A stretch of 46,741 bases of DNA, from positions 1 to 46,741 of the forward strand of contig JBMNPL010000004.1 of NCBI GenBank assembly GCA_050943575.1, in the 5' to 3' direction. Below, piece after piece: positions 1 through 46,741 of this stretch. This DNA is from Alphaproteobacteria bacterium. Its GTDB lineage: Bacteria; Pseudomonadota; Alphaproteobacteria; Rs-D84. The position numbers and the translations under genes are program-made. The stretch's first letter is position 1, and every line of letters starts with the position of its first letter. Below the pieces are notes generated by a model that worked only from the letters and a program-made list of their open reading frames with translations, ran no database searches and was not told the DNA's origin.

Positions 1-1
1 T

Positions 2-1645
2 TATTGCAAAGAGTTTTTTAATGGGTATAATATCCGCGAATTTTGGGGCATCATCTAATTGGTAGGATACCGGATTCTGATTCCGTTCATGTTGGTTCGA
101 GTCCAGCTGCCCCAACCAAGATGTACGACCGTTCGAATTTTTAAGTAAATCGAACGGTTTTTTCAAGGAAATCCAAGCTTTTTTATCAACGATGGTCGAG
201 TTCGAAAGTATCAATTTCAAAAGTGCCCGTTTTTGGTCTGTTTTCGAACTCCGTATTAGATTTCCGGCATTTGCAGCGATTTCGATGATATTTTCAATAA
301 TTTCACCAATTTCATTAAAATCGTCAGAAAATTTGTTTAATTCTGATTCAATTTCGGCTATTTCATTGTCCAATTGATGTTTTTTTGTTTCATATGTTTC
401 TTTGGTTATAACACCGTCTAATAACATATTAACGGCATTATCCAATCGGTTTTTTGCATCTCTCAATCGTTTTTGCAATTCCTGTTTATGCATACGATTA
501 AAACCATTTTCGTTTTGGATATATTCACGAATACTTGATTTTAATGCATTTAATGCTTTGTCTGAAAAATGAAAAGAACCTACCAATTCGTCTTCAATCT
601 GTTGAAACACCAATTGTTCGTTTATGGGCTTTTGGTCGCAATTACCATGTGTATGACTGCATTTTAAATAAGAATATTGTTTGCCGCTTTTCTTTGTGTG
701 TAATTCTGGTGTCATTGTGCAACCACATTTGCCACAGCGAAATAACCCACGTAAAGCAAAATCCATACTACCGTATTCTGTTTTGGTATGTATAGTTGCT
801 TTTCCTGATAACTGTTCTTGAACCTTGTTGAATAAATCTTCATCAATTAAAGGTTCGTATATATGTTTTATATAATTACCTTTGATGTACATAATCCCAC
901 AATAAAACGGGTTTTGTAAAATTGCGTGTATTGCAGCACGACATAATGTTTTATTTGAAAATTTGGATTTTAAATTATGTGTTCTTGCCCAAACTACCAT
1001 ATCTTTTAACGAATATAGTCCAGTTGCATATTCTTCAAACATTTTCTTAACCAATGGTCCGCGTTCGTCATCTATAACAACCGTTTTTTTCTTGTTTTTT
1101 GTAATATTTAAATATCCGGTTGGGGCTTTATTTTGCAGAATTCCCTCCTTCCAGTTATATTCCATACTTCTTTTAACATTGTCTCTTAGTGCATCAACAT
1201 ACATTTTTGCTGCTAATATTCCCATATTCCAACGGGTAATATCTGATGCTGGACTATTTTTAGTCAAAACAAGAGAATCTTTCCAAAAATGCACTTCAAT
1301 TATATCTGCTTTCAACAACGCTTCTATTTCGGCTGATTCTTTAAAACTTCGTTGAAACCTGTCAACACAATATACAACTATCGCTGTTTTGTTTTTTTGT
1401 TTTTTTACAAATTCTAACATTTTATGAAATTCTTTTCTGCTACCGCGTGTTGAACTTTCGGTCAATTTAATTTCTTGAATTACTGTGAAATCATGACTAT
1501 TGCAATATTCTTTTATCTTTTTTATCTGTGCGTCCAAAGAAACGCCTTCAGATTGATGCTCTTTGGATACCCTAGCGAACGCTATGGCCTGTTTGCATGG
1601 TCTTAATTTGTTAAAATTAACTTCTGTATTTTGATTTATCAACAT
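2..1645 (-). CDS. Large serine recombinase/integrase, at least 548 aa, no stop codon inside the window
   Basis: Translated by hand from ATG 1645, open to the window edge. Catalytic FARVS..Q, DRFQRS, APTGY and ILQNPFYCG recombinase motifs, zinc ribbon LRGLFRCGKCG...YLKC...C, C-terminal coiled coil. Confidence 0.93.
   Translation of the reverse strand, partial: MLINQNTEVNFNKLRPCKQAIAFARVSKEHQSEGVSLDAQIKKIKEYCNSHDFTVIQEIKLTESSTRGSRKEFHKMLEFVKKQKNKTAIVVYCVDRFQRSFKESAEIEALLKADIIEVHFWKDSLVLTKNSPASDITRWNMGILAAKMYVDALRDNVKRSMEYNWKEGILQNKAPTGYLNITKNKKKTVVIDDERGPLVKKMFEEYATGLYSLKDMVVWARTHNLKSKFSNKTLCRAAIHAILQNPFYCGIMYIKGNYIKHIYEPLIDEDLFNKVQEQLSGKATIHTKTEYGSMDFALRGLFRCGKCGCTMTPELHTKKSGKQYSYLKCSHTHGNCDQKPINEQLVFQQIEDELVGSFHFSDKALNALKSSIREYIQNENGFNRMHKQELQKRLRDAKNRLDNAVNMLLDGVITKETYETKKHQLDNEIAEIESELNKFSDDFNEIGEIIENIIEIAANAGNLIRSSKTDQKRALLKLILSNSTIVDKKAWISLKKPFDLLKNSNGRTSWLGQLDSNQHERNQNPVSYQLDDAPKFADIIPIKKLFAI
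4..31 (+). promoter_or_regulatory. sigma70-type promoter of tRNA-Gln
   Basis: TTGCAA (4-9), 16-bp spacer, TATAAT (26-31), 12 nt upstream of the tRNA. Confidence 0.75.
44..118 (+). tRNA. tRNA-Gln(CTG)
   Basis: Acceptor stem TGGGGCA/TGCCCCA with U1-A72, anticodon loop TT-CTG-AT, T arm GTTGG-TTCGAGT-CCAGC, encoded CCA. Confidence 0.95.
128..163 (+). terminator. Intrinsic terminator after tRNA-Gln, lying inside the antisense recombinase ORF
   Basis: ACCGTTCGA (128-136) / TCGAACGGT (150-158) stem followed by a T run. Confidence 0.7.
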
Positions 1646-1656
1646 GGTTTGGTCTC

Positions 1657-1851
1657 TTATTTATTTGATTTTAGCGTGTTTGTTTGGTTTTGTACGCGTT
1701 TATTTTCACTTTTTGCTTCGTATATATACAGTGTACCTGTTGCAAAGAATTTAATTAAATCACGAACCGCATTGTTTAACTCTTCGTCTGTAAAAGCATA
1801 ATCAGGATACCAAGATACAATTTCCTGCTTTAACACATCAACATTTGACAT
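1657..1851 (-). CDS. Small protein (64 aa) directly upstream of the integrase; possible directionality or regulatory factor
   Basis: ORF ends 11 bp before the integrase ATG on the same strand; function inferred from position only. Confidence 0.65.
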   Translation of the reverse strand: MSNVDVLKQEIVSWYPDYAFTDEELNNAVRDLIKFFATGTLYIYEAKSENKRVQNQTNTLKSNK

Positions 1852-2060
1852 TTTTTAACATCTTTTTTGTTTCATACTGACATCACAACCGTGTCAGAGA
1901 TGTTATATAGAATTTGGACCGAAAATTTTTCTCACGAACTAAACTTCCAATTCGGACAGCTATTTTCCAATTCTTATAAAAAAATATAAAAATTGTGGTT
2001 TGACCGACTGGGCATACCACAAATTACCAATCCTTGTGGCTTTGTATTTTTTTATTTAAT

Positions 2061-2585
2061 TCATCCAGAATATAAATTCCAAAGATATTCAAAACGAATT
2101 ATATATTCCTTAGCTAGACTATCAAGAAAAACACAGTTTTCACTATTGCTTTTGGTGGCAGCATCGGTCCAATTATATGAACCAGTTACGATGTTAGAGC
2201 CATCAAACACAGCGAATTTGTTGTGTTCTATTTTATATTTTTTATTTTTACGTAAAGGAACACCCGAGTGGACTAGAACATCATCCATAGAATGTTTGTT
2301 TCCTGCCATGGTTCTGTCTGTAATTATACGAATTTTTGCACCGCGTTTTTGGGCTTTTAATAATGCTTCAACAATCTTTTTATTAGTAATGGAGTAAACT
2401 GCAACATCAATAGTTTGAGCCTCACTGATTTTCTCCACAATACGATTTTCACATTCAACCCCTGGTGTAAAATAAACCTCATTACTATATACTACATGAT
2501 TTTGTTCGGACGATTTTGACTTGCCTGTATAATAACCAACAATAAAAGCGGAAATAATAATAAAAAATAAGGCTGTGTTTTTCAT
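2061..2585 (-). CDS. Phospholipase D-family nuclease (Nuc/Zucchini-like, single HKD) with N-terminal TM/signal
   Basis: HNKFAVFD (HxKxxxxD) plus GSYNWT and NSEN motifs; hydrophobic N-terminus. Confidence 0.9.
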   Translation of the reverse strand: MKNTALFFIIISAFIVGYYTGKSKSSEQNHVVYSNEVYFTPGVECENRIVEKISEAQTIDVAVYSITNKKIVEALLKAQKRGAKIRIITDRTMAGNKHSMDDVLVHSGVPLRKNKKYKIEHNKFAVFDGSNIVTGSYNWTDAATKSNSENCVFLDSLAKEYIIRFEYLWNLYSG

Positions 2586-2650
2586 AATTTATATGCAAAA
2601 ATTCTATCAGAAATAAAATCACCCAAAAAAATCTTTGACATTACCTTTTA

Positions 2651-2947
2651 TTATTTACCGTTTGTTTTCATATTGGCTATAAAATAAAACAAAGTTGCAA
2701 TGTTTAATATTGTCCACACTCCACGAACTAAACTAACAGTGAAAATGGGATTGTAGAGTATAGCAATAAGACAAAGTCCTACCGGTAAAGAAGATGACTT
2801 ATTGTATGATGTTAATATCTGCCATAAACAAACACCAAAAATAACCACCCTTAATAGCATATAATAACCGTATGGCATTATCGGCAAAATAGCCAAACCC
2901 AACATAATAGAGCAAATAACATACCAAGTATTTTTATCCATGTTCAC
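2651..2947 (-). CDS. Small integral membrane protein, DUF6804-like
   Basis: About 4 hydrophobic segments; MPYGYY.LLR and ILYNPI...L.R..W pattern recalled for DUF6804. Confidence 0.75.
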   Translation of the reverse strand: MNMDKNTWYVICSIMLGLAILPIMPYGYYMLLRVVIFGVCLWQILTSYNKSSSLPVGLCLIAILYNPIFTVSLVRGVWTILNIATLFYFIANMKTNGK

Positions 2948-2956
2948 CCCCTAAAA

Positions 2957-4720
2957 TTATTCAGCAAATGCCGCTATAAGCAAAAATAACCATATCCACC
3001 AAGTAGCAATAAAGAAATTCAATATCTTAGTTCCAACATTAAACATTGGCATTGAATGTTCTTGTATCTGTTCTGGGAACTCTACTTTTTTAGCCGCTTT
3101 TGCTTCTTCTTTTGTCACACCAAAGGTCTGACTTATTGAGCTACTTGGTCCTTTTTCCATAAACAAGTTCAACAATATGTACATCACAATTGCATTCTCA
3201 ACCAACATCAAAGACCATTCTAACTTATATCTTGGAGAGCTTTTTGAGCTAATAATAACCTTACCATCACTGGCCTTTACTGAAATGTCGGACCATTTGA
3301 ATTTCTTATAATCGTAATAATAATCATCCCTTAATTTCATACCATCATCATACAGAACACCATACACCGATTTTCCAAGTGCCAACTGATTTAACATATT
3401 TGTTATAATTTGCGGACCAACAGCTTTCCACAAGGCCGCGGTAAATCTATTGTATGGTAAAGTTTGTGTATAAATACTGCCTTTCAACCATTTTATTTCT
3501 ACGTCTTCGCTTTCAGTTCCAAAACCAACCAAAGACACTATCCCACCGGAATCACCTTTAAGGCCATATCGTATATTTGTAATATCTTCTAATTTATACA
3601 ACGAACCATTATATTCAATGCCTTTCTTTGACATTGAAAGAGTTTCCTGCCCAAATGCACCATCATGTGTAAAACTACATTCAATCTCTTTTTCTTGGCG
3701 TACCTTTGCCTCCCTAATATCCTTAATAGCAATTAAATCTTCTGACAAATGTTCTGATGATGTGCTTACCTCTGCAAACAATTCTTTTGCTTTTTTGACT
3801 ATTTTTTCTGAAAGGTCTAACGCATTGGCTTTTGCCCCAACATGTATAGCCAACTTACGAACTTCTTCGGCCATATCATGGCTTATCTCGTGTTCTAAAC
3901 CACGATTTTGCATACTAACCTGCAAAGGTTGCATTATGTTGTCGTAATCTTCCAACTCTTCTAAAAAGTCATCTATCAACTTTGTCAAATACGATTTTGA
4001 CACATTTTTGCGAACAGATTCTTTTTTTATGTTTTCAATAGATGTTTTGATTTTTCCGTTTATGCTTTCCAAGTCTTTTTGAACCGCCATTGCATAAATT
4101 TTATCAATATAATCTTGAACCAACTCTAATGTTAAACCGCTTTTTTCTTCTCGTTTCAAGACACCCATCATAATGTGGTTAAGAGATGTAAGCGTACGTC
4201 CAGACACCATTTCTTGAATAGATTGAATCGCCTGAACACGAATATTTTCCATTTCTTCTGCAATAGTAGATGTATCGGAAATTTCAGAAAAGCCGGAAAT
4301 ACTGCGTTCTTCGTTTATTACTTTTAATAAGTTCTCTATGTTTATAGACTCATACGATTGCGCCATTTCAAACAAAGTTTTTTCAAGAGCCGTATCACTT
4401 GGTTTTCTCATACTACTTAACAGCATACCCAAAGACAAATTAAAACGCACTAGCGGCGGCAATTTAGCCACAAACTCATCTTCCAACACACCAAATTTCA
4501 ATTTACTCAATATAGTAGATGTGTCTTTCAAACTTACCCCTGGAAACCACGACAATTCGGCCGATAAACGCCGTCTAGGATTCGTTAAAACCATACGAGC
4601 CTCAGAACAAATGCTTTCATCTATTTCAAGGCTTTTTTCTTCAGCCAAAGACATAAGTTTTTGGCGATTATCTCTAAGAGTAGCACCTAAAATATAAAAC
4701 GGGTTTTCTTTAATTTTCAT
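2957..4720 (-). CDS. 587-aa membrane-anchored protein with degenerate J-domain-like N-terminus
   Basis: NPFYILG...LTNPRRRL resembles J-domain helices but lacks HPD; helical middle, beta-rich C-terminal region, C-terminal TM helix; overlaps the AAA gene by 11 bp. Confidence 0.75.
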   Translation of the reverse strand: MKIKENPFYILGATLRDNRQKLMSLAEEKSLEIDESICSEARMVLTNPRRRLSAELSWFPGVSLKDTSTILSKLKFGVLEDEFVAKLPPLVRFNLSLGMLLSSMRKPSDTALEKTLFEMAQSYESINIENLLKVINEERSISGFSEISDTSTIAEEMENIRVQAIQSIQEMVSGRTLTSLNHIMMGVLKREEKSGLTLELVQDYIDKIYAMAVQKDLESINGKIKTSIENIKKESVRKNVSKSYLTKLIDDFLEELEDYDNIMQPLQVSMQNRGLEHEISHDMAEEVRKLAIHVGAKANALDLSEKIVKKAKELFAEVSTSSEHLSEDLIAIKDIREAKVRQEKEIECSFTHDGAFGQETLSMSKKGIEYNGSLYKLEDITNIRYGLKGDSGGIVSLVGFGTESEDVEIKWLKGSIYTQTLPYNRFTAALWKAVGPQIITNMLNQLALGKSVYGVLYDDGMKLRDDYYYDYKKFKWSDISVKASDGKVIISSKSSPRYKLEWSLMLVENAIVMYILLNLFMEKGPSSSISQTFGVTKEEAKAAKKVEFPEQIQEHSMPMFNVGTKILNFFIATWWIWLFLLIAAFAE

Positions 4721-6125
4721 TGTTAAATCCTATGCGTCTTTTGGGTTTGTCGGTAGCCGATTTTAAGGCTTTTGCTTCAAGAGCGTCATCAATCTCTTGT
4801 TGTGATATTTTATCCTTGCCACGAAAAGCAGTTAAACGAGCAGCCTCTTTAACAACGAATGCGACATCAGACCGTGGCTTATCAGTTAATGCCTCAATCA
4901 CTTTATCTAAATTCAAATTATCATCTTTGGGTAATTTAGCCAAAGATGTATCCAACATACTTTTTATATCTTCTGCTGTCGGCATTTTGACTTCAATCTT
5001 ATGGTCAAAACGGCCGGTACGAAGAATTGCTGGGTCTATATTGTCAATCAAATTTGTCATGCCAACTACTAAAACTTTATTTTTGGGTGCTTCTGGTATT
5101 AAACGCAGAAACTCACCAATTTCTTCAACTTTGAAATCCTGCGCTCCATCTCGTTTCGAAAGATAGGCCTCCATTTCATCTATAATCACGATTGATGGTG
5201 AAGTATCAAAAGCCTTATTAAATACCTCGGCAATCTTTTGTCCTGTTTGATGAATATAAGGACTTCCAATACTGCTCGAATTTATGCTGTACACTGGCCA
5301 ATCTAAAAATTCTGCCAATTTTTCAACTGCATAAGTCTTACCTGTTCCAGGTTTTCCGTACAAAATAATCGGGGACGGAAATCCAATTCCCAAACTTTCA
5401 TATCGTTCTGAATTTTGAACAATATCGATAACATTTTCATAGAAAAAGTTTTCAAGATATGTCGCCCCAGGCAAAGAAAATTTACTTGGTTTTGTATGAG
5501 CTGTTTTTCTTGGTTCATAATCATCAAGAAAAGCGCCATCAGAATCCAGTTGACCATCTAAAATCTTCTGTTCAATACCGGCCGCCTCAATAATTTCTTC
5601 TAAATCCTGTTTAGAAAAATTGGCTGTTAAACTTTTTAATCTGCGAATAGATGTTGTTGGAACAGCGACACCGCCAGTTAACCAAGTTCCCAACAACATA
5701 CTATCATCAACATCACCACCAGACAATTCATTTACCGGCAATAAACGAGCATATTGCTCAACATAGATAGCATTATCTAATGGAAGATTTTTAACAATAT
5801 TTCTGGTTTCTTTCAAACTTTTTGCAAATGCAAGAGCAGAAACCTTATCTACCTCAAAAAACTTATAACTTAATGGTGCCAATAGGAAACGGTCTGAAGA
5901 CAATAAGCAACTAAAATTATCGCCTCCAAAATCGCACTTAAAAAACACCTCTGGATTCAATAACCCTTGGTCCACCCATTTATCAACTAATGGTTGACGA
6001 CTTACCAACAAATTTTTATTGTTGTTTGTTTTATAAATTTGCCATGTATCATTTGAAAAGATTAAATTCTTAATCTCTACATCTTGTGCAATTTTATATT
6101 CTTTTGGCAACCAAGGGTCTATCAT
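4710..6125 (-). CDS. AAA+ ATPase (classic clade) with uncharacterised N-terminal domain
   Basis: Walker A GKPGTGKT, Walker B IIDE, SRH TN..DNIDPAILRTGRFD, C-terminal RRIGF. Confidence 0.92.
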   Translation of the reverse strand: MIDPWLPKEYKIAQDVEIKNLIFSNDTWQIYKTNNNKNLLVSRQPLVDKWVDQGLLNPEVFFKCDFGGDNFSCLLSSDRFLLAPLSYKFFEVDKVSALAFAKSLKETRNIVKNLPLDNAIYVEQYARLLPVNELSGGDVDDSMLLGTWLTGGVAVPTTSIRRLKSLTANFSKQDLEEIIEAAGIEQKILDGQLDSDGAFLDDYEPRKTAHTKPSKFSLPGATYLENFFYENVIDIVQNSERYESLGIGFPSPIILYGKPGTGKTYAVEKLAEFLDWPVYSINSSSIGSPYIHQTGQKIAEVFNKAFDTSPSIVIIDEMEAYLSKRDGAQDFKVEEIGEFLRLIPEAPKNKVLVVGMTNLIDNIDPAILRTGRFDHKIEVKMPTAEDIKSMLDTSLAKLPKDDNLNLDKVIEALTDKPRSDVAFVVKEAARLTAFRGKDKISQQEIDDALEAKALKSATDKPKRRIGFNNEN

Positions 6126-6128
6126 ATC

Positions 6129-8621
6129 TTATCCTCTTACAATATTTGTGATACTCATATCATCAAAGCTTACACCACCACTAATGCACGACATTTCCAG
6201 CTCTGCAACAATTTGTCTCAAGCGGTCAATGTTATCGTGTTCCATGGCATTATTACCGGCGGCAACCAAACTATTGAACTTTTCTCTATCAGATACAGAT
6301 TGTGGACGAGTTGCTAGATTCTTAAAGCGAGCAACAATAAACCAATCCTGTTTCCACAAAATACCAAATATCTTGATACGAATTTCTTTGATATATTCTT
6401 CAAAAGCATTTGTATCTTTTTCGATTGTTCGTTTTGCGCTTGTAATAAGGTTGTCTATTGTGCTGACTTCAGTAGTACTTGCGGCCTTACGCAACGGTTC
6501 AAAGAATTCGATAACCTTATCCAATTCCATTTGACGGATTGTTTTTAAGTGTTTCTTACGAACTTTTGCAAGTTCTTTCTTTGCTTGCTGGACTTGCTGT
6601 TCTGCAACTTTTGCTTTTTCAGGGTCTTTTTCATCAGCAGACAAAGATGCTGCACTATTTAATTTTGAGATAGCATCATCTAAATCTGGGTCATCTATCT
6701 TTTCTGCCATATCATCTGCGCGCTCACGAGTTGATTCAGCTTCTGCTAAAATTTCGCTGGCCGCCTCTGTATAATCTTTTTGTCCATCTTGTCTAGAATA
6801 AAAATTCTTAGCCGAATTAAATGAACCACGAATACAAGGGATAGAAACTTCTAACTTAATATTTCCATCATCAGACATCTCATAAATACATTCTATATCC
6901 GAACCAGCAGGAATAACCCCATCATCAAAGTCTGTACCGGAAATCTTGAAACTACCAATATACTCATTATCATCTATCGGATTTACAATATCGCCTTGCC
7001 ACAACTTAAAGTTTAACGATGCCATATCACCGGCTTTCAATGTTTCGGCGGCTTTCAATTTAATAGAGCCACGTTTAGGCAATATATCACCGGCCTTAAC
7101 CAAATATTCTGGCACAGGTGTTCCGCCCAATTTATCCAATACCCCCAAGAATACAGTATGCGATGCTGGAATAGAATCAATTGTTGCGGCGGTTTTTACG
7201 ATAACAATTTTATTTGTTTCTAATGGAACAATATCGCCAACACCATTAAATACAAATACTTTAAATGTGTTTTCGCCATTTTTAGACAACAATACATCTA
7301 CTGGAGTTTTTTCTGAAAGTGCTATTTTACCAGACGACCAACCTGTATCTAATGAATCAATCTGGAATTCATAATTATCCTTGTTAGCCGTATCTAATGT
7401 GACAACCAACTTAGTCTTTGAATCTGGTGTGCGTGCTATGTAATCAAATTTTACATTAACTGCACCTTTTGATTCAATAGAACCACGAACATTCTTTTTT
7501 GCATGGGCTTGTGATGACCAATCAATGGATTCAGCATAAATACTTGCACCCTCTGAAACTGCTGTCATAGGATTAACATCTGTATTTGCAGGTATGCCTA
7601 ACTCAGAAGAAACTTTATCGCGTAATGGTTTGTAGTTAGTTGGTCCACCGACAAACACAATACGAACAACATCTTCTGTTTTCAAACCGGCCGAATCCAA
7701 AGTATCCAAAACAGATTTAATAGTATCTTGAATCTGATTTTCAATCAAAGGATTATACATATCACGATTGATTTCTATATCTAAATACATATCTTCGCCG
7801 GTGTCATCTTGGGCGCGTAAGTATGATTCAGAAGCAGAAATAGTCGCACTATGCCTATCTGATAATGCAATTTTTGCCTTTTCTGTTGCATAGTTGATAA
7901 CTCCTATCATAGATTTATATTTATCAAGAGTCCAAAATTCATCCGGCAACTTAAATCTATTTTTCATCCAAGGATAAACCACTTTTTCAATTAAAACTCG
8001 GTCAAAATCACGCCCCCCACAAGCAGGTATCCCACCATGGCTCATTAAACTTACACGACCATTTATACTTTCTGCAACAGCAACGTCTAATGTACCACCA
8101 CCCAAGTCATAAACCAAGAAAATGCCATCTTCTGGACGAGTTTTCATAATACTCATAACTGCTGCAACAGGTTCTTGCATAAGGGCAACTTTACCAATGC
8201 CTGCCATATTAGCGGCAGCCAACGTAGCGTCTTTTGCTTTTTGGTCAAATGCCGCAGGAACAGTAATAACCGTACCCAAATCTGGGTCATTTCTGATTTC
8301 ATCTGGCAAGTAATTAAACATTGTCTTCAGGATTTCGGCCGAGCATTCTTCTGGAGACAAATCTTTGCCTAAATTAGGGATTTTTACCATAGTGCTTGTA
8401 CCCATCATTCGCTTAAAACGAACTGCTACATTTTCTGGGTCTCTGGCCATTTCCTCATAAGCATCATTTCCAACATACTTATTACCTCGCGCATCTACCA
8501 AAATTGCAGATGGAGTAACATCATAACCACGAGAATTTTTCCAAATTTTTACATTTTCACCATCATACGAAGAAATCGCACTATTGGTTGTACCTAAGTC
8601 AATACCTATAAAGTTTGTCAT
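6129..8621 (-). CDS. Atypical Hsp70-family protein (830 aa), not housekeeping DnaK
   Basis: GIDLGTTNS, VITVPA.F, EPVAA, YDLGGGTLD, GG.DFD and EKAKI.LS ATPase motifs; C-terminal half unlike the DnaK substrate-binding domain. Confidence 0.92.
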   Translation of the reverse strand: MTNFIGIDLGTTNSAISSYDGENVKIWKNSRGYDVTPSAILVDARGNKYVGNDAYEEMARDPENVAVRFKRMMGTSTMVKIPNLGKDLSPEECSAEILKTMFNYLPDEIRNDPDLGTVITVPAAFDQKAKDATLAAANMAGIGKVALMQEPVAAVMSIMKTRPEDGIFLVYDLGGGTLDVAVAESINGRVSLMSHGGIPACGGRDFDRVLIEKVVYPWMKNRFKLPDEFWTLDKYKSMIGVINYATEKAKIALSDRHSATISASESYLRAQDDTGEDMYLDIEINRDMYNPLIENQIQDTIKSVLDTLDSAGLKTEDVVRIVFVGGPTNYKPLRDKVSSELGIPANTDVNPMTAVSEGASIYAESIDWSSQAHAKKNVRGSIESKGAVNVKFDYIARTPDSKTKLVVTLDTANKDNYEFQIDSLDTGWSSGKIALSEKTPVDVLLSKNGENTFKVFVFNGVGDIVPLETNKIVIVKTAATIDSIPASHTVFLGVLDKLGGTPVPEYLVKAGDILPKRGSIKLKAAETLKAGDMASLNFKLWQGDIVNPIDDNEYIGSFKISGTDFDDGVIPAGSDIECIYEMSDDGNIKLEVSIPCIRGSFNSAKNFYSRQDGQKDYTEAASEILAEAESTRERADDMAEKIDDPDLDDAISKLNSAASLSADEKDPEKAKVAEQQVQQAKKELAKVRKKHLKTIRQMELDKVIEFFEPLRKAASTTEVSTIDNLITSAKRTIEKDTNAFEEYIKEIRIKIFGILWKQDWFIVARFKNLATRPQSVSDREKFNSLVAAGNNAMEHDNIDRLRQIVAELEMSCISGGVSFDDMSITNIVRG

Positions 8622-8627
8622 TCTGCT

Positions 8628-9197
8628 TTACCTTTTGTGTTTTTTATGCTTGTTCTTTTTTTTATCATTTTGATTATTCTGATTGTTTTGACTGTTCTCT
8701 GGGATATCGCCTAAACTAACGGTTTCCGAACTAGAAAAATCAATATCTACAAATTTAATTGTCGGCTCTATAATTTCGGCCTCTGTTTCAACAATATTAC
8801 AATCTTGATTGTCTGAAACAGGTTCAATTTCGGGTTCAATAATTTCTACTACTGGCTCTGGAGCTTTCGTTGATTTCAACAACACAACACCAGACTTTAC
8901 AACCTTGCCTTGGAACATGACAATAGGTTCTATAACTTGGTCAATTAACAATTCTTCATCTTTATCAAAATCAGACAAATTTAATGGGGTGGCGGCAACA
9001 CCAACATCATACACACCCTCTGGAACAACAAAAGAATAACCAGATTTATTTACAAAATCTTGACACTTTTTCACAAACCAATTTACTTGACCTAAATATC
9101 GTTTTTGTTCATCTGGGGATAAATGGTTTATTAACTTTTGAAAAAGTTTTGGCACATTATACAATTCTAAAATAAAATCTAAATTTTGCTCATCCAT
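8628..9197 (-). CDS. GrpE-like protein with low-complexity acidic/basic tail
   Basis: Helical N-part, then YD.G...I.QVIEPIVMFQGKVVKSGVVLL resembling the GrpE beta domain; ends 6 bp before hsp70; GGAG RBS. Confidence 0.65.
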   Translation of the reverse strand: MDEQNLDFILELYNVPKLFQKLINHLSPDEQKRYLGQVNWFVKKCQDFVNKSGYSFVVPEGVYDVGVAATPLNLSDFDKDEELLIDQVIEPIVMFQGKVVKSGVVLLKSTKAPEPVVEIIEPEIEPVSDNQDCNIVETEAEIIEPTIKFVDIDFSSSETVSLGDIPENSQNNQNNQNDKKKNKHKKHKR

Positions 9198-9213
9198 AAT
9201 AATACTCCAATGA

Positions 9214-9624
9214 CTAATTTTTATTCTTAAAAAAATCTTCCAACATAAACCTTAATTTAGCTAATTCACATGAATAACTTGAATGCATAGCATTTAAAAA
9301 TATAGCCATTTGTTTTGCAATACTATTTTTTTGCGTTTCTGATAAAGATAAATATGTTTGTCTATCAAATTCTTTACCGGATATAATTTTTTCTTTAATT
9401 ATATGTTTATCATTTAATTTTTTAATCTCTATTAATTCTGGTAACAATACACCTGTATTGTTATTGTGTGATTTGATAAAGTCAATTATTTCATAACCAC
9501 GACTTTGTCTACGAATATAATCAGAGTTTTTTTCAGGATTATTTTGTTCTTTTATAACAATGCCAGGTTCTGTATCATCAATAAAAACAACTGAATGAGC
9601 ACCTTTATTCAAAAAAATACGCAT
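9214..9624 (-). pseudogene. Truncated aminoglycoside-phosphotransferase/kinase-like gene (N-lobe only)
   Basis: G.HS.VF, VIK, LPEL, I.G and IAKQMAIFLNAMH match the APH N-terminal half; the catalytic HxD and DFG-like motifs are absent. Confidence 0.55.
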
Positions 9625-9829
9625 ATAATTCCCTTTTTGGTAATTATATCATACAGGTATTAGAAGAGTAATATTTTATTTTGTTTAAATCCGAAACCCT
9701 ATTAATCTATACATTCCATCTCATCAATTTTTTATTTAATTTCAATTAACTTAGCTTACGAACCACGCATGCTGGACATAAACAAATTTTTATATTAATA
9801 TAAAAAAGATTTTTAAATAGGTAATATAA

Positions 9830-9929
9830 AAAATAATTTAGTAATTTAATACTTTTCTTTATACTTGAAGTTATAATTTTTTATAATCTTTAAACTTATA
9901 TCAAGGAGAATGTATATATGGAGATAAAA
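9830..9929 (+). repeat. Promoter/RBS cassette, copy 1
   Basis: Near-identical to 11352-11453; includes TATAAT boxes, AAGGAG and the first codons. Confidence 0.85.
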
Positions 9930-10433
9930 ATCAGAAATGCTGTTCCAGAAGATGCAACAGCGATCCAGCAAATTATTGCTATTGGCTACAAACGTTCTTT
10001 TGCTAAACTTCATACCAATGAATATTTGGAAAGCAAAATTCAGGAATATTTAAGTCCTGCCAAAATAGAAAAACTAGCGAATGTAATTCGTGATAAAAAC
10101 TCTATAAATATAGTTACTGAAAATGCTGATGGTAAAATTGTTGGGTTTGTTGGCGGTATAAGAGATAAAAATAATGATTGGCAATTAATAACATTATATG
10201 TAGATGAATCTGTTATTGGTGATATAAAATTTGCATTAAGTTTAGTTAAAGAGTTTTCACAACGTGTTAAAAATAATGGTGCAAATAAATTTACCACAGG
10301 AACATTAACTGGCAGTCGTGTTTACAAATTATATGAATTATTAGGTGGAAAAAAGATAAGAGAATTTATAAATAAAAAACGTGATTCTGTGTCAGAAACT
10401 GAATTTGAATTTAATGTGGATAAATTTATTTAA
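9918..10433 (+). CDS. GNAT-family N-acetyltransferase
   Basis: IRNA..ED...I, GKIVGF, LITLYV and LYE.LG motifs; AAGGAG RBS. Confidence 0.8.
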   Translation: MEIKIRNAVPEDATAIQQIIAIGYKRSFAKLHTNEYLESKIQEYLSPAKIEKLANVIRDKNSINIVTENADGKIVGFVGGIRDKNNDWQLITLYVDESVIGDIKFALSLVKEFSQRVKNNGANKFTTGTLTGSRVYKLYELLGGKKIREFINKKRDSVSETEFEFNVDKFI

Positions 10434-10541
10434 ACCAAATTCGCCAAGTATAATTTACAAAACTATTTCGGCAGGTATTTTCTATATATTAAATATGTTA
10501 TTTATCCGTGTATTAAAACTTTTTTTAATATTATGTAAAAA

Positions 10542-10952
10542 TTATTCCGTTAAAGTAATATTTGCTTTTTTTAACTCTTCTTTTCCTTTTTTATCATATT
10601 TATAGTAATATAATAATTCACGTTTATTAATATTATCAGCATCTATAGCGGCTTCTGGAACGCCCCATAAAATTGAAGTCGGCCAAAATAATAAATTTAA
10701 AACACCGTATAGTATATGAGATGAATCTGCCGCATTACCTGTCCCAAGATAAAAGTTTCCAAATCCTGGTAATAAATTTAATGTACCAGCAACAACCCCA
10801 GAAACCGGTTTTTCATAATTTCCGATAGGGTGATCAACAGTTACCCCTTGACTTTGTAATTCTCTCAATTGATTATTCTCTTGCCTTGTTAATGATGTAC
10901 AACCTGATGAAAATATGCCAAATAAAATGAAAACAAATATTATATTTTTCAA
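10542..10952 (-). CDS. Lipoprotein with TM2-like membrane hairpin
   Basis: Lipobox FSSG-C; LNLLPGFGNFYLG...NLLFWP.SILWG. Confidence 0.75.
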   Translation of the reverse strand: MKNIIFVFILFGIFSSGCTSLTRQENNQLRELQSQGVTVDHPIGNYEKPVSGVVAGTLNLLPGFGNFYLGTGNAADSSHILYGVLNLLFWPTSILWGVPEAAIDADNINKRELLYYYKYDKKGKEELKKANITLTE

Positions 10953-11124
10953 GTCTTACCCCTTTTGTTAAAATTTTAACATATTTTCATATCCATTTTA
11001 TATTATACGAGTATTTTATCATATTTATTATATTATCAAAATTATATAATTTGGCGATTGATTAAAGTTTTAATAAACGTTTATAATTGTTAAATGATAT
11101 AAAAAGGGTTAGGGTGTTTTTTAA

Positions 11125-11358
11125 ATGAGTAATATAAAAAACAATATTCAAATATGTGGTTATCATGGGTGTAATGTTATCCCAGATAATAATGGATGTG
11201 AATGCACAAAATGCAATCCTTGTACAAATAGCTGTAAATCATGTGATGAACCACAAAAACGTGCTGATGAACAATTATTATTGGGAATATATGATTTTGA
11301 AATTCTAAAATGTAAAGAATGCATGTTACGATTTTCAAATGCTTATAAATCAAAATAA
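11125..11358 (+). CDS. Cys-rich small protein (10 Cys in 77 aa), putative metal-binding
   Basis: CxC and CxxC clusters, no signal peptide. Confidence 0.6.
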   Translation: MSNIKNNIQICGYHGCNVIPDNNGCECTKCNPCTNSCKSCDEPQKRADEQLLLGIYDFEILKCKECMLRFSNAYKSK

Positions 11359-11453
11359 TTAGTAATCTAATACTTTCTTTATACTTGCAGTTATAATTTT
11401 TTTAATTATAATCTTTAAACTTAATATCAAGGAGAATATATATGAAAATAAAA
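11352..11453 (+). repeat. Promoter/RBS cassette, copy 2
   Basis: TTGCAG (11385), 16 bp, TATAAT (11407), AAGGAG; near-identical to 9830-9929. Confidence 0.85.
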
Positions 11454-12680
11454 CCGTTCAAAGGTGTACGCCCACCAAAAAATCTTGCAAAGGAAGTTGC
11501 CTCTCGTCCTTATGATGTTTTAAATTCAGTAGAAGCAAAAAAAGAAGCAGGGGAAAAATCATTATTACATATAATAAAGCCTGAAATTGATTTTGATCCT
11601 ATTATTGATGAACATTCTGCGGCCGCATACGACAAAGCAGTGGAAAATTTCAAATTATGGCAAGAACGTGGCTGGTTAGTCCAAGATCCACGTGAAATGT
11701 ATTACATATATGCTCAAACTATGGATGGACGAACTCAATATGGTTTAGTTGCTGCTGCAAGTGTTGAAGATTATATGACCGGTAAAATCAAAAAACATGA
11801 ATTAACCCGCAAGGATAAAGAAGAAGATCGTATGATTCATGTCCGTATTCAAGATGCTAATATAGAACCTGTATTTTTTGCTTATCCTGATGTAGCCGAA
11901 ATGAACGAAATTGTAAAAAACTTGATTGAATCTAAATCACCTGAATATGATTTTGTAGCCGAAGATGGATTTGGTCATCATTTTTGGGTTATCGAAGATG
12001 AAGCCGTAAACAAACGTATTACAGAAATATTTGCAGAAATTCCAGCTTTGTATGTTGCGGACGGACATCATCGCACTGCCGCTGCGGCACTAGTTGGCGA
12101 AGAAAAACGTAAAGCAAATCCAAACCATACGGGAAACGAAGAGTATAATTTTTTCTTGGCTGTTATATTTCCAGAAAGTCAATTAAAAATTATCGATTAT
12201 AATCGTGTAGTCAAAGATTTAAATGGTCTTACATCTGCCGAATTTATTGAAAAATTAAAAGAAAATTTTGATATAATCGAACATGGCACAGAAATTTATA
12301 AACCGAACGCATTGCATAATTTTGCAATGTATATTGATGGCAAATGGTATTCATTGACTGCGAAAGCCGGTACTTATGATGATAATGACCCAATTGGCGT
12401 GTTGGATGTAACTGTTTTATCTAATCTAGTGTTTGATAAAATATTGAATTTGGGTGATTTGCGTACCAGTAAACGCATTGATTTTGTTGGCGGAATTCGC
12501 GGATTAGAAGAATTAGCACGTCGTGTTGATTCAGGGGAAATGGCTGCGGCATTTGCGCTGTATCCAGTATCTATGAAGCAATTGATTGATATTGCTGACA
12601 CTGGTAATATTATGCCACCAAAAACAACTTGGTTTGAACCAAAATTGCGTAGTGGTTTAGTTATACATAAATTGTCATGA
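11442..12680 (+). CDS. DUF1015 family protein (ParB/Srx-like fold)
   Basis: PYDV, IKKHELTR, ADGHHR and MPPKTTWFEPKLRSGL motifs. Confidence 0.9.
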   Translation: MKIKPFKGVRPPKNLAKEVASRPYDVLNSVEAKKEAGEKSLLHIIKPEIDFDPIIDEHSAAAYDKAVENFKLWQERGWLVQDPREMYYIYAQTMDGRTQYGLVAAASVEDYMTGKIKKHELTRKDKEEDRMIHVRIQDANIEPVFFAYPDVAEMNEIVKNLIESKSPEYDFVAEDGFGHHFWVIEDEAVNKRITEIFAEIPALYVADGHHRTAAAALVGEEKRKANPNHTGNEEYNFFLAVIFPESQLKIIDYNRVVKDLNGLTSAEFIEKLKENFDIIEHGTEIYKPNALHNFAMYIDGKWYSLTAKAGTYDDNDPIGVLDVTVLSNLVFDKILNLGDLRTSKRIDFVGGIRGLEELARRVDSGEMAAAFALYPVSMKQLIDIADTGNIMPPKTTWFEPKLRSGLVIHKLS

Positions 12681-12710
12681 TTAAAAATTACTTTTTTTCC
12701 TAATTTTATC

Positions 12711-12739
12711 TTGACAATTAGTGAGTTTGCACTTATAGT
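12711..12739 (+). promoter_or_regulatory. sigma70 promoter of the str operon
   Basis: TTGACA, 17 bp, TATAGT. Confidence 0.85.
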
Positions 12740-12888
12740 ATATGCGCTTTCCGTGTAAACAAGGACAAGCAAAAAACACAAAAATCTGCAATTTTGACAG
12801 ATTTATAATCACGCAAAATTGCGTTGAAATAAGTCTGGAAGGCAGATTTTATATGCAAAAATTGTTGAAAAAACAAAGAGATTGATTG

Positions 12889-13263
12889 ATGCCAACAATA
12901 AACCAATTGATTCGGAAACCTCGTGCGAAAGTTGCGAATCGTTCTAAATCACCAGCTATGAAAGGGTGCCCACAAAAACGTGGCGTTTGCACTCGTGTTT
13001 ATACTACTACCCCTAAAAAACCTAACTCGGCTCAACGTAAAGTTGCCCGTGTAAAGTTATCTAATGGACACGAAGTGACTGCTTATATCCCAGGTGAAGG
13101 TCATAATTTACAAGAACACTCTGTTGTAATGATTCGTGGTGGTCGTGTAAGAGACTTACCAGGTGTTAAATATCATATTGTGCGCGGTGTTTTAGATACA
13201 CAGGGTGTTAATGCAAGAAAACAAAGTCGTTCTTTGTATGGGGCAAAAACAAAAAAGGCTTAA
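12889..13263 (+). CDS. rpsL: 30S ribosomal protein S12
   Basis: [23 protein letters not shown]. Confidence 0.99.
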
Positions 13264-13326
13264 TTTAAAACGTACAGCATTGCTGTGCGAGTAATCCGCC
13301 AAGGGTGAAGAAATAAGGAAAAACAA

Positions 13327-13800
13327 ATGTCAAGACGTAATAGAGCAACCAAACGTGAAATTTTACCTGATTCCAAATATAATAATTTGGTAGTTGCCAA
13401 GGCTATTAATACAGTTATGTGGGATGGTAAAAAAGAAGTTGCTGAAAATATCGTTTATAGTGCATTAGAAAAATTAAAGAAAGTTGCTAAAGATCAAAAT
13501 GAATTAGCAGCTTTTTTAGAAGTTGTTGATGTATTAAAACCTGTAGTAGAAGTTAGAAGTCGTCGTGTTGGTGGCGCAACTTATCAGGTTCCAGTTGAAG
13601 TTCGTAAAGAACGTCAACAAACATTGGCTTTGCGCTGGTTAGTTGAGTATTCGCGCAAACGCAGTGAACGTTCTATGGAAGATCGTTTATTTGCGGAAAT
13701 GCGCGATGCTTTAAACGGGCAGGGTGCAGCACTAAAGAAAAAGGTAGACACTCATAAAATGGCAGAAGCCAACAAAGCTTTTGCTCATTTCAGATGGTAA
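13327..13800 (+). CDS. rpsG: 30S ribosomal protein S7
   Basis: SRRVGGATYQVP, MAEANKAFAHFRW. Confidence 0.99.
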   Translation: MSRRNRATKREILPDSKYNNLVVAKAINTVMWDGKKEVAENIVYSALEKLKKVAKDQNELAAFLEVVDVLKPVVEVRSRRVGGATYQVPVEVRKERQQTLALRWLVEYSRKRSERSMEDRLFAEMRDALNGQGAALKKKVDTHKMAEANKAFAHFRW

Positions 13801-13820
13801 AAAAACAAGGATAAAAAATT

Positions 13821-15902
13821 ATGGCAGAAGGAAAAACCGCACCTTTACATATGTATCGCAATATTGGCATTATGGCTCATATTGATGCTGGTAAAACCAC
13901 AGTATCCGAGCGTATTCTTTTTTATACTGGTAAATCTTATAAACTTGGGGAAGTTCACGAAGGTGCTGCCACTATGGATTGGATGGCTCAGGAACAAGAA
14001 CGCGGAATTACAATTACATCTGCTGCCACAACTTGTTTTTGGCGTGATCATCGTATTAATTTGATTGATACCCCAGGGCACGTTGATTTTACAATGGAAG
14101 TAGAACGTTCTTTGCGTGTTCTAGACGGAGCGGTTGCGGTATTTGAATCTGTTTCTGGTGTTCAGCCACAAACTGAAACTGTATGGCGTCAAGCTGACAG
14201 ATATAGTGTTCCACGTATTTGCTTTATTAATAAAATGGATCGTGTTGGTGCAAATTTCTTTCGTTGTGTAGATATGATTCGTGAAAGATTGGGTGCAAAT
14301 CCATTAGTTATTAATTTTCCAATCGGGAGCGAAGCAGATTTTATAGGTGTCGTAGATGTTGTTGAAATGAGGGGAATTACTTGGGCAGATGAAATGGGAA
14401 GTAATCCTATTGTTGGTGAAATTCCAGAAGATTTACGTGCAAAAGCTGAAGAATTACATGAAAAATTAATTGAAGAAGTTGTAACACTTGATGAAAGTGT
14501 TATGGAAGCGTATATGGAAGGTACCAAGCCAGATGTTGCGACAATAAAAAAGTTATTACGCAAAGGGACAATTGATCAGGCTTTTAATCCAATTTTGTGT
14601 GGAAGTGCATTTAAAAACAAAGGTGTTCAACCATTATTGGATGCGATTATAGATTATTTACCATCTCCATTGGATGTTCCTGCTATTAAGGGGACAAAAA
14701 TGGATGGTGAAACTGCGGACGAACGTCATCCCAGCAATGATGAACCATTTAGTGCAATTGCGTTTAAAGTTGCGAATGATCCATTTGTTGGTAATTTAAT
14801 GTTTATACGTATTTATTCTGGTAAATTATCTTCTGGTTCTTATATTTATAATTCAACACGTGATAAACGCGAACGTGTTGGTCGTATGTTATTGATGCAT
14901 GCAAATAGTCGTGAAGAAATTAAAGAAGCCGCAACTGGTGATATTGTAACATTAGTTGGTATGAAAGAAACCATAACAGGTGATACTTTATGTGAAGAAT
15001 CTAAACCAATTTTATTAGAATCAATTCATGTTCCAGAACCGGTTATCAGTGTTGCTGTTGAACCCAAGACCAAGGTTGATATTGAAAAAATGTCTTTGGG
15101 ATTACAAGCTTTGGCAAAAGAAGATCCTTCTTTCCGTGTATCTGTTGATCAAGAATCTGGTCAAACTATTTTGGCTGGTGTTGGTGAATTACACTTGGAA
15201 ATTTTAGTTGATAGATTATTGCGTGAATTTAAAGTAGATGTTAATGTTGGCGAACCACGAATTGCTTATCGTGAAACATTCTGTCGTCCGGTTGTTGAAG
15301 AATATACACATAAAAAACAATCTGGTGGTTCTGGACAATATGCTCAGGTTAAAATAGAATTTGCACCGCTTGAAGCAGGCAAGGGCTACGAGTTTGAAAA
15401 TAAAATCGTTGGTGGTGCTATTCCAAAAGAATATATTCCAGGGGTTGAAAAAGGATTAAAGATAGCGCAACAAACAGGTGTTTTGATTGGCTATCCAACT
15501 GTAGATTTCAAAGCAACATTAGTTGACGGAAAATATCATGAAGTTGACTCAAATGTTTTATGTTTTGAAATAGCTGCGCGAGCTTGTTTTCGCGAAGCGA
15601 TGAAAAAGGCATCACCAAAGTTATTGGAACCCATTATGAAACTTTCAATAACTACCCCCGAAGAATATGTTGGTGATATTATTGGTGATTTAAACAGCCG
15701 TCGTGGTCAAATAAACGGTATTGATACTCAATTTGGTAATCAGCTGATATCTGCATATGTACCGTTAGCAAACTTGTTTGGATATGTTAAAACTCTGCGT
15801 TCTTTATCTCAGGGTCGTGCAAATCCTTACATGGAGTTATCTCATTATGACGACGTCCCACAAAATGTTGCGGATGAAGTTATAAAGAAAATGACAAAAT
15901 AA
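13821..15902 (+). CDS. fusA: Elongation factor G
   Basis: [37 protein letters not shown]. Confidence 0.99.
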
Positions 15903-15933
15903 AATTAACAACTAACCGCCAAAGGAGAAAATA

Positions 15934-17121
15934 ATGGCAAAAGAAAAGTTCGTAAGAAGTAAGCCGCATGTCAATATTGGTACTATTGGTCACGTTGACC
16001 ATGGTAAAACTACATTGACCGCAGCTATCGTACACTACTATGGAGTAGGTGAAGATAAAGGTAAAGACGTAAGTAAAATTGATAATGCTCCAGAAGAAAG
16101 AGCACGTGGAATAACAATTAGCACAACACACGTGGAGTATGAAACAGATTCACGTCACTATGCACACGTTGATTGTCCAGGACACGCGGACTATGTTAAA
16201 AATATGATTACTGGTGCCGCTCAAATGGACGGTGCAATTTTGGTTTGTGCAGCAACTGATGGTCCGATGCCTCAAACACGTGAACACATCTTGTTGGCTC
16301 GCCAAGTTGGTATTCCAAAGATTGTTGTTTACTTAAACAAATGTGATTTAGCAAAAGATCAAGAATTGTTGGAATTAGTTGAAATGGAATTGCGTGAATT
16401 ATTGTCAGCAAATAATTTTGATGGCGAAAATACACCAATTATTCGTGGTTCTGCTATTTCTGCACTTGAAGGTAAAAGTGATGGTTTGGGCAAAGAATCC
16501 ATTGATGCTTTGTTAAACGCATGTGATACATATATTCCAATGCCAGAACGTCCGGTTGATAAACCATTTTTGATGCCGATTGAAGACGTATTTTCAATTA
16601 CAGGTCGTGGAACAGTTGCTACTGGCCGTATTGAATCTGGTATTGTTAAAGTTGGTGACGAAGTTGAAATTGTTGGTTTACGTCCAACAACAAAAACAAC
16701 AGTTACTGGTGTTGAAATGTTCCGCAAATTGTTGGATCAAGGTGAAGCCGGTGATAATGTTGGTTTGTTATTACGTGGAACCAAAAAGGAAGAAATTGAA
16801 CGTGGTCAAATTATCTGTAAACCAGGGTCAATTACCCCTCATACAGACTTTGAAGCCGAAGTTTATATTTTGACGAAAGACGAAGGTGGCCGTCATACAG
16901 CTTTCTTCTCTAATTATCGTCCACAATTCTACTTCAATACAACTGATGTTACTGGGACTATAACTTTGCCAAAAGACAAAGAAATGGTATTACCAGGGGA
17001 CAACGTTCGTATAACAGTATCTTTGATTGCACCAATTGCTATGGGTGAAGGTCGTCGTTTTGCTATTCGCGAAGGCGGTCGCACAGTTGGCGCGGGTGTT
17101 ATATCAAAGATTATTAAATAA
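15934..17121 (+). CDS. tuf: Elongation factor Tu
   Basis: [34 protein letters not shown]. Confidence 0.99.
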
Positions 17122-17128
17122 GTCTGAT

Positions 17129-17169
17129 AAAAATCGAAGTTTGATTTATTTTTCAAACTTCGATTTTTT
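17129..17169 (+). terminator. 16-bp perfect hairpin between tuf and rpsJ (terminator/attenuator-like)
   Basis: AAAAATCGAAGTTTGA / TCAAACTTCGATTTTT with an 8-nt loop and U tail. Confidence 0.7.
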
Positions 17170-17208
17170 AGGCTTGGGAAAGAAACTAAATAAAACAGGA
17201 AAAAGCAG

Positions 17209-17520
17209 ATGGTACCAGCATCCAAAATTCGTATTAAATTAACAGCGTTTGACCACCGTGTTTTGGTGGAGTCTGTTGATGAAATCGTAAAAACAGCAAA
17301 GCGCACAGGTGCGTCTGTTGTCGGACCGGTTCGTTTGCCGACACTGATAAAGAAATTTACAGTCAATCGTTCGCCTCACGTTGATAAAAAATCACGCGAA
17401 CAATTTGAAATCCGCAATCATAAAGCGGTTGTTGATATTGTTGATCCAACCCCTCAGACAGTTGATGCCCTGATGAAGTTGGATTTGGCGTCTGGTGTTG
17501 ATGTGAAAATTAAATTGTAA
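17209..17520 (+). CDS. rpsJ: 30S ribosomal protein S10
   Basis: [14 protein letters not shown]. Confidence 0.99.
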
Positions 17521-17531
17521 AAGGCATAAAA

Positions 17532-18299
17532 ATGAAACGTTCGGGACTTATTACAACTAAAATAGGAATGACTCGTTTATATGATGACGCGGGTGTTTCT
17601 CATGCGGTAACGGTTTTATCTGTTGGTGATTGTAGTGTTATTGGTAATCGCACTATGGATAAAAATGGTTATGTTGCTAATGTTTTAGGAATGCGTGAAG
17701 CCAAGGCAAAACATGTTGCAAAACCTCAATTAATTGCGGCACAAAAATCAGGTGTAAAACCATTTCGCAAGATAGCTGAGTTTCGTGTTTCTGATGATTG
17801 TCTTATCCCTGTTGGCACCAAATTATCTGCGGGACATTTTGTTGTTGGTCAATTTGTTGATGTTCAAGGTACCAGCAAAGGAAAAGGTTTTCAGGGTGGA
17901 ATAAAACGTCATAATTTTGCTGGTAAAGAAGCATCTCATGGTGTATTAAAAGCGCATCGTTCAATAGGATCAGTCGGAAGTCGTGAAAGTCCAGGGCGTG
18001 TATTTAAGGGCAAAAAAATGCCGGGGCAAATGGGTAATGAGGTTGTATCAGTCCAGAATTTAAAAGTATTTGATATTGATTTGGAAGAAAACTTGATTTT
18101 TGTTGCTGGTGCGGTACCGGGTGCGAACGGGACATTTGTTTTAATTACAGATGCGATTAAGAAAGAGCATAAAGATTTGCCAATCCCAACAATGCAAGCA
18201 AAAACTGAACAAGTAAAAACTGATGATCAACAACAGCCAGTTCAAGAATTGGCAGAGCCTGTTGCAGAAGAAACTCCAGAAGAAGCACAGGGAGAATAA
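17532..18299 (+). CDS. rplC: 50S ribosomal protein L3
   Basis: KIGMT, SKGKGFQG, PGRVFKGKKMPG; acidic C-terminal tail. Confidence 0.99.
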   Translation: MKRSGLITTKIGMTRLYDDAGVSHAVTVLSVGDCSVIGNRTMDKNGYVANVLGMREAKAKHVAKPQLIAAQKSGVKPFRKIAEFRVSDDCLIPVGTKLSAGHFVVGQFVDVQGTSKGKGFQGGIKRHNFAGKEASHGVLKAHRSIGSVGSRESPGRVFKGKKMPGQMGNEVVSVQNLKVFDIDLEENLIFVAGAVPGANGTFVLITDAIKKEHKDLPIPTMQAKTEQVKTDDQQQPVQELAEPVAEETPEEAQGE

Positions 18300-18302
18300 A
18301 AA

Positions 18303-18923
18303 ATGCGAATAGATATTATAAATTTTGAAGGTAAAAAAACAGGCACCATTGATTTAAATCCTGCGATTTTTGGTCTAGAACCTCGTGCAGATATTTTACA
18401 TCGAATAGTTGTATGGCAACGTGCAAATGCGCGTGCTGGCACACATTTGGTGAAAACAGTTTCCGAAGTTGCCGGTAGTGGTAAAAAAGCATTCAAACAA
18501 AAGAAAACAGGCAGGGCACGTCAAGGTGAGAAAACTAATGTTCATATGCGTGGCGGTGGTGTTGTTCATGGACCAGTTTTACGTGATCATAAAATTGATT
18601 TACCAAAAAAGATTCGCAGTTTGGGCTTAAAAATGGCTATTTCAAGCAAGGTTAAAGAGGGTAATTTAATAATTATTGATAGCGAAAAAATGTCTACTAT
18701 TAAAACTGCAAATGTTGTTAAGGTGTTAAAAAACATGAAACTGGATTCAGCTTTATTTGTTGGCGGTGATTCTTTGGATACTAACTTTAAAAAATCTATA
18801 GCGAACATTGCTAATATTAACGCATTACCGACTATTGGTTTGAATGTTTTAGATATTTTAAAGCATAAAAATTTAGTTTTGACAGCGGATGCTGTTAAAG
18901 CGATGGAAAAAAGGTTGGCGTGA
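18303..18923 (+). CDS. rplD: 50S ribosomal protein L4
   Basis: QKKTGRARQG, RGGGVVHGP. Confidence 0.98.
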   Translation: MRIDIINFEGKKTGTIDLNPAIFGLEPRADILHRIVVWQRANARAGTHLVKTVSEVAGSGKKAFKQKKTGRARQGEKTNVHMRGGGVVHGPVLRDHKIDLPKKIRSLGLKMAISSKVKEGNLIIIDSEKMSTIKTANVVKVLKNMKLDSALFVGGDSLDTNFKKSIANIANINALPTIGLNVLDILKHKNLVLTADAVKAMEKRLA

Positions 18924-18924
18924 G

Positions 18925-19251
18925 ATGGTAAAAAAGAAAACTATTGAAAAGAAAACAATTGCGACACCGGGGATGTATGATATTCTTCGTCGTCCAATTA
19001 TTTCAGAAAAATCTGCAAAACTGGCAGAAACTAACGCGATAGCGTTTGAAATTGATCCACGTTTTGGCAAGAAAGATGTTGCAAACGCGATTAAAGCGAT
19101 TTATAATATCACGCCTGAAAAAATTAATATTATTAATCAAAAAGGGAAAGTAAAAACTTTTCGTGGAAGAGTAAAAGGGACGCAAAAAACAATTAAAAAA
19201 GCGTACATTACTTTAAAGCAGGGCGACAAAATAGAAATCGCCAATGTATAA
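18925..19251 (+). CDS. rplW: 50S ribosomal protein L23
   Basis: RPIISEKS, KKAYITL; ATG just after the rplD stop. Confidence 0.97.
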   Translation: MVKKKTIEKKTIATPGMYDILRRPIISEKSAKLAETNAIAFEIDPRFGKKDVANAIKAIYNITPEKINIINQKGKVKTFRGRVKGTQKTIKKAYITLKQGDKIEIANV

Positions 19252-19317
19252 CTTGGCTTTGACAGATAATCCAAACAGAGATGCTATTGTCAAAGTTTAA
19301 TATTAAGGTAAGAAGAT

Positions 19318-20154
19318 ATGGCATTAAAGCAATATAAATCAATTACACCAGGAACACGTGGCCTCGTATTAATAGATAAATCTGAATTACATCGTGGCAA
19401 GCCTGAAAAATCTTTAACTCATGGTAAAAAATCCAAGGGTGGACGTAATAATTTTGGGCATGTTGTTGTTCCTCATCAGGGTGGTGGTCATAAACGAAAA
19501 TATCGTTTAATTGATTTTAAACGTAAAAAGTTTGATATACCTGCAACGGTTGTAAGGTTAGAATATGATCCAAATCGTACAGGATTTATTGCCTTGATTG
19601 AGTATAAAGATGGTGAAAAGTCATATATTTTAGCACCACGTAATTTAAGTTCAGGTGATATTGTAATTTCTGGTGAACGTCAAGATATTAAACCGGGAAA
19701 TGCGATGCCATTGAAAAATATGCCAATTGGAACAATTGTGCATAATGTGGAATTAAAACCGGGTGCTGGTGGTCAGTTAGCACGTTCTGCGGGGTGTTAT
19801 GCTCAATTAATGGGTAAAGATGGTGTTTATGCTCAAATTAAAATGAACAGCGGCGAATTACGCAAGGTTCATTCTGATTGTATGGCGACAGTTGGTAGTG
19901 TATCAAATCCGGATCAATCTAATATTAATTTGGGTAAAGCGGGTCGTGCACGTTGGTTGGGTATTCGTCCCAGTACACGTGGTGTGGCACAGAATCCATG
20001 CGATCATCCAATGGGTGGTGGAAACGGTAAATCCAAGGGTCATACACCTGTTTCTCGGACTGGTATTCCATCCAAGGGTTATCGTACTCGCACAAACAAG
20101 CGCACGAATCGGATGATAATTCGTTCACGGCATTTGAACAAAAAGAAAAAATAA
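19318..20154 (+). CDS. rplB: 50S ribosomal protein L2
   Basis: [21 protein letters not shown]. Confidence 0.99.
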
Positions 20155-20167
20155 TAAGGAATAAATT

Positions 20168-20458
20168 ATGGCACGCAGTGTATGGAAAGGTCCTTTTGTT
20201 CATCCAAGTATTTTGAAAAAGGTGAGCAAAGCAAATGAAACAAATGATCGCAAGCCTATTAAAACTTGGGCAAGGGGTAGCACTATTGTTCCCCCGATGG
20301 TTGGATTAACTTTCGAGGTGCATAACGGGCACAAATTCATTCCGGTATTGGTTGTAGAAGATATGATTGGTCATAAATTGGGTGAATTTGCACCAACTCG
20401 TACCTTCAAAGGGCATGCAGCGAATAAAAAAGCCGCTGCTAAAGGTGGAAAGAAATAA
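20168..20458 (+). CDS. rpsS: 30S ribosomal protein S19
   Basis: [19 protein letters not shown]. Confidence 0.99.
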
Positions 20459-20471
20459 TTAGGGTATTATC

Positions 20472-20906
20472 ATGACCGAAAGAAGATATAATTTAAAAGA
20501 TAATCAGGTTCGCGCATTTAACAAGATGATTCGCATTAGTCATCAAAAATTATGCTTGGTTACGGATTTGATTCGTGGTTTACCGGTTGCTCGTGCAATT
20601 GATATTTTGAAATTTTCAAAAAAACGTGTTGCGGGTGAGGTTTTAAAAACTTTGATGTCAGCGGTTGCTAATGCTGAACACAATCAAAAATTATCGGTAG
20701 ACAGTTTGTATGTGAAAGAAATTTGGTGTGGAAAATCTTTAACTATGAAGCGTATTTTCCCAGGACCGCGTGGCAGTGCGCGTCCAATATTAAAACCTTT
20801 TTCTAATTTGACAATCATTTTAGAAAGCGGTGCACCAACATTGAAAGCCAAGGCTAAACCAAAGGCTGACAATAAAGAAACCAAAAAAGAAACAAAGAAG
20901 AAATAA
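20472..20906 (+). CDS. rplV: 50S ribosomal protein L22
   Basis: SAVANAEHN, operon position; Lys-rich tail. Confidence 0.97.
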   Translation: MTERRYNLKDNQVRAFNKMIRISHQKLCLVTDLIRGLPVARAIDILKFSKKRVAGEVLKTLMSAVANAEHNQKLSVDSLYVKEIWCGKSLTMKRIFPGPRGSARPILKPFSNLTIILESGAPTLKAKAKPKADNKETKKETKKK

Positions 20907-20924
20907 TCCGAAAAGGAAGTACCT

Positions 20925-21629
20925 ATGGGACAGAAAGTATCGCCAATTTCATTACGTGCGTTTATAAACAAGATAACAGATTCTCGCTGGATTGCGAGCA
21001 AGTTTGAGTATGCTGGATTACTGGCCGAAGATTTAAGAATTCGTCGGTTTATTGAAAAGAGGCTTAAAAAAGCTGGTCTGGCTAAGGTTGTTATAGAACG
21101 TTTTGCAAAAAAAATAGTTGTCACGATTCATACCAGTCGTCCAGGAATGATTATTGGTAAAAATGGTGCTGACATTGAAGCTTTACGTAATGAGATTAAA
21201 AAACTGACTAAAAATGATCAAGTTGTTGTAAATATATTCGAGGTTCGTCGTCCTGATTTGAATGCTAAATTAGTTGCACAAAATATTGCTCAACAGATTG
21301 AAGGTCGTGTTTCTTTTAAGCGTGCGATGAAAAAAGCGGTTCAAAACACTCAAAAGGCTGGTGCGCTGGGTATTAAAGTTATGGTATCTGGTCGTTTAAA
21401 TGGTGCTGAAATTGCTCGTAGCGAGCAAATTCGCGAAGGTCGTATTCCATTACACACTTTACGTGCAGATATTGATTATGCATCTATTCAGGCAAAAACC
21501 ACATATGGTGTTATTGGTGTAAAGGTTTGGATTTATACAGGTGATGTTGTAAACAAGGAAAAACTGGCGAACGAGCGTGCTCGTCCGACTGAATATGCTG
21601 GAACTAGCGAAAAGAAAACAGGTAAATAA
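20925..21629 (+). CDS. rpsC: 30S ribosomal protein S3
   Basis: MGQKV, GRLNGAEIAR, PLHTLRADIDY. Confidence 0.99.
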   Translation: MGQKVSPISLRAFINKITDSRWIASKFEYAGLLAEDLRIRRFIEKRLKKAGLAKVVIERFAKKIVVTIHTSRPGMIIGKNGADIEALRNEIKKLTKNDQVVVNIFEVRRPDLNAKLVAQNIAQQIEGRVSFKRAMKKAVQNTQKAGALGIKVMVSGRLNGAEIARSEQIREGRIPLHTLRADIDYASIQAKTTYGVIGVKVWIYTGDVVNKEKLANERARPTEYAGTSEKKTGK

Positions 21630-21644
21630 TAAAGGTATGTTAAA

Positions 21645-22058
21645 ATGTTAATGCCGAAAAAGACAAAGTTTAGAAAACAGCACAAAGGTCGCATTCGCGG
21701 AAATGCCAAGGGCGGAAGTGAATTGGCATTTGGTTCTTTTGGACTTAAAGCGATGTCTCCGGAACGTGTTACGGCTCGTCAGATAGAATCAGCGCGTCGT
21801 GCTATTACCCGTCATATGAAACGTTTAGGTAAATTATGGATTCGCATATTTCCGGATGTTCCAGTTAGTAAAAAACCTGCGGAAGTTCGTATGGGTAAAG
21901 GTAAGGGTAGTGTAGAATATTGGATTTGTCGTGTAAAACCGGGCAGAATAATGTTTGAAATAGATGGTGTAAAACCCGAGGTTGCTATCCAAGCATTAAC
22001 ATTGGCTGCTGCGAAATTACCAGTTAAAACCAAGATTGTCGAGAGAAAGGCGAATTAA
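21645..22058 (+). CDS. rplP: 50S ribosomal protein L16
   Basis: [12 protein letters not shown]. Confidence 0.99.
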
Positions 22059-22059
22059 A

Positions 22060-22278
22060 ATGGCAGAAAAAAAGAAAGTCAAAACGACTAAAACTATTAA
22101 GAAAGACGAGGCTTTGACCAAGGATGCTTTAACAAGCAAATTGACAGATTTGAAAAAAGAAGCGATGGAGCAACGTTTTCAACATGCGGCTGGTCAATTA
22201 CCAAAAACTCATATTATGCGTAAAACTCGTCGTGAAATAGCACGTGTAAAAACACAGTTGAACAAGAAAGGGAATTAA
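22060..22278 (+). CDS. rpmC: 50S ribosomal protein L29
   Basis: [18 protein letters not shown]. Confidence 0.95.
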
Positions 22279-22280
22279 AA

Positions 22281-22544
22281 ATGCCAAGACACGTATTACA
22301 AGGAATTATTAAAAGTGCTGCTAACGATAAAACCGTTGTAGTAGAAGTAGAACGCAAGTTTCGTCATCCTTTGTATGGTAAATTTGTTAAACAGAACAAA
22401 AAATACAAAGCTCATGATGAAAAGAACGAATACAAAGTTGGTGAAATTGTTACGATTGAAGAGCATCGTCCAATTTCTAAAACCAAAGCTTGGGTAGTCA
22501 AGGGACGCGTTGGCGTTGCAAAAGATACAGATGTTGTGGAGTAA
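22281..22544 (+). CDS. rpsQ: 30S ribosomal protein S17
   Basis: HPLYGK, RPISKTK.W. Confidence 0.98.
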
Positions 22545-22549
22545 AAATC

Positions 22550-22924
22550 ATGATTCAAGTCGAAACAGTTATGACAGTTGCGGATAATTCTGGTGCTAAA
22601 AAAGCCATGTGCATCAAGGTTCTAGGTGGCAGTCATCGTCGTTATGCGTCGGTTGGCGACAAAGTTGTTGTTGCGATCAAGGATGCGATTCCACGTGGCA
22701 AGGTTCAAAAAGGAACAGTACAACGTGCAATTATTGTACGGACCAAGTTTCCTGTTAAACGCGAAGATGGCAGTATTATTCGCTTTGACGACAATGCATG
22801 TGTTTTAATAAACAAAAATAACTTTGAACCGATAGGGACACGTATTTTCGGACCGGTTGCTCGCGAGGCTCGTCGTAAATACGATATCCAGAAAATTATG
22901 TCATTGGCTCCGGAAGTTTTGTAA
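22550..22924 (+). CDS. rplN: 50S ribosomal protein L14
   Basis: MIQ...[26 protein letters not shown]. Confidence 0.99.
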
Positions 22925-22939
22925 TAAAAGGTTGTTAAA

Positions 22940-23245
22940 ATGAAGATTAAAAAGGGTGATGAAGTAATTGTTATTTCAGGCAAATACAAGGGCGTAAAAG
23001 GCAAAGTTTTAGAAGCTCGTCCGTCTGAATCACGTGTTGTTGTTGCGGGTGTAAATCGTCGCAAATGGCATATTAAGCCAACGCAGGAGAAACCGGGGCA
23101 TATCGAAGATCGCGAGGCTCCAATACATGTTTCTAATGTTGCGATTTTAGATCCCAAGACAAAAAAGGCGACACGTGTTGGGTATAAAATAGAGGGCGAT
23201 AAGAAAATTCGTATTGCCAAGAAGTCTGGTGAAAAATTGAATTAA
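22940..23245 (+). CDS. rplX: 50S ribosomal protein L24
   Basis: [23 protein letters not shown]. Confidence 0.98.
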
Positions 23246-23294
23246 CTTAAAAACTTGATTTTCCGTTGATACGGAAATCCAAAAGGATGAAAAA

Positions 23295-23840
23295 ATGCAA
23301 AGTAGATTGCGCACAGTTTATGAAAAAGAAGTTATTCCAATGTTGGAAAAAGAATTTGGTTACAAGAACAAATTGGCTGTTCCTCGTTTAACTAAAATTG
23401 TTTTGAACATGGGTGTTGGTGCGGCTGCTCAGGACAAGAAAAAGCTTGATGCGGCTGTTAGTGATTTGACAGCGATTGCTGCACAGAAACCAGTTATTAC
23501 CAAGGCTAAAAAATCAATTGCGACTTATCGTTTACGCGAAGGTCAATCAATTGGTGCCAAGGTTACATTACGTGGCAAGCGTATGTATGATTTTTTGGAT
23601 AAATTGATTACGGTTGCTTTACCACGTATTAAAGATTTCCAAGGTTTATCAAAATCAAGTTTTGATGGTCATGGGAATTATGCATTTGGCATTAAAGAAC
23701 ATTTAATTTTCCCAGAAATTTCGGTTGATAAAATTGAAAACATAATTGGGATGGATATTGTTATTGCAACGACTGCAAAAACAGATGATGAAGCAAGGGC
23801 ATTACTGATAAAATTAGGTATGCCATTGGTTCTTAAATAA
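23295..23840 (+). CDS. rplE: 50S ribosomal protein L5
   Basis: [18 protein letters not shown]. Confidence 0.99.
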
Positions 23841-23854
23841 TAAAGAGAAAAAAT

Positions 23855-24157
23855 ATGGCAAAATTAGCATTGATTAATCAACAAGCACGGCGCGAAAAAA
23901 TGGTTGCTAAATATGCAAAAAAGCGTGATGCATTAAAAGCAAAGATGTCGGTAAATTCCACACCAGATGAGCGTATAGATGCTATGAAGAAAATGGCGAA
24001 ATTACCACGTAATGCGAGCAAGACACGGTTACGCAATCGTTGTTCTGTTACGGGGCGTTCACGTGGTGTTATAAGATTTTTTGGATTGTGTCGTCAACAA
24101 ATTCGCACATTGGCTTCCGAGGGGAAATTGCCGGGTGTAAGAAAATCAAGCTGGTAA
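23855..24157 (+). CDS. rpsN: 30S ribosomal protein S14 (long, non-zinc type)
   Basis: [21 protein letters not shown]. Confidence 0.98.
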
Positions 24158-24177
24158 AAATTATACGGAGAAATAAA

Positions 24178-24576
24178 ATGTCATTGACTCATCCGATTGG
24201 AGATTTATTAACTAGAATTCGCAATGGGCAGAACGCTGGTAAAGAATTTGTACGTGTTCCTGCGTCTAAATTGCGCACGGCGGTTTTATCTGTTTTAAAA
24301 GACGAAGGTTATATAACAGATTTTCGTGAAGAGCAGGTTGATTCACGTCGTAAAAATATTTTAATAGAATTAAAATATATTGATGGCAATGGTGCGATTC
24401 AGGAAATATCTGTAATATCAAAGCCGGGTCGTCGTGTATATTCAGGCTGTTTCAAAATGCCAAAAATTATGAATGGTCTGGGTATTGCTATTGTTAGCAC
24501 TCCTCATGGGGTGATGACAGATCACAAGGCTCGTTTAATGAATGTTGGTGGCGAAGTATTGTGTCGCGTGGTATAA
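24178..24576 (+). CDS. rpsH: 30S ribosomal protein S8
   Basis: DLLTRIRN, SKPGRRVY, VGGEVLC. Confidence 0.98.
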   Translation: MSLTHPIGDLLTRIRNGQNAGKEFVRVPASKLRTAVLSVLKDEGYITDFREEQVDSRRKNILIELKYIDGNGAIQEISVISKPGRRVYSGCFKMPKIMNGLGIAIVSTPHGVMTDHKARLMNVGGEVLCRVV

Positions 24577-24595
24577 ATAATAAAAGGTTGTTAAA

Positions 24596-25159
24596 ATGTC
24601 TCGTGCAGGAAAATATCCAGTTGAAATAGTAAGCGGTGTAAACGTTACGATTACTGATACTGCTGTTATTGTTAAAGGTCCCAAAGGTGAATTAAGAGTC
24701 CCGTTGGATACTAGAAACGCAGATTTAGTTGATGTAAAAGTTGACGGGGACAAAGTTGTTGTTACACCCAGAAAAAATGCGGATGAAAAACAATCTAGGG
24801 TTATGTGGGGAACAATGACTCGTAATATTAAAAACGCTGTTATTGGTGTAACCGAAGGTTTTTGTAAAAATATTTGCATGAAAGGTGTTGGATTTAAAGC
24901 ATCTGTAAAAGATAATGATTTAGTTTTAATTGCTGGATATTCGCATGATGTTGTTTTACCAATTCCGGATGGAATATCTGTTGAAATAGGTGCGATAGAA
25001 AATGGGATTGTAAATTTTGCTATCAAAGGAATTGATAAGCATTTAGTTGGGCAATTTGCGGATAAAGTTTGTAAAGTTCGCAAAGTTGAACCTTATAAAG
25101 GCAAGGGTATTTATTATAAAGGGCAAAAAATTATTCGTAAAGAAGGCAAAAAGAAATAA
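24596..25159 (+). CDS. rplF: 50S ribosomal protein L6
   Basis: VKGPKGEL, EPYKGKGI. Confidence 0.98.
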   Translation: MSRAGKYPVEIVSGVNVTITDTAVIVKGPKGELRVPLDTRNADLVDVKVDGDKVVVTPRKNADEKQSRVMWGTMTRNIKNAVIGVTEGFCKNICMKGVGFKASVKDNDLVLIAGYSHDVVLPIPDGISVEIGAIENGIVNFAIKGIDKHLVGQFADKVCKVRKVEPYKGKGIYYKGQKIIRKEGKKK

Positions 25160-25193
25160 TTAATTATAAGTACAGGCATTAAAAGGAAAAAAG

Positions 25194-25550
25194 ATGTTAA
25201 AACATTTGACCACAAAAGAGCGTAGGGTTTTATCAAATCGCAGTGCGGCAAAACGTAAGAATTTTGAAAAAATTCGTTTATCTGTTTTTCGTTCTGGTCG
25301 TCATATTGAAATCCAAGCAATTGATGATGTTAAGGGGCATACGATTTGTGCGGCATCAAGTAAAGAAAAAGATTTTCAAGGCAAGGGTTGGAATATTGCG
25401 GGTGCAGAAATGGTTGGTTCTATTTTTGCGGAACGCGCAAAAAAGTCCAAATTAACAGATAATTGTTATTTTGATCGCGGTGGTTATCGTTATCATGGTC
25501 GTGTAAAAGCCTTATGCGAAGCGATTCGCAAAGGTGGAATAAAGATTTAA
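25194..25550 (+). CDS. rplR: 50S ribosomal protein L18
   Basis: [22 protein letters not shown]. Confidence 0.98.
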
Positions 25551-25566
25551 TCTTAGGGAGTACATA

Positions 25567-26124
25567 ATGGCTCGTTTCGAAGACAAGAAAAATTTACAAG
25601 ATAAAGATATGGGATTAGTTGATAAACTGGTATCTATTAATCGCGTATCTAAAACTGTCAAGGGCGGACGTAATATGTCATTTAGCGCCTTGGTTGTTGT
25701 TGGTGATAAAGCCGGCAGAGTTGGTTTTGGTAAAGGCAAGGCACTAGAAGTTCAATCTGCTGTTCAAAAAGCAACCAAAGCCGCAAAGGCTCGGATGATT
25801 CGTGTACCATTAAAAGAGGGTCGTACTTTACATCATGACATTGAATCTAAATTTGGTGCGAGCAGGCTAGTTATTCGCAGTGCAGTTCCAGGAACAGGAA
25901 TAATTGCGGGTGGTGCATTACGTGCGGTATTTGAATGTTTGGGTGTTCAGGACGTTGTTGTAAAATCTTATGGCAGCAACAATCCGAACAATATGATTCG
26001 CGCTGCTTTTAATGCTTTAGCAAGGGTAAATTCTCCAAAATTGGTTGCTGCACGTCGTGGCAAATCGGTTGCGGAAATTATTGCTGGTCGCGATGGGAAA
26101 AAGATTGAAGAATCGGCGGAGTAA
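25567..26124 (+). CDS. rpsE: 30S ribosomal protein S5
   Basis: [18 protein letters not shown]. Confidence 0.99.
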
Positions 26125-26127
26125 GAA

Positions 26128-26304
26128 ATGGCAAAGATAAAGATTAGACAAGTAAAGAGTTGTATTGGTCGTCCAGAATCACAAGTTAAGATTTTAAAGG
26201 CTTTGAAACTGGGTGGCAATGTTGGTAAGGTTTCGGAATTACCAGATACAGATTCTGTACGTGGCATGATAGCCAAGGTTAAACACCTTGTTGTTGTAGA
26301 ATAA
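26128..26304 (+). CDS. rpmD: 50S ribosomal protein L30 (58 aa; below the ORF-track cutoff)
   Basis: Hand translation MAKIKIRQVKSCIGRPESQ...VRGMIAKVKHLVVVE, between rpsE and rplO. Confidence 0.95.
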   Translation: MAKIKIRQVKSCIGRPESQVKILKALKLGGNVGKVSELPDTDSVRGMIAKVKHLVVVE

Positions 26305-26325
26305 TTATATAGAGAGGCATAAACG

Positions 26326-26784
26326 ATGAAATTAAATGCACTAATAGATAATACAGGCGCGACTCACAGCAAAAAACGTGTTGGTCGTGGTATTGGATCT
26401 GGGACGGGCAAAACTGCTGGTCGCGGTCACAAGGGTCAAAAAGCACGTTCAGGTTCTCGTAAACAGGCTACTTTCCAAGGTGGTCAAATGCCGATTTTGC
26501 GTAGATTTCCAAAATTTGGTTTTAACAATATTTTTGCAAAAAAATATGCGACTATAAATTTGGGTGACATTGAAAAATTTATAAAATCTGGCAAAATTGA
26601 TGCTAAAAAGGCTATAACTATTGATTCTTTATTTGACTCAAAAATTTTAAATCGTAAATATAACGGCTTGAAAGTTTTAGCCAAGGGCGAAATTAAAACA
26701 GCTGTTAATATTAAAGCAATTAAATGGTCTAAAAGTGCAGAAGATGCGATTAAAAAAGCAGGCGGAAGCATTGTTCAGGCTTAA
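26326..26784 (+). CDS. rplO: 50S ribosomal protein L15
   Basis: RVGRGIGSGTGKTAGRGHKGQKARSG. Confidence 0.99.
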   Translation: MKLNALIDNTGATHSKKRVGRGIGSGTGKTAGRGHKGQKARSGSRKQATFQGGQMPILRRFPKFGFNNIFAKKYATINLGDIEKFIKSGKIDAKKAITIDSLFDSKILNRKYNGLKVLAKGEIKTAVNIKAIKWSKSAEDAIKKAGGSIVQA

Positions 26785-26818
26785 TTTAGCAAAATAATAA
26801 AAAACAAGGGGAAGGGAA

Positions 26819-27040
26819 ATGACCAAAAAAAACAAAAAACTTATTTTACAAATTATTGTTAGTTTAGCAATACTTGTTATATCTTGGTTTATTATAAATA
26901 TTATTGGACAATTCTTGTCAAATTTGTGGGTTCAAGGTATATTGGCTGCGATTATCACTTGGGTTATAATCAGCATGGGTGATAGAATTGGATTACCAGG
27001 TTTTTCTGATAAAAAAAATATCAAGAAAAGCAAAAAATAA
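26819..27040 (+). CDS. Small 2-TM hypothetical protein
   Basis: Purine-rich RBS; two hydrophobic helices flanked by Lys-rich ends. Confidence 0.75.
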   Translation: MTKKNKKLILQIIVSLAILVISWFIINIIGQFLSNLWVQGILAAIITWVIISMGDRIGLPGFSDKKNIKKSKK

Positions 27041-27064
27041 AGTATGGCTTAATAATTTAATAAC

Positions 27065-28381
27065 ATGAATTTTATAAAGAACTTTTTTACTAATTTATCA
27101 GATTTGCAAAAGCGGATATTGTTTACTTTAGGCGCTTTGATAATTTATCGTGTGGGTTCTTTTATTCCATTACCGGGTGTTAATGCTTCGGCGGTTTTAC
27201 ATTTATTCCAAGGCGAAGGTGGCATGCTTGGGATGTTTGACATGTTTTCGGGTGGTTCTTTATCTCGTATGTCTATTTTAGCATTAAATATTTTCCCTTA
27301 TATTTCGGCATCTATTATAATTCAGTTATTAACTGCGACCAGTAAATCACTGAACGAATTGCGTAAAGAGGGTGAATCTGGGCGTATAAAAATCAATCAA
27401 TATACCAGATATTTGGCTGTTTTATTGGCTATTGTTCAAGGTTGGGCCGTAGTAAAAGGTTTAGAAGTAATGGCACCGGTTAATGGTGTTCCGGCGGTTA
27501 TTAATCCAGGATTATCATTTGAATTATCGGCGGTGATTGCACTAGTTGGCGGAACAGTTTTTGTTATGTGGCTGGCAGAGCAAATTACTGCACGTGGATT
27601 GGGGCAGGGTGCATCTTTATTGATTTTTGCGGGTATTATTGCCGAGGTCCCAGGTGGAATAGCAAAGATGTTTTCTTTGGGCAGTGTTGGTCAAATTTCT
27701 CCGGCTATGATTGCGCTTATTATTGGTTTTGTTGTTGGTATTATTGCTTTGATTGCGTTTATGGAACAGGCTCAACGTCGTATACAAATACTTTACCCAA
27801 GGCAAGTTATGGCAAATGGTGTTACGAATACAAATGCTTCATATTTACCGATTAAAGTAAATATGTCGGGTGTTATGGGTCCTGTTTTTGCATCTTCTAT
27901 TATGATGTTGCCTGCTTTTTTACAACGTTTTGTTCAAAGTGAAAATCATATAGTTCAAAGTATAATGGGATTTTTTACTTATGGCACATGGTCATATATG
28001 GCATTGTACACGATTTTGATAATTTTCTTTGCTTATTTTCAAACGGCGGTTGTATTTAATTCTGAAGAAACTGCGAATAATTTGAAAAATGCGGGTGGTT
28101 ATATTCCCAGTGTTCGTCCAGGGGAACAAACTTCTAAATTTTTGGATGGTATTGTATCTCGGACAACAGCGATAGGTGTTGTGTATTTAGTAGTTGTATG
28201 TGTACTTCCGATTATTTTGAACACTCAATTGGGTATGCCACTGGCGATTGGTGGGACTAGTGTATTGATTGTTGCTGGGGTTGTATTAGATACGATGAAT
28301 CAGGTTCAATCTTATATGGTTGCGAAACAATATAGCAGTGTTATTAAGAAAGCACAGAAAAAAGGCAGATTTAGGGTTTGA
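27065..28381 (+). CDS. secY: Preprotein translocase subunit SecY
   Basis: PYISASIIIQLL, IP.VRPG..T, GGTS.LI. Confidence 0.99.
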   Translation: MNFIKNFFTNLSDLQKRILFTLGALIIYRVGSFIPLPGVNASAVLHLFQGEGGMLGMFDMFSGGSLSRMSILALNIFPYISASIIIQLLTATSKSLNELRKEGESGRIKINQYTRYLAVLLAIVQGWAVVKGLEVMAPVNGVPAVINPGLSFELSAVIALVGGTVFVMWLAEQITARGLGQGASLLIFAGIIAEVPGGIAKMFSLGSVGQISPAMIALIIGFVVGIIALIAFMEQAQRRIQILYPRQVMANGVTNTNASYLPIKVNMSGVMGPVFASSIMMLPAFLQRFVQSENHIVQSIMGFFTYGTWSYMALYTILIIFFAYFQTAVVFNSEETANNLKNAGGYIPSVRPGEQTSKFLDGIVSRTTAIGVVYLVVVCVLPIILNTQLGMPLAIGGTSVLIVAGVVLDTMNQVQSYMVAKQYSSVIKKAQKKGRFRV

Positions 28382-28405
28382 CATTTGCATTGTTTGTTAT
28401 AAAAT
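28378..28405 (+). promoter_or_regulatory. sigma70 promoter of the alpha operon, overlapping the secY stop codon
   Basis: TTGACA (contains the secY TGA), 16 bp, TAAAAT. Confidence 0.7.
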
Positions 28406-28435
28406 GGTGCAGCAATTAACAAAGGGAAACATAGA

Positions 28436-28813
28436 ATGGCACGTATAGCAGGTGTAAATATTCCGGAAAACAAACGCGTTGAAATTGCGTTACAATCAAT
28501 TTATGGGATTGGTCCGGCTAAAGCTAATCAAATTGTAAAAGCCTTGAAATTCAAGGATAGTTTGCGTACAAAAGATTTAACAGATGCGGAAATTGTTGAT
28601 ATTTCAAATTACATTGAAGAGAATTTCAAAGTAGAGGGTGATGTTCGTCGTGATATTTCAATGAATATTAAACGTTTACAAGATTTGAAATCATATCGCG
28701 GTATTCGTCATCGCAATCGTTTACCGGTTCGTGGTCAACGCACTCAGACAAATGCCAGAACTCGCAAGGGTAAGCGTATAGTTGTCGCAGGTTCAGCATC
28801 AAAAGGAAAGTAA
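28436..28813 (+). CDS. rpsM: 30S ribosomal protein S13
   Basis: [26 protein letters not shown]. Confidence 0.99.
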
Positions 28814-28816
28814 AAA

Positions 28817-29200
28817 ATGGCAGTAAAATCTACAAAAAAGAAAGTTGTTAAAAAAGTTTCGCATGGCATTGCTCATGTTTTGGCTACAAACAATAACACT
28901 CGTATAACTATTACTGATCAATCGGGTGCGGTATTAGCATGGGGGACTGCTGGTGCAAATAATTTCAAGGGTGCAAAAAAATCAACTCCTTATGCGGCAT
29001 CTGTTGTTGCAGAATCAGTTGGCAAAAAGGTTGCTGACATGGGCATGAAAACGGTTGATGTTTTAATGCGTGGAATTGGTCAGGGTCGTGAATCTGCGGT
29101 TCGTGCATTGGGAAACACTGGATTGATAGTTCAGTCAATTACTGATACAACACGCATTCCTCATAATGGATGCAGACCGAAAAAAGTTCGCCGCGTTTAA
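28817..29200 (+). CDS. rpsK: 30S ribosomal protein S11
   Basis: KSTPYAA, PHNGCRP. Confidence 0.99.
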   Translation: MAVKSTKKKVVKKVSHGIAHVLATNNNTRITITDQSGAVLAWGTAGANNFKGAKKSTPYAASVVAESVGKKVADMGMKTVDVLMRGIGQGRESAVRALGNTGLIVQSITDTTRIPHNGCRPKKVRRV

Positions 29201-29262
29201 ATTATTTATAGTTTTGCGGTTTTACTAGGTGAAAATAATAAACTAAGCCTCAGGAGCAAAAA

Positions 29263-30288
29263 ATGATTGAAAAAAATTGGATGACATTAATCAAGCCAAA
29301 AAAAATATTTGTTAAAGTTAATGAAAAAAATCCTAATGAAGCAGAAGTAATTGCTGAACCTTTGGAAAAAGGTTTTGGTTTGACACTTGGGACAGCATTG
29401 CGTCGTGTATTATTATCTTCTTTACAAGGTTGTGCCCCAATATATGTAAAAATTGATGGTGTTCAGCATGAATTTCAAAGTATACCGGGGGTTCGTGAAG
29501 ATGTTACAGATATTATTCTTAATTTAAAAAGTGTTTATTTTAAGGCTATTAACGAGGGTCAGCATAAAGCTGTATTAAAAGTCAATGGGCCTGCTGTTGT
29601 AACTGCTGGTATGATAGAAACAGTTGGTGGAATTGAAGTTATGAACAAAGATGCTGAAATTTGTAATTTAGATAAAGGTGCATCTTTGGATATGGAAATT
29701 ATGTTGGATACGGGTCGTGGTTATGTTCCTGCAAGTTCTAGGAACGAAGATTTACCATTGGGTGTTATTCCGGTTGATTCTATATTTTCACCAATTTTGA
29801 ATGTATCTACATCTGTTAGTGAAACTCGTGTTGGTCAAAGCACTGATTATGATAAACTAGAAATGGTTGTTAAAACAAATGGTACGGTTTCTCCCGAAGA
29901 TGCGGTTGCATTGGCATCCAGAATATTGACTGATCAACTAGTTGTCTTTATTAACTTTGAAGACCCTACACAATACATACAGTCCGAGGAAGAAAAGGAT
30001 AAAGAGGCATTACCATTTGATCCAAAATTATTAAAACATGTTGATGAATTAGAATTATCAGTTCGTGCCAGCAATTGTTTGAAAAACGATAAAATTAATT
30101 GGTTGGGTGAATTGGTTCAAAAAACTGAAACAGACATGTTAAAAACTCCTAATTTTGGTCGCAAGAGTTTGAATGAGATCAAGGCTCAATTAGAAGCAAT
30201 GGGTTTAAGTTTAGGTATGGAAGTCCAAGGTTGGCCACCAGAAAACATTGTAGAATTGGCTAAAAAATACGAAGATCCGTATAAATAA
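29263..30288 (+). CDS. rpoA: RNA polymerase alpha subunit
   Basis: [30 protein letters not shown]. Confidence 0.99.
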
Positions 30289-30381
30289 TAATTTTCTTGT
30301 TTCTGAAATTTTCAGGGCACAGAAAGATGTTTAATCCCCGATTATATATTTTTGGGGCAACAGCACAAAAGGAGCGCAAAA

Positions 30382-30948
30382 ATGAGGCACATGAAAGCAA
30401 AACGCAAATTTAATCGCGATATTAATGCACGCAAGGCTTTATTTCGTGGTTTAGCAAAAAGTTTGATTGAAAAAGAACAGATTAAAACGACATTACCCAA
30501 AGCAAAAGATTTGCGCGGTGTTGTTGAAAAACTAATTACTCGTGCCAAGGTTGATTCTGTTGCAAATCGTCGTTTGACATCTGCTGATTTAGGCAGCAAT
30601 AGTGCAGATGCGGTTAAAAAATTATTTACAATTTTGGGTCCTCGTTATGCAAAGCGTCCGGGGGGATATACTCGTGTATTAAAAGCTGGTTTTCGTTATG
30701 GTGATGCTGCTCCGATGGCAATTATTGAATTAGTTGATCGTGATGAATCTGCAAAAAAATCAAAAGAAACAAAAGAAGTCAAAGAAAAGTTAGCTGACAA
30801 GAAAACAGAACAAACAAAATCAGAAGCAGAAAAGACAAAACCGGCAAAAGCAAAGGCTACAAAAGTTGTAAAAGATGTTGCTGGAAAAACTAAAACGACA
30901 GGTGCTACAAAATCTGTCGCGATTAAACGTCGTGCGACTGGTAAATAA
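30382..30948 (+). CDS. rplQ: 50S ribosomal protein L17 with Lys/Ala/Thr-rich C-terminal extension
   Basis: [30 protein letters not shown]. Confidence 0.98.
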
Positions 30949-30952
30949 AACA

Positions 30953-30978
30953 GCGGGCATTTGCCCGCATTCTTTTTT
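30953..30978 (+). terminator. Terminator closing the ribosomal superoperon
   Basis: GCGGGCA/TGCCCGC hairpin plus T tract. Confidence 0.75.
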
Positions 30979-31013
30979 ATTTTAATAGTATTCATGTGAT
31001 TTTATATTATTGT

Positions 31014-31889
31014 TTATAATTCGGATATATCTTTAATTATTTTTATTCCGTTTGCTTTCCAATTTGGAATTAATATTTCTAAATCCATAATATTGTCAGT
31101 TTTTAATAATAACACAGGTATTGCATTTTCATTTTTTGCGGCTGTAATAACTGCATTTATGGGGGATGGTTTTTGTTTTCCTGTGGCGAACCAGTTATCT
31201 TCATCTGCCACCCAAAAATCAGAATCGTCATGAGTTATGATGGCGAATTTTTTATTATTAATAGTTTTTATTTCTATTTTATTTTCATCTGGTTTATTAA
31301 ATTCTGTTTTATTATTAGGGACGTCATCCCAATTTAATTCTTTGAATACTGGGATATTGGGATCTTCTATTTTATCAATATCAAAACTTTCTGGTAACAT
31401 CATTGACATTTCATCTATGTTTTGATTACATTCTGCTGATAGATTAACAGGTGGTTTATTTGGAACGATTTTGCAGTTCATTACTCCACGTGATAATTGT
31501 CCACGTATCATTCTTGTGTATGGCACATGCATTTCTTCGGGCATTTCGGATGGAAATATTATTTCAGTTTCTTTATCATTGATTTTTTCTGATTCTGTTT
31601 TATTTTCTTTTTCTTCTTTTTCTTTTTTTAATGTTATTAATGGTTTACTTGTTTTTATTATAGTTATACATCCTGCCAGCCATATAGGAATCCATGCGAC
31701 AAGTGCGATTATAAAACTAAATTTGGCAAATCCATGCAGAACAATTTTTGATAATCCAATCCAACTGGATAAGTATAAAATATTAAAATTAAAAAGCATT
31801 AAAAAAATTAAACCAGAGACGATAAAATACCCCATCGTCCAAACAATAATATACTTTAACGGAAAAGACTTTTTTACTTCTTTTGACAT
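31014..31889 (-). CDS. Hypothetical membrane protein (N-terminal TMs, soluble C-terminal domain)
   Basis: 291-aa ORF with hydrophobic N-terminal ~80 aa. Confidence 0.75.
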   Translation of the reverse strand: MSKEVKKSFPLKYIIVWTMGYFIVSGLIFLMLFNFNILYLSSWIGLSKIVLHGFAKFSFIIALVAWIPIWLAGCITIIKTSKPLITLKKEKEEKENKTESEKINDKETEIIFPSEMPEEMHVPYTRMIRGQLSRGVMNCKIVPNKPPVNLSAECNQNIDEMSMMLPESFDIDKIEDPNIPVFKELNWDDVPNNKTEFNKPDENKIEIKTINNKKFAIITHDDSDFWVADEDNWFATGKQKPSPINAVITAAKNENAIPVLLLKTDNIMDLEILIPNWKANGIKIIKDISEL

Positions 31890-32044
31890 TATATAAACAT
31901 AATATGACTATCTACCAGTTTTGTCAAGTATTTATTTAATTTTGATTTTTATTTTGAATTTAAAAATTTATTATAAAAAGTATTTTTTTTATTTTTATTA
32001 TATTTATAATATGATATAATGAAACAAAACAGGGAGAATTAAAT

Positions 32045-34303
32045 ATGAGAAAATTACTCGGATTTCTAGGCTTTTTTGCTTTTACATCAGTTTTAGCAAT
32101 TTCTGCAGATGCTGCTCCAGGACAAAATTTACGTGGTTGGGCTGGTGCTGATACTTCTCGGGCAACTGCTATATCATCCAGTCGTATGCCTACTATGCCG
32201 GCTGGAATGGGTGGTGTGGTTTCTGCTGGGATAGGTGGTGGAAATATGTCTCCCAGCCAAAATCTTCCTAATCCTACTGTTATGGCTTGTATACCGGGTG
32301 CAACTCAGGCTTGTGTAACGACTACTGGTCAATCAGGAACACAAGTATGTGAAGAAAATGGCACATGGGGTCAATGTATTGCGACGGTTACACCTCCAAA
32401 AGTATTTTCTGTTGAAGAATGTATGAATTCTTTGATGGCGTGTGTAAATAGTGGTGGATTACCAAACGGTGTTGCTGATATGTATGATCAAAGTATACGG
32501 AATTCTATAATTAGTGGAATGGGTTTATGTAAATCTGTTGTTGATAGATGTATTGCTGACATTAATTTTTATCATAGTTCATCAGATGTTTGGATTGATT
32601 TTAATTCTCGCGTTGTTCAACCAGAATATTATAGTTTTGTTTTACGTAAAACTGGATTGACTCCGAATCAGGCTGAAAACACATGTAATTTATTAGATAA
32701 AAATGTTTATGGTAAATCATTCGCTGCAGTGGGCGGCACTAAGAATAATAAGCAAGTCAGAGGCGAATATGATCAAGATATAAATGCATATAATAATTTA
32801 GCAAAAGAAGCAAAAACTAAAGATAATCCTTTAGGGGCAACGGTTAATAACGATGCTAATTATGACGGTGGTCGTGGTCATTATGCACGTTGGGATGCAA
32901 CCAAAGGGGAATGTTTAGTTCGTGTTGCTGCATATAATAAAGATAAATTAATTACTAATAAATGGCTGGGAATTGGTGATGATAAAGCTGCTGAAGTTTG
33001 GCAACCAGCCGGCAGTAGTTTTACTTGTAATAAAGAATTGTTTGAATTTGGATTAATGAATCAAACAAAGAAAATGGCTGTATTAGGAACCACGGGTGGC
33101 GCAGTTGCGGGTGGATTATTGGGTTTAGCAGGTGGTGCCGCCAAAGATAAAAAATTAGCATCAATGGATTATTGTGATTCCAGAGAAAATTTGATAAAAA
33201 TGAACGAGGAATTAAAAGATAATGAAGCGCGTGCAATACTTAATGAATACTTGGGTGGTCCAAGTGCAACTTCTATTTCTAAGTATCAACCTGAGCAACC
33301 ATTGGCTGTAACTACTGTTTTAAAGTCGGGCAAACAAATAACTAAAAAAGAATGTGAAAAAATTCAAAAATTATATAACAGTTATCAACAATGGAAAGTT
33401 ATAACAATTGCCGCAGGTACAGACCATAAAGAATTACCAGCCGTAGCAGAATATTGTGTCAGTTGTGATAAAGCATGTGATGGAGTTATAGAAGCAGGTC
33501 AAGAAGCATATAAAACAAAATATGATCAAAATAGTAATATACCTTATTGTTCTATTTTAACTTTTGCTAAACAAGCTATGAAATCAAAAGCAGGTGATAC
33601 TTGTTCAGAATTGCTAACTGCATTTGATGATTATATGGAATCCATAGGATGTGATAATGAGGAAATACAAGATTGCACAAATCAGGAATTAGCAAATGGG
33701 AAAAGATTATATCATAACCCAAATAGGATGTATGCTAACTTAAATAAAGAAGTTTATTGTAATGCTGGAGAACAAAATTGTATATCAGGAAATGAATTTA
33801 AAAAACAAGTCGCGCGTCTTGGTTCAGTTCTTGAAAACTTAGATATTGCTAATACAATAGATCAAGGAATGAGCCATAAAGCCAAGGGCGCATTAATTGG
33901 TGCAGGTGTCGGTGCAGGTGTTGGTGGATTGGCAACCGCTATTACGGCTTTTGTTGAAAAGAATAATATTAGCTGTCGTGTAGGGGATGATTTAAATAGA
34001 ATTCAAATGGGTAAATCCGGAACCATAGATACATTAAAAAATTATTATGTAAAATGGGGTCTAAATTTACCAGATATTGTTACTACACCAACAGTACATG
34101 TTACAGATTGTGAAACTTGGAGAGCCGCATGTTCAGCAATAACAAATATTGAAGAATGTGTAACCGCAAGTGTTCATTATAAAAAAACAATTGAAAGTGT
34201 TACTACTACACAACTTGTTCATAATGCATGTGCTGTAAATGTAGCAGATGGAACATGTCAAGAAAACTTGCCGGTTGCAACCAGTCAAGGTGCATGTCCA
34301 TAA
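32045..34303 (+). CDS. Secreted Cys-rich protein with two glycine-zipper segments
   Basis: Signal peptide (ADA), GGGAG RBS, many Cys, GGAVAGGLLGLAGG and GALIGAGVGAGVGG. Confidence 0.85.
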   Translation: MRKLLGFLGFFAFTSVLAISADAAPGQNLRGWAGADTSRATAISSSRMPTMPAGMGGVVSAGIGGGNMSPSQNLPNPTVMACIPGATQACVTTTGQSGTQVCEENGTWGQCIATVTPPKVFSVEECMNSLMACVNSGGLPNGVADMYDQSIRNSIISGMGLCKSVVDRCIADINFYHSSSDVWIDFNSRVVQPEYYSFVLRKTGLTPNQAENTCNLLDKNVYGKSFAAVGGTKNNKQVRGEYDQDINAYNNLAKEAKTKDNPLGATVNNDANYDGGRGHYARWDATKGECLVRVAAYNKDKLITNKWLGIGDDKAAEVWQPAGSSFTCNKELFEFGLMNQTKKMAVLGTTGGAVAGGLLGLAGGAAKDKKLASMDYCDSRENLIKMNEELKDNEARAILNEYLGGPSATSISKYQPEQPLAVTTVLKSGKQITKKECEKIQKLYNSYQQWKVITIAAGTDHKELPAVAEYCVSCDKACDGVIEAGQEAYKTKYDQNSNIPYCSILTFAKQAMKSKAGDTCSELLTAFDDYMESIGCDNEEIQDCTNQELANGKRLYHNPNRMYANLNKEVYCNAGEQNCISGNEFKKQVARLGSVLENLDIANTIDQGMSHKAKGALIGAGVGAGVGGLATAITAFVEKNNISCRVGDDLNRIQMGKSGTIDTLKNYYVKWGLNLPDIVTTPTVHVTDCETWRAACSAITNIEECVTASVHYKKTIESVTTTQLVHNACAVNVADGTCQENLPVATSQGACP

Positions 34304-34320
34304 TCAAGTGATTAAAAATT

Positions 34321-34344
34321 AACCCGCCTAAATGGCGGGTTTTT
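34321..34344. terminator. Terminator between convergent genes
   Basis: AACCCGCC/GGCGGGTT stem with T tail. Confidence 0.8.
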
Positions 34345-34350
34345 ATTTAT

Positions 34351-34641
34351 TTATTTTTGATGTGCTTTTCTGTCCTCAATAATAAAATATATACATTTAT
34401 TATTAGTATTTGAATTATTTTTACCAGAATATACCCTTATACAAGAATTGTTAGAAACAATTTTTCGTGATCGAGAGTTTTGTATGTTCATAGTCACACT
34501 ATCTTGATGCGTAACAACAGTTGAATCTGATTGTACCTGTTGATTTTGTGCAAAACTATTTTTGCCAACTAATAACATTATCGCTGGTATTCCACCAAAC
34601 ATTAAAATATTTTTTACCCAATTTGGTATTCTTTTTGACAT
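34351..34641 (-). CDS. Hypothetical small exported protein
   Basis: GGAGG RBS; hydrophobic stretch ending SFA-Q. Confidence 0.6.
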   Translation of the reverse strand: MSKRIPNWVKNILMFGGIPAIMLLVGKNSFAQNQQVQSDSTVVTHQDSVTMNIQNSRSRKIVSNNSCIRVYSGKNNSNTNNKCIYFIIEDRKAHQK

Positions 34642-34765
34642 TTTTGCCTCCGTCTAGTTTAAGAATTTTATTTATTGTAATATAATTATAAGACATAAAC
34701 ATTGTTTGTCAAGCATAATATTAAAAAAATAATATCTGGGTCAGGTTTTAATATTTTAACAATAA

Positions 34766-34789
34766 AAAATCGCCCTGATGGGCGATTTT
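34766..34789 (-). terminator. clpX terminator
   Basis: AAAATCGCCC-TGAT-GGGCGATTTT directly after the clpX stop. Confidence 0.8.
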
Positions 34790-36044
34790 ATGCGACTTTT
34801 TTATTTTTCTTATAAACTTCAATTGGTTCTTTTTTATTTTCAACAACGTCTGCATCAATTATAATTTCGGCTAAATCTTGTTTATCTGGAATATCAAACA
34901 TTGGTTGTAATAATAATTTTTCTAAAATACTACGCAATCCACGCGCACCGCTTTTTCTAGCAAGTGCTTTTTTTGCAATTAACTTTAATGCGTCTTCTTT
35001 GATTGTTAATTTTACACCTTCCATTTCTAATAACGCTTGATATTGACGAACAATAGCATTTTTAGGCTTGGTTAAAATTTCAACCAGTGCATCTTCATCC
35101 AATTCATTTAAAGTTGTAATAACTGGTAATCGCCCGATTAATTCAGGAATAATTCCAAAACGAACTAAATCTTCGGGTTGAACATCTGGTAAGTTATTTT
35201 TCGCATCACGTTCTTTTTTACTTGCCACATTTGCACCAAATCCAATTCCTGCGCGTTCATTTGTTCGTGTTCCTATAATTTTATTTAATCCATCAAAAGC
35301 ACCACCACAAATAAATAAAATCTTGCTGGTATCCAGTGTTAATGTGCTTCCACTTGGGTGTTTGCGTTCACCGCCTTGGGGGGAAACATTTGCGATTGTT
35401 CCTTCAATTAATTTTAATAAAGCCTGTTGAACACCTTCACCAGAAACATCACGTGTTAAACTGGGATTTTCGCTTTTACGCGCAATTTTATCAATTTCAT
35501 CAATATAAATAATTCCACGTTGTGCGCGTTCAATATCAAAATTAGCGGCTTGAACAAGTCGTGTTAAAATATTTTCAACATCTTCGCCAACATAACCAGC
35601 CTCGGTAAGTGTGGTCGCATCAGCAATTGCAAATGGAACATCCAATATTTTTGCCAAAGTCTGTGCAAATAATGTTTTACCAGTCCCCGTTGGCCCAATT
35701 ATTAAAATATTTGATTTTTGAACTTCTATATCTGATCGTAATCCCGCACTATGACGTTTATAATGATTATAAACTGCAACTGCTAGTGTTTTTTTTGCTT
35801 CGTCTTGACCGATAATATACTCGTTTAAAATTTCATAAATTTTACTGGGTGTTGGTAAAGCCGCAGCATCTTTTGTAATTTTCTGTCTATCATCATCGGC
35901 TAAAATATCATTACATAAATTTATACATTCATCACAAATACAAACATTTTTACCGGTTACAATTCTACGAACTTCGTGCATTGCTTTACCGCAAAAACTA
36001 CAAATTTGTTGTTCTGATATTTTTTTATCTTCGTTTTCAGACAT
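34788..36044 (-). CDS. clpX: ATP-dependent Clp protease ATP-binding subunit ClpX
   Basis: CSFCGK...ICDEC zinc finger, [23 protein letters not shown] loop. Confidence 0.99.
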
Positions 36045-36047
36045 ATT

Positions 36048-36632
36048 TTACGCCTTTTTAATCATAACTTCGTCAATTAAACCAAATTCTTTGGCTTCGG
36101 TTGCGGACATAAAATTATCGCGCTCCATAGCATCATGTAATTCTTTTTCTGTTTTTCCGGTAAATTCAGCCATCATTTTAGCGGATTCTTTTTTTAATTT
36201 AGAAAATTCCGCAATATGAATTTCCATATCGGTAACTTGTCCTTGGGTTCCTGCCAAAGGTTGATGAATCATTATACGTGAATGAGGCAGGGCAAAGCGT
36301 TTTCCTTTTTCACCCGCTGCTAAAAGTATTGCCCCCATTGATGCAACTAAACCCATTCCAATAGTAGAAACATTTGCCTTGATATATTGCATAGTATCTA
36401 ATATTGCACGTCCTGCATCAACTTCACCACCAGGGCTTTGAATATACATTGAAATATCTGCATTTGGATTTTCAGATTCCAAAAGAAGTAATTGGGCAAT
36501 TATACTATTTGCCATTTGCGAGTTAATTTCACCTTGCAACATTACAATTCTATCCCGCAACAAACGACTATAAATATCAAAACTGCGTTCGCCTCTGGGG
36601 GTTTCTTCTATAACCATTGGTATTAAAGCCAT
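36048..36632 (-). CDS. clpP: Clp protease proteolytic subunit ClpP
   Basis: DIYSRLL, SPGG, ASMG, MIHQP, ERD. Confidence 0.99.
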
Positions 36633-36753
36633 AATTCATCCTTTATGTAAGTGTTTTTTATTATAACATTGAAATTTCCGATTCGCGAGTTTTCCCCTTG
36701 CGCCTTGGTATAAAAATAATGTAAAATCTATTTAAGGAATTTCAAGGGTAAAA

Positions 36754-39630
36754 TTGTATAAATTTCTGCGTTTTTGCGGTATTGTTTTTGTGTGCATATT
36801 ATCTGCACCTGTATTTTCTGCGCAAAATCAACGATCTGTTGTTCAATCTATCGCCAGCCGAACTCCCAGTTCAACAAATCAATCAATTGAAACACGTTCT
36901 AATAGAAAATCAAATTCTATAAATTCTGTTTCATCTCGTAATTCCGCGCAACCTGCCAGAACGGCGGCAAATGTTATTGTAAATAGAAGTGGGACAACAA
37001 ATAATGTTCGTTCTGCGGTGCGTCAAAATCCATCCATCAGTGCAAGTAATATATCACGATCTGCTATTGCCTCATCAAGCACATCAATGGGCGATGGGTA
37101 TAATACTTGCAGAGAGGCTTATTTTGCATGTATGGATCAATTTTGTGCGTATAAAGATGAAACATATCGTCGTTGTGTTTGCAGTTCCAGACTTGATGGT
37201 TTAAGAGAAATGGCAAATAAAGTTGGTCAAACTCAACATCAACTAGAAAATTTTGCTGATTATAATATTGATGCTATTTCTAAAACTGCCAAAGAAGTTT
37301 CCGCATCACTTACTGCAAGTGCGGGTGAAAGTAGTGTTTTGGCTGATAAATCTGAAAGTGCTCAAAAATTAGCTGGCATATCTGCAATTTTAAGCAATAC
37401 AAAAACAAAATCTTTATCTACTTCTGGCACATTGGATATTGCGGGTGATATTGGTGCTATATGGAGCACACCTGATTTTATTGGCAGTTCAGATATTGCA
37501 AATATGGAGGGTGAAAAACTATATTCCCAGGTTCACGGTCAATGTTTAGATATGGTTGCAAATGTATGCCCCCGCGAAGCGACATTAAATATGGTTGTAT
37601 CTGCGTATGGTATGTATATAGAACAAGATTGTAATATTATCCAAGCATCATTAGAGGGCAGAAAAACAACCGCCGCCGCTGCTGTTAGAATGACAAATCG
37701 CAATATGGAATTGGCAAGATTGGAAAATTATGATGCGCATAATTCTACCGAAATAAATGATTGTATTGCCCAAGTACGCAAAGATATAACTTCGGATACA
37801 GCATGCGGTGCAAATTTTGTTCATTGTTTGGATGTTACGGGTTTATATCTAGATTTTAATACTGGTGAACCTATATATTCTCCGGATTTTTTTAAATTGG
37901 AAAATCAAACGACTTTGGATGGGGATTTTTTAAATTCAAACACGAATCGTTTATTAATTGCAAAACTAGAAGAATATAAAGCATCCGCATCACGTGGATT
38001 GGATACTTGTCGTGATGTTGCCGATGATGTTTGGGCAGAATTTAAACGTCAGGCTGTAATAGAAATTTATCAAGCACAACAAGCACGGGTAAAGCAAGTC
38101 CGAGACGAATGTCTTTCTGTTGTTAATCAATGTTATGATGAAAAAATTGGTCAGTTAAAAAACTTTGCAAATCTAGATTCTCAAATGATGATTGGTCAAT
38201 CAGTTGCCACAGCCGAAGCATTATGCCAAGAAAAATTAAATTCATGTAGTAATGTTTTTGGTGGTGGATCAGCAGGATTGGAATCATTATTAACATTTGT
38301 TAAAGATGTTGGTTCATCAAAAATCTCAGAAAATTGTAAAGAAAATCTTGATAAATATATTCATGAAGTATGTGCAACTACGGGGGATTTATCACATAGC
38401 TATCCATATTCTTGTCGTGTAAGAAATCCAGGTTCTTATGAATGTGAAATGCAACGTTGGGTACAAGAGGGATCGGCATCATGCTCTGCAACACAATCTG
38501 GGTCTGTTTATGAATTATTGGTAAAATACGCGCGTGAAAATTGTGTTCGTTCTGATTATCCGGCGAACACACCATTACCATCGGACGTTATGGAATATGT
38601 TAATAGTATATTTGACACAGTTTTATATGACATGCGATTGGTATTAAAATCTGAATGTGAATTATATTCTGGTGAATGGATTGATAGTGGTTCAAAATCT
38701 AATATTGAACTTTATACACAATTGGTAACAGCATCAGATTTATGGGGTTCTTGTATAAAACCTTATTGTGTTTTCCAAGGGGACGCATACTTGGATGATA
38801 ATGGTGTTAAACGTTGTTGCCCACCAAATTCAATTTATGACGAAACTTGTTCCACAGATAATCCTTGTATACCAGGAACAAAATGCAGACTAATAACTTG
38901 TCCAGCAAATGCAACTATTAATACATCTATATGCGATACCCCTGAAAAAATAATAAGTTCAGATCCACCTATACTGGGGGGGTGTATAAATAATACTAAT
39001 ACATCAAATTCATCATATTGTAAATGTTCATCAAATTATTATAGTATTCCAACAGATTATAATGATGTTGTTGAAGGTTTTAATTTTGAAGATTTTAATT
39101 TTGAAGATGGACAAGGAGTATGCTGGCCAAAATGTCCGACAAATTCACATTGGGTTTCTAAAAACGATTGTGGTGCTTCTGGTGCCGTTGGAGTACATCA
39201 AGGATGTGTATCAAAATATTGTCAGTGTGATATAGGTTATAAAGTTGGCGAGATAGCCGGTAGCTTTGATCAACAAGAAGTAGGTGGTATGGTACAACCA
39301 GGTGGCGCGGCGGTTTTACCAATTACATTACAAAAAGGTAATATAAATATAACGAAAAAAAATAAGTCAAATATTCCAAATAATAAAAAAGCAGGTGATA
39401 AAATAGCCCGAGCAGGTGGTACGATGCCAGGTGGTTTAACACCTTATACAACAAAGATATGTATATCCTATTGCCCACCAAATTCAACATATAGCACCTC
39501 TTGTACTGGTCCAGGTCCTCTTCATATTAGTTGTTTCGCTAATAGTGAATATGCAGGTTGTAAATGTAATTATGGTTATCACGCCTCGGGTGATAATTGT
39601 GTTCCAAATAATTTTGACAATGGGTATTAA
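36754..39630 (+). CDS. Secreted Cys-rich protein, family paralog A, with C-terminal Cys repeats
   Basis: Signal peptide, Ser/Arg-rich linker, C...Y..CMD.FC core shared with the 40888 and 43022 proteins; TTG start. Confidence 0.85.
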   Translation: MYKFLRFCGIVFVCILSAPVFSAQNQRSVVQSIASRTPSSTNQSIETRSNRKSNSINSVSSRNSAQPARTAANVIVNRSGTTNNVRSAVRQNPSISASNISRSAIASSSTSMGDGYNTCREAYFACMDQFCAYKDETYRRCVCSSRLDGLREMANKVGQTQHQLENFADYNIDAISKTAKEVSASLTASAGESSVLADKSESAQKLAGISAILSNTKTKSLSTSGTLDIAGDIGAIWSTPDFIGSSDIANMEGEKLYSQVHGQCLDMVANVCPREATLNMVVSAYGMYIEQDCNIIQASLEGRKTTAAAAVRMTNRNMELARLENYDAHNSTEINDCIAQVRKDITSDTACGANFVHCLDVTGLYLDFNTGEPIYSPDFFKLENQTTLDGDFLNSNTNRLLIAKLEEYKASASRGLDTCRDVADDVWAEFKRQAVIEIYQAQQARVKQVRDECLSVVNQCYDEKIGQLKNFANLDSQMMIGQSVATAEALCQEKLNSCSNVFGGGSAGLESLLTFVKDVGSSKISENCKENLDKYIHEVCATTGDLSHSYPYSCRVRNPGSYECEMQRWVQEGSASCSATQSGSVYELLVKYARENCVRSDYPANTPLPSDVMEYVNSIFDTVLYDMRLVLKSECELYSGEWIDSGSKSNIELYTQLVTASDLWGSCIKPYCVFQGDAYLDDNGVKRCCPPNSIYDETCSTDNPCIPGTKCRLITCPANATINTSICDTPEKIISSDPPILGGCINNTNTSNSSYCKCSSNYYSIPTDYNDVVEGFNFEDFNFEDGQGVCWPKCPTNSHWVSKNDCGASGAVGVHQGCVSKYCQCDIGYKVGEIAGSFDQQEVGGMVQPGGAAVLPITLQKGNINITKKNKSNIPNNKKAGDKIARAGGTMPGGLTPYTTKICISYCPPNSTYSTSCTGPGPLHISCFANSEYAGCKCNYGYHASGDNCVPNNFDNGY

Positions 39631-39742
39631 GGTCCGATTGTTAATCCTTAAAAAAATAAAAAACAAATCAAAAACTCTGATTTTCCTTGCTTTTTTTATA
39701 TTTGACGAATAAGATGCTTTTAATTAAATACAAAGGTAAAAT

Positions 39743-39991
39743 ATGGCAAAAGATGATGTAATTGTTTTTAATGGTGTTGTAGAAGATAAATTACCAAATA
39801 CAATGTTTCGTGTTCGGTTGGAAAACGGACATGAAATTTTAGCAACTGTATCTGGCAAAATGCGTAAATCCAGAATATGGGTAAATGTTGGTGAAAAGGT
39901 CAGGGTGGAAATGACCCCGTATGATTTAAATAAAGGGCGAATAGTTTATGCCGAACGCGTTCGCACCCCCACAACATCATCACAAGAATAA
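39743..39991 (+). CDS. infA: Translation initiation factor IF-1
   Basis: [35 protein letters not shown]. Confidence 0.98.
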
Positions 39992-40010
39992 AAAATCCGC
40001 AAACACAAAC

Positions 40011-40276
40011 TCTCATCTTTTGACCACAACAAAAAATAAAATGACCAAAAAAGGTCATTTAATTTTTTGGCGCGCCCAGAAAGATGGCACATTCCCATTT
40101 TATGGGTCCCTTTCGCGTCGTAAGGTTCAAACTTCACAATGTTTGTTTTCACCAACTTCCCGCTCCGAACTCTACGCCACTTTGTGGCTTTTACCGAGTT
40201 CTCATCTTTCATTGACCACAGCAAAAAACAAAATGACCAAAAAGGTCATTTAATTTTTTGGCGCGCCCAGAAAGAT
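40011..40276 (-). repeat. tRNA-linked direct repeat (40011-40085 vs 40200-40276) containing the tRNA-Arg 3' 18 nt and terminator
   Basis: About 75 bp near-identical, period about 191 bp; TGGCGCGCCCAGAAAGAT at 40068 and 40259; AAATGACC/GGTCATTT hairpin in both copies. Confidence 0.9.
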
Positions 40277-40335
40277 TCGAACTCTCAGTCTTCTGATCCG
40301 TAGTCAGATGCTTTATCCAGTTAAGCTATGGGCGC
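40259..40335 (-). tRNA. tRNA-Arg(ACG)
   Basis: GCGCCCA/TGGGCGC acceptor stem, TCTGA-CT-ACG-GA-TCAGA anticodon arm, TTCGAAT T loop, CCA. Confidence 0.96.
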
Positions 40336-40346
40336 TTGCGGGTAAA

Positions 40347-40432
40347 ATAATAAACCCACAACTGCTTAAAATCAAGTAATTTTTATATATTGTGAAAAAT
40401 TACTTGCAAATTACAGGGTAAAAGTTTATATT
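40347..40432. promoter_or_regulatory. Divergent sigma70 promoters for tRNA-Arg (-) and secG (+)
   Basis: Minus strand: TTGATT, 17 bp, TATTAT (40375 to 40347). Plus strand: TTGCAA, 17 bp, TATATT (40404-40432). Confidence 0.65.
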
Positions 40433-40457
40433 TTTAGCAAAATTCAAAGGATAGTTT

Positions 40458-40772
40458 ATGTTTTCTGTATTACTTGTTTTACTAGTTATCGTTACTATTA
40501 TGATGATTGGTGTGATTTTATTACAAAAATCAGAAGGGTCCGGTATGTCCGGCAGCAGTGCAGCATCAATGTTTGGTGGTGCATTAACTGGTGCGGCTGC
40601 GGGAAATTTTTTAACAAAAACTACAACTATTCTTGCAATAATTTTCTTTGTTTTATGTGGGGCTTTGGCAATTGTATCCAGTCGTACGGCAAATAAACCG
40701 GCAGTCAGTGAATTACAACAAGAACTTGCACATCCAACTATACCTGAACCAGCAAATGTTCCTGTAAATTAA
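40458..40772 (+). CDS. secG: Preprotein translocase subunit SecG
   Basis: ILLQKSEG, FGG, NFLTKTT.ILA..F; two TM helices. Confidence 0.95.
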   Translation: MFSVLLVLLVIVTIMMIGVILLQKSEGSGMSGSSAASMFGGALTGAAAGNFLTKTTTILAIIFFVLCGALAIVSSRTANKPAVSELQQELAHPTIPEPANVPVN

Positions 40773-40797
40773 AAATCGCCTTGGTGGCGATTTTTTT
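40771..40797 (+). terminator. secG terminator
   Basis: AAAAATCGCC/GGCGATTTTT plus T tail. Confidence 0.85.
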
Positions 40798-40887
40798 AAT
40801 TATTTTATTTTTCATATTTTTATAAGATTTTTTAATTGCTGTAATCGCTAATATCTGATAAAATTAGATTAATAGTAAGAGTTGGAG

Positions 40888-43005
40888 ATGAGAAAAGTTT
40901 TCGCAATCGCGTTTGCTGTTATTTTTGCTTTGCCTGCATTTGCCGCAGAAAAGCCCGCGTCAACCACACGTGTTGGTGCAATCAGATCAACCGCTTCACG
41001 TGCCCCAGCCACAGTGGCTGCTGTTAAAAAACTACAGGCATCAGATATAAATCCATCATCACCAGCAGTAAAATCATCCACATCTGTTAAAACAGAAAAT
41101 ACAAAAACCCAAGAAGAAACAGATTGCAGAACTGAATATCGTAAATGTATGGATGATTTTTGTTTACTAGATGAACCCGAAGGGTTGCGTTGCGCTTGTT
41201 CTGATAACATTGATGCGTCCAAATCAATAATTAAAGAAATTCAAAAAATTCAAAAAGATGCTGAAAAACTATTTAGCGAGGGTGTAGAACGTGAAAAACT
41301 TGGCGCTCGTGCAGAATTGGCTTTTGCGGAAAATAAAAATAATAAAGCGAAAAGCAATCGTTTTGCGGCTTGGTTGGAATCAGGAAGTCTCATCGGTGAA
41401 GAACAAGAACTTGATGAAGATTTGGAAATAGGTGCTGATTTATTTAATATGGCGTCCGAGCATTGCGCAAGTAAACTAGATGCTTGTCCTGATACTGCTG
41501 AAATGGAAAAACTATTATATTCACGTATGATTACAGCAGATTGTAAATCTTTCAGTCAATATCTTGATACGCAAAAAATCGCCGCAGAACAAAATAAAGC
41601 CGCCGCTGAAAAAGCAGTTCGTACCGCACGAGTAGAAATGTTAGATACGACAAATAAATATAATCGTGGCGAATGTTTATTGGCTTACAAGGCTTGTATC
41701 TCGGACAAGGGCGGTTGCGGGGTTAATTTTGAAAATTGTATGGATGAATCTTTATTACAACGTCGCGCCAATGCATGCTCGGATGTTTTGGATCAATGTA
41801 TGGCGGTTAAACAAGATGTATTAAAAGATTGGGCAGAAGAAACCAAAGTTGTATTAGCACAGGCTGCCGAATACGAGCGCACAAATAAACCATTAATGTG
41901 TCGTTCAAAAATTCGTGCTTGTTTGGAAGAAGGGTGCAACACATCAACAAATGTTATGTGTTTAACAGATATTAATGTTGCGGCGGGAATATGCCCAATA
42001 ATTGATGATTGTGATGCATTAGTGCCAGGATTAAAAGAGGCGTATAAAGACGAATTAGCAGCATTACGTGTGAATTTTTGTCAGAATGATGTAACAAAAT
42101 GTATGCAAGACAAATGCGGTTCTAATTTTACAGCACCAGAATGTGTGGGACAAAAGATAAGCGATTTACAACACATGTGTCCACAATCAATGTTTCCATC
42201 TTGTAAAGATATTCAAAATTATGATGCGATTAAAGCTGCGGTTGCATTACGCGTAGATTATAATTTATTAAATGGGTGTGTAAATTTTGCAGAAGAATTT
42301 TTGGGTAAATCAGGTTGTGGTACAGAAATGAATTGTATCCCAGAAGATCCACGTATTACATCTCTGACTGAAATTCCATCTAACGAAGGGGAGTTCAAGG
42401 CAGAATTAATCGCCGCAGCCGAAGCCGCATCAGATAAATTTTTTGATGATATGGAAAAAGAATCTCTAATTGCTTCAAGGTGCGTAGAATCTGCTCAACC
42501 AGCAGGTAAAAAATCATTCAAAGGAACAATGTTCGGAGAATTAAGACTAAAAGGTCGCATTGCAGCGGTTAAAAGAATGGAAAGATTATATAATAAAAAA
42601 GTTGATGAAATTTCTCGTTCTAAATCCTTGGAAGAAGCACGTGCCAGATGTGATGAAATTTACGCCGAAGCAGTTGCACAAAATAGCCCTCATGATCGCA
42701 GTGAAAACAAAGAAGGTAGTTGGACGACGGCATATATCTTTGAACCAGATTTACGTAATTGTCAATTAACTCGCTGGGAAAAAGTTTGTGAAACTGGCGG
42801 TGAATCCAAAGCCTCGGGTATAACCAAGGGGGTTGCTGGTGGTGCAGCATTGGGCGCCAGTGCAGGTAGTGCTTTTGGTGGATGGGGAACTTTAATAGGC
42901 GTTGTTGTTGGTGGTGCAGGTGGTGCAATTGCAGGTGGTAAAACAGCAAACAAACAAACAATATGTCACGAAGTTGGCCCAATTTACGAAGATAGAAATA
43001 TCTGA
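40888..43005 (+). CDS. Secreted Cys-rich protein, family paralog B, with C-terminal glycine zipper
   Basis: Signal peptide MRKVF...AFA, CMDDFC core, GVAGGAALGASAGSAFGGWGTLIG. Start could also be TTG 40882. Confidence 0.88.
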   Translation: MRKVFAIAFAVIFALPAFAAEKPASTTRVGAIRSTASRAPATVAAVKKLQASDINPSSPAVKSSTSVKTENTKTQEETDCRTEYRKCMDDFCLLDEPEGLRCACSDNIDASKSIIKEIQKIQKDAEKLFSEGVEREKLGARAELAFAENKNNKAKSNRFAAWLESGSLIGEEQELDEDLEIGADLFNMASEHCASKLDACPDTAEMEKLLYSRMITADCKSFSQYLDTQKIAAEQNKAAAEKAVRTARVEMLDTTNKYNRGECLLAYKACISDKGGCGVNFENCMDESLLQRRANACSDVLDQCMAVKQDVLKDWAEETKVVLAQAAEYERTNKPLMCRSKIRACLEEGCNTSTNVMCLTDINVAAGICPIIDDCDALVPGLKEAYKDELAALRVNFCQNDVTKCMQDKCGSNFTAPECVGQKISDLQHMCPQSMFPSCKDIQNYDAIKAAVALRVDYNLLNGCVNFAEEFLGKSGCGTEMNCIPEDPRITSLTEIPSNEGEFKAELIAAAEAASDKFFDDMEKESLIASRCVESAQPAGKKSFKGTMFGELRLKGRIAAVKRMERLYNKKVDEISRSKSLEEARARCDEIYAEAVAQNSPHDRSENKEGSWTTAYIFEPDLRNCQLTRWEKVCETGGESKASGITKGVAGGAALGASAGSAFGGWGTLIGVVVGGAGGAIAGGKTANKQTICHEVGPIYEDRNI

Positions 43006-43021
43006 TTTATCGGAGAAGAGA

Positions 43022-45676
43022 ATGAGAAAAATATTTTCAATTTTAATGGTAATAATCGGTTGTTTTACAATAACAAATTTGGATGCTGCGCCTATCTCGT
43101 CCTCCAAGGCGAAAAAGGGTATTTCAGTTGTAAGCAAAGGCGGAACATCTGTTCGTGCCAGAGTTGCACCCACTGGAATTTATGATCAATCATGTTATGA
43201 AGCATATTATGGTTGTATGGATTCATTTTGTGTTGGTGATTCTGCGGTATTAAATATACCAGGTGAACCTGTAACTTTGGATGGAGGTACTTGTGCATGC
43301 AGTAATGATAATCAAGGATTCAAAGATAAAATCGCAAAAATGAATGAGCAATTAAATCAGGCAAATATTCTTAAAACCATAGAAGTTGAAAAAGTAGAAG
43401 CCGGTGCCAAAGCAGATATTATTTTCACAGGCAGCCGAGAATATGACGATTCTGGCAAGGTTGTAGGTCTGGATAAAAAAGATAAAAAAGCCGATCGTCA
43501 AAACTTATTGGCATTATGGGATGATATAGAAGACGACGAAGAAGCCGAGATAGATATTGCGGACTTATCTGGCGCGGAACTTTATTCTGCTGCTAATGAA
43601 TTATGCAAAGAGCAAATGCCAGAAAACTGCAATAAAGATATGAATTTTTTAACATCATTTTATAGTTCACAAATTAAATCTGATTGCAAAGCATTTGATA
43701 ATACAATTGCAAAAATGCAAGCAACAGTAGATGCTGAATATGCATCAGCTGAAAAAGAAGTGCGAGATGCTCGTATGGCTTCATTTGAAACTGCAAACGA
43801 ATATGATCGTGGAACTTGTATGTTGAATTTTCGTAAATGTATGACAGGCGAAGATGTTTGTGGGGCAGATTGGTCCAAGTGTGTGAATTTTATTGCCGCG
43901 GAAAATATGCAAAATAATAAAAGAACCGAAAATGTGTCTGCACAGAAAGTAGAACATATTGCAAAGTATAAAATAACAGATACTACAATGGAAATATTAG
44001 AATCCAAACGCAATATTTGTGAAAACGTTTTGGATAAATGTGTTGCTGTTCGTGATAATGTATGGGATGACTTTTTACGTGAAGTAGCACCAACTTTAAA
44101 AGTTGCTGAATTAAATGTGGAATCAAATTTGCGTCAATCTTGTTTGACTGATATTTCAAATTGTATACAGAAAGCCTGTAAAGACGATATAGAGGGCAAA
44201 GGTGTTGCAACAATGGATGCGTGTTTATCACGTCCTGATATGGCACGATCATTTTGTAAAGTTCAAATTGAAACTTGCGAGCGAATGGAACCATTAATTT
44301 GGGGATATGTTACTGATAAACTAGCATCAATGCGTGTTGATGCCTGCACAACAGAGGTTAAAAATTGCTTAACATCAGAAGATCGTTGTGGCAAAGATTA
44401 TTCAGGTTGTGTTGGGCTTGATACTGATACAATTATTAAAATGTGCCCCGAAGATAAATTAGTTGGTTGTCAAAAAAATGGTGTGTTTTCTTGGAATGAA
44501 GTTGAAAGAATCATCAGTGGAATTATGTTAAATATTGATAATAACTTGCTTGAAGTATGTCAAAATGCGGTTGATGAAGCGATGGTAAAAGTTTGTGGTG
44601 ATACTGAAAGTTGTGATAATTTGATTGTTGAAAATGGCGGATTAAGTTTAAAATATGAAGTTTGTGAATATAAAGCTGATCCAACAGATAATTCCAAAAT
44701 ACTTCCAACAGAGGTTTGTTATACTTCTTTAGAAGCGATACCCGAAGCAAGATTAAAAGATCAGACCAAAAACGGTTTAGCAGGATTTATTAAAAACACT
44801 TTATTCTGGGGTGAAATATCGTATGATTTTGAAAATAATACATTTACATCTTGGGATGAATATAAAGATTCTGTTGGGTTAGCAAGCGGATCAGAAAGCG
44901 AAAAATACGCACGTGAAGGATTTGATTTGGAAATGAAGCAATTGGGAAATTCTGTTACAAATGCGATTAAAACCATTGAATCTGATCCAGTTGTTCAATT
45001 TTGTATGACAGGTCGTGAAGTCCAAGGCATGCGCGATGACAAAGGCAGACTTAAAAAATTGGGCGGTGTTGGCAAGGATTTTGCAAGATTTCCAAATATA
45101 ACACAACAACTTCGTGGAATAATTGCAACCTCTGCATTAATTGCTGCACAAAAAAAATATTCAGAAAAATATGAAGAATTAAATATAAAAATGGCATCTG
45201 ATCAGGTTAAAGCAGCAGAAAAATTAGATGTTGCCGCAACAGGTCAAACATGTTTTGATTTAGCAAAAACTTCTACTTTACCAAAATCCAAAGCCCCAAA
45301 GAAAAGTGATGCTGGTAAATGGGTTGCTGTAGGGACTTTGATAGCGGTTGGTGTTGTAGCATCAATATTTACATTCGGAATAGGGGGAGTTACTGCTTGG
45401 GCTGGTGCTGCTGCTATAGCTGCTGGTAGTGTTGGTGTAGCGACAGTAGGTGGAGCAACCGCTGTTGCAACAACTGGAAATACCAAGGGTGAAGCCCATG
45501 TTGAAAATTGGAATTATAAAGAAAGTGTCACAACTACTTGGAATGCGGATTCTGGGGTTTGTACCAAAGTCAGAGTTTATCAAAACTGCAAAAAAGTAAA
45601 GAAAAACTATTGTAAAGAATGGGAAGAACCAAAAACCGAAACCCAAGAAATTTCATTACGAGGCGACAAGAAATAA
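43022..45676 (+). CDS. Secreted Cys-rich protein, family paralog C (884 aa), with hydrophobic Gly/Ala hairpin
   Basis: ATG 43022 with GGAG RBS 16 bp after paralog B; signal peptide MRKIF...LDA; CMDSFC core. Confidence 0.88.
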   Translation: MRKIFSILMVIIGCFTITNLDAAPISSSKAKKGISVVSKGGTSVRARVAPTGIYDQSCYEAYYGCMDSFCVGDSAVLNIPGEPVTLDGGTCACSNDNQGFKDKIAKMNEQLNQANILKTIEVEKVEAGAKADIIFTGSREYDDSGKVVGLDKKDKKADRQNLLALWDDIEDDEEAEIDIADLSGAELYSAANELCKEQMPENCNKDMNFLTSFYSSQIKSDCKAFDNTIAKMQATVDAEYASAEKEVRDARMASFETANEYDRGTCMLNFRKCMTGEDVCGADWSKCVNFIAAENMQNNKRTENVSAQKVEHIAKYKITDTTMEILESKRNICENVLDKCVAVRDNVWDDFLREVAPTLKVAELNVESNLRQSCLTDISNCIQKACKDDIEGKGVATMDACLSRPDMARSFCKVQIETCERMEPLIWGYVTDKLASMRVDACTTEVKNCLTSEDRCGKDYSGCVGLDTDTIIKMCPEDKLVGCQKNGVFSWNEVERIISGIMLNIDNNLLEVCQNAVDEAMVKVCGDTESCDNLIVENGGLSLKYEVCEYKADPTDNSKILPTEVCYTSLEAIPEARLKDQTKNGLAGFIKNTLFWGEISYDFENNTFTSWDEYKDSVGLASGSESEKYAREGFDLEMKQLGNSVTNAIKTIESDPVVQFCMTGREVQGMRDDKGRLKKLGGVGKDFARFPNITQQLRGIIATSALIAAQKKYSEKYEELNIKMASDQVKAAEKLDVAATGQTCFDLAKTSTLPKSKAPKKSDAGKWVAVGTLIAVGVVASIFTFGIGGVTAWAGAAAIAAGSVGVATVGGATAVATTGNTKGEAHVENWNYKESVTTTWNADSGVCTKVRVYQNCKKVKKNYCKEWEEPKTETQEISLRGDKK

Positions 45677-45720
45677 AAACATCATCTCCTTTGTGATAAC
45701 TCATGCGACTCTTCCCCTTA

Positions 45721-45768
45721 TGTGTCATTCCTGCGCCCTCTTTGTGTCATTCCTGCGCAGGCAGGAAT
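45721..45768. repeat. REP-like palindrome with tandem half copy
   Basis: TGTGTCATTCCTGCGC at 45721 and 45743; ATTCCTGC-GCAG-GCAGGAAT hairpin (45749-45768). Confidence 0.8.
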
Positions 45769-45809
45769 AGGGCTTGCTTTATAAATAAATAAGAGTATTT
45801 TATACTGGA

Positions 45810-45837
45810 TTTACAAAAAATCTTAAATTAATATTAT
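45810..45837 (+). promoter_or_regulatory. Probable promoter of the tRNA-Pro locus
   Basis: TTTACA, 16 bp, TATTAT, 11 nt before the first tRNA-Pro 5' end. Confidence 0.55.
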
Positions 45838-45848
45838 TGTTTAACATT

Positions 45849-45884
45849 CGGAGTGTAGCTCAGCCTGGTAGAGTGCTGCGTTCG
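45849..45884 (+). pseudogene. 5' half of tRNA-Pro (first 36 nt, ends inside the anticodon)
   Basis: 45840-45884 is identical to 46229-46273; no 3' half follows. Confidence 0.9.
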
Positions 45885-45993
45885 CCCGTCTTGTTCGCGA
45901 ATATTTCGCAATCAAGCCGAGGTTTTTACCGATGGCTATAAAAAGACGGAGCGTCTCGGCTGTTTTTTGTAACATACGGACGGGAGGAAAATA

Positions 45994-46233
45994 ATGTTTT
46001 ATGTTTACATACTTCAAAGTATAAATGAACCAGAACATTTTTATACTGGATTTACAAAAAATCTTAAGTTAAGATTTGCACAACATAATTCAGGAAAGGC
46101 ACGTCAGACAAATCGTCATAAGCCTTGGAAAATAAAATGTTATTTTGCTTTTGATAATAAAGAAAAAGCAGAAATGTTTGAAAAATATTTGAAAACTCAT
46201 GCTGGGCGTGATTTTCAAAAAAAGCATTTTTAA
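45994..46233 (+). CDS. Stand-alone GIY-YIG nuclease (Slx1/YhbQ-like)
   Basis: YVYIL.S...FYTG.T.NL..R..QHNSG...A...EKYLK; GGAGG RBS. Confidence 0.93.
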   Translation: MFYVYILQSINEPEHFYTGFTKNLKLRFAQHNSGKARQTNRHKPWKIKCYFAFDNKEKAEMFEKYLKTHAGRDFQKKHF

Positions 46234-46237
46234 CATT

Positions 46238-46314
46238 CGGAGTGTAGCTCAGCCTGGTAGAGTGCTGCGTTCGGGACGCAGAGGTCGTGGGTTCGAACCC
46301 CGCCACTCCGACCA
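46238..46314 (+). tRNA. tRNA-Pro(CGG)
   Basis: CGGAGTG/CACTCCG acceptor stem, CTGCG-TT-CGG-GA-CGCAG anticodon arm, GTTCGAA, ACCA. Confidence 0.97.
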
Positions 46315-46329
46315 AGAATTTACCCCTAT

Positions 46330-46677
46330 TTATCTATATTTTACACAATATTTTTTATATTTATTAGCCACGCAGAATTTACAACAATCAATTTCAAAAG
46401 TTTTCCAATTTTCTATCGCGCGTTCTAAAAACTCTTTATCTTTCTTTGGTAAATGATAATATTCTATTGCTTGAAAAGTTAATTTATATTTTTGTTCTTC
46501 CCAAACACAAGGCGGCAAATCGGCTTTAATATGATTTAATGTTTTATGAGCAAGAAAGATATTATCATTCAAAGAATAAATACGTGGCGGTAATAAACAT
46601 TTAGGATAATAATGTTCAATGCTGATTTTATTAGCTGGTATCTTTAATTTAGATAAAAAACAAATTATTTCTTTCAT
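46330..46677 (-). CDS. Small HNH-endonuclease-like protein
   Basis: SIEHYYPK...DNIFLAHKTLNHIK fits the H-N-N beta-beta-alpha-metal pattern; Cys cluster at the C-terminus. Confidence 0.65.
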   Translation of the reverse strand: MKEIICFLSKLKIPANKISIEHYYPKCLLPPRIYSLNDNIFLAHKTLNHIKADLPPCVWEEQKYKLTFQAIEYYHLPKKDKEFLERAIENWKTFEIDCCKFCVANKYKKYCVKYR

Positions 46678-46741
46678 TTTTATTTATTAGAATTTTTATC
46701 CATTAGTTTTTAAGTGAGTTAGTATTATATTAAAATCAATC

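Follow-up and report, generated by a model that had tools for sequence, protein, structure and literature searches.

A horizontally mobile Hsp70 cassette with a GrpE-like partner, an AAA+ ATPase and a putative membrane adaptor

The locus described here, a run of genes that we call A to F, lies in a 46,741-nucleotide stretch of alphaproteobacterial DNA, the whole of which is referred to below as the window. Its four-gene cassette, A to D, resembles the DnaK–DnaJ–GrpE system with ClpB in that an Hsp70, its ATPase intact and a domain like the substrate-binding beta domain (SBD-beta) predicted in it, is accompanied by a probable GrpE relative and an AAA+ protein encoded alongside. However, B has 830 aa, with an extra beta domain, a long helical tail and no recognisable DnaK linker, A is in most members short and lacks the long N-terminal helix of GrpE, a true J-domain is missing from the cassette, and C is a single-ring classical AAA+ protein whereas ClpB has two rings. 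The cassette is also accessory and mobile, and its host retains its own GrpE and DnaJ. A further likeness is with HscC and DjlB/DjlC of E. coli, a specialised, non-essential Hsp70 with a partner that, in the case of DjlC, has a C-terminal membrane anchor. In the Mayer 2021 review (PMC8215388), a real J-domain in DjlC is described as stimulating HscC, and HscCs are given as proteins of 550–580 aa that are thought to work without GrpE. In contrast, D has neither the HPD tripeptide nor a J-domain profile match, and the longer B is accompanied by genes for a GrpE-like protein and an AAA+ ATPase.

Chaperone-type proteins also occur in predicted conflict systems. Those of Kaur et al. 2020 (PMC7159879) have an extra HSP70 with GrpE, comparable to the Hsp70 and GrpE-like gene here, and a DnaJ-fused partner; they are built on a GAP1-N2 or DO-type GTPase core with tubulin or FNIII-repeat proteins and are found mainly in actinobacteria and firmicutes. 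Our cassette has instead an AAA+ ATPase and tagged peptidoglycan-binding membrane proteins, and we rejected a GTPase-centred system of this kind because no GTPase gene was seen among the conserved neighbour clusters of 80 loci. CnuD of type III CoCoNuT systems (PMC11090510) is an Hsp70-like NBD/SBD protein of predicted defence operons that accompanies McrB-type GTPases and HEPN RNases and has degenerate ATPase motifs, whereas the ATPase residues of B are invariant and no McrBC neighbours were seen in the 80 loci. With IetAS (Gao_Iet) the resemblance lies in C, whose AAA domain has IetA as its best PADLOC match (E 5.7e-29, residues 230–453). This assignment was discarded, since the match covers the generic AAA core and reaches 91.8 bits against an NCBIfam cut-off of 510, and the operon contains neither the IetS serine protease nor any other protease. 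In Zorya (ZorAB), cytoplasmic machinery works together with a membrane component whose periplasmic domain binds peptidoglycan. A functional analogy, and nothing closer, may be drawn with the peptidoglycan-binding membrane partners, cytoplasmic machinery and mobile or defence DNA of our cassette, which differs from Zorya in lacking a MotAB-type channel, in having single-pass partners with a cytoplasmic tag, and in using an Hsp70 and an AAA+ protein as motors. The Zorya models in PADLOC did not match the cassette core.

The first-pass annotation, made from the sequence alone, described six co-oriented genes beside an integrase at a tRNA. Reanalysis reproduced the coordinates of all six (Table 1) and the spacings between them, which are, in order from A to F, 6, 3, −11, 9 and 65 nt; the integrase is a large serine recombinase next to a tRNA-Gln gene. 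Positions 2–1851, comprising the recombinase and the adjoining small ORF, are likely to be the island's mobility module. Positions 1852–9264 are a discrete block matched at 95–99% or more by contigs of four runs from four studies, whose flanks differ from those in the window. Contig X2 shows both ends of the block, 1852 on the left and 9264 on the right; X4 shows the left end as well and X13 the right. A single metagenome contig of 9,099 nt covers 1852–9107. No RNA runs containing the stretch were found, and promoter and terminator scans of the region gave no signal above shuffled expectation.

Table 1. Features of the locus and of the adjoining mobility module
Feature	Position	Strand	Description
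tRNA-Gln	44-118	opposite strand to recombinase	ARAGORN; recombinase ORF runs into tRNA
Large serine recombinase ORF	2-1645	-	Resolvase, Recombinase, Zn_ribbon_recom domains
64-aa ORF	1657-1851	-	adjoins serine recombinase
Mobile block with F, E, D, C, B, A	1852-9264		recurs in other metagenomes with different flanks
F	2061-2585	-	174 aa; PLDc_2, E 2.3e-24
E	2651-2947	-	98 aa; DUF6804 PF20619, E 2e-17
D	2957-4720	-	587 aa; no Pfam family
C	4710-6125	-	471 aa; AAA PF00004, residues 253-380, E 2.3e-29
B	6129-8621	-	830 aa; Hsp70 nucleotide-binding domain PF00012, residues 5-364, E 1.2e-57, above cut-off
A	8628-9197	-	189 aa; no Pfam family

Gene order was scored among homologs of the 830-aa and 587-aa proteins, B and D. 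Related loci were counted as complete if B was whole and no less than 7.5 kb of sequence followed it, and in 42/42 of these C and D lie downstream of B. By tblastn, 72 of 78 loci have A on the upstream side of B, and all three distant genomes of the same phylum that were found via D carry A–B–C–D in the same order. A–B–C–D is a conserved, tightly coupled four-gene cassette, and its order is beyond chance by far. Relatives of B occupy 361 stretches from many phyla in a collection of species-representative genomes, at 50–65% identity, and 2810 representatives of the D family were counted at E ≤ 0.001. Nevertheless, the distribution is sporadic and accessory: D is found in 4/401 genomes of the phylum and B in two of the eight genomes of the genus. 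Apart from A to D, tagged membrane proteins and small envelope proteins, no conserved neighbour clusters were detected in 80 loci, and no full-length copy was found in 50,697 phage records. PADLOC v2.0.0, NCBIfam release 20 and Pfam gave no system-level match for A, B, D or E; PADLOC-DB v2.0.0 returned no family for A, D or E, and for B only a chance-level Cas8b match (E 0.0063). We found no publication on the cassette. The proposal that these genes form a self-contained chaperone module, on mobile DNA and outside the named systems, thus holds for the tightly coupled cassette.

The window copy of A has no GrpE or other Pfam match, and the GrpE-like identity first proposed for it emerges from its relatives. 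GrpE (PF01025) is the commonest family in the A alignment (A4), with weak matches in 12/28 members, the best of which (E 0.002) is under the gathering score. The A family profile matched 15 GrpE proteins of relatives with an hhalign probability of 80% (E 1.4e-5, 105 columns), which favours the proposal; the same profile had no match in the PDB. Residues ~1–110 of A probably correspond to a remote, shortened GrpE-like domain, and the tail, acidic and then lysine-rich, is specific to the window's clade. Most of the 28 aligned members are ~125 aa long and are without the long N-terminal GrpE helix. A is likely to be the nucleotide-exchange factor of B.

B comprises an ATPase domain (1–365), an extra beta domain (~378–476), an SBD-beta-like domain (~490–603) and a long helical domain (~621–829), the last three as they appear in the predicted fold. 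The ATPase domain matched the DnaK NBD 2v7y with E 1.5e-47 and gave a VIA Z of about 37 against Hsp70 NBDs, and none of the nucleotide-binding residues D8, K70, E150, D172 and T177 varies among 27 sequences, confirming an intact Hsp70 ATPase as originally read. B stays below the NCBIfam equivalog cut-offs for both DnaK (199.7 vs 648 bits) and HscA (185.2 vs 708.55 bits). Past residue 366 there were no sequence matches, and the SBD-beta likeness comes from alignment of the whole-protein AF2 model (pLDDT 77). When this model was aligned with full-length Hsp70 Ssz1 (5mb9_B) by VIA-align, 435 residues within positions 1–595 superposed at rmsd 4.2 Å and Z 37.3. The C-terminal half, which had been called non-DnaK, would therefore not be foreign to Hsp70s, and B is predicted to be a catalytically intact Hsp70 that retains a substrate-binding beta domain.

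C belongs to the classical clade of AAA+ proteins and has a family-specific N-terminal domain of ~230 aa. The closest named models, PAN, Cdc48, FtsH and IetA, are all matched far under their cut-offs. Across 59 sequences, Walker A and Walker B are conserved together with the regions of the arginine finger and the pore loop, and C is presumed to be a hexameric unfoldase or extractor.

D begins with a conserved domain of four helices, continues with a helical scaffold and two PH-like beta modules (348–447 and 460–523) and ends in a transmembrane helix; it matched no Pfam, NCBIfam or PADLOC family. Its AF2 model (pLDDT 89) had no Foldseek match in the PDB with E ≤ 0.001; the beta modules gave PH/GRAM-like structural matches with Z of 8–9. 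The first-pass annotation regarded D as a J-like partner without HPD and with a C-terminal anchor. The absence of HPD extends to all 31 aligned sequences, and the hydrophobic helix is real but limited to the window's clade (11/31 members). In contrast, the J-like identity found no support in profiles: the four-helix domain looks J-like by eye only, Pfam DnaJ (PF00226) matched none of the 31 members at E ≤ 10, and hhalign gave probabilities of 0.6–4% against 10 J-domains of relatives. In the window's own genome, a J-protein family search found two other J-proteins only. A J-domain relationship would tie D to B, and the profiles do not support it. When the Hsp70 and the supposed J-like partner were modelled together, the predicted complex of the D N-terminus with B scored 0.42, against 0.00 for the best control, a value that is reached by 116/157 solved complexes and 2/215 mismatches and that, being no higher than 0.60, counts as weak. 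The runs share at least 90% of contacts, with partner pLDDT of at least 74. The model weakly suggests that the N-terminus of D contacts B.

A link to the envelope became apparent in the relatives. In 39 of the 42 complete loci, one to three single-pass membrane proteins, new here, are also encoded, each with a conserved cytoplasmic N-terminal tag, approximately K-G-F-[SA]-G-L-S-x-L-V-S-D, which is likely to be a client or docking peptide. The periplasmic part is often peptidoglycan-binding (PG_binding_1 in 14/26 scanned, SLT in 2/26). Long versions of the cassette include an RDD protein and lipoprotein-like genes. No tagged membrane protein was found in the window's genome; the window's clade lacks them and has in their place the membrane helix of D itself. 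Partners that bind peptidoglycan, together with the RDD protein and lipoprotein-like genes of the long versions, would suit a role in envelope maintenance just as well as a conflict function.

Whether E and F belong with the cassette had been called uncertain from the start, and the answer differs between them. E, a small membrane protein with three hydrophobic segments, is an accessory that some cassettes have: DUF6804 occurs in 5/80 loci, immediately 3' of D in four of these (L008, L081, L083, L086), and the congeneric copy G403 yielded none. F is a single-HKD PLD-family protein of Nuc/NucT type; its N-terminus is hydrophobic, a signal or an anchor, and its translation shows the H-x-K-x4-D motif. 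NucT models matched with E 1e-16, under the equivalog cut-off (61.2 vs 211 bits). DISARM was considered for F on account of weak DrmC-type matches (E 4.7e-11) and rejected, DrmA, DrmB and the methyltransferase being absent among the eight window proteins scanned. F lies within the recurring block, and a relative was found in 1/80 loci, ~3 kb past D. F is co-travelling cargo of the mobile block and neither a conserved cassette member nor a conserved effector.

Elsewhere the cassette travels as cargo of Tn7-like elements on two plasmids. Tyrosine integrases were found in 9 loci and serine recombinases at three copies of the cassette, distant ones adjoining the G403 and L008 cassettes. Known defence genes occurred within 10 kb in 15/57 loci, or 23/57 with weak matches included, and nothing defence-related was nearby in 34/57, all of these being counts without a matched control. 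The scan took ORFs of at least 200 aa and covered 227 of 363 non-redundant ORFs. Neighbours include type I R-M, Hachiman, Azaca, AbiE, SoFic, Hhe and others. This context is suggestive, and a defence role is plausible. Unusually for a defence system, the core has no conserved nuclease, protease, NADase or any other effector of a recognised toxic type.

We put at about one half the probability that the region encodes a horizontally mobile, self-sufficient Hsp70 machine at the membrane with an accessory, conflict-type function. The content and order of the genes, their conservation, their domains and their mobility are shown by the data; we infer the binding partners of the machine and, from the distribution and carriage of the cassette, its role. 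In such a machine, A would reset B, and D, an adaptor of an unnamed family, would place the machine on the cytoplasmic side of the cell membrane and recruit B onto a membrane partner, while C, as an active unfoldase, would pull on or remodel the substrate held by B. The membrane link would in most relatives be the one to three bitopic proteins, whose periplasmic part often binds or cuts peptidoglycan, and in the window's clade D fused to its own transmembrane helix, with the small DUF6804 protein next to it. Cytoplasmic ATP use would in this way be linked to the condition of a protein anchored in the envelope. The machine might defend against phages or other invaders, or monitor the envelope, and is unlikely to have a housekeeping role. 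Against this reading stand the core without a conserved toxic effector, the phage records without a full-length copy, the uncontrolled count of defence neighbours and the weakly supported tie between D and B.

The same genes could instead form a mobile stress-tolerance or proteostasis module that shields wall and membrane under stress by extracting, refolding or inserting proteins anchored in the envelope, in the spirit of the transmissible heat-resistance islands, which carry extra chaperones and AAA+ disaggregases. This is possible, though we hold it to be rather unlikely. All core enzymes are chaperone-type ATPases with no conserved toxic effector beside them, the Hsp70 is predicted to keep its substrate-binding fold, the partners comprise RDD and lipoprotein-like proteins as well as membrane proteins that carry peptidoglycan-binding or lytic transglycosylase domains, and the 34/57 loci have no known defence gene nearby. 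However, the conserved N-terminal tag speaks for a small set of dedicated clients and not for proteostasis at large, the host has its own GrpE and DnaJ, and the patchy distribution (4/401, 2/8) with repeated R-M, Hachiman, Azaca and Abi neighbours suits conflict genes better. Carriage by Tn7-like transposons on plasmids and by recombinase-borne islets would also be expected if the cassette served its mobile element, by remodelling wall and membrane locally for entry, exit or establishment, or by excluding competitors from entry. SLT-type domains are usual in DNA-transfer machines, and two of the 26 partners have one. Yet SLT is rare among the partners, most copies are chromosomal, no transfer genes were seen among the conserved neighbours and Tn7-like movement needs no envelope remodelling, which makes service to the element improbable.

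We give equally little credence to the original picture of all six genes as one system, in which a chaperone machine senses a signal and the PLD nuclease is the effector. The six genes are co-oriented and share a block that is near-identical in other metagenomes, the HKD motif of F is intact, and PLD nucleases are known in other systems, with DrmC-type models matching F as noted above. Against this, the cassette is complete without a PLD in 42/42 loci, and in the window the gene stands behind its own 65-nt spacer. Its N-terminal signal or anchor is as in periplasmic Nuc/NucT proteins and would place it across the membrane from the ATPases. With a PLD relative in one locus of 80, ~3 kb past D, the claim that the machine controls an effector has no support across the family.

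Altogether, A–B–C–D is present in hundreds of unrelated bacteria and has had no name so far, and it may represent a novel type of system for conflict or for envelope surveillance.

The six co-oriented minus-strand ORFs that the first-pass annotation had grouped into one candidate defence or conflict system (A to F) are present exactly as it described them, with intergenic spacings of 6, 3, −11, 9 and 65 nt. PADLOC v2.0.0, a check proposed in that annotation, named no system for A–F, and neither did NCBIfam release 20. C matched only the generic AAA core of the IetA, PAN, Cdc48 and FtsH models, far below their cut-offs, and F matched NucT and DrmC-type models, also below cut-off. Predicted promoters (44, compared with 36.1 ± 6.6 in shuffled sequence) and terminators (6, compared with 4.0 ± 2.3) were not above expectation, and no RNA run was listed as containing this stretch. 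The frame of the large serine recombinase is open at the window's first base, with no stop reached.

Features of the chaperone block and its edges in the window
Feature	Position	Strand	Description
Serine recombinase ORF	2-1645	minus	large; runs antisense across tRNA-Gln
tRNA-Gln	44-118	plus	
F	2061-2585	minus	174 aa; Pfam PLDc_2
E	2651-2947	minus	98 aa; Pfam DUF6804
D	2957-4720	minus	587 aa; no Pfam family
C	4710-6125	minus	471 aa; Pfam AAA
B	6129-8621	minus	830 aa; Pfam Hsp70, residues 5-364, E 1.2e-57
A	8628-9197	minus	189 aa; no Pfam family
APH-like ORF	9214-9624	minus	136 aa

Of 401 genomes sampled across the window's phylum, four gave a match in a search with D. The three other genomes all carry A, B, C and D in the same order, with identities to the window copy of ~50% (B), ~42% (C), ~29% (D) and, over the first 94 residues only, ~40% (A); none of the three carries E or F. 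Used as a single sequence against genome contigs, B gave no match, whereas an alignment-based query against one genome per species recovered 361 stretches with a gene for a B relative, of which 80 were fetched. These relatives come from Pseudomonadota, Bacteroidota, Desulfobacterota, Acidobacteriota, Verrucomicrobiota, Planctomycetota, Nitrospirota, Campylobacterota and other phyla, and B identity is 50–65% throughout all phyla covered. Among the 80 loci, tblastn detected A in 74, C in 68, D in 58, E in 5 and F in a single locus, those missing A, C or D being short contigs. C and D follow B in 42/42 loci in which B is complete and no less than 7.5 kb of downstream sequence is available, so that the gene order, whose conservation the first-pass annotation had left to be scored, is fixed in every complete locus. 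A was found by tblastn in 72 of the 78 loci with at least 400 nt upstream, and in the remaining six blastp groups an ORF with the A family. Four genes, A to D, make up the conserved core, which we refer to as the cassette. No description of it was found in the literature searched.

A more distant Hsp70 of ~840 aa, 32–33% identical to B over 95–97% of its length, is encoded on an Aminobacter plasmid and on Sinorhizobium plasmids, where it follows two genes, one encoding 117 aa and the other a hypothetical protein of 841 aa. The neighbourhood also encodes AAA ATPases, a RES toxin, a helicase and an integrase. The three genes may form a second branch of this superfamily.

The nucleotide-binding domain of B is DnaK-like (match to 2v7y, E 1.5e-47) and its catalytic residues are invariant across 27 sequences, in agreement with the intact ATPase reported earlier. 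Beyond residue 366, B gave no sequence match, and lookups of the C-terminal half returned only clusters named 'Hsp70 family'. The AF2 model (pLDDT 77, pTM 0.45) contains a beta domain (378–476), a second one (490–603) and a helical domain (621–829). It superposes on the full-length Hsp70 Ssz1 over residues 1–595 (Z 37.3, rmsd 4.2 Å, 435 aligned) and also, with a different domain arrangement, on DnaK to residue ~608. Because of these superpositions, the C-terminal half is predicted to be a divergent form of the Hsp70 substrate-binding region into which a further domain is inserted, rather than a foreign module.

In the family alignment, A shows helices and, after them, a small beta domain. Weak GrpE matches, the commonest family, were obtained for 12/28 members, and hhalign of A against 15 GrpE proteins from relatives gave a probability of 80% (E 1.4e-5, 105 columns) over a match spanning the GrpE helical bundle and beta domain. 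A profile search against PDB sequences gave nothing meaningful. We read A from its sequence as a shortened GrpE-type exchange factor, as it had first been labelled. The host genome encodes its own GrpE and DnaJ elsewhere.

The Walker A, Walker B, arginine-finger and pore-loop regions of C are kept in 59 sequences, in which its N-terminal domain of ~230 aa is less conserved. The D family is large: a 50%-identity library contains 2810 representatives at E ≤ 0.001, of which 1220 reach E ≤ 1e-30, and among the matches listed none carries a name or Pfam domain. The AF2 model of D (pLDDT 89) shows four short helices at the N-terminus, then a long helical scaffold, and two modules that each combine a beta-sandwich with a helix (348–447 and 460–523). 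These modules resemble PH/GRAM-type domains (Z 8–9), a hint of likeness at the level of the predicted fold only, and other matches of the wide search were generic helical proteins. Foldseek of the model against the PDB gave nothing at E ≤ 0.001, and the D profile gave only chance-level matches to PDB sequences. DUF6585 surfaced as a structural lead for residues 353–524, below the tool's bar; D clusters were otherwise unnamed. In 18 loci (L020, L024, L029 and 15 others), D ORFs of at least 640 aa carry an N-terminal extension of ~130 aa. This extension, which precedes the usual N-terminal domain, contains a zinc-ribbon-like motif (C-x2-C...C-x2-C) and a helical segment that is conserved.

The first-pass annotation had called D a J-like protein lacking the HPD motif. 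HPD is indeed absent from the aligned family, and the J-likeness found no profile support, with Pfam DnaJ matching 0/31 members and hhalign against 10 J-domains giving probabilities of 0.6–4%; the N-terminus of D resembles a J-domain by eye only. A predicted complex of B 1–620 with D 1–120 reached a median of 0.42, compared with 0.00 for the best of three controls, with at least 90% of contacts in agreement between runs and a partner pLDDT of at least 74. This passes a mark reached by 116/157 solved complexes and 2/215 mismatches, but lies in the range (≤0.60) in which passes count as weak, and thus lends weak support to a predicted contact between B and D.

Clustering of the ORFs in the 80 loci revealed a family of single-pass membrane proteins (61 ORFs in a main cluster, with three small sister clusters) that constitutes a previously unnoticed fifth component of the cassette. 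Its genes lie between C and D or directly after D; an insert separates C from D in 38 loci and is missing in 17. The proteins have in common an N-terminal tag, approximately K-G-F-[SA]-G-L-S-x-L-V-S-D, whose G-F, G-L and S positions are 95–100% conserved in 66 sequences. The tag is followed by a linker rich in proline and alanine, a single hydrophobic helix at about residue 75–80 and a variable C-terminal part. Among 26 tagged proteins scanned, PG_binding_1 was found in 14 and an SLT lytic transglycosylase domain in two, and the RefSeq label is 'peptidoglycan-binding domain-containing protein'. At least one tagged protein is encoded in 39/42 complete loci (one in 23, two in 15, three in 1). 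Longer cassettes also encode a protein of 214 aa, a small protein with two helices, lipoprotein-like proteins and a membrane protein of the RDD family.

Tagged proteins are absent from the clade formed by the window, three fetched loci (L008, L083 and L086) and the copy in a congeneric genome, G403. A six-frame search of the window's whole genome likewise found none (0 regex matches; best HMM E 2). In this clade D ends in a transmembrane helix of its own. The C-terminal anchor described for the window copy is therefore real for the clade but is not a trait of the family, being present in 11/31 aligned D sequences. DUF6804, whose membership had been left uncertain, directly follows D in 4/5 anchored-D copies and in one other locus, but E was detected in only 5/80 loci. 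L008, from a gut Muribaculaceae MAG (Bacteroidota), is an anchored-D variant with DUF6804 and an adjoining serine recombinase, and its B is 65% identical to the window copy; its likeness to the window and G403 copies points to cross-phylum exchange within gut communities.

The cassette is accessory, occurring in 2/8 genomes of the genus as well as in 4/401 of the phylum, and the two genus copies share only 64% identity. Two plasmids carry it as cargo behind the TnsABCDE genes of a Tn7-like element, and a Vibrio plasmid copy has an integrase and a toxin-antitoxin pair nearby. A tyrosine integrase cluster is represented in nine loci, and serine recombinases adjoin the window, G403 and Muribaculaceae copies. 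No full-length B relative was found in 50,697 phage records. With Tn7-like cargo and recombinase islets in gut, soil and water bacteria, the cassette is traded across phyla. The window's genome is only ~0.85 Mb at 95% completeness, and the 20 relatives sampled from its order all fall within 0.6–1.1 Mb; this reduced-genome gut lineage still keeps a 7.4-kb accessory chaperone block.

Positions ~1852–9264 are matched at 95–99% or more by contigs of four public runs from four studies, whose flanks disagree with the window. Two runs show the left end at 1852 and two show the right end at 9264, and a single 9,099-nt contig covers 1852–9107. Since this stretch recurs with foreign flanks, A–F travel together in this lineage as a single block. 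The right end is located within the APH-like ORF, which resembles only the N-terminal third of APH(2'')-type (aminoglycoside-kinase-like) models (E 2.5e-6) and looks like a gene cut by the block; the position of the end fits insertion into that gene. No direct repeats were evident as att sites. Beyond the block, 9796–9917 and 11118–11443 contain three neighbouring direct repeats of 28–29 nt, 83–97% alike, in a very AT-rich stretch (GC 25–30%). They precede a GNAT gene (9918) and again a 412-aa gene (11442), and look from their placement like a duplicated promoter or leader region.

F has an H-x-K-x4-D motif, and a hydrophobic segment at its N-terminus resembles that of exported Nuc/NucT nucleases. 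With a relative in 1/80 loci it is unlikely to be the effector of the system; because A–F travel as one block in this lineage, F can be present here without being a functional member.

We scanned 227 of 363 non-redundant neighbour ORFs of at least 200 aa, from loci L008–L064, with PADLOC. Strong matches occurred in 15/57 loci (23/57 including weak ones) and comprised type I restriction-modification, Hachiman, Azaca, AbiE, SoFic, Hhe/PDC-S37, HEC-05/06, PDC-S28, PDC-S02 and RecD-like genes. Defence genes are thus found near the cassette, as the first-pass annotation anticipated, but the count has no matched control and is suggestive only as to enrichment. In three loci (L010, L012 and L018) the cassette lies between type I restriction-modification upstream and a complete Hachiman pair (HamA, HamB) downstream, a textbook defence island.

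Patchy distribution, cross-phylum transfer, transposon or islet cargo and the company of defence genes make a conflict-type function the most likely role. Defence is plausible, at roughly even odds. That no toxic enzyme is conserved weakens the defence reading and keeps two rivals alive, namely that the cassette confers tolerance to envelope stress or that it serves the mobile element itself. Altogether, we regard the cassette as a specialised Hsp70 system and consider the chance substantial that it represents a new class of conflict system.

The Hsp70, the GrpE-like protein, the AAA+ protein and the adaptor are co-inherited with a membrane link, which is either a tagged bitopic (single-pass) protein or the helix of D. 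We propose that D would bring B to the membrane partner, whose tag would be the probable client or docking peptide, that A would recycle B, and that C would unfold or extract whatever is held. Cytoplasmic ATP use would thereby be coupled to envelope-anchored, often peptidoglycan-bound proteins. A tentative extension, to which we give about three chances in ten, is a new immune or conflict class with a private Hsp70 cycle at its core and no nuclease or nucleotide signal. The bitopic proteins would sense the envelope, reporting peptidoglycan state or incoming particles, while the dedicated Hsp70 and adaptor would hold on to their cytoplasmic tag. Upon infection, the AAA+ protein and Hsp70 would remodel or release the membrane proteins, such that entry is blocked or the envelope collapses. 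For the window variant, the target would be the anchored D with its DUF6804 partner.

The cassette probably works like the DnaK–GrpE cycle with an AAA+ partner, and it recalls HscC with the membrane-anchored DjlC, but it passes the equivalog tests of neither. The HSP70 systems that Kaur et al. describe around GTPases (PMC7159879) and the CnuD Hsp70 proteins of CoCoNuT (PMC11090510) were rejected as different. Reviews of bacterial Hsp70s name only DnaK, HscA and HscC (PMC8215388).

We conclude that the cassette is a widespread, mobile, unnamed Hsp70-based system with a defined client-like tag, which adds a fourth, widespread type to DnaK, HscA and HscC. It is set apart by its mobility and by the 830-aa length of its Hsp70, and it brings an exchange factor of its own, an AAA+ partner, an adaptor from an unnamed family (2810 cluster representatives) and, as putative clients, membrane proteins that are tagged and bind peptidoglycan. 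Being small, defined and orthogonal, with its presumed client, targeting and exchange factors encoded side by side, it is attractive for mechanistic work. If it acts in defence or entry exclusion, it would represent a mechanistic class that uses neither nuclease nor second messenger and links chaperone action to envelope sensing; if the immune reading is true, it would be the first defence system driven by an Hsp70 chaperone machine.

Follow-up and report, generated by a model that had tools for sequence, protein, structure and literature searches.

The interrupted tRNA-Pro(CGG) gene

Near the end of the analysed stretch of DNA (46,741 nt of an alphaproteobacterial contig, the window) lies a tRNA-Pro(CGG) gene of which the 5' part is present twice (Table 1). 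Two copies of a 45-bp sequence, identical at all 45 positions and spaced by 389 nt, comprise a 9-nt leader followed by tRNA nucleotides 1-36 (gene numbering) and end after the second anticodon base, C-G/G, where the slash marks the insertion point here and below. An identity of this extent within 1.7 kb rules out chance. The copies enclose a segment of 109 nt and a single ORF of 79 aa, whose stop codon (TAA, 46231-46233) falls within the second copy. Only 4 nt past this stop codon begins an intact tRNA-Pro(CGG) gene, which has the sequence of the uninterrupted gene of genomes G001, G003, G005 and G006 and retains GTTCG both in the anticodon loop and in the T-loop. As the 5' part is present twice, the interrupted gene is whole again: the promoter-proximal copy is left as a dead fragment, and directly behind the nuclease gene follows the live tRNA. 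In relatives such as locus L008, the 5' fragment occupies the native promoter position. Between the repeats, inspection of ORFs and Pfam searches revealed neither an integrase nor a transposase, the only family-matching ORF being a GIY-YIG gene. The initial annotation, which had described a 45-bp repeat over leader and tRNA nt 1-36, a structured segment of about 100 nt with a 79-aa GIY-YIG gene ending inside the second repeat, and a tRNA gene insertion repaired by its duplicated 5' part and lacking integrase and transposase, was thus accurate on the architecture. The gene upstream of the locus, encoding 924 aa, belongs to a multi-copy family and had a homologue at the matching position only in G001 (40% identity).

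The genome is a metagenome-assembled draft of 60 contigs, and as such assemblies often break at repeats, a collapsed or chimeric repeat was considered. The stretch was wholly or partly present in 20 runs from 13 studies, and contigs of two runs, from two other studies, bridged each type of junction: flank to repeat (45600-45869), repeat-leader-gene-repeat (45840-46258 and 45855-46258) and repeat to tRNA 3' half (46244-46325). The 45-bp repeat is moreover shorter than the read length, and 13 other genomes show the identical architecture. The duplication is therefore real, and the probability of an artefact is negligible.

Table 1. Features of the cassette and its surroundings (positions in the window)
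Feature	Position	Strand	Evidence
Remnant of older GIY-YIG copy, codons 15-27	45798..45835	+	36/38 identical to 46039-46076
Promoter-like site TTTACA-16-TATTAT inside remnant	45810..45837	+	10/12 consensus matches
Older copy's ORF end, stop codon and spacer, near copy (ATTGTTTAACATT)	45836..45848	+	Compared with 46225-46237, CATTTTTAACATT
Direct repeat, copy 1	45840..45884	+	45/45 vs 46229-46273
5' fragment of tRNA-Pro(CGG) (nt 1-36 of the gene; last bases ...GCGTTCG, anticodon loop)	45849..45884	+	0 mismatches vs 46238-46273
Conserved structured leader, 109 nt	45885..45993	+	Fold z -2.61
Leader P1	45885-45890 with 45979-45984	+	Compensatory changes across subfamilies (cognate vs non-cognate test)
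Leader hairpin	45897-45909	+	
Leader P2	45916-45922 with 45954-45960	+	Covariation AU:7/CG:6 and GU:9
Leader central palindrome	45944-45956	+	
Shine-Dalgarno GGAGG	45983-45987	+	Overlaps P1 3' strand
Stand-alone GIY-YIG nuclease gene, 79 aa, UPF0213/SLX1 branch (by sequence similarity)	45994..46233 incl. stop	+	Pfam PF01541
Direct repeat, copy 2 (ORF end and tRNA nt 1-36)	46229..46273	+	45/45 match
Intact rebuilt tRNA-Pro(CGG), 77 nt contiguous	46238..46314	+	ARAGORN; Rfam tRNA 63.2 bits

Nuclease and leader

The ORF product matched PF01541 with an E-value of 2.6e-16 (60.1 bits, the curated cut-off being 22.6), and its residues 1-72 align to positions 1-74 of the 78 in the profile. No second Pfam domain was detected in the 79-aa protein, which ends at residue 79 and consists of the catalytic domain alone; the homologues of near length that were found have 79-136 aa. 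Across 11 aligned relatives Y5, Y17, R27, H31, N32 and E63 are invariant, which we take to be the GIY Tyr, YIG Tyr, Arg, His/Asn and Glu of the GIY-YIG active site. The closest solved structures were the UPF0213 and SLX1 entries 1zg2 (3e-9), 7cq2 (1.1e-7), 4xlg (2.5e-6) and 1ywl (1.6e-4), with E-values across SLX1/UPF0213 relatives ranging from 3e-9 to 2.7e-4. By these similarities the nuclease is assigned to the UPF0213/SLX1 branch, outside the classical homing endonucleases. A dN/dS of 0.06-0.17, at a dS among copies of 0.75 to saturated, indicates that the gene is under purifying selection and has been kept functional. Neither the PADLOC defence families nor NCBIfam gave a match, and PHROGs returned a single weak match to a family of unknown function. 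Carriage by phages is unsupported, as only three relatives were found among 2.9 million viral contigs and no tRNA was present within those 0.9-1.4-kb loci.

The leader has a minimum free energy of -34.3 kcal/mol, reached equally by 2 of 200 shuffles, and homologous segments are present in 14 aligned loci. Because variable hairpins misalign, a mixed alignment of class A loci (those related to the locus of the window, see below) and class C loci (MAFFT and RNAalifold) recovered the P2 helix alone; the proposed structure in Table 1 is based on per-class consensus folds and a cognate versus non-cognate test of P1. The overlap of the closing stem with the Shine-Dalgarno sequence makes it probable that the leader regulates or stabilises the mRNA of the nuclease. 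For the 5' end of the leader there are two alternative pairing partners, its 3' end and a middle copy. Rfam holds no family for the leader: nothing but tRNA was found in 45000-46741 at E <= 5, and none in seven related loci at E <= 1. Comparison of leader and target by eye gave no consistent guide-like complementarity. A metagenome scan with a 15-mer of the leader core produced at least 120 matches, which we regard as chance matches in GC-rich DNA, since among the 80 loci that were retrieved none contained a same-strand GIY-YIG frame.

An older copy and the putative transcript

The remnant upstream of the 5' fragment, when translated, matches nuclease residues 15-28 at 79% identity. Behind it comes a sequence closely resembling the ORF end (ATTgTTTAACATT vs CATTTTTAACATT), the last 9 nt of which lie in the perfect repeat. 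Judging by its sequence, 45798-45848 is a decayed older cassette, a second copy in the window which the initial annotation had missed. It accounts for the stop codon being part of the repeat.

Within this remnant a promoter-like site was found, which is a candidate start of a transcript comprising fragment, leader, nuclease and tRNA; it should be read as a lead, as the promoter scan overall was not above shuffles (6 sites found, 4.9 expected). The same scan gave no promoter-like site in the 3' part of the nuclease ORF. One RNA-library contig spans the fragment, leader and start of the ORF, its strand not being readable and DNA carry-over being possible. Together with the gap of 4 nt between nuclease and tRNA, the absence of promoter-like sites from the 3' part of the ORF and this contig suggest that the tRNA may be co-transcribed with the nuclease, as the initial annotation had proposed.

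Related insertion sites

Sites of the same architecture (class A) number 16 and come from 14 genomes, all belonging to a single family of alphaproteobacteria with small genomes. Protein searches yielded 14 distinct loci forming one clade (15 tree rows, SH-aLRT 93), and a pattern search, which found 15 sites in 13 of the 328 genomes of the order, all from this one family, added two sites without ORF. In all 14 loci a full tRNA starts at most 39 nt past the stop codon, and in 12 the junction reads GTTCG/C[CT]CGT; of the exceptions, L009 has lost the fragment, and L112 is cut by the contig end, its other half, L281, having the junction. Wherever the left junction is readable, it immediately follows GTTCG within a hairpin loop of 7 nt. 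The leader is normally joined in the T-loop between G57 and A58 (eight sites in tRNA-Pro(GGG) and one each in Pro-TGG, Val-TAC, Val-GAC and Met-CAT), and in tRNA-Pro(CGG) in the anticodon loop at G-TTCG/GGA, a loop that resembles the T-loop in sequence (four genomes from two subclades). Judged by eye, the insertion-site tRNAs may share the context GT[CG]NNNNGTTCG. GTTCG cannot suffice as target, since 31 of the 40 tRNA genes of the window's genome contain it, that for tRNA-Ala(CGC) also in the anticodon loop, yet only one site is occupied.

The tRNA from about +1 to the insertion point recurs behind the nuclease gene, and in single insertions the exact repeat begins 1-2 nt upstream of +1. Genomes G009 and G024 each harbour two visibly near-identical leaders at different tRNAs, flanked by each tRNA's own 5' part; on this comparison, the local target is the source of the duplication. 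Fragment and live tRNA were compared at ten loci and showed no mismatch at any of them, and in L113 and L118 the fragments differ at 0 of 36 positions despite an ORF dS of 0.75; the fragment of L010 has diverged (7/58 nt). Remnants of ORF ends upstream of the fragment, as in the window, also occur at L011, L109-111, L115 and L281. A homologue is present in 99 of 299 genomes of the family, with up to five copies per genome, a patchy distribution in which copies within a genome represent diverged subfamilies and not recent bursts. Four genomes of the same genus (G001, G002, G005 and G006) have an uninterrupted tRNA-Pro(CGG) gene with its own promoter and thus represent empty alleles.

The initial annotation had proposed to look for small GIY-YIG genes beside repeated tRNA 5' parts, which relatives have at six tRNA species, and for empty alleles, which exist in the same genus. 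A misassembly, a lack of any association with tRNA halves and a lack of empty sites, which it had named as arguments against itself, were not what we observed. Its view of an element interrupting the anticodon holds for tRNA-Pro(CGG) in the window; as a definition of the target it has to give way to the position that follows GTTCG in a loop of 7 nt, in most cases the T-loop.

Mini GIY-YIG genes beyond class A

Bacteria-wide, mini GIY-YIG genes follow the 3' ends of tRNA or tmRNA genes at 59 of 80 loci, with a related leader that is likewise absent from Rfam; leader and nuclease gene occur in tight linkage across phyla. Class A is a derived branch of this wider set. In sister lineages, tRNA 3' pieces to the right of the gene begin at A58 (L124, L273 and L274) or T60 (L060), which suggests that they use the same phosphodiester as class A. 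Sister cassettes can carry att-like repeats from the T-loop to past the tRNA end, in the window at 40032-40085 and 40223-40276, and a significant tRNA 3' repeat (z > 4.5) was found in only 5 of about 65 compared class B and C loci with an upstream tRNA. Two cassettes (L042 and L074) lie between two tRNA genes. Literature searches returned no description of tRNA-linked mini GIY-YIG cassettes.

A possible mobile cassette

The cassette probably belongs to a family of small mobile elements that live as integrase-less parasites of tRNA genes. Such an element would comprise the structured leader of about 110 nt, the 79-aa UPF0213/SLX1-type nuclease and the target tRNA copied from nucleotide 1 up to the point of insertion. 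The nuclease may cut or nick the sense strand in the target loop, possibly on an extruded hairpin, whereupon host repair or recombination would copy the cassette in, and repair synthesis or staggered breaks could create the duplication from the local target; a part of the nuclease in this spread is suggested by linkage. From the promoter of the fragment a single transcript would then run through fragment, leader and nuclease gene into the tRNA, with the leader probably regulating or stabilising the nuclease mRNA, and RNase P would free the tRNA, which begins 4 nt past the stop codon. The target persists in the rebuilt tRNA, which may allow re-invasion and would explain the decayed upstream copy. 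The retained target is also a point against this reading, as a true homing endonuclease would go on cutting the host allele, and so are the rarity of class A (13/328 genomes) and the divergence among copies of one genome.

That the cassette brings a whole tRNA as cargo was rejected, since there is no displaced 3' piece behind the live tRNA, whose 3' flank matches the empty alleles. An RNA-templated origin from mature tRNA was considered since the repeats begin at tRNA +1 and sister cassettes after CCA; it is unlikely because L083 and L058 do not encode CCA and have the leader directly behind the discriminator. Nor is any reverse transcriptase known to us from these cassettes.

Rather unlikely is an explanation in which the GIY-YIG gene is cargo (with an addiction, defence or repair function, or as an RNA nuclease) and is moved by RecA between tRNA copies or by a tyrosine integrase acting in trans, encoded by a resident island or phage with attachment sites in tRNA anticodon loops and T-loops. 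It would account for the att-like repeats of sister cassettes, including the pair in the window, and for the survival of the target, uncommon with homing nucleases; islands carrying an integrase reportedly also have sublocations in the anticodon loop and T-loop, and since the genome of the window (G000) has four PF00589 matches on contigs outside the window, one of them in a 429-aa frame, help in trans is possible. However, no integrase was found between the repeats or adjoining the 16 class A sites examined, and attP x attB recombination cannot give near-identical leaders in one genome, each with a different local tRNA 5' part. The linkage of nuclease and leader across phyla, the purifying selection and the missing PADLOC match also speak against a cargo or defence function.

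Unlikely as well is a vertically inherited relic, that is, a cassette between tandem tRNAs which lost the upstream 3' part once and was spread by gene conversion. Class A being a single clade restricted to one family, the existence of cassettes between two tRNA genes and the divergence of the copies fit such an origin, and the homogenisation of fragments with the live tRNA points to active gene conversion at these loci. Yet the junction nucleotide is identical in six tRNA species and two different loops, the anticodon-loop sites in Pro-CGG are split over two subclades, a full tRNA-cassette-full tRNA intermediate of one kind was found at none of the 16 sites, and the empty same-genus sites and tandem remnants point to repeated insertion. 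An intron-like removal of 45885-46273 from the RNA, using the upstream 5' fragment, would agree with introns often carrying GIY-YIG genes and with bacterial group I introns sitting in the anticodon loop or T-loop (PMC3984707; PMC11915505). We consider this very unlikely, as the Rfam searches above gave no group I match in the window region or the seven related loci, the complete downstream tRNA gene makes splicing unneeded and the DNA-level duplication persists in copies without ORF.

If the integrase-free mobile cassette is the correct reading, it would be about the smallest autonomous mobile unit able to live inside an essential intron-free gene, and duplication of the 5' part with re-use of the host promoter would be a third route to harmless insertion beside splicing and a replacement 3' end. 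It would link the poorly understood UPF0213/YhbQ-type proteins, relatives of SLX1, to tRNA genes across many phyla, add a conserved RNA leader absent from Rfam and provide a very small nuclease of natural origin that cuts a conserved hairpin loop at a sharply defined position. For annotation, tRNA fragments beside 'GIY-YIG family protein' genes would be scars of elements and not assembly noise. More tentatively, such cassettes of ~0.4 kb, each a structured leader RNA with an SLX1/UPF0213-type nuclease of about 80 aa, might be a hitherto undescribed, bacteria-wide class of integrase-less parasites of tRNA and tmRNA genes, in which the extruded T-arm hairpin, or a look-alike anticodon arm, would be recognised by the nuclease and cut between G57 and A58, host repair would paste the cassette in, the 3' or, in the lineage of the window, the 5' part of the tRNA would be duplicated, sparing the essential gene from loss, and the leader would serve as regulator or cofactor of the nuclease; many 'orphan' UPF0213/YhbQ-like proteins would then have a biological role.

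Comparison with known systems

Classical GIY-YIG homing endonucleases (I-TevI, Seg and Mob) combine a catalytic domain with a separate DNA-binding domain; Seg proteins carry such a domain. In contrast, the cassette protein is a catalytic domain of 79 aa only and is nearest to UPF0213/SLX1. SegB is encoded by a free-standing GIY-YIG homing endonuclease gene in the tRNA gene cluster of T4, and the Seg genes of T-even phages probably spread by cutting of a cognate locus and copying during its repair (PMC2330249). The cassette resembles them as an intron-free GIY-YIG gene next to tRNA genes but is bacterial and chromosomal, lies inside a tRNA gene rebuilt by duplication and has a conserved structured leader.

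With integrase-borne islands in tRNA and tmRNA genes, for which Williams in 2002 reportedly distinguished sublocation classes such as anticodon loop and T-loop, the cassette shares the crossover in these loops and a tRNA kept whole by a flanking repeat of a tRNA part. It differs in its size of 0.39 kb as opposed to kilobases, in having no integrase, in repeating the 5' and not the 3' part of the tRNA, and in a repeat that appears to derive from the local target even where the tRNA species is a new one. Group I introns of bacteria occur in the anticodon loops of tRNA genes and the T-loops of tmRNA genes, some of them with homing endonuclease genes (PMC3984707; PMC11915505). Like these phenotypically neutral insertions the cassette occupies such loops, sometimes with an endonuclease gene, whereas its neutrality is achieved by duplication at the DNA level instead of splicing and Rfam detects no ribozyme signature.

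SLX1 and UPF0213 proteins are structure-specific GIY-YIG nucleases, SLX1 having a C-terminal PHD/RING-type zinc finger (PMC7017083). The cassette protein shares their conserved core residues and has its best structure matches among them (YhbQ, YazA; 1zg2, 1ywl, 7cq2, 4xlg), without the zinc-finger domain or an SLX4-like partner of SLX1. Unlike the genes of SLX1 and UPF0213 proteins, that of the cassette is tied to tRNA genes and a leader RNA and behaves as part of a mobile unit.

Structure of the cassette and its surroundings

The initial annotation had described a perfect direct repeat over the leader and tRNA nt 1-36, enclosing only a structured segment of about 100 nt and a 79-aa GIY-YIG gene, and all of these were recovered at the coordinates listed in the table. 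The first repeat copy consists of 9 leader bases and tRNA bases 1-36 and ends ...GCGTTCG|, after the second anticodon base; the GIY-YIG gene, the sole gene between the repeats, encodes a complete domain and stops 4 nt before the tRNA +1. Overlooked earlier was a copy of GIY-YIG codons 15-27 at 45798-45835 (36/38); right behind it the final bases of the gene, stop codon included, are also repeated almost exactly. A decayed older cassette therefore lies immediately upstream, which explains both the presence of the stop codon in the perfect repeat and the lack of a visible native tRNA promoter at this locus. The stretch, one entire contig of an 846-kb draft genome with 35% G+C, was found whole or in part in 20 runs from 13 studies (bioreactor, landfill, biogas), and contigs from two of these studies bridged all three junction types. 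The arrangement is genuine, and misassembly as the origin of the duplication is ruled out.

Features of the window in and around the tRNA-linked cassettes
Feature	Position	Strand	Remarks
Putative sister-cassette scar, 191-bp unit	40032-40276	minus	54-nt direct repeat at both ends; behind tRNA-Arg(ACG) (40259-40335, minus)
924-aa Cys-rich protein	42902-45676	+	C-terminal hydrophobic stretch; multi-copy family
Direct repeat, 45 bp	45840-45884 and 46229-46273		perfect
Structured segment, 109 nt	45885-45993		fold beats 198/200 shuffles, z -2.61
GIY-YIG gene, 79 aa	45994-46233		PF01541, E 2.6e-16
tRNA-Pro(CGG), intact	46238-46314		ARAGORN; Rfam tRNA 63.2 bits; entered by second repeat copy
115-aa ORF	46330-46677	minus	convergent with tRNA-Pro(CGG)

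The 924-aa protein has no Pfam family; its paralogues are encoded on contigs C4 (two more), C3, C1, C20, C6 and C11. For the 115-aa ORF, neither a match in Pfam, NCBIfam, PHROGs or PADLOC nor a paralogue in the genome was found, and its EH..P...N...H pattern, noticed by eye, recalls that of HNH nucleases. A palindromic repeat, GTCATTCCTGCGCAGGCAGGAAT, with an adjoining half copy (45714-45768) is a REP/MITE-like element with at least eight further copies in the genome; it occurs on contigs C3, C9, C17 and C37 and at loci L017 and L140. In relatives, variants (…TTCCCGCG.AGGCGGGAAT) are seen near tRNA genes.

Class A cassettes and their targets

Homologues of the nuclease were detected in 13/41 sampled relatives (E <= 0.01) and in 99/299 genomes of the family (E <= 1e-20), with a maximum of five per genome. 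In a quick ML tree the 14 distinct loci nearest to the window protein (15 rows, one locus entered twice) formed one group, class A (SH-aLRT 93), nested inside a clade of family-specific relatives (support 98). A full tRNA starts within 39 nt past the stop codon in all 14, and in 12 of them a truncated copy of the same tRNA abuts the leader at GTTCG|C[CT]CGT, so that the predicted association of small GIY-YIG genes with repeated tRNA 5' parts extends to other genomes. At L009 this fragment and the 5' part of the leader are replaced; L112 is cut by a contig end, and its other half, L281, has the junction. Searching for junction plus leader gave 15 sites in 13/328 genomes of the order, every one in the same family, and added two ORF-less class A sites; the junction rule is built into these hits but not into the protein-derived loci. 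Class A is rare and old.

The targets were tallied for 16 sites in 14 genomes. tRNA-Pro(CGG) is interrupted in the anticodon loop in four genomes from two subclades, and T-loops are interrupted in tRNA-Pro(GGG) (eight sites), tRNA-Pro(TGG), tRNA-Val(TAC), tRNA-Val(GAC) and tRNA-Met(CAT) (one site each, the last two ORF-less). The interruption of the anticodon initially reported holds at the Pro-CGG sites, but most class A sites lie in the T-loop. As the Pro-CGG anticodon loop reads TTCGGGA after a G and the T-loops read TTCGA(A/G)T after G53, what the sites share is an interruption behind the fourth base of a 7-nt loop (G57|A58 when numbered as a T-loop). The junction nucleotide is fixed within a hairpin loop.

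Origin of the duplication and empty sites

Insertion duplicates the local tRNA from +1, and the tRNA survives. The fragment (36 or 58 nt) matched the live tRNA without mismatch in 10/10 loci with a seedable fragment; at L010 it differs at 7/58. L113 and L118 are orthologous: identity is 77% and 60% in the flanks, 86% in the leader and 82% in the ORF (dS 0.75), whereas fragment and tRNA are both 100% identical; gene conversion or selection therefore keeps the fragment matched to the live gene. Two visibly near-identical leaders occur in G009 (Pro-CGG and Met-CAT) and again in G024 (Val-TAC and Val-GAC), each flanked by the 5' part of the local tRNA, and hence the duplicated piece comes from the target and not from the donor. 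In loci whose fragment follows a native-looking promoter (L008, L108, L113, L118, L010), the exact repeat starts only 1-2 nt ahead of tRNA +1. It reaches further in the window (9 nt), L011 (6), L109-111 (3-7) and L115 (19), and there, as in L281, the upstream DNA resembles the end of another cassette; we read these as probable serial insertions into a rebuilt tRNA, which retains the target.

Empty alleles were found among seven other genomes of the genus: in G001, G002 and G006, tRNA-Pro(CGG) is uninterrupted and preceded by a TTGCAT/TTGCGT...GCATAAT promoter. In G001 the position of the window's upstream 924-aa gene is likewise taken by a homologue (40% identical), and the terminator after the tRNA is similar. 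G005 shares the upstream half of these loci up to a contig end within the tRNA; in G007 and G004, contig ends truncate the locus. In G003 (L134, contig C1, about 1360-1614) a 5' fragment running to about nt 41, beyond the GTTCG site, is followed by 95 nt and tRNA-Pro(CGG). These 95 nt contain two short matches to the class A leader (CTGCGGAC, CCGATGG) and no nuclease gene, and may be what is left of a leader, in a cassette that has eroded and whose fragment has undergone gene conversion. The distribution is patchy, with empty, ORF-less, decayed and serial copies. At L140 (G004, contig C10, about 1470-1500) a 30-nt insert, CCAGCCTTCGCCTAGGG..., lies between promoter and tRNA-Pro(CGG); it resembles a class B leader start preceded by CCA, and 34 nt of the tRNA are present before the contig end.

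Sister cassettes and the leader

At least 572 relatives were confirmed in a scan of one genome per species, and the best 80 of these, from many phyla (Bradyrhizobium, Akkermansia, Acidobacteriota, Lentisphaerota, Patescibacteria and others), were surveyed. An upstream same-strand tRNA (47) or tmRNA (12) ends at most 330 nt away (median 140 nt); 21 loci have neither, seven of them lacking enough upstream sequence. A related motif opens the spacer directly after CCA: NNCTTCGC ... GCGAAGNN ... CGCCG(W)AGC-hairpin-GCGAAGGCGGRC. A minority, five of the compared loci at z > 4.5 plus L273 and L274, have a tRNA 3' piece behind the gene, starting at A58 (L124, L273, L274) or T60 (L060); the phosphodiester involved is the one used at the left junction in class A. 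The window unit behind tRNA-Arg(ACG) looks like a decayed, ORF-less sister cassette: its 54-nt repeat (87%, ungapped) extends from A59 of the T-loop past CCA and takes in the terminator hairpin, and its inner 137 nt end in ...GGGAATGTGCC, resembling the tail of the L273 cassette.

Rfam contains no family matching the leader. Class A leaders can be aligned with those of class C, a group of sister cassettes, which begin immediately after the tRNA CCA, through the blocks CCCGTCT..., GCCG(A/C)GGTT, ACGGAG(C/T)G(T/C)C(T/G)CGGC and ...GACGG(A/G)C. The first 6-9 nt of the leader pair with the bases right before the start codon (P1), and subfamilies differ by compensatory changes: 31 distinct 5' 9-mers occur, 9/9 Watson-Crick pairing is found in 22/80 loci, and the mean run is 6.0 for cognate versus 4.2 for non-cognate partners. 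RNAalifold recovered a P2 helix in which one pair changes from AU (seven sequences) to CG (six) and another is G-U in 9/14. Consensus folds of classes C and Bp have identical P1/P2 architecture; the class D 5' end prefers a middle copy of its partner, so the leader may adopt either of two alternative folds. The Shine-Dalgarno sequence GGAGG of the window cassette (45983-45987) overlaps the 3' strand of P1 (45979-45984), which suggests translational control by the leader. The widespread class B leaders after tRNA/tmRNA genes (L028-L107, e.g. L041, L069, L034) end in a hairpin, CGCCG-UAGC...GCGAAG-GCGG, with an internal loop GUA opposite GAA; this by-eye loop-E/k-turn-like motif, absent from Rfam 15, would argue for an RNA-level function of that leader. 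ORF-less leader-like motifs directly after the CCA of tRNA-Met, tRNA-Val and tRNA-Pro (L286, about 1725-1800; L291, about 1642-1730; L008, downstream of tRNA-Pro) suggest MITE-like solo leaders of the 3'-end-linked classes.

Proposed mechanism and related systems

Nuclease and leader are conserved and under selection, with Y5, Y17, R27, H31, N32 and E63 of the protein invariant across 11 relatives and a class A dN/dS of 0.06-0.17. PADLOC and NCBIfam gave no match, public annotation of homologues is solely 'GIY-YIG nuclease family protein', and the top solved structures were UPF0213 proteins (1zg2 at 3e-9; 1ywl) and SLX1 (7cq2 at 1.1e-7; 4xlg, 6seh). The nuclease may cut or nick at GTTCG|, perhaps on an extruded hairpin, as proposed from its kinship to SLX1; host repair would then install the cassette and thereby create the duplication. 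Several observations count against this reading: GTTCG is present in 31/40 tRNA genes of the genome, and tRNA-Ala(CGC) has it in its anticodon loop too, yet one site is filled; insertion leaves the target intact; tyrosine-recombinase homologues are present elsewhere in the genome; and class A is rare and old. The whole unit and tRNA would be transcribed from the promoter of the fragment. A promoter-like TTTACA-16-TATTAT is located at 45810-45837, the 3' part of the ORF in the window has no such site, and one RNA-library contig spanning 45864-46017 weakly points to a shared transcript.

Full-text searches of main texts, mostly outside subscription journals, found no account of mini GIY-YIG genes that stand alone and are linked to tRNA genes, or of the cassette leader. 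The papers found deal with phage SegB, with group I introns in the loops of tRNA and tmRNA and, as reviews, with SLX1.
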